Assembly (NCBI GenBank): GCA_023920165.1
Contig: CP089274.1
Coordinates: 3,720,001 to 3,784,000, forward strand
DNA: 64,000 nt
Direction of reading: 5' to 3'
Source: Curvularia clavata
Taxonomy: Eukaryota
Positions 1 to 64,000 of the stretch are shown here, one piece after another. The translations under genes and the position numbers were made by a program. A model generated the notes under the pieces. That model was not told the origin of the DNA. It was given only the letters and a program-made list of their open reading frames with translations, and did no database searches. Position 1 is the stretch's first letter. Every line of letters starts with the position of its first letter.

Positions 1-1108
1 GGAGGCGCTCGTCGGGGTCCATGGACTTGTCTTTACGGCAGTATTCGTAGCGCTGTTGGGCATTGAGGAAGAGGAGGTATTCTGCTTCTTCGAGAAGGAC
101 TTGCTTCTCTATCTCCATTTCCTCGATTCGAAGTTCTGTGCCTTCGACATTAATTTGTGCGAGATCGGCTGTGTAGTCGACTGGTGAGAAGTAGAAGGGC
201 AGGTCTGGCTTTTGCTCTGCAGGATGGGCGTCTACATTGGTGGATTGCTTTACTGTTTGCACAGCAGCTTCGTCGGGCTCATCGTCGTCCATTCGGTCAA
301 AAACGTCGTCGGGGAGGAGCTGGGTATACCAGACGCCATTGTGCCGGACGTACTGCTGCATGATAGGGCTCAGCTTGGCCATGAGCTCCTTGTCCCAGAA
401 TATAGCCCAGAACTCGAGCGACCTTCGCTTTCGATGTGCATCAAGACGCTTGTAGGCCTTTTGCCGCTCCCCAGTGTACCGAAAGTAGGCATGAGCTCCC
501 AGCACACCTGTACAGCCACCTATGTTCATCATGCCCAAGCACCGCGTCCAGCGCGGTATAGCAAGGGAGCGACGCCTGAGCAGCATAGGTATCGAAGCCG
601 ATAACCCAAGCGCGGCACCCGCCAACGCGCCATCGTCAACCGTGTATCTCTTAGTCGATTCATACAGTTTCCACTTGTTAACCTCCTGCACCTTCCCCGC
701 CACAACCACATTTGCAAAAGATGAGTAATAGTACCAATTTACCGCCGCTCCGGCCAAGCCAACGCAAAGGCCCAGTCTCGCCGATGATCGAACAAACAAG
801 GCGGGCTTAGATGGTAGAATTGCTTGTTGAGGCGCTATCCGTTGGTTGAGTGTCGAGGCAAACGACGTATACACTGCGGCAAGGAGCGTCGAGGAAACAA
901 GACATGTTTGTAACGTTGCATTTGCGCCAATGGTATCTGGTCGTTTCGGAACAAGCCGATGTTGGCCTTCCCCTGTGACGGTGTTGTATCAGTACAAGGC
1001 CATACATGTGTATATCTCTTGATCTGCCCCAGCCCCTTTCTTCTTTTATGGTCGGTCTCTCTCTCTCCTTGTTAGCTTACCAGGCGGCACAAAAAGTCGC
1101 AGCACCAT
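1..1108 (-). CDS. Hypothetical membrane-associated protein, 3' end beyond window start
   Basis: ATG at 1108 (MVLRLFVPPG); GTAAGC..CTGAT..CAG intron 973-1080; then a stop-free frame from 972 to position 1 (EGQHRLVPKRPD...LGLCVGLAGAAVNWYYY...DDGALAGAALG...EFWAIFWDKELM...EAEYLLFLNAQQRYEYC). Missing from the ORF track because the stop lies outside the window. Confidence 0.75.
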
Positions 1109-2279
1109 TGCTTGTGGAAGCGAATAACGGCTTTGCAGCTGCAAACCAGCGGGGCTACCAGAGCATCGCAGTACTGATATGCTAAGAGGGAGAGTGTCGA
1201 GCAAAGAGAGGGTGTACAGGGAACCAGGGGGCCGGGACGCGCGTGAGGTATTCACGGGGCCATTTTGATGGCGGGCGGAGGGTGCGCGGGCGTTTGCCGT
1301 GAGTGGGCAAGGCTGTGGCTGTTCCCAAAAGTCATGAGGCTGATCTGAAACCTGGTCGTACATAGAAGGCAGCCCACAGCGGACGGCCACGGGGAAAGGC
1401 GCCCGCAGCGGACGCTGCTGCGCATCAATTCCGCATTGGGCAAAGGGTTGTGAGGACGGGGGCGTTGTTGAGAGGGAGGGCAAGCCCGCGGCGTTAGGAT
1501 TGGCGGTTTGCGCCGCATGCGAACTTTACAGGGTTCAGCGAGCGCACGTGACGACGTTGATCATGCGACGAACTGCAGGCTCGTTCTAGGCACGCGCAAT
1601 AACTGCCGAGGAAATCCAACCCGTTATGGTCAGAACTTAGTCGAGGGGGGACGGGCGACGGCGGCGCTGACGATTCATGCAACACCACACTATACAAGCT
1701 GAACTTATGGCTTCAATACTTTCACAAATACCAAAACGAAACACCGGCACAATGCACCAATTTACGCCCCCCTGTAGTAGCTCATACTGTTGGTTCCTTA
1801 CTACTAAGATAACGCTTTCGCTCGAGCGCTAAGGCAGCCCGCCATTACTACCACTCTAGCCATTCCCAACCATCCTTCTCGGCTCTAGATTCCCGCCTAT
1901 TACAATACTCGTATTCTCAGTCTAGTGAAGCATAGTACCACCCGGAATAAGAAAGGATAGGGATGCGAAAGTTTTTGTCCCGAAAAGCAAAAAAGCAAAA
2001 AGGAGATTGATGATGGAAAAAAGAAGATGCTTTCTCAAGGTCAAAAAAACGCCGTCGCTGAGGAAAAGGAAACTGCCAGATAGCCAAGCGGCCCCATTCC
2101 GGCGCAAAAGCCGCCCACCCACGCTTTGCTGTAGTAGTGCATTAGTTACGTACGTCGAGGATAGAGATACATAAGGAAAAGGAATAATAGGAAAAAAGGA
2201 GAAAAAGGAAATGAATGCGTCGTTTATGTTAGCCATCTCCTCCTCCGCGGAAGCGTGATTGTTGCCGCTGCTGCTTGCT

Positions 2280-4739
2280 TTACACAGCTCTCGTGTCCCG
2301 CCTCTGCATAACAATCTTGCTATCTTCGCTGCGTAGAAACTCAAAGACGCTAAGCTCGAGCCGCGCAAGCCCATCCTTGAACAGGTACTCGCTTCCCTCG
2401 GTGTTGGTCATGACCTTAAAGGCCATGCAGAGCAGGTCTTCGGGGCTCATGCCATCAATGGGGCTCATGTTTTTCCACTTGAGTCTCATGGCTCGGAGGT
2501 CGTTCATTGCTAGTAGCCGATCGACGAGCCCCACATGTGAGACGCCTGGGTTGGCGGCCATCGAGTGACGCAATGCAGCGATGGCTTGTCGTTCGTGGAG
2601 CCAGGCGGTCAGGATCTTGGAAACGAGGTCGTAGTGAGTCGAGAGTTCGGCGCGGAATAGCGACTCGCCGTGGAACCAGAGGGCATGCAGCCGTTGGAGG
2701 AGCGCTGCTTCGTCCGGAGGCATTGAAGGCCGAGGGAAGAAAAACGTGAACAGACCAGCAGTGACTTCGCATTGAAGCAAACGGAGATCGGCAGTGGGAA
2801 CCGATTGTCGGGAAATGGCTGAAGCGGCTTGCGTAGGCTCTGAATGCTGGCTTTTCAGCACAGTTTGATGAGGGGTATGCTGAGATGGAGCAGGTTGTAC
2901 AGCAATTGGAGGTGCTGGACGGCTGGCTGCTGCTTGTGGTGCTTCCTGAATTGGGACCAGTTGTATACCATAGGCGGCTGCACCCTGTACAGAAGGTGCG
3001 GATGTTGGCTGTGTATTAGGTGCCATAGTTGGCTTATTAGGTGCGGCCTGCGCAAGAGGGGTGCTGGATCTACTACGAGGGTGGGGTGCAAGAGAACGTC
3101 CAAAGTGGTGGGCTGAAGCATTAGATGGACTCGGGGGTCGAGGTGTGGGTTGTTGGTGTTGAACGTGTGGATGTGATGGAAGCGGGGCATGCTGGTTGTG
3201 CTGCGGTTGGATAGGCTGTAGTATTTGTTGTTGAGGACTCTGTGACTGTGGCTGCGGAGCAATGTGTGCGTGTTGAGCATGCTGAACTATAGGGGAGTCC
3301 TTCTTCAGATGCCCATTGGTAGATGCAACTGAAGTCACCGGAGGCAAAATATGGTTTACGGGAGCAGACGTAGGTGGTGCTGGCATTACAGAACGTGGAG
3401 GGTCAGTGGCGGGCCGAGGCGGAGCTGAACCGGGCGGAGAGGGCTCATATGGACTTGTGTAGCTATTGCTGTGACGATGGCCGCTGCCGGGAGAACGTCG
3501 CTGGATTTCCTTGGAAGGTTCTCGTGCAGCTTCCCGTACTGGGTCTCTGAGTGTTTCCTTAGCAGACGGTGGGGTATTGACTGCAGTAAAGCCTCCAGTG
3601 TTGACGGCGGTGAAGTTCACTGGCGTCGGGCTCTGTGAAACATTAAATGGTCTCGCCACGCCGTTGAGGTCATTGTTTGTCAAAGGAGCCAGCTGTGTTC
3701 TCGCAGCCTCAGGTCCGCTTCCTGGTGCAGGAGAGAAGCGATGGGCGTGTGTTAGCATTGGTGGCAGGTTCTCCATGCTTCCTGATACTGCAGGGTAGAG
3801 GGATTTGAGGGATTTCCTAGGACTGCTTGTTCGGCTGATAGGCATGGTGTTGTACGGCCGCTTGACAGGTGTTCCATCCATCTCGTCGTCGTCAGAGTTG
3901 GTCAAATGTGTGTTGCTCTTCCGCTTCTTCAGGTTGATTGGCTTGACATCAAGGTCGGTGCCTGCAACAGAATCCATGTCTGGTGGGGTAAGTGACTGCG
4001 GTGTGCTATGAGGCGACTGGATCTTGTTAATAATGCGCTCCGATGAGATGAAAGCCACCGGATACTGCAGCAGCAATGGTAGTAACTTACAAGGCCCTCG
4101 CCGTCAATATCAGCAATCTGATCATAGTCATTTGCGCCCGATGGTCTTTTTAGCTTCATGTTGCGAATGTAGTAGCAGGCCTTGATGATGATCCATCGGT
4201 GCAGGTGTATCTTAAGACTGCAAAACGGCTTAGCGCACGCCCACTCACGTGTACCCACACCCCTCTGCACCACAATACCAAACACGCACGTGCATGAGCA
4301 AAACTTACATTTCCTTGTGCTCGGGCTCTTCGTAAAACAAATCTTTGTTGTACGTCTTCTTAGTTGAATCGGGTGTCAGTAGGCAACTGCGATCCGCACC
4401 CTTGCCCCAAATAGCGGGTCCATAACTCGCTAGCAATTCCTCAAGCTCCTGATCGAGAGAATGCGGATCCGCGGCAAAATCGAGCAACGCATCTCGCTCC
4501 TTGGGCAGTTCCTTGGACAGCTTGGTGACCTCGCTGGACAGCTTGCGGTAGTCTGGATTGTCGAATTTGGGGATGCCGCGGTTGGTGGTCGACGAGGAGG
4601 CCGACAAGCCCAGGCCCAAGCATTCCGTCACCTCGCGGATAGTTGGGTTATGTGAGCTGAAGACGGAGATCCAGCGCGCGCGGTCCCATCGCCGGACGCC
4701 GTGCTCGAGATCCAGGGCTAAATTGTCCTTTGAGCTCAT
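2280..4739 (-). CDS. Hypothetical protein, paralog A (conserved N- and C-terminal domains around a Pro/Gln/His/Ser-rich low-complexity middle)
   Basis: Exons 4739-4309, 4217-4091 and about 4016-2280, joined in frame by GTAAG..CAG introns; ORFs 4305..4739 and 2280..4076. Confidence 0.8.
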
Positions 4740-5151
4740 GGCCGCTGCATGGGTAGCAGTGGTGGTGGTGGCAAGGGAATTTGGGAGGGGGGGTTAGAGG
4801 GAAAAAAAGATATCGGGAGAGGGTGTAGGAAAACAACGATGGGAAAACGTAGACGGTTGGAGAGATGACAGCGGATGGCGCACGAGCGCACCGGAAAGTG
4901 TGATGGGATCTGCTGGGGTGATGGGCTTTGCTCGGCAAGGTAAAAGGAGTACGTTCCACTAAGCCGTCTTGGAACAAAGTTTTTTTTATTGCCAGTTGCC
5001 TCTTCCAAAAAAACTTTGTTCAGTCTCAGAATGCCGATCGTGCTACCTCAGCAAACAAAGAACATAGGCCGCCCACCCCTGTAGATTACCGGCAGCAAGG
5101 ATGATGACAGACTGCGCAGCAGCAACTCGGTTGTTGGGCGGTAGGATGGGT

Positions 5152-5223
5152 GACAGGATCTGACAGGATGACAGGATGACGACGCGGGCGGTGATGATGA
5201 TGATGATTGATGATGATTGATGG
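5152..5223. repeat. Short tandem repeats (GACAGGAT)x3 and (GAT)n microsatellite
   Basis: gacaggatctgacaggatgacaggatg followed by gtgatgatgatgatgattgatgatgattgatgg, upstream of paralog A. Confidence 0.6.
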
Positions 5224-6654
5224 CGGGTGACGTGTAAGGAAAGCAGCAGAAAGGTATTGTTGCGTGGAAAAGATAGGATAGGCCACAAAAGAGGTGCGTG
5301 TCCAGTAGCGAGACAATAATCTAGCAGGGGGCCGCAACAAAAACATGTGCATAGGTTAATACGCGTCCGTGAACCCGAAGTTAATGACTCGCATGCCAAT
5401 AATTCCCCATCAGGGTGTAAATGATAGTACCGCCCGGTCCTCATTCGTCCAGGCTGGGGTGGGTCTGTTGGCCCTGGGCTTGTTCATAGTACGACGCTTG
5501 CACTATGGGCGTAATGGTCACTCGCTGCGTTTATGCTAGTCATATCTATGGAATGGGCTGTGTATCTCATTACAGCGGCGGTACAAATGAATTGGTCGCT
5601 AGCAGCAAAAACTCTTACTCGCCTAGGCCAAAATGTCCGATCCTCTTTACTCAAATCAACCACTAGCCGCGCTCTGCTATCAGCAAAATGGGCGCCGCTA
5701 CGACGCTTTGCGCATAGCCCCCAGCCGATTCATTGCCATCGTGGTCAGGAGTTACAACTGCACCTTGCGTCTATGACGCGCTGTTCCATACACTCTCTCG
5801 TAACCCGCTGCCGCCTTCGCCGACTACGTACATACACTCTATCCTTTGGATCAGCACAAGCCTGCCCCCGCCCCCTATCCCCCATCCGACATCCTTCGTT
5901 GTTACCAAACGGTATCGCATGACATGGCCCGATACGACGTGTGGCGCCCTGCCCCATCGTAAAACTATCCGAGGCCAATGTGACGACTATTTTGCGACGC
6001 CCGTCCGTCACCTTTTTATTCTAAAATAGGAACCTGTGCCATGAAGGAGATTTACGGCCCAGTGCGGAGCCCACCAGCCAAACGCCCATCCACCCCGTCA
6101 CCCCCCTCCATCCACCACCACCACCCTTGTCTGCAAGTTACATTAAGCGAAAGGGTACTTTGTTGCGAAGTGCTGCCGAGCCGTCTATTTCGACCGGATA
6201 CTGGTTGCCGAACTATTGATCGCTGCATACCTGGGCTGAGTCCTTGGCGGCACGTACGTGAGACGGCCGTTTTGCTCGTCTCTGCCTACTCGTCGCATGA
6301 CCGCCCATTGCACGTTACACCGGCTGACGGCAAGCCAACACGCAGGCTGTCTTGTGCGTGCCAGTGCCAGTGGCACAGCTAGGCTAGTCTATGTATGTAA
6401 TCCTACACGCTCCTGTAACAACATGGAGTAGCTGAAACCGACCCCTGCGGCTGACCTACCTCAATAGACTGTTTTCCCGAATTGGGATGCCTAGTGGGCC
6501 TTTTAATTCTGACCGATCGATCGATCCCTGGCCTGCTCAATGTTGTAAGATCCTCATGCATACATACAAAGTTTTCCACTATACTCTGGGCATACAGTCT
6601 ATTATATATGCGCAACAAAAAAGACAACGCGATGCACCGTGATAAACTTCGGGG

Positions 6655-8380
6655 CTATCCGGCATGCCAGACCATACCCTTCCCGTCTTCCTCTTCTTCC
6701 CGCCGGAAGTTTTCCAAATGTTCATGCAACCACGCCATTGTTGCTGTAAACTCGATGGGCTTCCACTGCATCTCTACCGCATACTTCTCGCCCGCCAGCA
6801 CCACCAAGGCCTGTCGCAGCAGCTCATCGCGGTCCACGGCAACATTGGGTCCCAGCCCAAAGCCTTGACCCACGTCCTCAAAGTTTGCAATGATCGTTTG
6901 TGTACAACCCATTAAAGTGCGATGTTGCTGGATGCGGCGCTCAATTTCCGCCGTTGTGTGGCCTTCGGCTGACCACCCTGAGTAACCATGTCAGTGGGAA
7001 GAGATGCCGACAGGGCTAGAGATCGTCCACTTACTCTCATTTGCACGTTGCAGGGCTGCCAGATGTCGTTTGAGTTCCACCCATGTCAAAAAGGCTCGTT
7101 CTCTAGCAATGAAGACGGGGATATTCTCAACCATCTTGTGATAATCAGCGCGCACCCGCTCGCGCCAAGTTTTCTCCAATTGATTGAGCAGTGCTTCCTC
7201 ATCTACCGGAACACCGTGTTCTTCGCCATAGACATATTGTCGCAACGCTCTCAGCCCGTCGTAGTCTAGGCCGCGGTAGGGTATGCTGTTATCTGGCTGG
7301 GGCATCTCTTCTGATGCTGCATCGTCTGAGGGGAAAGTTGCTACTAGCTTCGCGACTTCTACGCTGATTTGCCGGTCAACAGCCGCTTGATTTGCGATGT
7401 GCTGATCCGCAGCCCCTTTGCTTTCTCCGGGATGCGTGGCATGGCTGTGAGCGAGGCCTGCAGAATCCCGAGGCCTGTTTCCTTCTAATCGATTCCAAAC
7501 ACCCTCGACAATGTTTTGTCGCTGTTGTGAGGTTTGTGCTTGATATGCTGAAGGGTAGTATTTCCGTCAGGTACACGCCTGCCAGCATTGACAAATGGAA
7601 ACTCACCTGCTTCGCGGGCTCCCATAATTGGACTCTCGCCTGATTCTGGGGGTGTGAGCATCGCACTAGAGGATATTGGGCTGCCACGTGACACTGTGTC
7701 GCCATCGTGCAAGACTGAATTGGGCGCAAGCGCAACAAATGAGGCCGGTGTTCCGCCTTCTTGCTGACCAGAAAACTCGGCCTCAGCTCGCGCTTGTCGG
7801 TTCTCTGCCTTTTTTCTCCTTTCACGATCAAGCCGCTCTCGTGCAAGGATGACATTACACGCCTTCAGCCCAATCCACCAATGGAGAAGCTTGTGAATTC
7901 TAGATGATGAATTATTAGCAGTGTGTCGGCAATGATGCGAGTTTTCAGTCTCCGAAGCCAGATCGCTTACAATTGCTTATCCGCTTCGTTCTCGAAATAT
8001 AAATCCCTAGGGTAGAGCCCTTCTTCCACGCCAGGTTCATTCGCCGTGAGGAGATGATCGCGGTCCCCCACTCTCCCCCAAACCTTGGTTCCGTGCTTTT
8101 CAAGCAAACCGTCAACCTCCTCTTTCAGGCTCCCCTCGTCACTCAGAAATTTCATCAGTTCATCTGGCTCTTTAGGCAATGTAGAAACAACGTCTCCCAT
8201 ATCGGCCACAAGCTCGCGCACCAGGGCAGATTCAAAGTTGGTTTTGCCGCGCTTGTTGGAAGACCACTTTGCGCGTAATCCAAGGCGTTCAATCAGCTCA
8301 TGCATGCGCACCTTGGACCGGTTTTTCATGATATCGAGCCAGTCTTTGGAGGTTGCATATGTAATGGATGAGCTGTCCAT
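6655..8380 (-). CDS. Hypothetical protein, paralog B of the 2280-4739 gene
   Basis: Exons 8380-7971, 7899-7607, 7547-7035 and 6977-6655 splice in frame through canonical introns. Shares motifs LGL..RG...F, LPKE.D.L..F..D..SL..E...LL...G..[IV]WG...DR..LLT, LH.WI..KAC..I and P.DE.ALL..L...W with paralog A. Confidence 0.8.
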
Positions 8381-11233
8381 GGTGGCGTTGGTTGCATCAA
8401 ACGTCAATCGTCGTTAGAGAATCAGGTACAAGCTACTGCTGCTGCTGTGCCTAAGCAGTTTGGTTGCTCGGACGCTGAAGTGGCGGGGCCGCGAAGTGGT
8501 ACAGAAGCGCGATGTGTAAAGTGCTGATTTTGGTCGATATGATTACACCCAAGGGCAAATTGCAGATAGTGGGAACAGGCCTGCTCAATGAACATGTGAT
8601 GACAAGCAGAGTAGAATGCAAGGCAAGCGAGCGACAAGGGGAAGGGGGGTTGAAAGATGCGATAGATGGCAAAAGTACAGATGAAGAAACCGTAGCGCCG
8701 CGTACGGAAGGCTCGTCTACAGGGTCAGCCGCGCCAGACCCGGAAGGGTAGGCGGAAGGAGCGGGCAGTTCTCGCCCATTGGCCAAGAGCCTCGCGTTAG
8801 CATGGCGATCTTTGAAGAGCTTACACAACGTTGTGCAGATTATTATTCGACTGACACGGTCCAGCACCGTCCTTCTTCGCTGCTCCCACGCCACATGGAT
8901 GATACCCAACTCTCTCCAACCCCGCCGAGCCCAATTGGCTTATCTTCCGAGCTGCCGGGGGTTGTATTGACTGCTTCTACCATCGGGGGACAGTGCATCG
9001 CTAAGCATGTCAAGGAAACCTTGAAATTACTTAATACTCAACGACCGGGATAGGGGCCCGAGCAACAACAAGGTGTCTCGTATGAGGCTCTGCACATGCA
9101 ACCGTCAGCACTGGCCCGTACCTGCAGCATGCATGCTCTCCGTCTTCTCGTAAAACATGCTCTTGTTCGCTGCCTCTCCAGCCTTGATCTTGAAGAGTAA
9201 AAAAGAGAAACCCGGGACATACCTATAATATGCAACGCACAAATACCATTGACAAGCACATGGTTCAGGGATCACCCCTTGCCCAATTTGGCTCCACTCT
9301 GAATGACGCATGTAGAGCAATGTGACTCAAATACATGAGTTCGACATCAAATCCATCCTGCGGATCCGTGTTCCAGACAGGGGCTAGAGGGAAGGTACTC
9401 CATACTAGTATATAGTCTGTCTTAACTCGTGTTCTAGGTCTTGATCCTTGATACGTCAAATTGTGTGTACGTGATCAGCCTTTTCTTTGGTGAATACAGT
9501 GTCATCTCGAGACATGCTGGGCGCCTTGCGAGTTCCATTTCGGGTCTAAGCAGGGGACAATATTGAAATCTGCGAGGTGACAGAATCCAACCATATGTCT
9601 GGGACATGTCCAGAATCTGCTCGCGCGTGTCTAGTTTCGGCTCCATGATGGGTTTCCTGTGAAGTGTCGCACTTGAGTACGGTGTTTTATTAATTCTGCG
9701 CCGCTTTCCCATACCCAGTAGCTAACTTTGCATGCCGTCTTTTTGTAGTCTATGTTTTTCTCGGAATCTGTATCGCTAGTATCGAAGGCATATTGTACCT
9801 ATTATAACGTATGATAGGTAAGCAGTTGTTCGAAAAAAAAATCTGTTCTCACCCTCAACAATCTCACGGGACAATTTCAATCATGCTTCCCTGGTGACAC
9901 CATGGCGGAAATTTCAAGTGTATCTCCACCACCGAGAGACATGATTACAAGTCTTTGAACAACGTCAGCCTATTGCAACCAATCTCAACCATGACTCAAG
10001 GGTAGATAGACGGTTTGAACCAGGTAGCAACACTGTGCGTAACTTACAGCCTTCCCACAGAACCCAAACCTAGCAAACTCAAACTTTAATTCGCTGAAGT
10101 AACCGAGCATCTGCCAGCCTTTGAGTCTTCTTGGACTAGATGAGCTCATCAGCCGTCAAAAGATGCTTCTAACTCAAAGCAGCTCATGATTCAACAGATA
10201 GATGCCGCTGAACTGGTCACTCTTGTTCCGCTCAAAACAGCTCAGAGTGGTATCTCGTAATGACCCGTTCATCTTGCACAGCAGCATGCACATGACTCCA
10301 TTCCAAATCTCTTAGGACTCGATATTTCTCCAGGACCTGCGAGGCTGATGCTACCTGGTAGTACCTTGAGGCCAAACGTGATATATCCTCTTGAAGTTTC
10401 AATGCTCCCATGCAATATCAAATACATTTTGTGTGGATAGCCTCAGCGAAAACGGTCGTCTGATGTCAGGAAGAGTGTAGAGAAAAGGTGTTGCTCAGAG
10501 TTGGAGAGGAGGGGCCAAGCAGTACGCGCTGTGGCGTCCTAGGCTAAATACGCACCTGGCCCATAGTTGGCGGATCCTCATTCGCCATTTGCTCAAGCAA
10601 CAGGCAGCTTGTAATGCCTTACCGACAACCGAATAAGGCTGTGATTTCCAGACGCGGTTGTTTGCATGTCGTCATTTGTTCTGGATGAGATGCGAGGTGC
10701 GGTGACCGGTTTCGAGTATCTGATGACAGTGCTGGAATGTCCACTTGATCTGGCGTATTTCCCTTGTACAGGCTTTGGATATTTGCCATGCAGGGAAACT
10801 AATCCGCTTTTTTGAACACAAAATCCCCATCTCATCTCGGCGGAGGATCTTTACGCATGAACGTCTTCACCGTCTCTAATATCAAAACCATATTCTCTTA
10901 TTCTGCGTAATTATCCAATTTCTCTCCATCGTTATGTACATCCATTCATGGCCACATAGGCCTTTTTTCAAACAAAACTCTAATCTACATCGGTCCCATT
11001 GGGGTATCGTACACAGCCCAGGACTGCAAGACTAACGAAGCTGCAATCCATGGGACTAACTACAAATGAAAATTGAAAACATGCTACGCTTTCAAAAACA
11101 GCAAGTGTGAGTGAAGGTGGAAAGCTCAGCTTCCCTATCCAAAGATTGTTACCGTTACCGAAACCTTGACTGGTCGACGTCATACCGTAATTACATTGTC
11201 GAATTGCTTGAACTCTTGTTCTAAACAGAAAGA

Positions 11234-12681
11234 CTACCGTCCAGACTTCCTGTCGTCGACCAAAACACTCCAGTTCTTCTGTACACTGATACCAGTAGGA
11301 GCTGTCCTCTGTTGACTATCATCGCTCACGCGCGCTAGCTCAATGTCAACATGATGTTTGCCCATATCTTCATTTACAAATTTCATCTCTTCATCTTCAT
11401 CTTCAATCCTGCTTATACCGGCGAGTGTGGAGAACAGTCCGCCTGTAGCGCCCTTCTTGCGTGGCTTAGAGCCCGCCGAGTCTTTAGAGCCAAGCTTGTG
11501 CGACGGCCCTGGTGATTCCACGTCGGATGGGCGGGAGGAAGAGAAAGAGAAGAGCTTGCTCAGTCCCACCGCCTGGAACACAGGTTTCAAACTAGGTAGA
11601 CAGGCACACGACAAGCCGATGTTGACTTCGACAATTGACCATACAATGATCTCGCGGAAGTTGTATGTGACATCGCCCTGGGTGGCAATGGGGATTTGTA
11701 GGAAGATGATAAGGCGCACGAGAGATACAACGGCGATGAAGGTACCCAAGGCAAACATGCCTGCAAGTACGATTCGCTGCGCAAGGGGTGCGTGTAGACG
11801 CCAGACGTATGGTAAAGGCATGAGGACGATGATGAGGTCGAGGCAGACGTTGGGGACAGAGCCACCTAGGTAGATAGCTCGGATGGAGATGCAGTGTGCG
11901 CCCTGAATGGTAGGATTCCAAGCAGCTTCGACTGGGATGCAGTTGAAGATGACGCAGAGCAACTACAAAGACACAATAGTGGTTAGCGTTCGAAGCCCAT
12001 AGACATGTTGTATGACGAAGACATCCATAAGACAGGGTTTTATAACTTACAATAGAGATACACCAAATGATTGCAGCAGCAGTGACAATGTAAATGGTGA
12101 TACGGGCCTTGATTTCGAACAATCGCCAGTAGAAAGCCAGGACAGAGAGCTTGATTGCCGTGATACTCAGAGTGTAGAGTATGTTGCCCACGTAGATGTT
12201 CTTCAAGAAAGCGACGGCCTGTAATGGATTTTGGATCTCAGTGGCGTGTAGACCCAACGATTCCCGCATTCCTGAAAGATACAGAAATTAGCTGCCGGTC
12301 GCTCTCCATCGGATGAGAAGGCGTTGAAGGCAAAGACTTACCAATGATACACACGTAAAAGAAACCGTTTGCGAGCGCCAACGCAACTATCGACATGTAA
12401 TCGTCCCATTGCACATTGCGCCACCCTCGATGACGGTAACGGCACCAAATCTTCAAGGGCACGAGGACCATGATGAGGATATAGGTAAATATGGAGATTC
12501 CATCGAGACGTTGGCGGAATGCCGCTCTGTGTTGCTGTCAATATCGTCACTCCCAGTGCAGTGTTTTCTGGTTCAGGTATTGGTAGGGGTACCCCAGAAA
12601 GTGTGACCGAAATCAGGGCAAGAGAGAGTGGTTGTCTTCAACTACTTACAAGCTTTCTTGAGGATCGGTAATGGGCGCCAT
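11234..12681 (-). CDS. PTH11-like (non-CFEM) fungal rhodopsin-domain 7-TM integral membrane protein
   Basis: MAPITDPQESL / intron 12527-12649 / AAFRQRLDG...WDDYMSIVAL...GLH...IKLSVLAFYWRLF...CIPVEAAWNP...DLIIVLMPLP..WRL...WSIVEVNIGLSCACLP are the typical family motifs; further introns at about 12273-12341 and 11965-12050. Confidence 0.88.
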
Positions 12682-14652
12682 GGCTTACGATGCAGATTTC
12701 GTGACCAACTGCCTCGCAGAATTTTCTGACCAGAATAAAAAAAGAGAGACACAAAGCGAGAAGGCGTGGATGAACACTGAGAACGACCCTCCTTCTGATC
12801 TGCAACAAGTCGAACAGTTGCCGATATTATACTGAGAAGACCCTCGGGAGGCCTGATGATACGCCCCCATATCTGTGGCTCGTGCCGCTGCAGCCACTCC
12901 CGAGTGCAGTGCCCCTGGGGTTGCTGTTTTCATATGTCATTTTTGCTTCTGAAGCCCCATATTGCGAATAAGAAAGCGGCAATCTTCACCACACTACCGG
13001 CTGTTGAGCAGACTCTAACAACGGAAACCAGGGTTTTGACATCCCCGGGTGCGCTAAGCAGTGGGTCCCGTTTGGGGGATGCGGGCTGGAGCGCCCTTGA
13101 GCAACGGAGCTTTTCCTCTCATGTATGAGTGGGCGTGGATTCAAGTCCCCAGACGGGCTGGACTATAGGTTGACGTAAACCAACGGAACCACATTCTCCA
13201 CAGCAGTCATGCATGGTTGATACGCGCTGGGTAAGAGAGGGATGGAGAATGCACGTTTTCCTTTTCCATAGACTACAAAAGAAAAGGCATGCACACTACA
13301 TTGCCACAAAGTAATATATTTGGTTGCAAATGAGTGCATAGCGTGGGCATTGGGCGCGAACGAGCTGAAGACATGCATTGTCGTACCTTGGCAGGGAGCG
13401 TCACAACCCTGCTACTGACTTCTGCTGGTTGCCGTATGTAAGAGTCGCAATCGGCTACCAAGGATAATTGGCCCCTGCTCTCTGTGGTTTCGTGCTTCTG
13501 GAGCGGCCGCCTTCGGCGCGGTTGTGAGGCTTGCCACCACACAGTGTAGGGGGCCAGGAGATCAGTTGCCTATTTGGCCTGGAAGGAATGCCATGGCCAT
13601 CCGTTTGGCTCTCCTGGGTAATTTTCCTTGCCAGACGCCGAGTCAGTGTCGGCCCTCGGCACTTGAAAGCCAGCCAATAACTCGGGGAGGCTGAGGCTTG
13701 TTTGCATGTGTTCATCATCGGTGACTAGGGGCGCTGTCTATGTTGTCTTTTTCTTTGCTAGACACATTGACGGCGAGGTACATATGAAAGGCGCCCATTG
13801 ATTGGTATAAAAGTAAATATGTATACATCTATGGTGATACACTACAGCGACAGTGGTGTACAAGCCAGATGTTCCCAGTGGTTTCCCCCGTAGTGCCAAT
13901 CAAGCGATGCATGAAGACCGCTGGGTAGGATCGCGGAAGCGGAACAAAAAATGGCGTGCATCTGGGCGGCGGGTTGGAATCGAAGCCTCACGAGTCGTCA
14001 AGCTAGCCTGTTTTAAACCCGCCTGCGTGAAGCGATAGCCTCCAAGGAACGTATAGGGAGTTCACATGCACACTTTGCTTCCCATCCTTCTTGTTTCGAA
14101 AACGACCAGGGGAGAATGGAATTGCCCCCATCAGGTTTAGCGAGTGGGCCTCCACCTCCACCCCTTCAAGTGACCAGATTACTTTTTCTTAATACTGCTG
14201 GGTTCAAGTTGGGGCTTACTAAACCATTGAAAATTTTCCATGGTGAACTATGAGATGCATGATTAGTATGCAGTACTGCATCAGAGGCGAGGGCTGCCGA
14301 GTGAGGAGATAGTTGTCTGCAGGTGATATGTCGTGGCCAAGTGACCCTGATGCGGCAGTGCTACAAGGAACGGCTCGTTGACCCCATTTGCCGATCTTGC
14401 CGAAAAGTAAAAACTCCACATCTGGGCTGCATTCGACAGACACCGCGGAGCCAGTTGTCATCCAATGTCTCTAGGTGTAAACTAATCAGCCATACGCTAA
14501 CATGTGCCGGACACTAGATGCAAAAGAGTAAGACAAGCCGTCCATGACAACTAATCGGCGAACATAAGATACATGTACAAGAATCTCTATGCTCCCCGCT
14601 TTATTTCGGGATCTTGAACTTTTCTTCTTCTGCCAGATCGAGCTGCAGGTGC

Positions 14653-16391
14653 ATGATGGGTAACCAGAATGCCCTTTCCGAGGAATCCTTCCCAAGCCTC
14701 GTTACACTGTGTTTCTCATCGGCATTAGTATACATCTTGATTACCGCCTGTTATCGTCTCTATTTCCACCCACTCGCTTCATTTCCCGGTCCGTTCTGGG
14801 CTCGCTTAACTGTGATCCCATCATGGTGGCACACGCGTACTGGTGACAGGCACATTTGGATGCATAGCCTGCAAGAGAAATATGGTATGGCCAAGCGTCT
14901 CACGCTCATAGGTGCTCTTGCTCACAGCCTCCAGGCCCAGAATTCCGGTACCGCCCAGACAGCGTCGTGCTCAACACCCCGTCTGCTTTCAAGAAAATAT
15001 TCGGACCGAAAGGCAACGTCAAGAAGAGTGACTACTACCGTGTATGGCCGCGCAATGTCCACTCAATCAACACGTGGAGCAGCACGACTATCGATGTCCA
15101 TGCCCGAAAGCGTCGTGTATTGAACTATGCGTTTTCTGAGGCTGCACTGCGTGACGCTGAAGTGTTTCTGCACTCCAATATGGATCGTTGGTTGGAGTTG
15201 ATTGGACAGCAAGCTACAAAGGATGGCGAGTGGACGACACCAATCAATATGTGTGATTGGATCAACTGGCTCGTATTCGATATTCTTGGTGACCTATGTT
15301 TTGGCAAGAACTTCAAAATGAAGGAGCCTGAGAGTGACCTGCGCCATATTCCAGAAGTCATGGCTACATACCTGGAAATCATCCACTCGGTGAGTCATGT
15401 CCACCCAATACCCTGTTTGAACAGTGCTAATGATTCCAAGATCGCCTTCAGCCCATTTGCTGACATTTGGTTGTGGCTGAAGCCCAGGGGTCTGGATTGG
15501 CTCTTGTCGGTTGCCACGCCGCCAGCTGTTCAGAGATGGCAGGACTTTGTGAATCAGTGTCTCGCGAACCGTTCTCGGGATGAACAAGAATTGGAGAAGA
15601 ACCCAAAACCGGAGAGCGAGGTCCGAAGAGACTTCTTCCACTGGCTCTTCAAGGCCGTCGATCCTGAAACTGGGGAACGCGGCTACGATCTGAACGAACT
15701 ATACGCTGAATGCGAGTTGTTGACCATCGCTGGCTCAGATACGACGTCGGTTGTCATGTCAGCTGCCTTCTTCTACCTAGCAAGGCAGCCGGAGGTCCAA
15801 GCCAAGCTTGCTCAAGAAATCCGATCGACTTTTGCAAGCTACGATGACATCAGGTCTGGCAGTAAAATCACGTCCTGCAAGTACATGACAGCATTCCTTC
15901 AAGAAGCCATGCGTATGACCCCACCGCTTGCCGCCGAGCCGAGCCGGCAGGTTCTCCCAGGCGGCACCAGTGTCGACAACCATTACTTCCCCGCTGGTGT
16001 TCACTTAAGTACTGGTATGTACTGTCTCAGTTACAACGAGAACGTGTACCCTGAGCCCTTCAAGTTCCGACCTGAGCGCTGGATTGTGGACGAGTCTGGA
16101 AAAGAGGGATCTTCAGCGGAAAGCGTAGCTTTGGCTGAGACTGGCTTCTGTGCCTTCTCTTTTGGTACCCGTGGTTGTGTCGGCAAGAATCTTGCCTGGC
16201 TCGAGATGCGTCTTGTTCTAGCGAAGACACTTTGGATGTACGAAGTACAAAGGGTTCCGGGTAACAACCTTGGTGGAGGTGATCCAAAGGCGCAGCCTGG
16301 GCGACAGGTGGAGGACCAATACCAACTCTACGACATGTTTGTGGCCAACAGGAAGGGGCCCGTGGTACAAATGAGGAAGAGGCAGTGTTGA
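14653..16391 (+). CDS. Cytochrome P450 monooxygenase (benzoate 4-monooxygenase-like annotation class)
   Basis: N-terminal TM anchor then YRLYFHPLASFPGP; I-helix AGSDTT, ExxR (EAMR), PERW and heme motif FSFGTRGCVG; introns at about 14885-14934 and 15390-15440. Confidence 0.93.
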
Positions 16392-17437
16392 AAGCGGCTT
16401 GTTCAGACCATGGGTGAAGAGATTGCAGTGTACATCTGATGAGGCTGAAATGTAAGGGTCGTTGAACGAGTCCAGCCACCAATTTTGGCACAGAAATACG
16501 AGTAAGCAATTCAAGTACCAGGTTCTGTCCAACTATTCATGAGCAATCCTCTGCACCAAAGATGTCATGCATTGCATGGGTAGAGCCGGCATTCGGCTGA
16601 CGAGGGGCTTACGGCCCTGCAGGTGTAGGCAATCGGAGAATGGTCAGCACTCGCCCTGGCATCCTAACGTCAATCATTGCACAACCAGTAGCGGGGAACA
16701 TGAGCAGGCTTAAGATGTCTTATATACCTTTCATCTCTCGTTAACATAACATTGAAATCGCCTTCAGCTTGCAATTATGTTCTCCCTCCAGCGTATCCAC
16801 TCACGTGCGGCGCGTGCCACGGCACCGATTTTGGCCCCCAATAGTCGCCCGCCACCGCCAGCCCAGACACGGCAAAGGCAAGCGAACCTTGCAAGTCTTG
16901 CTGTTGCGCGCTGTATAATTAGCAACGCCCATTCGCAATGCCCAACCACTAGAGCAGTATGAGCATGTGACTAGAGCTCGCAAAAACCCTGGATTTCCAT
17001 CTCTGTTTCCCACTTCATTGGTTGTTCCCCTGATTTCGCGCGACGCCGGCTGTCTACCAGTCAGCACCTCAGCTCCGGTCAGGGCTGAGCTGAGCTATCC
17101 GTCCATCTACTCAGCCCCAAAACCAGGCACGAGAACCTCTCAGAGTAATTCACCGACTCGTCACGTCACACCGTGCCCAAAGAAACAATCATTTCCCCAG
17201 TAAAATTTGTTGAAACACATCTGCATGCGCCATCTTGATATGACAGAACAAGACTGACACGTGCGGCACACGTTGTAAAGCATCTTCAGCCACGTGCGTG
17301 CGATTTTGCGGGTTGCTGCTTTTCTCCTCTTCTCTTTTTAGCCTTGTCGTCGCTGCCAATTACGCCCTTCGAGGACTCGAATACATGAGCAATCAGCATA
17401 GGTCGCGCTTACGCTACCCAAGACGCTGATAACGGCC

Positions 17438-20202
17438 ATGTCAGACGTACCGACCGTCCTCCAGGTTGGCTCTCCTGTGATAAACAGAGGCCAGTCAGAA
17501 TATGCAGTTCCCTCCGCATTGCGCGTTGGATCCCCGATAACCAGAGAGCCTCCACCGGCTCAGGCTCGTCCGCCACTTACTCGCAGGACCGATTCAGGTT
17601 CTTCAAACAGGATTTCCCAACTCTTTCCATCGACCCCATCATTGGTATCCCCACTTGGGTCTCCTGGTAATGCCTCTGAAGCAAGCCGACAATCATTTCC
17701 TTCACCTCTGGTGCCCGGCCCCGGGACTTTGTATTATATACCTTCTGCTCCTGCACCTCCTACACCAAAACCATCTACTTTCACTGAGGAAACTGCATAT
17801 AACCCTATTGCATCGATCTTCACCCCAGAAAGCACATTACCGCCATTGGACAAGAGTAATGGCAGAACACGAAAGGTGTTAGACCGACTTGCCTTGCTGA
17901 ACAGGGGCTCCTTCCGAGGCGGTCGTTATAACCGGTTAGACAATGAAGAGGCAGTAACTTCAAAGGGCAAGCTCAAAGGCGTGGAAGAATGCGACGAGCC
18001 AGTCGGATATGATTTGAGTTCCCTTGGAGGACTGCCAACGAAGACGCATGAAGCACAGCGGATTGAAAGTGGCAAAACTGGAGCAAGCGCAAGGGCTCAG
18101 GAGCTGGATGAGGCCACTCATGTTGCCGAATTCGAGAGCCTGGAGGCACAGCTAGGTGCTGGTATGACATCCATCTTCCACAAACCCTTTACGCACACAC
18201 CTGCTGGACCGGTTCCAGGGTATTTTCCGGGCCATCGAAGAATACTGTCCGCAGACGATGCAGCAGAAGAACAGGCCAAGGAAGCCCAAGTCGAAGCCGA
18301 GAAAACCGGACAAGTCGTCGCGGTTTCAGCAGAAGTCCCCATTGACATTAGCGATTTCGCGGGCTTCGCGCGCGACTTTGAGTCCATGAGGAGTCTTACA
18401 GCCGAAGCTGGCCTCATTCGAAAAGGAGCAGAGACGAGTTACTTCTTCCCAGAAGGTGCGCTTTCATACGGTACTCCTGAAGTTTTTAAACTGACGCACT
18501 GGCAGATCCTCAGATGCCAAACTGGCGACCTGCCACCATGAGTCAGTGGTGGCTGCTAATGCTAGTTGTTATTGCACTTTCGCTTGCGGGCATACAGGAG
18601 TATCTCTGCCAACGCTCTATGAGTGCAGTTAGGCAGGACCCCAAAAACGGTGGCTTGACCAGTTTTGAGGGGGTAGCTGCGATGGACCCGTCCATATACT
18701 TTGCGTGGAAATACGCACCGATCATGATCTTCGTCTTCTATGGCGTGCTCTGGCAAATGTCGGATTTCGAAGTAAAACGCTTGGAGCCATTTTACCAGCT
18801 ATCCAAGAAGACCGGCGCCACTGCAGGGGAGTCACTGAACATGGACTACCTCACCTTCATGAGCTGGTTGGTGCCACTTAGAGCCCTCCGTCACAAGCAA
18901 TATGCTGTCATCTACAGCTCTCTAGGAACTTTGATTGCTAGCAGTCTTGTCCCAGTTCTTCAGTCATCTTCTTTGTACATGCATCCATCAAAGCTGAACC
19001 GCAACGTCACAGGACTGAAATCAATCAGAGTTCAGCCGATCTGGTCCAGGGCAGTATCCGCATGTCTCGTCGCCGTGGCCTGCTGCGGCGGAGCATTAAT
19101 GTATGCCATGCGGCGAAAAAGTGGCCTGCAATCAGATCCCAAGGGCATCGCAGGCATCGCAGCCATGGCTACCAAGAGTCATATTCTTGCCGATTTCAAA
19201 GGACTGGACTGCGCGCCCTTGGAACAAATTCACAAAAAACTTCGAAACCGGAGGTACATCCTGCATAAGAGCTCTCTTTGGCAGGGTGAATACATCAAGG
19301 ACAGCAAAGAAAAGATACACGAGCACGGTTCTGACCCTAGGCCGCTGATGCTGCGGTATCGATCCGGCATTCCCTTCATCAGCTTCCTCATCGCTTTCAC
19401 CATAGCGGTACCTGTTTTTACTTTTGTCGACGATCTCAGTATCTTCAAAGAGAACTTTCCCTGGATCATGACTGGCCTAGCGACCGTAATCCGCATCCTC
19501 TGGAACACCATGAACTGCGATATCCGCATGCTGCAACCGTTCTACCTTCTTTCTCTCCGGCACGCCCCAGCCAAAACCCTTACCTTGGACTACGCCGGCA
19601 CGAACCCATTCTGGCTCCCCATCAAAGCTTTCCTCAACCGCCACTACCTCGTCATGTTCGTAGCCTTTGGATCAGTTCTCGCGGAAATATGCACTGTCTG
19701 CGTCTCCTCCATCAGCGTTGATGGTAGAAAATTCATTCCGGGAAACGGCGGCAAGAACACAGACGATGACCACGACGGTAACGCCAACGATGCCACAGAC
19801 CGCTACAACACGGACCAGACCTTTCGCAGTTTCTGGACGAGTTTCACTCTCGCTATGATCATTCTCCTTTATCTCATTGCAATCGCCCTCATCGCCTACG
19901 CAAAGCGCAGCCACAAGTTTATGCCGCGCCAGATTGGTACTATGGCGAGCGTGCTTGCTTATATTCACCAGTCGAAGATGCTCGTCAGCTTCGTCGACAC
20001 GGAGAAATTCAACTCAAACAAGATGACACGGCATCTAGAGAAAACCGGCAAGACATATGCATTGGGCTGGTTTCGGGGACGAGATGGCGAAGATCACTTG
20101 GGCATCGACGAAGAGGAGATCCACAGTGCCTATGTATATGGCAAGGATTGGACCGAAGGGAGGTTGAGACCTGGCAGGGATACCGAATGGGAACATTACT
20201 AG
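17438..20202 (+). CDS. DUF3433-domain multi-pass membrane protein with a long disordered N-terminus
   Basis: ORFs 17438..18541 and 18514..20202 joined by intron 18456-18505 (YFFPE|DPQMPNWRP); two repeats of the D..[VI][KR].L[EQ]PFY.LS....A...L..DY motif characteristic of DUF3433. Confidence 0.85.
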
Positions 20203-20512
20203 ATATCAATAATACGAATGCTATACGATCAAATATCAGCAAAGCATGATAAGCATCGCGTTCCCGTGATTGCTATGTAGATCTAGGAACTCTCTCCATT
20301 ATTAGGCTCGCCCTTGACGTTGGAAAATGCAACCCAGCAACTCGCGCTAACTCCCTATACTCTGGACCCTTGCGCCCAAAACGCCCCTTTGATGCTGGTA
20401 TAATCGCTAGAACGCGTACGTTGCCGCGTCATCTACATCGTCTGCCACCCTGACGATTGCGTTCGCTAAATGTCTTATGCAATCTTTCTCTCATGTTCTT
20501 CTCCCCTCGCCT

Positions 20513-21270
20513 TTAATTCTGCCCATCTCCCACATTGCTCACAAGCCAATCCATACCCTCTTGTACACCCCTTCCGTCGACAGCGCTACATGCGACAATG
20601 CTCCAATTCCTGTCTTTGAGCTCGCCCAGCCGTAGGGCCTCGCTGATCTCGCCTGCCCCCTTTGCGCCCGGTTGATCCTGCTTGTTTGCGAAAACGAGGA
20701 GTGCGGCATCACGGAGCTCTTCTTCGTTGAGCATGGCGCGCAATTCTTCCGATGCGGTGGTGAGACGCTCGATATCAGTGCTGTCAATGACGAATATGAC
20801 GGCGGCTGTATTGGCATAGTAGCAGCGCCAGTAAGGGCGGATTGAGGTTTGTCCTCCTAGGTCCTAAGAGACGGTTAGATCTTTGTGATTGGTATGGCTG
20901 GAGGATGATGGGATGACATACCCAGACATTGAAATTCAAATTCTTGTACGTTACTGACTCAACATTGAAACCTATTGTTGGTATCGTTGTGACTACTTCT
21001 CCAATCTAGTGTCGTTCGTTAGTATGTGCTCTAGTTTTCGGCGGTGTAAGATGCTTGGCTCTCGTCGCCTTTTATCCTATTAAACCACTGCATCATACGT
21101 ACCTTCAGTCTGTACAGCAATGTTGTCTTGCCAGCGTTATCCTGTATTTGTAATTAGCGTCACGAACGCCTTCAGACCGTTCAAGGCTGCCTCACAAGAC
21201 CAAGAATCAATATCCGTATCTCCTTCTTTGACCATATCAACTTTGTAAACGTTGACAAGTAGCCGCCCAT
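20513..21270 (-). CDS. ARL1: ADP-ribosylation factor-like GTPase 1
   Basis: Spliced product [76 protein letters not shown]...[10 protein letters not shown]...GMDWL; Gly2 myristoylation site. The exact last exon is uncertain. Confidence 0.95.
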
Positions 21271-22077
21271 TGTGTTCTCCCTGTGTCTGGCCCGCCGTTT
21301 TTAGTGTATATGTATGGGGTTTGCCGCCGTATAGGGTGATCTCGAAGAAGAAGACGCGGTCGGGAATGTACGAGGGGTGTTTTGCCGACTTGGGTTTTTC
21401 GAAGTGTCTTTGGAATGGATACAGGCCGTTGCAGTATGTGAAAAGGGGTGTTGGTCGTGTGTTGCTGCTGTTGTCTGGCCAGAGTTGGCCATCGGACATG
21501 CAAACAGGACAAACACCGAGGATCGTCGGCAGCTGGTTTTCCCGATCCGCATCCCCGTCGCGGTTACGTCTCACGTGATGAATCTTGAACTAACCGGCTG
21601 CTTTACCAAGCGCTGACACGAAAAAGGAGAAAGGGTAAAGAGTGCTTCTTTTCGTTATTCACGGCTCAATTGAACATACTGTAATGCGGTTGTATTCCCA
21701 CCGAACCAAATTCCATCTTCGTGTTGCAACTCGCCCAGCAGCTCATCTAAAGTTCTATCTGCTAATAAAACTTCGGGTGCACCTAGTCTTCTTCACGTAG
21801 CTTGGCTGTTTTAAGTGAAATGTCAGACAGACAATAGCTTTCGGATATACGTCAGATACTTCCACAGTCGAAAGCGAAAATCAGCGCAGCACCCCTTCGA
21901 AACTTGTATCAGGCGTAAGACCATTATCAGAACCCTAGACCATTACAGCACCCAGGAGACAACAGCTTGAAGTATCACTGATTTTATACAACAAGCAATC
22001 TCCCTAGACGTGACAGACTACTGATACACAGTGCTTCCGTAAACCCAGTAAACACACCCTCAACAACAAGACCCGGC

Positions 22078-23751
22078 TCAGTTTTTACCCGCGCGGTTAT
22101 CGAGCTCGGTAGCATCCTCTGCATAAGTAACCGACTGCTTACGTTGCTCCTCCTTGATACCCGCCTCAACATCCCACCTCCGCTGTTCAGCCGATACATC
22201 CCCAAAGAGAATATCAATCTCCTCTAGACTCTTTCCCTTTGTCTCCTTGATGAAAAAAGTAGCAAAGACACTCATGGCAAGACAGAAGATACCAAACATG
22301 AGGAACGTCCTCCAGCCAATGTGGTTGACAGCTTCGGGAGTAATCTTTGTAATGACAAAGTTAAAGAGCCACTGCGTTGCAGCACCCATGCCGACACCGT
22401 ACGAACGCAGGCGCGTGGGGAAGATCTCGGATAGATAGACCCATGGAACGGGACCCCAGGAAGCCGAGTAACCAATTACATAGAGGTAGATCATAGCTGC
22501 CATTGCCATGGATGCTGAGCTCACGGTGTCTGACTTGGGATTTGGTGGGTGGGTTGCCAAAATCGCTCCGATAATGAACATCATGGATGACATCCATACC
22601 GCACCGGCCATGAGGGATTTCTTACGGCCGAGGAAATCAATACCGACAAGAAGGAAGATTCCCGTAGTAATGACTTTAACAGTGCCATAGATACCAGTTG
22701 CGAACAGGGAAGCATTGGCAGCAGATACGCCGATAGCCTGGAAGATCTGCGGTGCGTAGTAACCTAGACAAAATCAGTATACTTTAACTAAATCTCCAAG
22801 ACACAGTAGACCTACCAATAGAGTTTGTGCCGCTAAACTGCTGCCAGAACATGAGAACGAATCCAGTAATGAACCGGTATCGATTTCCAGGGAGAAGACA
22901 CTCTTTCCAGGTGATTCCCTCAGTTTGGTTCAGTTCTTCCTCGACGGCAGCACGGATCTCCGCCAGTTCCTGTTGGACCTCTGGACTATCAGGCGTCTCG
23001 CAGCGAATGAAACAAAGAGACTCAACAGCCTCCTCGTGTCGACCCTTGGACATCAGCCAACGGGGAGATTCCTTCAAAAAGAACAAACCGATCAGCATGA
23101 TGCCACCCGGAACAAGTTGCATCGCAACAGGAACCCTCCACTGCTTAGTTTCGCTAGGCATGTGCAGGTTCACACCGTATCCAAGCCAGTAAGCAAATGT
23201 ACTACCGATGACGAGGAACTCCTGGAAGAGACCTGCGATACGTCCGCGGACAGCTGGAGGCGCGCTTTCAGAAACAAAGACGGGCGTGATGGAAGACATG
23301 CCACCGATTCCGAGGCCCGCAATGACGCGGCCGCCGTAGATGAGACCGATTTCGTGATGAGCGCCAGTCTGAAGCGCGGCACCGATGAGGAAGACGAGGG
23401 CGAGGCCCATCAGAGAGTATCGTCGGCCGAAGCGCTCGTTCAGCCACGCCGCTCCTATCGCACCGAAGAAGCATCCGGCTGTTAGCAGCGACACGACATT
23501 GGAAGACACAGAGGCGTTCTTCGCGTCAGCGAAACCGGATTTTGCTGTCGGCAAGCCGAAGTCTTTCTTGAAAGATTTCAGCGCAAGAACGCTGCCCATG
23601 ACTCCAGTGTCATATCCTGTAATGATTATCAGCGATGGTGTTTTCGTTGGAGGACGAGCCAAGCTTAATACGCACCGAAGAGCAGCGAGCCCATATAGGC
23701 AACGCCAGTCAGTAGATAGACTCTGCGGTTCTTGAAGAAAGCGGATGGCAT
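22078..23751 (-). CDS. MFS sugar porter, quinate permease-like
   Basis: MPSAFFKNRRVYLL..SLLFG|YDTGVMG; ERFGRR, ESAPPAVRG, KESPRWL, QQFSGTNSI|.YYAPQIF, WGPVPWVYLSEIFP, ETKGKSLEEID; two introns. Confidence 0.92.
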
Positions 23752-25622
23752 CTTGTTGTACACTTGGTAGGCGAGCCTGCTTGAGGAGAGGGCGGGCGGG
23801 CGAAGCTTTTCTATGGCGAAGGCCAAACGATTACTAAAGTGGTACCATCGTCGGCAAGCTCATCCTTCGGTCTTTGCGTCGCTATCTTCTGGGGCAGCGT
23901 CACCCACCCCAGACTCCACATTCCGTCTCCCGTTGAGGAGGACACCCTCCGCAGACCCAGTTTTATTTTCTCCACCAGTCACTTGCTAGTTAGCAGCGAT
24001 GGCTGAAGATTAGCTTGAGTCTAAATTCCCGTCATTGCAAGAGTGTGAGGAACTGCCGTAGTCTGGCGCAAACAAACTCGGGTGGTTTCCAGCAATCTAT
24101 AGTTAACATAAAATGTGGCTCAAGAGTACGAAGACAAGCCTTCCCAAGCGAATTTCTGCCAAAGCGCCGCAATGCTTAGTTCTGCATATCGGGTGCACGT
24201 GCGACAATAGCGCGTTGTCTGAGTGGTGGCTTTTCGACCTTGGTTACGGATAAATCGATGGCTGGCAGGTATTTCCCCGGCCTGCGCGTAAGGACAAGGA
24301 GGCCCACGAGGCACGTATATGAGTTGCCGATGCTCAGTGTTACGTCGAGGTGCTATTGGGCCATCGCTGTCTCAGAACTCACCACAGCATAGCGTGTCTT
24401 TTTGCCTGGGTCCGAGGCTACACCGACCCAGCCATTTGCGACGGCGGGTCCAGTGTTGGGTGTTGGCGTTGAGCTCTCGTTGGGTGGAAGTCACCGCAAT
24501 CGATGCTTGAAAGAAATTACCCAAATGGGAAATCATGTCTTGGAATTTGAGTTCGTATGAACCAGGTCACGTTCTTTAGGGTGAGCATGTCTGCGAATGA
24601 CAATGTCAGCATCAGATGGCACATTCTGAACGATCACGCTGGCTTAAAGCTTCATTTGCGAGGCGCCCGCGAATTTCTTGGCACGACCTTTTCCTGATGA
24701 TATTCCCATCAACAGCATTGGTTTCATAGCAATTTCTAACTGCTGTTTGCTCAAAGTCAGGCAAAGAAATCAGCAGCAAAAATCTTGTTACGAGACATGA
24801 TTCCAATAGCCAATATGGCAGCCCTACTTCGTACTGAACCCAACATTGACAGCAGACCGTGCCACAAACTCAGGGAAGTGGTTCCAGACTTAGAGGGTTT
24901 TTTCGAAACAACCCCTGGGGAGCGATTCCGAAGTAAAGTCAAGTATACAAAAAAGCGGTCGTGGCTAACTATAGCCAAATCCCACTAATTCCTCGTCGGC
25001 AACTTTAGTCGTCCTTATTTTCAGCCTCGCACAGCTCGTACCTCATTACGAATACATCCATATTCCGTTCTCCCAACTCTGCAACCCAGTACTCGATCTC
25101 GGACCTTTATCAACTCCATTCTTCGAACAATTCGGAATGCCCAGGCTTTGTGCTTCCTTACTCCGACCAATAGTCCTTAAGCTAGCCAACCACATGCGTT
25201 CCATTGGGGTATTGCGGGGCACCACCATCTAGAACCCCCACTACAGTATGCCCTTCTCGTGCCGATAGGGCGCAACACATGCATGTTTTTTAAGTGAATG
25301 CACGTTGAGAAAATGCTGCTTGCCACACGTCCCGCGGCGTGTGTCGCGGACTGCCAAGGCATTGATTGCAGTGCAGCTCTACTGAATACGGATATAAGAT
25401 CCCGGATTGACGTTGGTATTTATAACGTCAAAGGGATTTTGGGTGGACTTGAGATCAATCCTTTTGTGCTTTCCATGTTACAAACATCTTCCCACAAGTC
25501 GTAGACTCCGTGTTGTGTGGTTTTGGTTGACACCAGGGAACCTTTCGGTTTTCTCCACGCTGCTTCATTCCTCAAGACTCTATTCTGCAGGAGATACAGG
25601 CTCAACTGCCAATCCTATCACC

Positions 25623-27107
25623 ATGGACCCAATTGTAAATATCACAGACCAACAGAATGCACCAACAGCAGACTCCAACAGAATCTACACCGAGCCCGAA
25701 GAAATCTGGGATCCAATCCGTCGAACAGTATCCAAGATAACGAGTCGATCGAAACCAGACAATGAAGAAAAGCCATCTTCTCACCCACAAGCAGAAACTC
25801 AATCGCATGGACGCACTCGGTCACACCATACCCACCCTGCCAATGGTTTGGACTCAGAGCCCGGCCTTCCCGTCGTCGATTCCGAGGACGACTTCCCCGA
25901 AGGCGGGCTACGCGCCTGGCTCGTAGTCGTTTCCGCCTGGCTCATGCTCTTCCCATCCTTCGGCTTCATGGTCTCAATCGGCACTTTGCAAGACTACTGG
26001 GGCCAGCACCAACTCTCTTCCATGTCTGCACGGGACATTGGCTGGATCCCCTCGGTATTCGTCTACCTATCACTTGCACTGGGCATCTGGGTGGGCCCGC
26101 TCTTCGATCGGTACGGGCCTCGATGGATCGCACTGAGCGGCAGCGCCGCATTCCTGGTCATGATCTTCCTGCTGGCTGAGTGCTACGTATTCTGGCAGAT
26201 GATTCTCTGCTGTGGTATTTTGGGGGGTTTTGCTGGCGCGGCGTTGACGACGACGAGTTTGGCGGTCGTGGCACACTGGTTTAAAGAGCGAAGGGGGCTT
26301 ACGCAGGGCATTGCTATGATGGGGAGCTCGTGCGGTGGTTTGGTGATTCCCCTCGTGCTAAGGACAACGCTCCCGAAATATGGGTATGCATGGTCGCTGC
26401 GTATTCTGGGGTTTGTGTTCTTATTTTGTCTGGTTATCGCGAATGTGCTGATGAAAGCGCGTATTCCGCCTTCGGCCGCTGCGAAGAAGAAGGCTATTAT
26501 TTCGCTTTCGATCTACGGTGACCTCAGGTTAAGCTTGTTCACGCTTAGTGTCTTTGGCTTCGAGGTGGTGCTCTTTGGGGGCTTAGGCATTTTGCCTACG
26601 TACGCAACGCTCAGCACAAACTTTCCGCCCGACACTGGCTTCTATCTTATTGCGGCGCTCAATGGGGTTTCTTGTCTTGGGCGCCTGCTCCCCGGGTATG
26701 TCGCAGACAAGATTGGCCGGTTCAATACGCTCTTCGTCATGATCCTGTTCACTCTACTGTGGATGTTGGTTCTTTGGTTGCCTCTTGGTACCACATCGCT
26801 CGCAGCGCTGTATGCCTTTGCGGCCCTGTTTGGATTCGGCACAGGTTCATGGATGGCATTAACGCCCGCGTGTGTAGGGCAGTTATGTAGAGCAGAAGAG
26901 TTTGGCCGGTACTATGGGAGTATGTACTTTATTGCTTCTTTGGCAACACTAGTCTGTATTCCGATTAGTGGTGAGCTGGTAGAGACGGTCGGACCTCAGC
27001 CTATGGTGGCATTCTTTTGCGCCATTCTTGGCTTGAGCTTGATTAGCTTTCTGTTCAGCAGATGGGCCTGTATAGGGAGGCGATGGACGTTGAAAGTGAA
27101 GGTGTAG
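25623..27107 (+). CDS. MFS monocarboxylate-porter family transporter (MCH4/MCH5-like)
   Basis: FPEGGLRAWLVV, GPLFDRYGPR, HWFKERRG..QGI, GRLLPG..ADKIGRFN; about 12 TM segments; first ATG at 25623. Confidence 0.9.
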   Translation: MDPIVNITDQQNAPTADSNRIYTEPEEIWDPIRRTVSKITSRSKPDNEEKPSSHPQAETQSHGRTRSHHTHPANGLDSEPGLPVVDSEDDFPEGGLRAWLVVVSAWLMLFPSFGFMVSIGTLQDYWGQHQLSSMSARDIGWIPSVFVYLSLALGIWVGPLFDRYGPRWIALSGSAAFLVMIFLLAECYVFWQMILCCGILGGFAGAALTTTSLAVVAHWFKERRGLTQGIAMMGSSCGGLVIPLVLRTTLPKYGYAWSLRILGFVFLFCLVIANVLMKARIPPSAAAKKKAIISLSIYGDLRLSLFTLSVFGFEVVLFGGLGILPTYATLSTNFPPDTGFYLIAALNGVSCLGRLLPGYVADKIGRFNTLFVMILFTLLWMLVLWLPLGTTSLAALYAFAALFGFGTGSWMALTPACVGQLCRAEEFGRYYGSMYFIASLATLVCIPISGELVETVGPQPMVAFFCAILGLSLISFLFSRWACIGRRWTLKVKV

Positions 27108-27756
27108 GGCGGCTTTGACTGGGGGAGAATTTGAAAGGCGTGTTCAATGTTGTACGTTATTTGTGTAGTGAAAGAGCATGGGAGCATGCAATGCGGTGCG
27201 ACATATGAACGGAGCTGTATTGATCCTCACTGCCTATGGGGCTTTCTCACTAATTACAGGTTCAAAATACCAAGCTCAAGTCAGACATGAGACTTGAACC
27301 CCACATCAAACGACAACATGAGAATCGGTTAACAAAGTCTGCTCTCCTTTGACCGGCTTAGTCATCACCAAGCATCCAGTATGCGAGCACAAACGGCAAT
27401 TCACAGAAAAATGCTTTATAATATTGCATTTGATAGTTATATCTTTTCAGCCTCGAGAGCGCATTGCCTTGTTCAACTTCCCCACAAGAGTGCGAAACAG
27501 ATCGTAGCCAGGATTTTTACTATACAACAAATGGACAAGAAAAAAGAGAAAAAACACGAGTAGCAGACGCAAAGCAGACCCGACCTTGAAGCGCCGCCAT
27601 CCGTTGCCAAACCCATTTCCATCCATTACCGTTACTTCCTTATATTTTTTTTGTTTCTTCAATTGTTGCTATACTGATACGACTCTCGCTTATCATCTTG
27701 GCCAGAATTGTATGCCCGTGTGCACGGGCTCGTGAGCCACAACATAGAGTGGCTGT

Positions 27757-28759
27757 TTAGGACTTGTTCCTGCCGCTTCGACGCGGTGTGCCGTCGGCAG
27801 TGGCAGCCTTCTTGGGCTCCTTCTTCTTTGCAGGCTCTTTTTTCTCCTTCTTAGGACGGCCGCCCTTCTTGGCCGGTGTCTTGGCCTCATTCTCATCCTT
27901 GGCCTCGCCTTCAGCCTCTGCATCGTCAGTCTTTGTCTTCTTCTCAGCAGGCTTCTCAGCCTCGACATCGGCGTCCGCGCCATTAGTCTTCTCGGAAGTC
28001 TCCTCGACCTTACGCTTGTCACCAGTCTTCGGGTCATCCTCTTTGTCATCGGCGTTGGACTTCTCATCGGACTTCTCATCAGACTTCTCCTCTGATGCTT
28101 TGTCTTTGGTATCTTCTTTGGACTCCTTGGACTCTTCGGCCTTGGATTCGCCGTTGGTTTGGTGTTCTTCCTTCTTGTCCTCAGTGGCAGGCGCGTCTTT
28201 CATTTCCTCATCTTTCTTCTCGGATTCAGCCGGCTTGTCATTTTCCTTGGTCTCTGAATCCGCAGGCTTCTCCTCTGATTTCTCAGTCTCATCCTTCTTG
28301 TCCTCGTGCTTCGAGTCACCGTTGGCACCCTCGGCCTTTTCGTTGATCTGGAGCTCGGAAGCACGCTTTACGACATCATTACCTGACCTCTCGACGTGAA
28401 CGGCCGGGTTTTCAGGATCGGCATTCTTCTTGATCGTGTTGCCCTTGTTTGATTCGATGGCAAGCTCGCCCTGCTCCTTGACCTCGGCAACGGTGCCACT
28501 GGGTTGTCCTGAGCCCCAGTTCCATGAGACTGGTAAGAGACGCGTCAGCGATGGTGCTCTATATTCTCGATGAAGACACTATGAAGGCGACCAATCTCAC
28601 ACAAGGGCGCTAGGATGCGCAAGCAACGCGCGCCCGTATGTGCAATGCGCCAATGGGCATGTAGCCATGCGCCACTCCATCTGGCTCTAAGATGGCAGCA
28701 CAAGAAGGAAAAGGGAATGGCGTACCTTTGTCTCCTTGCTGAATCTCAGTGTCAGTCAT
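27757..28759 (-). CDS. Hva1/TUDOR (DUF2945)-like domain protein with a long Lys/Glu/Asp-rich tail
   Basis: MTDTEIQQGDK|VSWNWGSGQPSGTVAEV...IKKNADPENPAVHVERSGNDVVKRASEL; intron 28530-28725; charged tail ending KKGGRPKK...RRSGRNKS. Confidence 0.8.
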
Positions 28760-29321
28760 TGTGTGTAACGCGACTTCGCAATGGCAGGTGATATGGGATG
28801 ACGTTATGCTTGGTGCGAAGCGTCGGACGTCGCAAAAGCAAGATGGAAAGATGATTGATATGTAAAGGGCTTCAAACGATGCTCTGGTGCAGAGAGAAGA
28901 AGGGTAAAGAGTAAGCAGCGACGCGACGTGAAGATGGAAGAGAAAACGGAGGAATGGACGTCAGAAGAGAGTGCTGGGACGAGAGCTGCAAGATCGGTAG
29001 CTGTGACGGGGCGCCGTGATTGGCTGACGCGACCCACCGGAGTGGCATTTCATGGGGAAGGTGGCTGGCACGGCGTCATCGGCCAGTCTGTGCGGCGTTC
29101 GCATCGCCTAACCATCCTTGCTCGTCACAGTTTTCTACCGTTTTTGTGCAGAAGCGCATGTTCTAGAAGCCAATGGAAATTCACCGTCACAGGCTCTGCT
29201 TCAGCTGCTATGCCCCTGTGGTAGAAGACATAGATGGCTATATGCTTGTAGTATTGCCATATCTGGACGCCAAACTGAATCGCTTACTGCCAGCTGCGTC
29301 GTCCCACCTACCCTCGGCCTT

Positions 29322-30263
29322 TTACAACCCCCTACTCCCTAACACAGCCTTCATTTCGCCCATCCTTTGGCTGTGCTCGTAGTCAAAAGCTCTGACGAGC
29401 CCCGTGAGATGGCTTGCAGCCGCTAGCACGACCAGTACGTGAAATATCTGATGGCTGGAGCCCCAAATATCATATTTTCCTGGACTCCACTTCTCGGGCA
29501 CTCTGGCGGCGTAGATGGCAGCACCCGTGATATACAGTATGCCCTGCAACACCACCCAATCTAGCCCAATGCTTTCTCGCAGGTGCTCGACGCCATACAG
29601 CTTTATCCCGTGCAGGACCGGAAACACAGCAGAGAGACCCATGAGCACAAACATCAGAGCTCGAAACGGCCGAAGCGCGGGCGTGCGAAATTTGTGATGG
29701 GCGGATACGATGGACGTCCCCGCTGCCAACGTCGTAATCATGGTCCAGTATGTCGTCCTTAGCTCGGGCTCATCTCGGAATGCATAGTACAGCACTGGCA
29801 CAAAGCTGCCCCAGATCAGGAATACAATGCCCAGATAGTCCAGCTTGTTGCCCCATATGGCTACCTCATGCGAGTGGTTCTGAATGGTATGGTACGTTGC
29901 GCTCATGCCGAGACATGCCACTGCTCCGGCGAAGAAGCATCCAAACGCCCATACGTCTTCTTTGGTCGCAGTTTCGTATCGTGGTTCCAGTGTCACGTAC
30001 AGAGCGATGCCAGCCACCGCGGCCAGCAGAGCCCCAATCAGGTGCGAGTAGATGTTGACCGTCTCGTTGTGCAAATATCCCAGGCTCTTCCAAGATTTGG
30101 AGTAAGAGTTTGACTGCACTCGATACCCGGATTGAATGTAGTGGTTGTCCTGCTGCCATGGAGACAACTCGTCCCATGCTAGTATCAACTTTTCTTCGAC
30201 TCTTTGCTCCAGCCTTTTGCCGCCATCTGCTGCTTTTGCGGCTACTTCCTTGATAGTGTCCAT
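29322..30263 (-). CDS. PAQR / hemolysin-III family receptor (IZH-like)
   Basis: PWQQDNHYIQSGYR, HNETVNIYSH, SATYHT..HS, KLDYLGI, PEKWSPGKYDIWGSSHQIFH; single exon, 7 TM segments. Confidence 0.93.
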   Translation of the reverse strand: MDTIKEVAAKAADGGKRLEQRVEEKLILAWDELSPWQQDNHYIQSGYRVQSNSYSKSWKSLGYLHNETVNIYSHLIGALLAAVAGIALYVTLEPRYETATKEDVWAFGCFFAGAVACLGMSATYHTIQNHSHEVAIWGNKLDYLGIVFLIWGSFVPVLYYAFRDEPELRTTYWTMITTLAAGTSIVSAHHKFRTPALRPFRALMFVLMGLSAVFPVLHGIKLYGVEHLRESIGLDWVVLQGILYITGAAIYAARVPEKWSPGKYDIWGSSHQIFHVLVVLAAASHLTGLVRAFDYEHSQRMGEMKAVLGSRGL

Positions 30264-30745
30264 GTTAGAGTCGGAGAATAATAACTATAACAAAGACAAT
30301 ATGCAAACAAGAAAGATGGCGGCTGTTTGTCAATTGTAAAGTACTGAGCTTTGGATGGCATGAGGTGACTTTTGAGGAACTCACACTTTCAGGGACCGCC
30401 AGTAGGCTATGCCCCATCCAGTGAGCCTTGCGAGCACCATACGTCGCCTTTGGACTGTCACCGAACAAACCGACCAGTCATTGAATCTCCATGCCCAGCC
30501 AGAGATGACATAGCACGTCTAGTATCTCGCTGCCTCGGCGGGGCAGCACGAGGTTCACGCGTCGAGCTTGGGCGCGCTTGCCCCTCCATCCCACCTTGCC
30601 TCTCTCCTGCCTGCTGCGTGATGGCTTTCACGCAAACCCACCATGTATCGCCATGGCTCTCGGCAACGCAACCAGCCGATGCTGAACAAATCTCTAGGCC
30701 CAAGCTAACATCCGTGTTTCTCTGATCATCGCATCCATAGCCAAT

Positions 30746-31802
30746 ATGAAGCCCACCGATCCAGTTCGTTCCAGCAGTCGCCGCGCTGCATCCGGCGCAT
30801 GGAGCCGCCTCAAGCCCGCCCGTGAAGACCTACTCGAGGCCTACGGTCTGCCCAGCAAAGGCGAGACACGGTACCATGTCTTCTTGCCTCGTTTCCTCCC
30901 ACAGCAAATACTGATCCCACAGGCTCAATGACTTCAAGACGCAAGAAATCTACTTCAACCGCATCATCGAGCGCTACATGAAGCTCTGTGCCCTCAATCG
31001 CGAGGAACTAGACAGTCTCTTTGCCTGCGTCAGCATACCCACAGCCTCTGCAACCGACAGGAAGAACAGCACGGCCAGCTTAAAGCTCACGAGCTCCTTC
31101 TCCTCACTGTCTCTCTCCAAGCACGCGCCCCCCGAGCACCAGACTACGAAACCCACCACGACCTCCTCGTCCACACAATCCATACCGCAAAAGGCTTTTG
31201 CGCCGTCCATTCAAGAGCTCTCCACAGTTCTTGCCTCGCTGCGCAAGCTCCGCGAAGCCATCACTGCCTCAAGCCGCTGCGACGCTTTCGCCCTCCGCGC
31301 CTACACCTTCGCCATTCACGTCAGCATCCTCTGCCACGACTGGGCCTCATACCTGCCCTCTTTGCTCTCCCTCCTCAACATCATCCACCCACGGAACCCC
31401 CTCCCCGCCTCAACGCTACACGAATTCGTCGGCCTGCTCATCCTCGACCAGGCCTGCCGCCAGTCCGACTTTGCCGGCGCCCGCGAAACGAAGCTGCAGT
31501 ATAGTTACAGGGACTGGCGCGTTGAGGCGGTGTTGAAGGCATTAGTTGCGGATGATTACGTGGGGTTTTGGAGAGTGAGGAGGGCGGTGGATGGGTACCA
31601 GAGGAGTGTTATGGAGTGGGCTGATGGGGGCGTGAGGGTGCATGCTTTGAAGTGTCTGGGAAAGGCGTATTTGAGTGCTGATAGGACGTTTGTGGAGAGG
31701 GCGACGGAGAGGCGGTGGGACGAGTTGGTGCAGGAAGGCGTGGGGTGGGCGTTGAGTGAGGACGGGGAGAAAGTGATTATCAAGAAGCCAAAGGGGACTT
31801 GA
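30746..31802 (+). CDS. CSN8/PSMD8/eIF3K (PCI-like) domain-containing protein
   Basis: MKP..WSRLKP..GLPSKGETR|LNDFKTQEIYF..IIERYMK (intron about 30871-30922); LRKLREAI, ALVADDYVGFWRV, ALKCLGKAYL match a fungal PCI-like family. Family assigned from memory. Confidence 0.65.
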
Positions 31803-31966
31803 GGGTATGCAAGGCTCTCGAAGGCGAGAGAGGAAACAGATGGTCGCGATGAACTGGAAACACATGTACTGGGAATCCACACAGTCATGTAGCATGTGTG
31901 TGATGGGGAGCGTCGAACAGGGTATCATTACAGACATTTTTTCTTTCTTCACATCACACCATATCC

Positions 31967-33415
31967 TCACTCGTCCATCTCCTCATCTTCGTCCTCTTCC
32001 TCTTCCTCGCCTGCATCAGCAGCATCCTGCCACACGTCGTCGTCCATGTCGTAGTCATCATAGTCCGCCATATCTTCGTCCTCGTCGCCCTCTTCCTCTC
32101 CATTCTCAGCAGTCTCTCCTTTGGCAGCCTTCTCCTTCCTCTTCTTCTCGATATTCTCCCGCTGAATTCGCCTCCGCTCCTCCTTCTCCTTATTCTTCTG
32201 TTGCCACCTCTTTTCCAGCTCCTGCTCCTCAGCTTTGCTCTTGGTGATAAATTCGTGCCAGAGAACCCTGCCGCTGCAGACGTCTTCTTCAACTTTGGTA
32301 AGGCGCAATTTCATGCGGGGACCAAGTTCGATCAGTTTTACTGCTCGCTTTTCCACACGGGGTTTGGAACCGCGGGCGCGAGCGTGCGACGTTTCGTCGC
32401 CAGCTTTGAGCTTCTCCTTCTCGCGTCGCGACAGTACTTTTTGCCGGGCAGGCGCTGCGACCTCGACCTCGGCATCGGTGTCTTGTTCCGTGTCCGAGGC
32501 AGATGTGTAGCCTGCTGCTGAAGGGTCCAGCATGTAGTCTGCTACATCCTCGAGCTTTCCCAAATTTGGCAGTGCGCTCTTCTTCTTCTCCCTACTTCCA
32601 ACGAGCTTCTCGGCTGCGTATAACCGTCGGATAGCCTTTGGTATGCCCACCTGCTTCGTTGTAATTGCGTAGTGCCTCAGACTGATGTTGATGGACCCAG
32701 TCTCTTCTGACGGAGGTTCACGGTTGAGGAGGAGAACTCGCTTGATCGAATGAAGAGGCGTAGTGTGTGGTTGGATCGGGGGGAACAGACCTTGGAACAT
32801 GTCCGTCACCAGCTTCTCGAGATGCTTGGGTGGTGCCTTTTCTCCCAGCTTCTCCCTTTCGCTGTCGCTTGTTAAAAAGTTGTTCATGACCAGCAGCGGT
32901 GCGACCAGATAGTCATTTGCACCAGATCGTGGGCGCTTCATGGCTTTGATGATATCTTTGCAGAGAGAATAGTTTTCCACACGGAAGTGAAGTGTAGGGC
33001 CTCGCGGCGTGCGAGCAAGTCGAAGATTGGTATTGCCGCTTTCAGATCTCGAGAACAGGAGCAGATGGCTGACGCCTAGCGGACCGCACATAACAAGGTA
33101 GTCCTAAAAGTTGTCAGCTAGGCCAATCTTCACAGTCCTACAACAGCGCATACCTTGAGCTTATTTGCGCGTCGCTCCTTGAGCCTGATGGCAGTGTCGG
33201 GCTCCAAGCAATGCCTAACATCGTTGACAAGGTCTGAGACAGATTTTCCAACTCTGATTTTTGTGAGCGACCGATTGAGACTGTCGGAAGGATTCAACTC
33301 ACTCTTGTGCACCAATACGAATAACCATGGACTTCGGACCTGCCACCGGCTTCTTGGCCATCTCCTTGTCCTTTGCGGACTGCTTCTTCCTCGCGCTTCC
33401 TCTTCCACGGGCCAT
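31967..33415 (-). CDS. SSF1: Brix-domain 60S biogenesis factor Ssf1/Peter Pan
   Basis: PKSMVIRIG, EPDTAIRLKERRANKLK|DYLVMCGPLGVSH, PRGPTLHF, LRHYAI, AVKLIELGPRMKLRL.KVEE; acidic tail; two introns. Confidence 0.95.
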
Positions 33416-33725
33416 TGCGACAGCTCAATTGTCTGGTTTCTGATCGAACTGTAGCTTCAAAGTCGGCTTTCTCGGACCTAGCCCTGTTTTTCTATACCGT
33501 ATATATCCGAAGACGAGTAGGCGAATGCCACAGGAACAGGCGACAGTGGATATGAGGGAGGGTCGACTGAGAGCAGCCGTCGATGCAGTAAAGTCGACTG
33601 CTCCGTCGCGACCGGTCGCGAACTGGAAACTTTTCTGTGGGTCCGGCCCGCTTTGCCAAGATTTCGAAAGTTGGCGAGCCAGAATACTTCGACTTGCGCA
33701 CCACTTCCTCGTCTTGTACACTAAA
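33416..33725. promoter_or_regulatory. Bidirectional promoter between SSF1 and RRP3
   Basis: 310 bp between the divergent start codons of two ribosome-biogenesis genes. Confidence 0.7.
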
Positions 33726-35339
33726 ATGCCTGGATTTGCAAAGCGAAAGCGACACGAAGACGCGCCCGCTGCGGCTGCTGCATTGTCGAAGAAAGCGCGA
33801 CCGTCGAATGCACCCGTGAAGAAAGTCGTGGCGAAGCCCGCACCACCGCCAGAACCCGAGTCGAGCGACGATGATGAACAAGTAGAAGAGGAAGAGGGAG
33901 ACAGTTCGGACGATGCTGAAGACCAGAGTTCAGCAAAGGCGCCTGCACCTGAAGCAGATACAGAGGCCGCGACAACTGGCGCAGACGAGGCGAAGAAGAC
34001 GTTCGCCGACCTAGGCGTCCGAGAAGAACTCTGTGATGCCTGCGAAAACCTCAAGTTCAAGAACCCAACACCGATTCAGGCTCAGGCTATACCGCTGGCT
34101 CTTGAAGGGCGCGATGTTATTGGACTTGCTGAAACGGGATCTGGAAAGACGGCAGCATTTGTCCTGCCCATCCTCCAGGCGCTGCTGGAGAAACAGCAAT
34201 CACTGTTTGGGCTGGTTCTGGCGCCTACACGAGAGTTGGCCTATCAGATTGCACAGCAGGTTGATGCTCTCGGCAGCATAATTAACGTTAAGTGTGCAAC
34301 ACTGGTAGGAGGAATGGACATGGTACCACAAGCGATTGCGCTGTCTAAGAAACCACATATAATTGTTGCTACACCTGGTAGGTCCAATCCTAAAAATATT
34401 GAGAAGCGGATTTGACATTGTATAGGACGTCTCCTCGATCACCTGGAAAACACCAAGGGCTTTTCCTTGAAGCATCTCAAATACATGGTTCTCGACGAAG
34501 CCGATCGATTGCTCGACCTTGACTTCGGTCCCGTACTAGACAAGATCTTGAAGGTACTCCCTAGAGAAGGACGACACACATATCTGTTCTCGGCGACTAT
34601 GAGCAGCAAGGTCGAAAGTCTGCAGCGAGCTGCCCTACAAAACCCTGTTCGGGTGAGCATCAGCAGCTCATCTCACCAAGTCGTTTCAACACTGCTCCAA
34701 CGATACATCTTCCTCCCGCACAAATACAAGGACCTCTATCTCATCCATCTTCTGAACGACAACATCGGCCACCCTACCATCATCTTCAGCCGTACCGTCA
34801 ACGAGACACAGCGCATAGCAATCCTCCTCCGCACCCTCGGCTTCGGCGCCATCCCTCTCCACGGCCAACTTTCGCAGTCCGCTCGTCTAGGTGCACTCAA
34901 CAAATTCAAGACTCAGAGCCGAGACATCCTCGTAGCCACCGACGTAGCAGCCCGTGGTCTGGATATCCCAGCCGTCGATCTTGTCGTCAACTTCGACTTG
35001 CCCAGCGACTCACAGACCTATGTTCACCGCGTTGGCCGAACAGCACGAGCTGGAAAGTCTGGCAAGGCGGTTTCTTTTGTCACACAGTACGACTTGGAGA
35101 TTTGGCTGCGTATCGAAAACGCGCTTGGCAAGCAGATTCCCGAAGAGGTCATCAACAAGGACGAGGCTATGGTGTACATGGACCGAGTGAGCGAAGCACA
35201 GAGGATAGCAGTCAGGGAGATGAAGGACCTTCACGAGCAGAGGGGTAAAGGCGGTCGTGGGGGTAGAGGCGGCGGCCGAGGTGGTCGCGGCGGAGGCGGA
35301 AGAAAAGGACGGGACCAGATGGACGCTGAGGAAGGTTAA
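33726..35339 (+). CDS. RRP3: DEAD-box rRNA helicase Rrp3 (DDX47)
   Basis: Q motif [62 protein letters not shown]-terminal RGG tail; intron about 34378-34425. Confidence 0.95.
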
Positions 35340-35531
35340 TTATGAAAAAGAACCTTTAGACGCACGCGCGTCCCATCTTGCATGCCTTTCTTTCTGGAGT
35401 TTTCGCATATACCCTACGAGACGCTTGATCACCCACCTGGTCAAAACATCTTTGAATAGACTCGACAACTAGCTTGAAAAGTGTCGATGTTTTACATTCT
35501 AGATAGTTTTCTCGTATTCATAGAAAATCAT

Positions 35532-36208
35532 TTAATTTCCACCTTTCTTTTCCATCTCCTCCTTCAACTTCCCCAACTCTTCAATCACAACCTGGTGATC
35601 ATCCCACTGCTTGAGCCCACTTACCACGACGACGGCAACCGGGCTATCGCATCCCTTGATAAAAATTGGTACTCCACCCCCGTGAATCGCATAGTCCTTG
35701 GCCGTCTCTCCCAATCCCAGCTTCGTCTTGAACGCCTCCTCATCACCACCATACTGGTTCTGCAGCCGCCATGTGCTGGCCTGGAAGCGGATGACGGCCG
35801 CGCGCTTGCGGGCCACCCAGAAATCGTTGTCAAGAGCCGTGCCGGAGTGGGTTACCTTTTATGGGGCGTTAGCGGTATTCATGCTGATTACCCTACTGAG
35901 CTAACTAAATCCTCTTGGATTGCGGGGAAAACAAAAAAATGTATGGTTTTTATTGGAGTTGGGGGAACGGGTAGGCATACAGCGTGGAATAGCACGTGTG
36001 GCGGCGTGCTAATAGTTGAAATGTGCACAACTGCAGGTCGCTCCTGCGTCAATAGGCGGGTGCGCAGGTTGTAGCCTAGCTTGAAAGCGACGTCCGCGTT
36101 CCAATGGGGGAGGACGGAGGCTTTTTCTTGTGCTTTGATGGCTTCAACGTCGCGGGGTGCTTCGGAAATGCCCACGTGTTGGGGAATGGTAATGTCGTCT
36201 GTCGCCAT
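35532..36208 (-). CDS. GlcG/HbpS-like heme-binding domain protein (UPF0303/YBR137W-like)
   Basis: A..LG..LR...VLFHA|VTHSGTALDNDFWVARKR..V.RF..STW...YAIHGGGVPI...VVVVSGLKQWDDHQ; one intron about 35858-35980. Confidence 0.85.
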
Positions 36209-36585
36209 TTTCTCTTCTTCTCTTTCTATTTTTTTCTGATCTTGAATGACGTATTGGAGCGGGGGAGTGTGTCGGAGTAGAAGGGTGGAACGATTACAAG
36301 GCCTTGGAAAATCAGTCTTTATAGTGAGTTGAAGGTGATAATGATGGTAAGTGAGAAAAGCGTAATAGATTAGTCTATAATAGGCAATTGCAAGAGTCGC
36401 CGATGCCGCCCGTTTTCTTGGGGTTGACAGAACCTTCAATAATTGTGGTTCTTGCAGCTTGTAGCGGGGGAAAACCAAGCTTCGCCAATAGTTTATTGTT
36501 AGCACTCATAAAAGTTTAGACTAGTAACAAACCCCATTGGTTATGCATTCTGTTTGCTACAAAGCCTATAAACTCATTCAGTCAA

Positions 36586-38460
36586 TTATATGCTCTTGAC
36601 TTCGGTATCCTCGAGTCCACCGTACATGTCCTTATCCTGATCGTCAATCTCTACGATCCTGTCAGGTTGTCCAAATAGCTCCCACTGCGATTCCACACTT
36701 TGAGTGACACTTTGACCGCTTACATTCTCCTTCCAAGTATTGTCAGCGTAGTATAGATGATGAAGCCTCCTTTGGTCCGGATCTCTTTTGGCCAACAAGG
36801 GATACAAATTTGCATGTCTTTGTGCAAACGGTGACCATGCAACCACGATCCCAACCACCAGAAAGAAGAAGACAAGCCCCAATTTGATGAAGATGTATAA
36901 TAGTAGTAGTGCTGTCGCTGCTATGAGTGCCCTGGTATACAGTGTGCCGAAGAAGATTGGCATAGGTTGCAAGTTCTCGACTTCCGAAGGATCCACGTAG
37001 ATATTCCCGAGTTGTTGTAATCGTTTCCTCACTGTTTCGATCACGTGGTCGTCTGGAAGAGCATGTAGATCTGAAAAAGCGTCGCTCATCGTGTTTGAGA
37101 CTCGAATGAATTGGAATAAGATATTGCAGAAGAACTGACAGTTGAAAGTGCTGACGCTGTATATGTCGCCCATGCATTTGCGCGCAACCTCAGCTGGATA
37201 GTGTTAGTAAAAATACGAATTAACGAGGCTACAACAGGCGCTCAAACTGTGTTATGGCAGATGTCTGGCGCTTGAGATCTTAAAGTATACAGAGCCTATG
37301 AGTTGCGGATGCTTGAACATACCTGATGCTGAGATCTCATCATTACTCATAGACGTGTATCCAACCAGCATCTTATGGGAAGACTCTGGGTAGTATCGCA
37401 GGTTCTTGTCGATCTTAATTCGCCCTTCAACCACGCCTAGCTCCCAGATGGCAGATGTATTGCCTCTTCCCACTACAAGGGCCCAATGTTGGCAAGAGAC
37501 TGGAACATAGCGTGCCGTAGCTTGTATGATACCCGCTGTACCGCTGTTACGTTCTTGGGTTTCCTTCCTTCGGTATTGCCAAGGATTCCTTTCAGATGCA
37601 TTCACTGGCCGTGTAGCGACGTAAATATTTCTGAGATACGGTGCAGGGACTAGCCGTGCGGGTACTCTGAGTCGTGTCATCGTCACCCGCTGTCCCAATT
37701 CACTGTAGAATTTCTCGATGTTCCGCCACTCCTCACCACCAGGTTTCCACTCGGCGTGTTGCCCAATGTGTATCTGCCATGCAATTCGTTCGACCTCCTT
37801 CTGAAGATGAGGGATAAGAATTCTGTCGTCGAATTCTATCCATATACTACAACGTTTGGAAGATCTCTCTGCTGTTCGGAATAGTCTCAGAATCCTTTTG
37901 ACTATCTTCGCAAAAAGTTAAATGGTTGTGGCATACCCAGCCATAAATTCTTGTGCACTTTGATCCTCTTTCTCAATATTCTTGTGTTCGTCTTTAATGA
38001 AACAGGCGATTGTGTTGAACAGCTTTAAGATATTCTTGCTTTTCTTTATCCGCTCGGACACTTCGCTCGCATTATCTATGGTACCACTAGTACACTTCTG
38101 CGTAAGCCTACTGCGGCATATCTTTGACTTCGTTTCTGGACGTACCTGTGTACCTTGGATATCTGCACTCAACACAATACTCGTCAGTAACTGATTACAT
38201 GTCGGTAAATGATATGTCTTACCAGTTGAACGACCTCCGTTATAGTTATAGTCGGGGTTTCACAATTGATACTCATATTGTCCAAGCGATCTTGTTCTCT
38301 GACCAGGTCAGTCGGATAATTACCCGAAAGTGGATGGGTACGCAGTACTCGGGGCTGCAGAATTTGGTCGAGTTGAAAGGGTGTTGATATTCTGATCGCT
38401 GCTTTTTTAGCATTGTCTGTGTTGTCGGTGTTGCCGGAGTCGTGAGTGGCTTGTTGTCTA
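36586..38460 (-). CDS. Multi-exon hypothetical protein with a permuted papain-like (PPPDE/LRAT-type) His/Cys motif and C-terminal TM helices; 5' end and integrity uncertain
   Basis: QHWALVVG...IWEL...VGYT and, after intron 37194-37322, YSVSTFNCQFFCNIL, then a hydrophobic TM stretch; canonical upstream introns at 38163-38222 and about 38087-38145; in-frame TAA at 37918-37920 may be intronic or premature. Confidence 0.55.
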
Positions 38461-39177
38461 AAGTCTATCGCGCTACTATATTGTAGGGTAGAAGGAACTA
38501 GAAGATCGACGTGCGCACACAGAGATTGTATGACCTAAAAGTGAGTATGGGTCAAGGCGAATACTTTCAGAATAGCTTATGTGCAAAGGTGTGCGGAGTC
38601 TTGAATAAAAGGACTTGTTGGTGTCGAGTAGAGTTAGTTAGATCAACAAGATTCAAGACAAGACGAGCCATCTAGTAGTGCAGTCGAGATAGTTCATATG
38701 GTTACACAGGTGGCTGGAGAAGGCTATGTCGATGATGGTGCGGGGCTGTGCAGGTGACAATGCAGGGTTGTATGCATGAAGCATTTCGTCTCTTAACCAG
38801 GCGCTTCCTTGAAGCAGCTACAGTTCTGGGGATTTAATCTGTTTCGCAGTATAGAGGAAGGATTCAATTATACTGTCGGTTCTTATCGTGTCTCTGTATT
38901 GCTTTCGTCGGTCTGGGTGAAACAATAGATGGCAAACATTCTGGGCCTCTGGCGCAAGAGGCTGCGTTTGGCGAGACATTACTAGTACGCAGCCGCATCA
39001 CAGCCACATCGGTGGCGGTCGACAACAAGACGTGCAGAGAGTCCTCCGGCGCTTAAATAGAGCCTGCGAAGCACACGTGCTATTGTTTACGGCTGACGCA
39101 GGAGCGCTGGAAGCCGCACTTCATCTCTGCTAGTACGCCAGCTCATCCATTTCCGACAGTGTCAGCATATCACAAAC

Positions 39178-39902
39178 ATGGTCATGTGCTCCTTCCCAAG
39201 CTTTTACATCTACTCAGGCAGAGGATCACTCCAGAAGTCTTTGCCTGCCTGGGATGAAAGTGGCCAGGCCCAAGCAAATAATGTCGATCCAATCTTTGCT
39301 TGGACAAAGGCTAGGACATCAGAGTTGGATGTCATCAACATTACGGTACGCTATCTGTGTGTTTACTCTTTGCCCCATATTTATACTGAACTGCTATAGA
39401 GTGCACTAATAGCTGGTGTTATAAGTGGTGTTTTTTCCTGGCCAACAGTTGAAGCTGCGCCGTGGACATCAAAAGCATGTTTTTATTCTGCCCTCATTCT
39501 GGCTCTCACAGCGATCTTCACGGGCTCACAACAAAGCATCGCCCTACACAGAATCGGGCAAAGCAGTGCGAAAAAGCTTCGAAAACACCTGAATGAAAGG
39601 AAAGATGTAGGCTTCGTCGCGTATATTTGGCAGCTCCCAGTAATGTTGCTCAATATCAGCATTTGGATGCTTCTTCTCGGACTAGCAATTCTGATATGGG
39701 ACCGTGCAGCTTCATCAAAGATCTGGGGAGGAGATACAAAGGTAGTTCTTGTTCCTAGCCCTCTTTCAAACCTAATGCGTGAATACTAACGTGTATGAAG
39801 ACAGCATTTGTGGCCACTTTAGCTGCTATATTTGCGTTAGCAAACTACATACTGGGGTCTATGTTTATCTGGCGTTTGAATAGTTTTCTGTATAAAGATT
39901 AA
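39178..39902 (+). CDS. Small hypothetical membrane protein with about 4 TM segments
   Basis: Exons 39178-39345, 39400-39741 and 39801-39902 splice in frame: ...ELDVINIT|SALIAGVISGVFSWP...KACFYSALILALTAIF...YIWQLPVMLLNISIWMLLLGLAILIW...DTK|TAFVATLAAIFALANYILGSMFIW. Mostly missed by the ORF track. Confidence 0.75.
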
Positions 39903-40148
39903 CCTCAGCACACATAGTAATACTTGACTTCGCTGTTTCAACACCTTTGATAAGCTTTATTTGCGACTCACGTTTACATATCACAGCATTCATCAAATTT
40001 GTTTTGGTTATAATCTTTGGATCCATTGATTGGTATCATTACGAATTAACACTCTATTCCTTATTCCGCCTCATCTTCAATAATCATACAACATCTGACT
40101 AAAAACAGCCTATAAGCCTTTTTGCATTACACCGATCATTCTCATCAT

Positions 40149-41693
40149 TTAACCAGCCTGGTACAGACCAAGAGCAACAACATGAGGGTTAATCATGCTG
40201 AGGTTGAAGGGAGTCAGGTACGGGTCCGAGTCGGTAATGGCGACAAACATGGTGTCGTTGGCAGCTGGGTCACCCTGGTAGACCTCACTGGCAGGCTGGT
40301 AGGTGTATCCAGTGTTGTTACCAGTAATCTCCAGAGGAGTGTAGGTGAGGTTGAGTTGTGAAACCCAAGCGACAAAGGCAGGGGCGCCGGCAACGGTGTC
40401 GGTGATGTAGGACATGTTGGGGCCAACAGGCTTGCCAGGGTTCTCCCAGGTGAGGTTGACAAGGCGGCCAGGGAAGGAAAGAGGCTCGCTGCGGTTGCGG
40501 GCGATAGCAGGTCCGCAGGAGTAGCCAGGGTGCTCGGTGCCGTTGATGTTTACACAGCTCTCATCGGCAGAGATGGTAGAATCGGCGGGGTCAGAGACAC
40601 GGTTGCCAGCAACCTCGTGGGGCTTGGTGTCGTTGGGAGAAAAGCGGTTGGGGTTGGGCTGGTTGTCGATGAACAGAGCTGGGAAGTTCTGCCACGCAAG
40701 ACGGGTAGTGTTGGCCGGGCAAGAACTGATGTACGGGGCCAGGAAGGTCCACTGCCAGGACTGAGGAATACCAGTCTCGAACCAGACGGGCATGGGTGGA
40801 AGACCCATCATCTGACGGAAGGAGATTTGCTGGCGGGCCTCGGTGGCGATGGACTGGGACAAGAGGTTGGCAACCTCACGCGAGTCAAGGTGAGCGAGGA
40901 AACCCCAGACACCAGATTCACCCCAGCGAGTGACCTTCATGTTGAAGTCGAGGAATTCACGAACAGTGCGGAAGGGGTAGTCATAGGTGCACTGAGGAGG
41001 AGCAGTCTCGCCGAGCATGTTGGTGAGGAGAGTAGCATGGCCAGTCTCCTGGATAGCCATGAAGGCAATGTAGGCGCGGTCCTCAGCAGTGAGACCAGCA
41101 TCGAGGAAGTCTTGCTCAGAGAAGACGGCAAGACCGTTGTTGAACAGATCAAGCTCAATCCATTCCTGGTACAGACCAAGAGTAATGGACTCGTAGTCAA
41201 AGTCGCTCTCTACCATGTAGCGAGGTAGAGTGCCGTTGGTGCCAAGACCACCAGCGGGCATGTAAGGAATGGGCATGGGGTTCTGGGGCTTGCCATTGGT
41301 GTTGTAGTAAGTGGCGGTTGGGTTTGGTCCCAGAGGGGGAATGACTGTGCCAATGGTGGTAGGGGCCTTTTCAGCTCCGGTAGTAGTAGGGGTACCGGAG
41401 TAGGGGCCATGGCTGGTGGCACCAGTTACATCGGAGCTCCTTCGGGGAGGAGCCGAGCCAGCTGTGGTGGGAATGGCCTACGAAACAATTAATTCAATTT
41501 CATGGCTGGTCTCATCTGATGTACTTACAGGAACCTGGGAGTCAGGACCAAATACCGAAGCTGGAGTGGCAGCTGGGTCAAAGGTGACAGAGAAGCTGGC
41601 ATCGGCATCGGTGTAGCCTGGCACTTGTGGCTTGGGAGCAGCCGCAGCGCATGCCGCAAGCACAGAGGTGGCGAGGAGGCTCTTGGTCAACAT
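40149..41693 (-). CDS. Rds1-like ferritin-like-domain stress protein with signal peptide
   Basis: Signal peptide MLTKSLLATSVLAACAAA; intron 41478-41528; LGLYQEWIELDLF, QETGHAT, RWGESGVWG, IATEARQQ..FRQ. Confidence 0.85.
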
Positions 41694-42786
41694 ATTGAAA
41701 AGAGTTGTCTGTTCGTAATGTTGTGCGGTCTGAAAGTAGGAGAACCTGCAGTGTAATATATACAGACACTGGGCATGAGTGACGGCATCACTGAGACGCA
41801 ATTTGCAAACCTCACTGTCAATGACACCAAGGCATATCGACTAAAACAGTTAAGCACACCATGATTTCATGACTGGGTAGATGCGGCAGTGAATGCCGGA
41901 TTCGTAGGGGAATGGGCATCTGCATCGACTTGTTGAAAATGCCATCGGGCGTTGGTGGCGAGCAAATCAAACGCGGGTACCGACGAAGATCTGACGCCCC
42001 ATGCTTTTGATGTCTGCAAAAAAAGTTGTCAGTGCAGCGCGAAGACGTGGACATCGGAGTGGAACTGCAGCATTTGCCGGGTGCTAAGAATGTGACGACG
42101 TGATGACATGGTGGATCTATCGAACTTTTGAGCCGCTAGTGTATGCGCCCCGCAAAATGGGTCAACAGCCACAGCGGACAACCCCGGGCGGTTTGGTTTC
42201 CAAGACGTTAAACATCTTTTTTAGGAGTAGTACAACGCTTAACCCTACTCCGTGTCTATAATGTATGCTGAGAAATCAGGCACCGTTCCAGCCAAAAAGA
42301 CTCCGCGGAGACGCTGGCTCGGCGCTCCAGTATTTCTCGCTTTACCCACACCCATCGTCATCGGCCAGATCACCTAATAACCAGCATGCAAGGTACGTGT
42401 GCGGACAAATCTCCGCTTGGCTGCCCGTCTATGCGACCATGGCATGGGAGGGCCGCCCCAGTCCAGTCTGTGTGCGTACGTATGCGTATGGGGATCGAGA
42501 TATTGTGGCTCCGACCAAAAGAAAGTAACGGACAAACAGTATACATGCGAGCGGTGCGAGCAACAAGCATTCTGACACTCGGATACATAATCGTCGCCTT
42601 GGCTCAGCACAAACATGACGTTACTTGTACGACGTTTCTGCCGATGTTTGGCGGACGGGGAACATGGTCACAGACGACAAGGCTATTGGAGAGAAATCCT
42701 GCCAAACCATGCATGCCCACATCGCTACGATAACGTGGGCGAGCATGGATGCATTGCCTGCATTTCTTTCATTCGTTATACCTGAA

Positions 42787-44793
42787 TCATTTTGCACGTG
42801 CCATCGGGCCCCAGTTCTCGCGTGGAGCAAGCTGGTAGCGGACATATTTGCCCCGGTCATGGTCCTTGCCCAGCTTCTCGTCAAAATTGACCTCGAACTT
42901 GGTGTCGAGGTAGGCCGGCACCTGTTCTGTCCCGGCTGTCTCTGACCGATCAGTATTCATTTCTGCATTGTTTGGCAATGCCGGCTCCGCAGCTGCGCTT
43001 CTGGTATAGCCGCTTCCATTGGCCTTTTCCATAATCGCATGGCCCGCACTTCCCTTTTTGAGCGTGTTCTTGAGCGGCGCCCGTTGCCGCACCCATTCGA
43101 GCATAATGTGCCAAATGTCTTTCCACGACGCATCCGTTTTGATCGATCCGGGCTTACAATGGCTCATCGTCACCCTGAATCCCGCATGCCGTAGTGCACC
43201 ACGCAGTGCAGCTAATGGTGGTGCTGAGCAGTGGACTACTTTGGCAACAGAACTCGGTATGAAGAAGAAGGGATGGTGGTCTATCTCTGCAGGGTCGGCC
43301 TTGGGAATAAGCGGATCGAGAACCTCTGTCCTTTGTGCGCCATTCTTTTCCAGCTTGACTCCAAACGTAATTTCCTCCAGAGCCGTGTGCAGCATGCCCT
43401 CTATGCGGTCCATGGTCGGGTACGTCTGCCTGTCAACCTCGTTCAGCTGTGCTAGTACCCTTTCGACAAAGCCCACGTTGTGCAGTGGGCCACCATACAT
43501 CGGTCCCGAGAGGTGGGTCTTATGGCCGCAATGTTCGCAGTGTTGGTCCGCGGACGGCCCCTGAGCGAAGCCATGCTTATACATTGGGTCGCCGTTCTTG
43601 TTCTTGGTCACCTTGTTTCGTGCAAGAAACTGCGTAGTCCAGGCGCCACAGCCGCTTTCGCAATGGTACACGATCATCGTCTTGCCAGCAAGCAGCTTTA
43701 CGTCGTTGGGCGCTTTTCGCACCCGCACAAACACTCGGATGTAGTAGTCGATGGACAGAGAGAGGAGCGGTTCAATTGCCATGCCGTATCGAGCAGCCGA
43801 AGATGCGATGGCATGTAGGATTAAACGCAGTCCACCCTCATGGCACGGTTCCCCCTTGAACGGCAAGCCGCCATATTGCGAGTACGTCTTTTCCAAGTAG
43901 CCATGGGACGCGAAGATGGCAGAGTCAGTACAGGTGACGCAGAGCAGTCCGTCGTCGTTGATGGCCTGAATGGCGGCATCGATGAACGGGGCTGCGGTGC
44001 CGTACGGATCCAGGTCAATAACATCATAGCCTTTCTTGTCGCAGAAGCTATACATGTAGGCGATAGCGTTGCCTGTATTGGCTGTGATGGTGTCTTCCAG
44101 CCTGTTGTGCTTGACGTTGAGCTTGATCGAGTCTACTGCGTTTTGGGACATGTCGTTTGCAGTGACGGCGGTCGCAAAGGGAATTTCTTGAGCGTATCGA
44201 AGCGCGCGAAGGCCGGTCGCAGAGAGTGCGTCGAGGATGCTGAAGGGCGGCTTCCATGAAGTCTTCCCTCCGTCGTGAGCCTCTTCCTCGTTGCCCTGGT
44301 CTTCAGCACACTTTTGCTTCTTGGAAGGACCCGTATCACTCTGCATTTCGTGGTCCGCAAGCTTCCTCTTCTTGGTCGCCTCCTCCTCAGCACTCGAGTT
44401 TTCGGGTGCTTCTGAGACAGGATCCGCTACCTCTCCTGCTGCACGATTCGCATGCGCCCGCTGTTTCTTCCGCTCGTTCCTCTTCTTGAACCGCTCATGC
44501 TTGTCCAATTTTCGCCGTATGGAATCCTCGCCAAAGGTCTTGATCGCCAACACACTCAGATCGCGATTGAACTGCTGGATAGGATTGTAGAAGACCTGCT
44601 GTTTCTGCGTATCCTCTTTGGACAGCTTAGGGTCGGTCGAAGTAGGAACGCCATGCGGAACCAGGATATGCGCCAGGCCTTCTTTGATGGTGGTATACTC
44701 TTTTCCCTGGTGGGAGATATGCTGGCCGGCCTGGGGCGCCGCATCAATGGTCTGCGCAGTCGCGTCTGTCATGGGGACGTCGTTGGAGGCCAT
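42787..44793 (-). CDS. TRM1: tRNA (guanine-26-N2)-dimethyltransferase
   Basis: VFYNPIQQFNRDLS, ILDALSATGLRALRY, DVIDLDPYG, GLLCVTCTD, HEGGLR, Cys clusters, ENWGPMARA; single exon. Confidence 0.95.
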   Translation of the reverse strand: MASNDVPMTDATAQTIDAAPQAGQHISHQGKEYTTIKEGLAHILVPHGVPTSTDPKLSKEDTQKQQVFYNPIQQFNRDLSVLAIKTFGEDSIRRKLDKHERFKKRNERKKQRAHANRAAGEVADPVSEAPENSSAEEEATKKRKLADHEMQSDTGPSKKQKCAEDQGNEEEAHDGGKTSWKPPFSILDALSATGLRALRYAQEIPFATAVTANDMSQNAVDSIKLNVKHNRLEDTITANTGNAIAYMYSFCDKKGYDVIDLDPYGTAAPFIDAAIQAINDDGLLCVTCTDSAIFASHGYLEKTYSQYGGLPFKGEPCHEGGLRLILHAIASSAARYGMAIEPLLSLSIDYYIRVFVRVRKAPNDVKLLAGKTMIVYHCESGCGAWTTQFLARNKVTKNKNGDPMYKHGFAQGPSADQHCEHCGHKTHLSGPMYGGPLHNVGFVERVLAQLNEVDRQTYPTMDRIEGMLHTALEEITFGVKLEKNGAQRTEVLDPLIPKADPAEIDHHPFFFIPSSVAKVVHCSAPPLAALRGALRHAGFRVTMSHCKPGSIKTDASWKDIWHIMLEWVRQRAPLKNTLKKGSAGHAIMEKANGSGYTRSAAAEPALPNNAEMNTDRSETAGTEQVPAYLDTKFEVNFDEKLGKDHDRGKYVRYQLAPRENWGPMARAK

Positions 44794-45381
44794 GATGAGT
44801 GTGGTGTGAAATGCGCGAAGAAAAGAACTACCGGTGGCCCATGCTCTATGGAGGGTGATGGGATGGGTGCGCAATCCACATATACGGCGGATCCAGGGCG
44901 TTGCAGAGGCCAGCTTTGGATTCGAGGGCGCAGTCCGGGCAGGTGAATGACTGGATGTGTGCTTGGCTGGGCTTTGGTCGCGTCGAGCTCCAAAATTTTG
45001 GCTTCGGAGTTAAGCTCCACTAGCCCGACGCTTCCCCACCACGGTGCATGTCGCGATGCCCATCTCGAGTAACGCCTGGCTGTCATGTGAAAGCGTGTCG
45101 TCGTCTGCCAGCACAGAACAGCCTCTGGTCGCTATCGTCAAGCCATGGAATGCGAGTGGCAGAAGCAAACGCTTGGCGTTTATCAGAATCCTTCGCACTC
45201 CAATATGTCAGCGGCTGCCTAAATATGGCGCGGCGCTGTGGCGTTTTGCTGCGCCCGCCTGATACTGACAAGCGCGAGTATCATCTTCCCTTTTCTACCT
45301 CTCCACTCGCTGCTGTATTGGTTTCGATACACCTCTCTCGCTACATCTCCCTCGCTGTTTCGCTCATTCGTACACATCACA

Positions 45382-46656
45382 ATGGGCAGGCCTACCCATC
45401 CTCCGCCCAGCTACAGCGACGACCCTGACGCCGTTTCGCTCCACACTACACCAGACGACTACGCCTACACCGACCTACCAGAGCCTTCTAGCCTGCCTCC
45501 CTCCTACACCGACAGCGAAGCCAGCAACAATGTCTCTGCTCCACAGATCCCCATCCGCCATGTCACGCCGCCCACAACCTGGACCGACCACAGCCGCCCC
45601 AGCTTCAAGAATGGCAAGCCCAGCGTAGTCGAAACCGTTAATGTCATGGAACGCGCGTACGATATCGATCCAGCAGACCTCGAAAAAGCCCTTCAGTCAT
45701 ACGCCAACACATCACCGGTGCCGCTCGTCTACATCATGGGCACGCACAAGGAGACCGTCAGGAAGAACGACAAGAAGGAGACGCAAGAAATCACAGACTT
45801 CCGCATCGTCCTCAATCTCCGCCGCTACATCCACCCCAACTTTGAAGAATCAAACGCCTCCACCATGTCTCTCACCACCGCCCCCAACAGCGAGAAAACC
45901 TACCGTGGCACCATTCTCAAACAGCGCGCGCCGGGCGTAAAACAAGACATTGAAATCAACAATGCACCACCACCCACGCTCACGGAATGGTGCCACCGAT
46001 ACTGTGCCTCCGCTCGTTCCCTCCGCATCTTTCGCCTTCGCCGCCAAGTCACCGGCTTCGACCAGACTTACGTGAAAAACCGCATCGAAGGCCTCATCCG
46101 CTCGACAAACTACCGCGGCACCATCAGCATCACTTTTCCCGTCGAGCAGAAAAACGTTGACATCTACAGCTGCACCCGCATCAACACTCTCCGCCTCAAG
46201 GCATGGGTGTGCTGGCTCTTCTATCTGACCTTTCTCTGGATCTTTTCCTGGCCGTTCCTCTTCTTCGCTACAAAACGTTACGCTATCGTGCGAGCCCAAT
46301 GGCCATTTTCGACTGTCGATGAGGTCGGGAATAAGTGGTATACGACTATCAGTGAGGAACAGTGGCTTGAGACGTGGCAGGTAGCGATTCGTCGACTCGC
46401 ACTTGACCGGTTTCAAGGCGAGGCAAGCGAGGAGATGATGCGGGGCGTCATGGAGAGGCCTGAGGATCCAAGGATGCCGGGCACCTTGCCGGAAACAGGA
46501 CATGCCGGTGTTGACGGGGCGTTGAGTATGTTGAGTGAGGGTGTGAGAGTTGCGCGGGCGATCTCCGGGAATAGGGGGCTGAATGTGAGTTTTGGAGGGG
46601 CGAATGTCAGTTTTGGGGCAGGAAATGCACAAGGCGGGTGGGGATATGATTGCTGA
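45382..46656 (+). CDS. Conserved-looking fungal hypothetical protein with PPxY motifs and one hydrophobic TM region
   Basis: 424-codon ORF from ATG 45382; PPSY x2; ITDFRI, EWCHRYC, TNYRG, WLFYLTFLWIFSWP, C-terminal GGWGYDC. Confidence 0.8.
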   Translation: MGRPTHPPPSYSDDPDAVSLHTTPDDYAYTDLPEPSSLPPSYTDSEASNNVSAPQIPIRHVTPPTTWTDHSRPSFKNGKPSVVETVNVMERAYDIDPADLEKALQSYANTSPVPLVYIMGTHKETVRKNDKKETQEITDFRIVLNLRRYIHPNFEESNASTMSLTTAPNSEKTYRGTILKQRAPGVKQDIEINNAPPPTLTEWCHRYCASARSLRIFRLRRQVTGFDQTYVKNRIEGLIRSTNYRGTISITFPVEQKNVDIYSCTRINTLRLKAWVCWLFYLTFLWIFSWPFLFFATKRYAIVRAQWPFSTVDEVGNKWYTTISEEQWLETWQVAIRRLALDRFQGEASEEMMRGVMERPEDPRMPGTLPETGHAGVDGALSMLSEGVRVARAISGNRGLNVSFGGANVSFGAGNAQGGWGYDC

Positions 46657-46760
46657 GTGACAGCGTAAGAGAGTTGTGTTATCTAAACAAGCGGCGGGGT
46701 GTTTTTCTTTTGCGAGTATCACTCAAATCCATTGTTTCTTCGTTAGCAAGAAAGAAACTC

Positions 46761-47870
46761 TCACACCCACTCCCAGACCTCCTCGACCCCCCACTCAAAC
46801 CCCCCAAACCTAACCTTCCCTCCCACAGCCAACACTTCGCCTCGAAAACACACAGCACAAGGCAAAAACGCCTCTCCAATCCTGACCTTCCTCTCCCATT
46901 CTCCCTCTCCGTCATCCCTCTTCACCCACTCCCACCGCTCAACAGTCGTCTCTGCCCCTTGCATCAAAATCCCCTGCACATACTGTCCCACGCGCACGAC
47001 CACACCTCTCACACCCGCATTGTCATTCTGACACCTCAGGACAACGCAAACCTTGCTTTCGCCCTTTCCACCCCCCGTAGTACTCATAGCCTTGACCTCC
47101 TCGTCCCGCCACATCTCCTCGTGCGTCTTGACCGCGTCCAGTGCAGGATGAAACGCGTGGCCTACTTCAAGCGTGAGATCTGCCTCGATGGGATACATGT
47201 CGCCTTCGTCTACCGGTATGTCGGGATCTCCGACGGGAAAGCGTGAGTCGAGCCAGTGTGTCCAGGTGGAGTGCGTTACGTTTTCCCAGCCACCCTCCTC
47301 ATCTTCTGGTGATGGTTTGGGGACGGAGGTTGAAGTCCCGGCAAAGGCCCATTCTAGGCGCTGAGAGGAACCGGGATTCGCGCCAGAGATGGCGGGCGTG
47401 GAAAAGGGCTTGTAGATGCGGATGTCGACGAAGGTGCGGAGAGGGCTGGTGAGCACAAGTGTACTGGTCGGCTCAAATTGCTGAGTGGGTAGGTTCAAGG
47501 GGTTGCGATCAGGCAGGTTGATGGAGTAGGGGATGGGGGTGCCGGCGGGAAGCGGGTATGGCAGGAAGTAGATGTATTCGCGCACGCTGATGTTAGAAGA
47601 TGAGCCGTCGGTATTCTGGGAGGTCGGGTAGTGGAAAGGTGTGGCAGTGGCATCGAGATGAGATGATTTGTCTGTGTGCAACAGGCCTGGTGAGGAGGTG
47701 TTATTGCTGCTGGTTGAGGAAGGCATGTTGGAAGCGGAGTCTGGAGGCGTGTAGATGATGTCGCTAGAGTCGCTCGTAGTGCCGACTGAGACTTCGTTTG
47801 CATTGCCTTCTCTGTTTGCAGATGCGTCTAAGAGCGGCAATTTCTTCTCATCTTTGTTTTCGGTAGCCAT
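46761..47870 (-). CDS. HRI1: Hri1-family protein with N-terminal extension
   Basis: ISVREYI, EPTSTLVLTS...FVDIRI, LEWAFAG, WTHWLDSR, DEGDMYP, TLEVG, EEMWRD, GVVVRVGQYVQGI. Confidence 0.8.
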   Translation of the reverse strand: MATENKDEKKLPLLDASANREGNANEVSVGTTSDSSDIIYTPPDSASNMPSSTSSNNTSSPGLLHTDKSSHLDATATPFHYPTSQNTDGSSSNISVREYIYFLPYPLPAGTPIPYSINLPDRNPLNLPTQQFEPTSTLVLTSPLRTFVDIRIYKPFSTPAISGANPGSSQRLEWAFAGTSTSVPKPSPEDEEGGWENVTHSTWTHWLDSRFPVGDPDIPVDEGDMYPIEADLTLEVGHAFHPALDAVKTHEEMWRDEEVKAMSTTGGGKGESKVCVVLRCQNDNAGVRGVVVRVGQYVQGILMQGAETTVERWEWVKRDDGEGEWERKVRIGEAFLPCAVCFRGEVLAVGGKVRFGGFEWGVEEVWEWV

Positions 47871-48532
47871 TGAAGCCGGAGTCTGAATCTCAAAGTGAAA
47901 GAGAGGTGCGGACAAATGGGCAACCGCCGTCAGTACTGCCTAGTCAGTCCTGGTAAGACGCAATTTGAAGGGATCTGATTGTGAATCTGCAATATCGAGG
48001 TGATCAGAAAAGGCGCTATCGCAAATGGTATATTTGATTGTCGGGAGAAACAGGAAGACTCGACATTCATAGATAAGAGTCGAAATGGATTCAAAAAGCA
48101 ACCCGGATTCCAGCACTTGCACCTACTCTTTCTGATGCGGCCGCTTTTAGTTGCCGGATCTTGATCTTGATCCTATACAGGTTTTCGTGGTATACTGACG
48201 TTCGACACTGAAGTTGGGTAGTGATTGCGGAGAAGTTGAAGTGGGGATGATTATGAATCCACGGTCCCCACTAGCACGGCAACAGCCGTCCGTCTTAACA
48301 GCCAACATGCACCCCATGAGCACAAGACCATCGTGAAAAAGCATATTAATGATAAGTCTGAGATTGATATTGTATTACCTACTAATAGTACGCCACCATC
48401 TCCATACCCAAATGCAGTATTGCTACAGTCTATTATAGAACGCTCAAAGGGGTATCAACTAATCGACACAAAGCACAAAACAACACTCACAGCGCCCTGC
48501 TCCAAACCACAACTGCGTCTCACATTAACATT

Positions 48533-50370
48533 TCATCTTCTGAAACTCCATCTCCTGGTCCTAGCCAACGTCTCAGTCTGGGCTCTGGCCAGTGATGGCA
48601 TTGGCGCTCCGAATGCATCATTAGCAGGAGCTTGATCCCTCCTCTGTAGGCCTCTAGCCCGACTCCACGCACGTCCCCTCATACTCTCTCCTCCATCTGC
48701 AAGTTCTCTTTCACGCTGTCGCCTCTGCTGCTCTTCGGCCGTCTGCTGCTTCCAGCCTCCTTCGGTCCTATCCTCCTGCTTCTCTGGCCACAGTATTTGA
48801 CGGATAAAGACAGCTCGGACGTTCATGAAAATAACGAAAAGCCACATGACAATAAGGGCAACCGTCATGACACAGCCGACATACGCAATGGGCTTGTTTC
48901 CGTTGAGGCAGCGGGAAATGGCAAACGTGGACGTTGTCAGTGCAGTGTTGGGGAAGATAAACGAGTACCAGGTCATTGCAAAGTCCATCTTGCCACGTCG
49001 GGCACATGACCAATGCGCACCAACGCTTATCAAGAAGAACCAGAGGGCCAGCCCCCAGAGCCAGAGTCCGAGGAAGTTTGCGCAAATCATGCCGACCTTG
49101 CCTGCGAGTTCCCCGTTTCCCTCGCCCATAAAGTCGGATGCTACGGTCCGAGGAAGTTCCTGGCCCATTGTGACGACTCCGGCAATGGTGAAACCCGAAG
49201 GACCAACGCTAATGAACATACCGGGTCGGAGCGATTCCTTGGGGAGCTTCTGCGTCATGAGACGGTAGATGAAGGCAGCGTAGATCATGAGGGAGACTAG
49301 GAATCCAATGCCCTGGACGACGTAGCCGGTCAGAATGATTGTGAGGGCGATGGTCGGATTATTGACCTTTGGGGCTAGATTGCCGGCGTGGGGACCGATG
49401 ATGAGCAATGGGTAAGCAGGGAAGATCCAGATGGGCGTCATTTGAGAGATTGTGAATGTTGTCGTAGACCACCTGTTTGGTTAATACCTGTAGCCAAGCA
49501 ATGGAGACAGAGGACCTACATGAGCAAGTAGATGCCTACGGAAAAGCAGATAGCAAGGCCGCAGTCCATCCAGAACAGTACAATCATGATTCGCTCCAGC
49601 CACTCGCCCACACCAGCATGGCCAACGCCGTACTGACTGACATTGATCAGAATCATGCCAAAGCTGACCATGGCAGCTGGGATGAAGAGGCTCTCCGTTG
49701 GATGCAAAAACGACGCCTTGAAGGTGCGAGGGTAAAAGTAGAAGCGGCAAGATATCATGATGCAATTGAATAGGAAGAATACGATGTTGAGGATAAAGAA
49801 GATGCAGCCTAGGGCGTAGAGGCCTCGGAAGCGAAACGGGACACTGTATAGAACATTGGAAATGCCCCCTGTAGCCATTGTAAGACAGAACCACGTCCAG
49901 GTAAAATGCCGTATTCGCTCCTTAAAGGTCAGATTCTTCCTCTTTTCAGGCACATCTGCCTTAAGAGTGCCGTGAGCGCTACGTCTAGTACTGCGATTGC
50001 TCGTGACAGGGACTAATGGTCCTGGTTCCTCGACCTTCTCAGACGAGGTGGACTCAGTCCTCGCATGGTCATGGTACTCTTCCTCCTCTTCTTTGCGTAA
50101 CTGCCCAGACGCATCATTTTCGAGTATCCCGCTCTCACGGCTCAGCGGTGATGACAAGGAAAGATTAGGATCATCAAAGGGATTTTGTCCGGTAGGGTCT
50201 GGAAGCGGTGTTGCGACATTGGGGTGACTGCGCCATTGCAGCCTCTCCTCTGCGCTCGACACCGACTCAGTCGAGGCACGTGACTCTGGTCTGTGGACGT
50301 TGGAAATCGGCGGGAAGCTGTTGGTAGTAGGGAGTCGGGGAATTGCAAGATTTTGGGCGTTGCGGTTCAT
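48533..50370 (-). CDS. SLAC1/TDT family C4-dicarboxylate (malate) transporter, Mae1-like
   Basis: RIRHFTWTWF..TMATGG, SFLHPTESLF, MTPIWIFPAYP, RPGMFISVGPSGFT, F.MTWYSFIFPN; intron about 49473-49518. Confidence 0.92.
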
Positions 50371-51234
50371 GCTGCCAAGTGCCGGGTGGCAGGGGACATG
50401 CAGGGCGTACGAATAGGGCGGGATGGGTGTAGTGAGTGGTGTTGGTGGTGATGTCACGGCTGTTTTCTAGTCTCGTTTTCTCCGCAGCGGCTGCGCGATT
50501 GACGAAACGGCAGAATTCTTGGTTTGCAGCTGAAGACCCAGAGCCCGGAGATACCTGCCCTCTATGTATCTGCTCTGTCACTCGGGGTCTAGGGCACTAC
50601 CTAGTTTTTCGACAAGGACTCCATACTGTAGATCTGCCGCATTTCCAGCTTGGACGAACCAAAATCCCGCAAGCTCATCATAGTAGCCACACCATCTCGG
50701 CTATCTATCCGGCATCCCTGCCGGCAGCTAAGCAACTGCCCGCTCCACCATTGCTTGTAGTGTTTCATCTGGTCTTTAGAGGCAAGACTACAGAAAAGTA
50801 GCCTATACTACTTGTTGGGAGGAATAGCATTGCCACGCAGCTGAGAGGTGAGTTTGCTGTTGTGAAGTTTGGCGACCGGTGCAAACTCGGATTGGCAAAC
50901 GCCACCGCGGCCGGATTAGGAGAACCGTAAGCCCAACAGGCACGAACTGCAAGCCCAACCCAGCCCAAGAGTAAATTTTACATCCCCTGCCTTGTACAAA
51001 TGAATTTTAAATCTAGACCGTATGGTTTTTTTTTTGAAGCGCTGATAGAATAATTGCCACACAGCATCTCGAGAGCTAGAAAAGACAACGGTATAAGGCG
51101 ATGAGATATACACGACCACAGCTCTAGCAATCCATCTGCTCGAGCATATAGACCAATGCACTCTCTCCCTTTCCGTCTCTCCTGCCTCCAAAATCTAATC
51201 CGCCTCTGGGGGAATTAGAATAGCCGGGCAGAAG

Positions 51235-51399
51235 CTGCCCTCACCAAAACATCGCATACTAATCGCGATAGAATAATTACCCCGAAGTGCAATTTACTCA
51301 AAGCTATAGAAATAACTTTTAGAGATGTCAGAGTTTCACCAAATTTACGAAGCAGTATCTTCATATGTGTGGTTGCTTATACTATCTTGGTGAGGGCAG
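51235..51399. mobile_element. Candidate MITE (165 bp, 13-bp perfect terminal inverted repeats)
   Basis: CTGCCCTCACCAA (51235-51247) and TTGGTGAGGGCAG (51387-51399); AT-rich non-coding interior; TA on the right flank only. Confidence 0.45.
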
Positions 51400-52129
51400 T
51401 ACCTCAGTTCCTCGAGAGCCCGCTTATCCGCACCCAACACTAAGCATACCTCCTGCAACGATCTCCCTGCATGATCAAAACTTTACCACTTCACAAGCTG
51501 CACACTTTTAACTATCACAACCCGCAAAACAGGGACCATGTAATGATGCCAAATCACAACCGTCATCCCCGTAGCTCTTGTAACTTACCGCCTCCCCCCT
51601 TCTTCTCTGCCTATTCTTCTCCTAAAGTGAATCGTAAGCAACCAGTAGAACTATGACGCCAATCTGCGGATCCAAAAACATACCAGTCCCGAGTCTCATC
51701 ACTAGAATACTGCCGCTAGTTTGGTTTGCAAGAGATACAAAAAAACAAGCCCAAAGGGTACACTAGGGACTAAGAACCAGCATTTTCTATAACACTGCAT
51801 TCAAGTATGCCTATCTCATCTAACCCCGTACCACATACCTCTACCCCTCGTAAGCCAAAAGAAGCCCAGCAATCAAAAAGATGCATTAAAACCAAAGTTG
51901 AATAAAACTCCCATGCTATGCTACCACCATACCACACCATTCCTCCAAAAACTGCATACCAATGAATAACCTCTGTTAACGCTAGAGTGTGAAAAGAGCC
52001 TCCACCCCATTAGGACACCCAATAATAATACAATGCATGCCGCATATGTATCTGCGCTTTATCCTTCAACAAGTCCCTCACCAGCTCCACGCACACACGC
52101 ACTCGTAAATCTACTAACCAGCTAACCTC

Positions 52130-55100
52130 CTACCAGAAACTACACCAGCCGATATAATGCTGGCATAAATTCTCCAGGTTGGTCGCCTCCTTGATAAGCC
52201 TATCCACCTGCATCTCCGTCTTCAGCTCCTCTCCTTTACCAAAATCGCGACCCGTCAGTTTCTCTTTCACACGGCTGAGGACCTGCAATGCACGCGCATT
52301 CTGGACTTCCTTTGCATCAGCCTCGTTATTCTGGGGTGGGGCGACAGAGGAGCGATGGCGGGGACGACCGACGATGCTGGACATTTGATGGGGATCAGTG
52401 GTAGCGGTGTTGGCGGCGTCACCCATGATGGATTGGCGGCGTTCGGAGGGGTAGTTTGGTTCTGCGGGCGATGTGTCGCGGTGGTTTAGGCGCCAGGTGA
52501 GGAGGGGATCGTGTATGAACTGTGTTTGAACGAGTTAGTAGGACGTTCTGTCAAGCTAGAGGGCAGGCAAACTTACAGCTTCAAGAACCGCCATGACACT
52601 CTCCTTGTTGCTTCGCAATACACGCATGACATGCTCACAAGTCGTCCGGTAGCTACCCTCAATGTTACTGACTTCCATGGCATATGTCAACATGCGCGTC
52701 AGACGGAATGGCACCCGCTCGGGGTACTTTTCACGGTGCATGGCCACCTCGAAACAGTCGCCAAAGTCAATGTGGACAATCTTGCCGGTGACTCGATCCA
52801 ACATCAAGTTACTTGGGTGGCGATCGCCCAGACCCAGGATGTAGCCTACCATAGACATGACAGCAAGTGAGCGCGTGTAGTTTGTGCGGCGATCGAGCCA
52901 GGCTTCTGAAGACTTCGACTTGAGCCACAGGACGCGGTACAGGTCCTGGCCCGTCGTGTTGTCAAGGGCGTAACCGAATACTTCGACCTTTTGCATAAGA
53001 GTGAGGCAGTCGTAATCAGGCGCCATCTGCAACATGATACGATGCTCAATGTTAAGCAGGATCTTCCGGCTGTCTCGGTACTCCCTGATGAGCACATGCA
53101 GCGTGTCACTGTTAGGGACGAAGCCGAGCAGACCAGACTGTGTGCTAAGCGGAACAGCGGCATAGCTTTGGATGTTGAGATGACGCTTGCGTGATTCAAC
53201 GTCGTTGGAGAGCAGGGTATTGCAAAGACCAAAGAGTTGCATGACACGCTCATCTTGTCGAATATCTTCATGTCCCTTGAGAATATGGACATGTGTTTTG
53301 CCGTCGCTGCCGCGCATCCCCAGTTTTCTAGGGCGCTGCTTGGACTGAATGACGGTTGCGACTGGATCGAAAGATACAATACGAATAACTGGCTTGCCAA
53401 CCTGGTAGGTTCCAGGAACTGCCAGTTCAAGATCGTGCACATCCTTGAGTTTTGGCGACACATACTGCATCTCCAGTGTCATCAGTGACGGTAGCTGGCG
53501 CGCAATCTTGCGGAATACCTGGTAGTAGAGATCCCATGCCTGATTAAGATCGCCTATTTCACCAGATGTTCTGAAGGTATTACACCAGTCACGAGCCTCC
53601 TGAAGTTCGCGACCGAAAGATTGGATAAAAGAGATTTCGCGCAGTGTCTCTGGACCCTTGTCGAGCATTGCGTGAAGAGGTGCCAGCGTGGCGAACATGC
53701 CGTCGATGTTGTGATCACCAAAGTACAATCTACTGGCTTCCTCGAGACCTTCGTGCCATTGCTCATGCCATAGGACAGCGATACGGATCAGTTCATGGCT
53801 TACCAGATCAGCTTGCTGAACCAGTCGTGGAGAGTGCTCGCGCATAGCATCCATGAGCTCCTTTGCAGATCGCTGGCGTCGTGACACATCAGACTTCATG
53901 GAAACTGTCAATGGGAAGACCAAGGCCTGGGGATGTGCTTTGCCCACTTCGATGAGCAGCTGATGTATGGATTGGCGAACAACAGCGTTGGGCTGGTTAA
54001 TTCGAGCAAGCAATTGCGGGATGACCTCGAGCCAGGTGTCAATGGGAACCGACTTTGTGCCCTCAGTGATGGTGCGATTGACTCCCTCCCTGCCACCATA
54101 ACTGAACCATAGGGTGAGCAGCCTCAGCATGTCTTGCAGCGAACTTGTTGACGATAGTGCAATGGACTTGAAGAAACCCTGAATAGCCGGAATGACGTGG
54201 TCATGGATGATATTGTGCGGCACGTCGGTAGCCTCCCGATCAGACTTGGAAGTAATTGAGTTGATGACTTCGAAGTTGGCAAGCGCCCACGCGTGCCATG
54301 CCTTGTACCAATCCTTGTTGTAACGAGTAGCAGCAGCGTAGGCGGCAAGAATCTCATGCACGAACTCGTGGTCCCATTCGCCGTCGTTGAGTTCTTGCTG
54401 CCAGTCACCCTGTTTCAGATAGCACTTGGCCAGCAAACGGTGGCATTCGGCGAGATCCGTTGGCGAGGTACCTGTCATTGATCCGTTCATCATACTTGAA
54501 CCATGCATACCATTAACTCCGCCGTGTCCGTTGGTAGAAGCAAAAGGATTCACGTTGTTGAACATGTGTTGACCATTGGGCATACCATTCATACCGTTCT
54601 GGTTCATCATTGGGTTGACCGCAGCCCTGCTCCTCATAGCCAAGTCTTCGGAGAGCCGCGTTGTGAAGTCCTTCATGCTATCGAGGGCCTCCTGCTTGTG
54701 ATTCTGGTCGGCCCACATGTACTTGTACGTGGTGTAAGCCACAGGATGCGAGATGTCGTGAGCGTTGTTCCGGACGAATTCGATCACCGTGCTGTCACCG
54801 GTGCTCTCAATGTCAAGTAACTTCTGAAGAGCCTTGTTTGCTAGATTCATTCTGTTGCTCTTTCTGCAGAGATTGGTGTATTTGATCCACATGTCGGTGC
54901 CTTCTTGTGGGGAGATGACGAGCTGGCGCACCTTGATCATGCGCTGCCAGACCTCGGGATTTGGTTGCAACCCTCTAAGTCGCTTCATCCAGGTCTTCCG
55001 CATGCTCCTCTGCTTCTCAATATTGCCCTCGTTCTGCTTGTACTGCATGATCTCCTCAAGTTCTGCAAGCATCTGCACACGAATCATTGGCAAGTAAGCC

Positions 55101-58100
55101 CGCTGGTACGACTCTCCCAGAAGTGAGCTGAGCTCAGTGTCTAGACCCTTTCGAGCTTTGGCGATTTCATCGACGGCGATTTCGAACCGGTTGTTGTGAA
55201 TGTTGAGAATGGAAGCGAAGAAAGCACGGTCGGGCGACTGCTCCTTCATAACGCCAAGGTAGTTGTCCATGTCTGCAAACTTGCCCAAGCCCCACGCAGC
55301 CGTTGCCGCAAGGGGTGCTATCGCCTTACGATACTCTTGCGAAGCATTGGCCCACTTCTCCTTGGACAGACTGGAAAGAAGATCCCACTCGCCCAGGGCA
55401 TGCAAACACCGCATCTTTCCCATGGTGACATCAAAGGAATCAGGCTCTTCGAGCTCACGCCTCTGGTAGGCAGCAAGCGCTTCATCCCATTTCTGCAGCT
55501 TCTCAAACCAGGTCTCCTTGAGCTCGACGTCGTGGTAGTTTTGTGCCTTACGTAAAATACCAAAAGCTGCGTCGGTCTGCTGGAGCTGGTTGTTGATGCT
55601 GATAAGGGCTTCTACAGCGCTGGAATTCTGCTCCGCGTTGAACTCGAGTTCCTTATAATGCAGTGCCTTGGCGAATGCATGGCATTTTCCAGCATACATG
55701 CCAAGTATCCGGACATCGATTGGCAGAGCTTTGTCATCGTGTTCCATGAATTCTGCCAAATTGAGCAATACCTGCAGTATCTCAGGTGGAATGTTCGGTG
55801 AAGTAAGAGCGGTTTCAATCGACCGGACCAGCTCTTCTTGATACTGGTCGTACAATTCTGTCCAACACGAGACAAAGGCCGAGTTGAACAGAGTCCTGGC
55901 AATTGGGTTATACACGCTCCCCAGCGGCGTGCAAGCGCGCAGTGCTTGTTGTGGCGACTCTCGGAGGAGCTCAACGCTGAATCTCCGCATCCATTCGATC
56001 CAGTCTTCTTTGGTGGTTTTGTTGGAAGCCTCCCAGGCCTGCTTGAGATGCTGTTGGTTGACCGCCAACTTCTTGGTAAGTATCTCAGCGGGATTCAGGT
56101 CCTCGTCATCCTCGCCGTATCGCTCATCTGGGCTAAGGTCTTGTGGTAGAGGCTCACCCTTCTGCAGTTTCGATACAATGCGGGCATAGTTCTCATGAGG
56201 TACCTTGTGTGCAACCAGAATTTTGCTGACGGTTGGCACAAAATGAATGTAATCTGGTCCAAGCTGGAAGATGAGCGCGCAGAGCGTCTCAAGGGCAGTC
56301 TGCTTCAGAGTCGGCTCCGTGCCAGAAAGCACGCGGCAAATCGGATGGATAATACGGGCTGCGAACTCGGACACATTGACCTGTTTGGAAAGTCGGCCCA
56401 ACGTCTCAATTGCATGTCTTCGAATCTGAACGGGTTGTCCTGGTTTGTCGAACATCTTGACCATGACCGGAATGATGAGATGCATGTATTCTTCGGCGCT
56501 TGAGCCAAAGATGAGGAAAGCGTGTAGTACTCTCTCAGAAGGTACGCGCTTGCCGGTGTGATCCGAGTCGAGAACACTGAGCATAAGCGGTAGCACGTCA
56601 GCCAGGTAGACCTTGAACTCGCCTTCCAGCGAGCGGGCAATGGCCTCAATCAGGGACAGAATAGTAGCCTGTAGCTGTGGACTGCTGCTCCAATACTCTT
56701 TGATGGTCGCAAGAATGCTGGGTAGGTAGGGACGAATGTGTTGGCGCACAATACGGACAAGCTGGCTAAGCTGGTTGAAGTAACCTTCTGAGCGTCCAGC
56801 TGGCGTTGACTTGATAACGTGAAGGAAACCAGGCACGACCTGGTTGAGAAAGGGAACACACTTCAAGCCCATTGTCGCATAGATGTTCATGACAGCCTCT
56901 ACGATCGCAGTGTGATACTGCACCAAGGAGGGATCCTTCAACAGCCCCATGAGCGTGCTTATAACAATGGTCGGGTAGTACTCTTCGTTTGAAGGAGTTA
57001 TACCCTGCATGATAAGGGAAACATCAGTAATGGCTTGCGCTTCCAATATGAGGTGCGTGTCCGGCGATTGCTCCATGATCTTCTGGTACTCATCTGGATC
57101 CAGTGCTCCAAGGGTACCCATGAGCCGAACTGTTTCCCGTCTAAGTTCACCTTCAGGTTCCGTCTTGGCGATGTTCATCAAAATGTTCATGAGCTCTGGA
57201 TACTCCCGGTATGGTTCAATCACATATCCAGCGTTTGTGGCTAGTTGACCAAGAGCTTTCAGGGCAGAGAAGCGCTTGGCATCCGATGTCTGGTCCTGCA
57301 TAAAGTCCAGGATTACAGGCATGAGGTCCTTGATGTACTTGGTCATGCCCTCACCGCCAACTGTCGCCAGATCACCAATGGCTTTGAGCGTAGTGGACGC
57401 GACCTCGGGATTTGGGTCTTTGCATTTTGGAAGCAACACTTCGACAATGGGATCTATGAGCGGCTTGATCAGGCTGTCCGCGGCACCAACGAGACTGCTA
57501 ATCAGTTTGGCACTTTCTTCTTTACTACGCGGGCTGTTGGCGTAATTCACTTCGGTCAGTAGCTGCAGAAGGACTTTGCGAAGCGAAGGAAAGACGTAAG
57601 CAGGATTGACAGCCGTCAGCCGACCGATGATAGACATGGCAGCCTCTCGGATTCCAAAGACCTCGTCGTTCAAGGCAAGGAAGAGAGTACGAACATTGTC
57701 GGCTTTGCCAAGGTGACGGTCGAAGCGAGCGTCCAATGCTATCAGGACGTCCCATCGGATTTCTGGGTCAATATCACCTACGCCAACGGTTAAAAGCTTC
57801 TCAATGATGTCGCCGACCACCTTTGTCGCATGAGTACTAGTCTGGTGGACGATCGGATCTTTAACAAAGAGCTGACAGCACGTCAAGGCAGCGCGCTTCC
57901 GGATTTCCGGGTTGTCAGCCTCGACATATCGAATAGCAACATCGCGGACAAACTCATTCAAGACGTGTCCTGTGAAGTCGAAACTACCGAGCGTATGCAG
58001 TGCTAGCGCAATTTCTGCTTCTCGTTGAGCTATCGTCTGCGGGTCCTTGTGGTCGCGTGTCCATATCTGTGGAGGCTGTGAGACCTGGTAAGGACTGCCC

Positions 58101-59500
58101 AAAGGCAAAAAGTGTCGCCCAGCAAGGATTTGGCTGAGAAGATCCAGCAGCTTCTCTTGAATCATGGGTCGTGAGGGTGGTACATAATGTGCCATATCGA
58201 CAAGGGCCTGGAAGAGGGAGTCGCTCAGCCCGCAAGAGAAGATGGGATCCAGCAGTCGCTCGACAGACTTGGTAAGGGCCTGGCCGACTGCTGCCGCAAT
58301 CATACTGAGACACTGGAATATCGGCGCTTCGTTTATGACGCTCTTGTTCCGTGCCTTTGCAATGAGGCCTTCCTGAATAAAGCCCAGGATGCCCTCGAGG
58401 TACGGTGAAATGGCGACTCCAACGGCGTTTGCAATCTGCCCAATCGCCACAAATGCCTTGTCCCTATCACGGTCTTTCCTAATCAAACCCTGAAGGTGTA
58501 GCATGCACTGATGTAGATACTTTGTCGCAAACTCGGTAGGCGAATACGCAGCAAGAATGGGAATGATAAGCACCACTTCCCTCCGCACGAGCGCATCGCG
58601 ATGCTCCCTGTACTTGAGCACCTGCTCCACCGTCTCCTTGTACTTTTGGTCATTCATAAACATTGCGCTCTTGTCAAGCAGCTCCTTCATAGTGAGCAGC
58701 GAGCCGTGAATAGCCTCATTAGTATTAATTGTGAAGCCGCGCAGAATCTCATCGTAGACCTTGCCGAACCAGAGCTGGCGCATTTGCGAGTCGCGTGGGG
58801 ATATAATCTCGAAGCAGGCACTGATGGCTTCGGCCGCAGACTCTCGGATGAGCACCTTGGGATCACGCAGAGCAACCCAAATAACCTCGAAAATCTGTGC
58901 AATCCACTGGTACATGAGCGTCGGGGAATTTTTGGCCAGCTCGCGCAGGATCAGGACAGCAGCGAAGCGTCTGTTCTCTAGACGTTCCAACTGTAGCCAC
59001 TCGAGAGCGCCCTTGACCTCTGCCTCGACCAGTTCTGCTGTAAGGGTACCACCGGGTTTCGCGAGCCGTCCCAGGGCCTTGGCTGCTACCACCATGGCTG
59101 TGATATCCTGGCCCCGCATTACCGCCCTAAGGTACGAGGCAAACCGCGTCGTCTTCTGGCCCGCATCGTCGCCTCGGAAGTCGATGAGGGCGTTGAGCGC
59201 GTGGATGCCGCCGATGCGTTCGTTGGAGTCGCTACCCGTGACAATAAGGCCCGAGATCTTGGTGTAGACTTCATTGTTGAAGTTGGTAAAGAGATTAGGC
59301 GCGAGTTCTGCGCTACGTCAGTTGCCTGCAGCTTTGGACCGGCGGGTTTCTGCATCGGCGCTGCTGCCCTCACCTCGGTGCGCCGCCTCGACCGTCTGTC
59401 GCAGCGTGTTGGCTGCTCGTTGTCGTGTTTCGTCATTCTTTGAGCGGAGTTCGTGGACTATGCGGTCCAGCGTGGACGAAAGGGGACTTTGCTGCGCCAT
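52130..59500 (-). CDS. TOR: Target of rapamycin PI3K-related kinase
   Basis: HEAT repeats, FAT, FRB (LWHEQWHEGLEEASRLYFG), kinase (KGHEDIRQDER, GLGDRHPSN, HIDFGD), FATC (LCQHYIGWCSFW*); introns 59308-59373 and about 52520-52577. Confidence 0.98.
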
Positions 59501-59895
59501 CTTGTCTGCTTCACCTGAAGCCTCTCGCAGCAAGAGCGTGGATGCTCAGTCCATCCATAGAAAGGAAATAAGAGACAAGCAAGAAGAGGCGCGTGGGTGG
59601 AATTGGTGGGCTGCCAAAGTTACTGCCGTGTCGGCCCAGCACGTCGTATGTCACCAAAGCGGACTAGCTCCCTCTGACCCACTCGAGCCTCGGCGCTAGT
59701 CCCGAAGCTTACACCGGGGAAGCGCATCGTCATGCGAGACCTACGGCGGTGAAGTGTGAGGTAAGTCATGAAATGCAAGTGCTCAATAGTGTCTAAGAAT
59801 ACTACATCTACCAATGGCGCTATGCTGAGAGACACACATATCTCCTCTACTATGATACATTTCCACTCACCGCGCTCCACGCACTCGTCATGACC

Positions 59896-61955
59896 TTAAC
59901 CGCCCAGCACGCCCTGCGCAGCGTGGCCCACCATCCCACCGAGTTGACCGAAGAAAATGGATTTCAGAATGGTCTCACCTTCTCCCACTGCCCACATGCC
60001 TGCCTCACTCAGCTTCTCGCGCCAGATGTGTTTCTCCTCCTTACTGAGCTCGTCCCACCTCCTTGCTTCTGTATGTTTCTTCAACACCTCCTCGTCTCCT
60101 GCATGTACTTCTGTGCTGAGGGTGCCATCTGATTCAGCGTCGTGGTGAATCACCAAAGCTTTCGGCTCAGACGGAGCCTCTGCTGATTCGGCCTTGTCGG
60201 ATAAGACATGCGGGAGGTGGATATGCAATAGATCGGCGATGCGATGCGACGTCTTCACTACTGGCGAATCCGCATTGTTGAGGACAACCTGGTGGCGTTT
60301 GTCCCGCAGAGTCTCGCCAAACGACTTGTGCTGGCCAGCTGCATTCTGTAGACCAGCCGGAAGTATGCCCTTGGTCAGGTTGCCTTCAGGATCCACAAGT
60401 GACTGTAACAACAGCGCTATTACCGCTACAACCATGGCTGCGACGAGGTATGTTGCTGCTGTAAACAAGTTTCTCGACTGCGCGGTCTGGAGAACATGAC
60501 GTGACCCAATATTTTGCAGTGTGAAGGTTTCCACACTAATCGTGTTCCCCAGGCTAGTACTCGCCAGACGAAGGTATTGGGGTGGTGGCTGGCGACCGTT
60601 AGGGGTCTCCGGCTTGTAGAACGGTGAAAAGACAACTTTAGTCATTTGGAAATCGTGAACCTAGCTCCGGTCAGCCTCTACAAGTAGTAATTGCCAGTCT
60701 TCCATCTTACGTTGTCGTAGCTGCTGAACGAGTGGAAACTGCTCAACGAATCTCTCTCCGGGCCATGGTAATCCATAGTGTAAACTGTCAAGGACATATC
60801 GATCGCTGCTATAGCAATGACAATTTGGTAGGCGCCTTGGTTGTCCAAGTCGAGGAGACTAACGTCCATATCTGTTGCAGCCTTGACATGCTTGGGCAGA
60901 ACCTTGCGCAAAGCAATACTGCCCCCGTCCTGGTAGAAGTGAAAAAGCAGCAACTCCACTCCAGACCTGTTGGGTTTATTCGCCAGTAGTAGTAGATGCT
61001 TTGGCGAAAGCCACCGTATACACCTCAGCTTGCTTCTCGCACCCCCTACCTGAGGTATTGTGTAGACCCTCCTATGTTCATTCCTGGTCTTTGTCTTGCG
61101 CTGCTCAAAATCGTAGTTTACTTCTTGTACAAAAACGTCCTGGTCTGTCACATAGGCTAGCCGAAATCGACCTTCCTCTTGTGTGAAGATGTCAACATCA
61201 TTCGCTTCTTGCCCTTTCTGCAACTTAATGCGTTCTATTACGTCTTGGTTTGCCGGCTTGGTAGACGTTGCGTTAAAAATGACGACCTCGTTCTCATCGC
61301 CCGCAAGACCAGAGGCAATGGCTCCAATCCTTTTATTAGGCGCGCTTGTCGTTGTTCTTGGTGGCGGCGACAGCCGAATTATGCGTTGGTACCCCTCCTT
61401 CTTTGCGCCGATTGATTGCGGGGTTGTAAGAAGTGTCGTCTTGCTGAGAAACTCTATATTACCATCGGCTTTCTCTGCGCCACTGCCAGCTGCCTTGCTC
61501 TTGGGAAAGCGTAGCTCAAAGGCGCGCAAGTGTTCATTCCTTCCAGCCAAGCGGTCCTCCTCGCTGCTGTTATTACCCGCGAACAAAATTAGGCCATCCT
61601 TGGTAGAGAGATTCTCCAAACAGGTGATTGAATCGTCCTTGCTCGCTTCAATCTCAGCAATGGATTCTACGGTCGGCGCTCGGGAGCTGAAGTCGAATGC
61701 AGTGATCTGGTTTTTGACGCCGGTACGCCCAGCCTAAACAACAAGCCGCGGTCAGTATGCACCTGTGCAAGGGACTTTATTCGGACTTGATACTCACACC
61801 TCCGCCACCGCCTACTACGAGGACCCCGGGCCTGTTGTTGGCGAATGTGGCCGCGAAGATGGGGTAGCTTGCTGCTGTCGTCAGCCGGCTTGCACTTGCG
61901 ATCGCATAGGCAGCGCGAACATACTCTTAGCTTTCGAGACGGTAGGTCGCGACAT
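59896..61955 (-). CDS. SEC12: Sec12/PREB-like WD40 guanine-nucleotide exchange factor for Sar1
   Basis: MSRPTVSKAK|TSYPIFAATF...LVVGGGGG|AGRTGVKNQI (Gly-rich K-loop); beta-propeller-like body, one TM segment (YLVAAMVVAVIALLL), lumenal tail; three introns. Confidence 0.8.
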
Positions 61956-62861
61956 TGAATTGTGTTGATATTGCGCGACGCACGGTACGTTGCTTCCGTT
62001 GTCCAAGCTCCGCGATCAATCTGGCTGGGTGCGCGGGGCGGGCTTTGGGAAATGTGACCTCGGTAGGAATGTCTCGCGCTGAGATCAGAGTGCTTTCGAG
62101 GAAGACGTCACGGGCGTTGGTTATAGGAAAAGGATCGGGCTCTTGGTTCTGTCCACGTTGCGCGCCAGGAAATCAACAAGCCACTGGCGCAAGCGTCATC
62201 GTTGTGGCCAGTTTCATAGCAGCCCCATGGCTTATCGATAGGGCTGAAACAACCTCGATGCCTCCCAGGATGAGCCATCAGCATCTATCGACTAATACAG
62301 AGGATATCGCATGGCACGCTGCAGACAGACGATTTATGTAATGATCACGTATCATTACAACCTAGAACAGAAAATGCTATCTACTATGGTCTTTGCCCTA
62401 AGGCAACAACGTCGTCATACGCATGCCGTCATCATTCCAAACATGGTGCCCTCTCGTGGATATCGTCCTCCTCTTTTTGATAATCATTCATGCCAACACA
62501 CGCCAGAAACAACGCCGACAGACACCTACTGGTACCAGCAGCCGGAACAAACCTCCGGCTCACATCTTCTTCCGTGAAAAATCAAAACGCCAGGATGCTC
62601 GCTAATTGGAATCCAAGAAATCTCCTAGACCTCAACCTTCCCTCTTTCTCTTGACATGGGCAACCTTTTACCTGTGGATCTTCTCCGCTGTATTCGTCTG
62701 CCATATGCATGATCGCCTGTATGTATTTGGAGTCTAGGCACCACAACCCAAGCAGCCAAGGGTCGCTACAATCAGCTGCACTGAATCAAGACGCACATGC
62801 AGACCACATCGGTGGACTGTTCGTTTTCATTGGGGCAAATGATATGGTTGTTGGAACCATT

Positions 62862-64000
62862 CTACTGCGGGATTGGCAATGGCTGTCCATTGGCGGCGGC
62901 AGCCCGTGCTTCGGCTTGGGCCTGTGCAATGACATCAGCCTGGTGAACGGCACTTTGCACGACTTGCTGCTCCTCTGGGCTCAGGTTCTTGGTAAGATCC
63001 TCGTAGAGGGCAGGCTGCTCTTGCTGTAGACCTGCACATTGTTAACATATGCTCTGGCACGTTAATGCGACAAACTTACGGAGCAGCGCATGCTTGAACA
63101 TGCCATATGGCTCGACCTTGTCAAGCGGTGTCTCTAAGAGGCTCTCCTCCTCCAGCTCATCGTCATCCTCGTCGTCAAGTGAGCTGAACTTCTGTGCCTA
63201 TGGCTTGTCAGATTTAAACCATAACTTGGGAACAAGTTTCTTACCTCTTCATTCAAGAAGTCGAGATAAGCGGCACTCTCGTCTTTGACGTCCTCGGCTT
63301 CATCGGCTTCGTTGCTCCAATCAGCTTCTTGTTCCCACTCTTCATCTTCCTCCTCTTCGAATTCGGCCGAGTAGTCAAATGTGTCTTCCTTCTTGGCTTC
63401 CTCACGGTCTGTGTATACGTTAGTACCGATACGTAATAAGACTTTGTTCGGGAACTCACTCTTCAGTGCTGCAGGGAGCGTTTGGAACAACCGTGTGACG
63501 CCCTGCAACAGACGTGGCCAACCCTGCTGTACACTGACTGGAACATCCTGAGCTCTCAGGGTAAGGAGTGCACAGATTGCCGAGATACACAGCTTCTTGT
63601 CGTGAACTCGAGTGAAGTGGTCAATGCTGGAGAACCAGAGACTGAAGAACTTGTTGGTCCATCCGTTGGACTCAAGGACGTGCAATGCCAATGCAGGATT
63701 GTAGTAAATGGAGTTGATGATCACCTCCATCAGATGTATCCGCAGGGACTTGACCTTGGGCTCCTCATTAGTTAGGACGTGCATGGTCAGTCCGATGAAT
63801 TCCGGAATATAGTCATCGACGGAACCGCGCATGTTGAGCATGATGATTTCGGCCAATTTGCAGCCGCAGATGCGATCAACGCCGCCGACCTTGTCATCCT
63901 TGAAAATTGTCCTGACCATGTCGACAATAGCATCAAGATACGATCGGTTTTGAACCAACATGGGAGTACCGTAGTTGACGAAGTTCTCAAGTGCCGGAAG
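62862..64000 (-). CDS. NMD5: Importin-7/8 family karyopherin (Nmd5/Sxm1-like), C-terminal part
   Basis: LENFVNYG, EVIINSIYYNP, FTRVHDKKL, acidic loop, YLDFLNEE, LLETPLDKVEPY; stop at 62862-62864; 5' part lies beyond the window. Confidence 0.88.

Follow-up and report, generated by a model that had tools for sequence, protein, structure and literature searches.

A conserved CUG codon as the predicted start of a mitochondrial form of Trm1 in Curvularia clavata and its relatives, with a four-codon uORF nested in the presequence

Yeast GRS1 and ALA1 use non-AUG start codons. TRM1 of S. cerevisiae and S. pombe is one gene that yields a form with a mitochondrial N-terminal extension and a short nuclear form (PMC10652106; PMC2115826). 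The parts of PMC10652106 that deal with these isoforms attribute them, in both yeasts, to alternative transcription starts, and describe a short leader of ~10 nt for S. pombe TRM1 and short forms that also modify mitochondrial tRNA. In the DualNCC genes (Cryptococcus ArgRS and LeuRS, yeast AlaRS), a near-cognate codon in a strong context starts a form with a presequence and a strong AUG follows downstream; in synthetases, weak AUGs and near-cognate codons interchange as first starts between lineages (PMC7049704). The yeast non-AUG 'MTS gain' proteins likewise have a near-cognate start in a strong context, a presequence and a strong downstream AUG (PMC6582344). Non-AUG mitochondrial isoforms are already known as a kind, and a CUG isoform of Trm1 alone would be a new member.

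Two other systems have a short uORF in a comparable layout. Vertebrate CEBPA has a CUG/GUG-started extended form, a short +2 uORF inside it and in-frame AUGs downstream, and its isoform ratio is described as set by reinitiation (PMC12507421). Neurospora cpc-1, also a filamentous-fungal gene, has a conserved near-cognate in-frame extension and a uORF1 of 3-6 codons, after which reinitiation was described in Neurospora extracts; in Agaricomycetes, the cpc-1 homologues have a near-cognate start upstream of uORF1 (PMC5487733).

TRM1 of Curvularia clavata resembles each of these systems in part. Like yeast TRM1, it appears to make an extended mitochondrial form and a short nuclear form from one gene. 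However, both yeast starts are AUG and depend on alternative transcription starts (PMC10652106), whereas here the first start is predicted to be CUG, the two starts are separated by a conserved uORF, and the extension is 40 residues long. The first-pass annotation of this DNA had cited S. cerevisiae Trm1 as a precedent; the long and short isoforms from two AUGs are as it said, but they are described as coming from alternative transcription starts and not from leaky scanning. The predicted near-cognate start in a strong context, the presequence and the strong downstream AUG are shared with the DualNCC and the 'MTS gain' genes, although no conserved uORF between the starts is reported for these in the relevant parts of PMC7049704 and PMC6582344. 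CEBPA has the same layout but is an unrelated gene, encoding a transcription factor with a truncated inhibitor from a far AUG and no organelle targeting (PMC12507421). cpc-1 also encodes a transcription factor and has a long leader with a two-uORF switch of the GCN4 type, whereas in TRM1 a single uORF is followed by a 34-nt spacer and the extension is a predicted targeting peptide (PMC5487733).

The window analyzed here is a 64,000-nt stretch of contig CP089274.1 (positions 3,720,001 to 3,784,000), and all coordinates refer to it. A Pfam domain search identified a minus-strand ORF as Trm1 (PF02005, E 1.2e-113), and its score of 380.6 bits, against a cut-off of 27, places it among the Trm1 tRNA (guanine26-N2,N2)-dimethyltransferases. 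Its own genome contained one TRM1 match, so a single gene would serve both compartments. The main ORF (42787..44793, minus strand) encodes the short, presumably nuclear form of 668 aa and has its AUG in a strong context. A second in-frame AUG (Met8; 44770..44772, minus strand) has a weak context and might catch late-reinitiating ribosomes; a further in-frame AUG seven codons past the first is found in 9 of the 16 orthologue clusters described below. Basic clusters at residues 141-161 (44311..44373, minus strand) are a candidate nuclear localisation signal, in which K142 and R143 are invariant across 34 aligned proteins. Among named homologues, the window Trm1 is placed with Bipolaris sorokiniana (Pleosporales) in a quick tree, which served for placing loci only and in which the Oidiodendron row is badly anchored.

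Homologous proteins were searched with residues 25-150 of the stop-to-stop frame, which gave 435 matches, 120 of them listed. In a metagenome scan for TRM1 relatives, the best 80 of 318 matches were kept. Twenty-two of these 80 loci were 55-82% identical; L021 was dropped because its 5′ end was missing. The remaining 21 loci and the window formed 16 orthologue clusters at <90% nucleotide identity, with 54-80% identity between clusters. They span the branches with Alternaria, Pyrenophora, Plenodomus, Phaeosphaeriaceae, Didymellaceae, Lentithecium and Pleomassaria, together with the outlying L022. The start search was conditioned, in that a script sought an in-frame [CG]TG-GC 65-95 codons ahead of a fixed anchor. 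It returned exactly one candidate per sequence in all 22, and these coincide in a DNA alignment made separately. Among the 58 more distant loci, 34 were scored with starts chosen by eye, after 13 near-duplicates, four truncated loci, six of the L061 group and L079, whose anchor failed, had been dropped.

Behind the stop TAA at 45012-45010, the TRM1 frame runs open from 45009 down to 42787, and 72 codons precede the first in-frame ATG at 44793, which bears out the earlier observation that the frame stays open upstream without an AUG. Within it, the first-pass annotation had placed the start of a mitochondrial form at a CTG (44911..44913, minus strand) with A at -3 and G at +4, and had proposed an alignment of orthologous 5′ regions as a check. 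In this alignment, CTG occupied the start position in 16/16 clusters. The -3 position was A in 15 clusters and G in one, thus a purine in 16/16, and +4 was G in all 16; such a strong context, with the codon itself conserved, is characteristic of DualNCC starts. Comparatively, none of 10 coding columns with invariant Leu had one fixed codon (the best reached 11/16), and none of 53 invariant degenerate coding columns had one fixed third base. The fixation of the CTG therefore exceeds that of coding controls and what chance would give (16/16 vs 0/10). In L036, the sister of the CTG-bearing L003, the start position is GTG, by which the residue changes and a start codon is kept. Two alternative starts, ACG at 44901 and TTG at 44874, are present where they had been noted, but each is conserved in only 1/16 clusters; the TTG column has CTG in two further clusters.

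The listed proteins agree with the earlier view that standard gene models miss a CUG isoform. Of the 120 listed homologues (of 435), 110 start at the downstream Met or at the Met that follows it. The other ten extend further upstream, and in seven of them the similarity reaches back to the Leu-Ala at the CTG position and no further; homologue P0015 reads Leu-Ala-Thr-Leu there. Upstream AUG starts in P0001, P0003, P0006, P0026 and P0039 were considered and rejected, as the sequences are mutually unalignable and look like run-ons of the gene caller.

The 40-codon extension (44794..44913, minus strand) is a predicted mitochondrial presequence. In the window it has five Arg, no Asp or Glu, and ends in R-A-F-H-T-T-L-I, confirming the composition and the R-x-F-H-T-T end described before. 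Its frame has no stop in 16/16 clusters, whereas the other two frames have stops in 14/16; an in-frame stop lies 2-48 codons upstream of the CTG. Indels in the 16 clusters preserve the frame, and the stops or frameshifts in relatives that had been named as possible counter-evidence were thus found in none. Over 16 x 40 residues, the extension contains 95 Arg/Lys and 4 Asp/Glu, compared with 39 and 83 in the next 40 residues and with 77 and 34 in the same frame upstream of the CTG. Conservation drops at the CTG: by codon position, column conservation is 0.70/0.70/0.60 in the extension vs 0.40-0.51 in the 60 nt upstream (ungapped). A basic, non-acidic segment with a cleavage motif is what a presequence should be. 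The motif R-x-[FLI]-x-x-[STG], described as the R-10 motif of MPP and then Oct1 (PMC11626719), matches at 44785..44817 (minus strand) and near the end of the extension in 9/16 clusters; cleavage there would put the mature mitochondrial N-terminus at Ser3 of the short form, as predicted from the sequence. Since conservation extends to the codon and its context as well as to the open frame and the pattern of charges, initiation at the CUG is very likely, and we consider it highly probable, judging from these patterns, that this hidden CUG initiates a presequence-bearing mitochondrial Trm1.

Between the CUG and the main AUG there is a uORF that the first-pass annotation lacked. It is nested in the extension in the +2 frame (44828..44842, minus strand), has four codons and ends with the stop at 44830-44828, 34 nt ahead of the main AUG; its ATG at 44842 is in a strong context (A at -3, G at +4). 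The uAUG is present in 15/16 clusters, with a purine at -3 in 15/15, and the uORF has exactly four codons in 14/16; a stop four codons on is found in 14 of the 15 clusters having the uAUG. The encoded peptide is variable. A short out-of-frame uORF in a strong context, whose position and length are kept while its peptide varies, is what would be expected of a reinitiation switch. In the Trm1 frame, the A of the uAUG falls on a third codon position, and it is fixed in 16/16 clusters across six amino acids. None of 77 coding columns with at least four amino acids was fixed in this way, and two reached 15/16. The Trm1 residue after this column alternates between Trp and Cys, whose codons share only TG, and the T of the uORF stop is fixed in 16/16 across four amino acids. 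When synonymous codons were resampled with the peptides kept, 1.5 such uORFs were expected per 16, and by chance 35 of 142 ordinary coding windows (25%) had one. The P values computed for the uORFs, here and in the distant loci below, count loci of shared ancestry as independent; they overstate the evidence and carry no weight here.

The spacer from the uORF stop to the main AUG is 31-70 nt across 14 clusters. In L002 the uORF stop is lost, and the uORF runs for 32 codons and overlaps the main AUG. In L012/L013 the uAUG is lost and an in-frame AUG in a weak context is gained at extension codon 11. L020 has gained an in-frame AUG at extension codon 32, just past the uORF stop. The 11-codon uORF that the first-pass annotation had reported (44846..44881, minus strand; stop 44848-44846) is present in a weak context as described, but its ATG is conserved in only 4/16 clusters.

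Among the distant loci, an AUG-started extension lies in the same place in 27/34, and 25 of these AUGs have a pyrimidine at -3; a first start of CTG or GTG was assigned in 7/34, a count that is circular because these codons were picked on context. At the downstream AUG, -3 is a purine in 32/34. On TRM1, then, the first start switches between weak AUGs and near-cognate codons from lineage to lineage, as is described for synthetases (PMC7049704). A strong short uORF lies between the starts in 19/34 distant loci, vs 4.3 expected, and 15/34 are without one; in the corresponding chance control, 65 of 358 coding windows (18%) contain such a uORF. The uORFs are concentrated in a clade of 15 rows that includes the named Leotiomycetes. 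In 12/15 of these, a uORF of 1-8 codons with a purine at -3 is nested inside the presequence in the +1 frame, after a weak first AUG. Its ATG lies 43 nt past the first AUG in L031, L037-L039, L044, L045, L047, L049, L052, L057 and L077, and 46 nt past it in L078. Four of the Leotiomycete-clade uORFs are a minimal AUG-stop. In L051, a near-duplicate among the distant loci, the uORF has 15 codons and not four. Beyond this clade, 7/19 distant loci have a strong short uORF, with none in the Cladosporium-like loci. Because frame and offset differ between the two clades, the Pleosporales and Leotiomycete uORFs would seem to have arisen separately. Six loci (L061, L065, L066, L068-L070) show only a short open frame upstream of TRM1 and no evident presequence, though an intron may be present there.

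We also looked at other dual-start genes of this genome, which were named by family and read by eye with introns left out of account. The first AUG was weak in all seven: ALA1 (L087), CRS1 (L089), CCA1 (L083), GRS1 (L100), HTS1 (L092), MOD5 (L082) and VAS1 (L104). None of the seven has a strong short uORF between the starts, and six have no out-of-frame ATG at all before the second start, MOD5 having a weak one. Each shows a basic extension followed by a second AUG, and in CCA1 there are three in-frame AUGs, the last two of them flanking a basic cluster. The other synthetase loci (L090, L091, L093-L099, L101-L103, L105-L108) and L085/L086 were left unscored; those of them that were inspected showed no two-start arrangement. 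TRZ1 and TRM5 were left out of the set, as their second start is ambiguous. In the TRZ1-like gene L088 (G000:C5, upstream of 3112698, minus strand), the first in-frame AUG stands 330 nt ahead of the domain match. Several out-of-frame ATGs follow it, one of them in a strong context with 11 codons, and the gene probably contains an intron. TRM1 may therefore not be unique in its uORF arrangement, and TRZ1 could be similar.

The uORF would bear on how the nuclear form is made. The first-pass annotation had proposed that leaky initiation at the CUG yields the mitochondrial isoform. A CUG-initiated presequence is strongly supported by conservation, but the leaky mechanism is incomplete, as a conserved strong uORF intervenes. 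The free scanning path from near-cognate codon to AUG that marks DualNCC genes is not found here, a strong out-of-frame AUG lying between the two in 15/16 clusters; plain leaky scanning to 44793 is consequently unlikely. Since the uAUG should capture most ribosomes, the nuclear form needs either reinitiation, which we favour, or a second transcription start. Our best explanation is that a single TRM1 mRNA, with its 5′ end upstream of 44913, would give rise to two proteins. A minority of scanning ribosomes would start at the strong-context CUG and make a 708-aa precursor with the 40-residue presequence. This precursor would be imported and cut by MPP and then Oct1, which would leave an N-terminus nearly that of the short form, and the mitochondrial Trm1 would dimethylate G26 of mitochondrial tRNAs. 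Most ribosomes would bypass the CUG, be captured at the AUG at 44842, translate four codons and stop, and a fraction of them would reinitiate at 44793 (or Met8), which yields the nuclear form. In this way the uORF would throttle the nuclear form and leave the mitochondrial form untouched, and the nuclear/mitochondrial ratio could follow the supply of ternary complex.

Several observations favour reinitiation. The length of the uORF is fixed short, and shortness would be irrelevant to a pure block; reinitiation is described as dependent on uORF length and spacer distance (PMC5972666). The first starts are weak (25 of the 27 AUG-first distant loci). A strong, short, nested uORF recurs, in another frame, in the 12/15 loci of the Leotiomycete clade, and Neurospora ribosomes are able to reinitiate after the short uORF1 of cpc-1. 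Other observations speak against it. From work on GCN4, 34 nt is a short spacer for reacquisition of the ternary complex. The uORF of L002 overlaps the main AUG, and L012/L013 lack a uAUG. A strong short uORF is absent from 15/34 distant loci and occurs by chance in 18-25% of coding windows. Both model yeasts, moreover, are described as using alternative transcription starts, and their short forms also modify mitochondrial tRNA (PMC10652106). Taken as a whole, with its conservation read from sequence and its steps of initiation, import, cleavage, reinitiation and regulation proposed on that basis, the one-mRNA model of a CUG presequence plus reinitiation has, in our estimate, evenly balanced prospects.

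The need for a second start of some kind could also be satisfied by two transcripts, which we regard as a serious possibility but not a probable one. A long mRNA, possibly prone to NMD, would encode the CUG-started mitochondrial form, with the uORF insulating the main AUG, and a short mRNA with its 5′ end in the 49 nt just ahead of 44793 would encode the nuclear form. TRM1 of S. cerevisiae and S. pombe is described as working by alternative transcription starts (PMC10652106), the overlapping uORF of L002 would be compatible, and the short spacer speaks against reinitiation. However, an insulator needs no stop fixed four codons on, as is seen in 14/15 clusters, and weak first starts are what one mRNA would need for ribosomes to get past them. 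The CUG is also preceded by the conserved promoter-like block, which may, however, belong to the divergent neighbour.

Ribosomes might alternatively leak twice on one mRNA, past both the CUG and the uAUG, so that the uORF merely damps output or destabilises the mRNA. This is nearest to the model of the first-pass annotation, and we think it unlikely. Leaky scanning is the local norm, to judge by the weak first AUG of the seven other dual-start genes, some lineages do without the uORF, and strong-context uORFs are described as repressing translation and promoting NMD in Cryptococcus (PMC7049704). Nevertheless, a purine at -3 of the uAUG in 15/15 clusters minimises leakage, and the conserved short length of the uORF would have no explanation. 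Reinitiation, two transcripts and double leakage can coexist.

It is very improbable that the extension is not translated from the CUG at all, being instead a DNA or RNA element or part of an intron leading from an upstream AUG while the short form provides import. Yeast short forms do reach mitochondria (PMC10652106), and the interval is a shared head-to-head promoter. Against this reading, one frame only is kept open, indels respect it, conservation is higher at codon positions 1 and 2 than at 3, and acidic residues are scarce. We found neither a conserved splice signal nor an antisense frame behind the conservation, the sequence past the CUG forms no hairpin (mean z -0.1 over the 16 clusters), and the nearest upstream ATG lies at inconstant distances (30-169 nt where present). 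Runs X5 and X10, guessed to be RNA and used as assembled contigs, each span 44300-45700 as a single contig with neither gaps nor joints, which speaks weakly against a constitutive intron; run X17 covers 11/30 bins, the extension not among them.

The interval of ~590 nt upstream of TRM1 is shared with a divergent gene in head-to-head orientation (45382..46656, plus strand), which encodes 424 aa with no Pfam match. This neighbour lies upstream of TRM1 in 12 metagenome loci, with 58-69% identity in full-length matches, and not in the Pyrenophora-like L003/L004/L036. A partly conserved promoter-like block (44977..45014, minus strand), 64-101 nt upstream of the CUG, contains an A4T4 run and an ACGCG core, which we take to resemble RRPE and MCB elements. 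At the intergenic position 45180, runs X5, X10 and X11 have T>G relative to the window. Further ORFs on the minus strand are 46761-47939, with an HRI1 domain (PF16815) and a frame open well upstream of it, and 40149-41477, with a ferritin-like domain (PF13668).

In a search of mostly open literature, which locus-tag tables would escape, we found no description of a CUG start or a nested uORF in filamentous-fungal TRM1. TRM1 does not occur in the main texts of PMC7049704, PMC6582344 and PMC12718117 or in one supplement file of PMC7049704, and the relevant parts of 10.1101/2022.03.25.485750 concern TRM112.

If the CUG is used as predicted, a deeply conserved CUG start would be added for a tRNA-modifying enzyme, and TRM1 gene models across Pleosporales, including those of major crop pathogens, would be corrected, given that 110 of the 120 listed homologues are without the presequence. 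The surprising part is the nested uORF, by which a layout like that of C/EBP occurs on a housekeeping, dual-targeted enzyme in two fungal classes and in different frames. The three elements within 120 nt (CUG, uAUG and stop) offer a test case for reinitiation versus alternative transcription starts in partition to an organelle, and the pattern of CUG plus nested uORF can be screened for in other dual-targeted genes. We suggest tentatively, and with rather more doubt than confidence, that the nested micro-uORF is a reinitiation switch that sets the split between nucleus and mitochondrion, that it arose at least twice on TRM1 and that it may be general in dual-targeted genes. If this were true, tRNA G26 dimethylation would move from one compartment to the other in response to eIF2-alpha phosphorylation or reinitiation factors.
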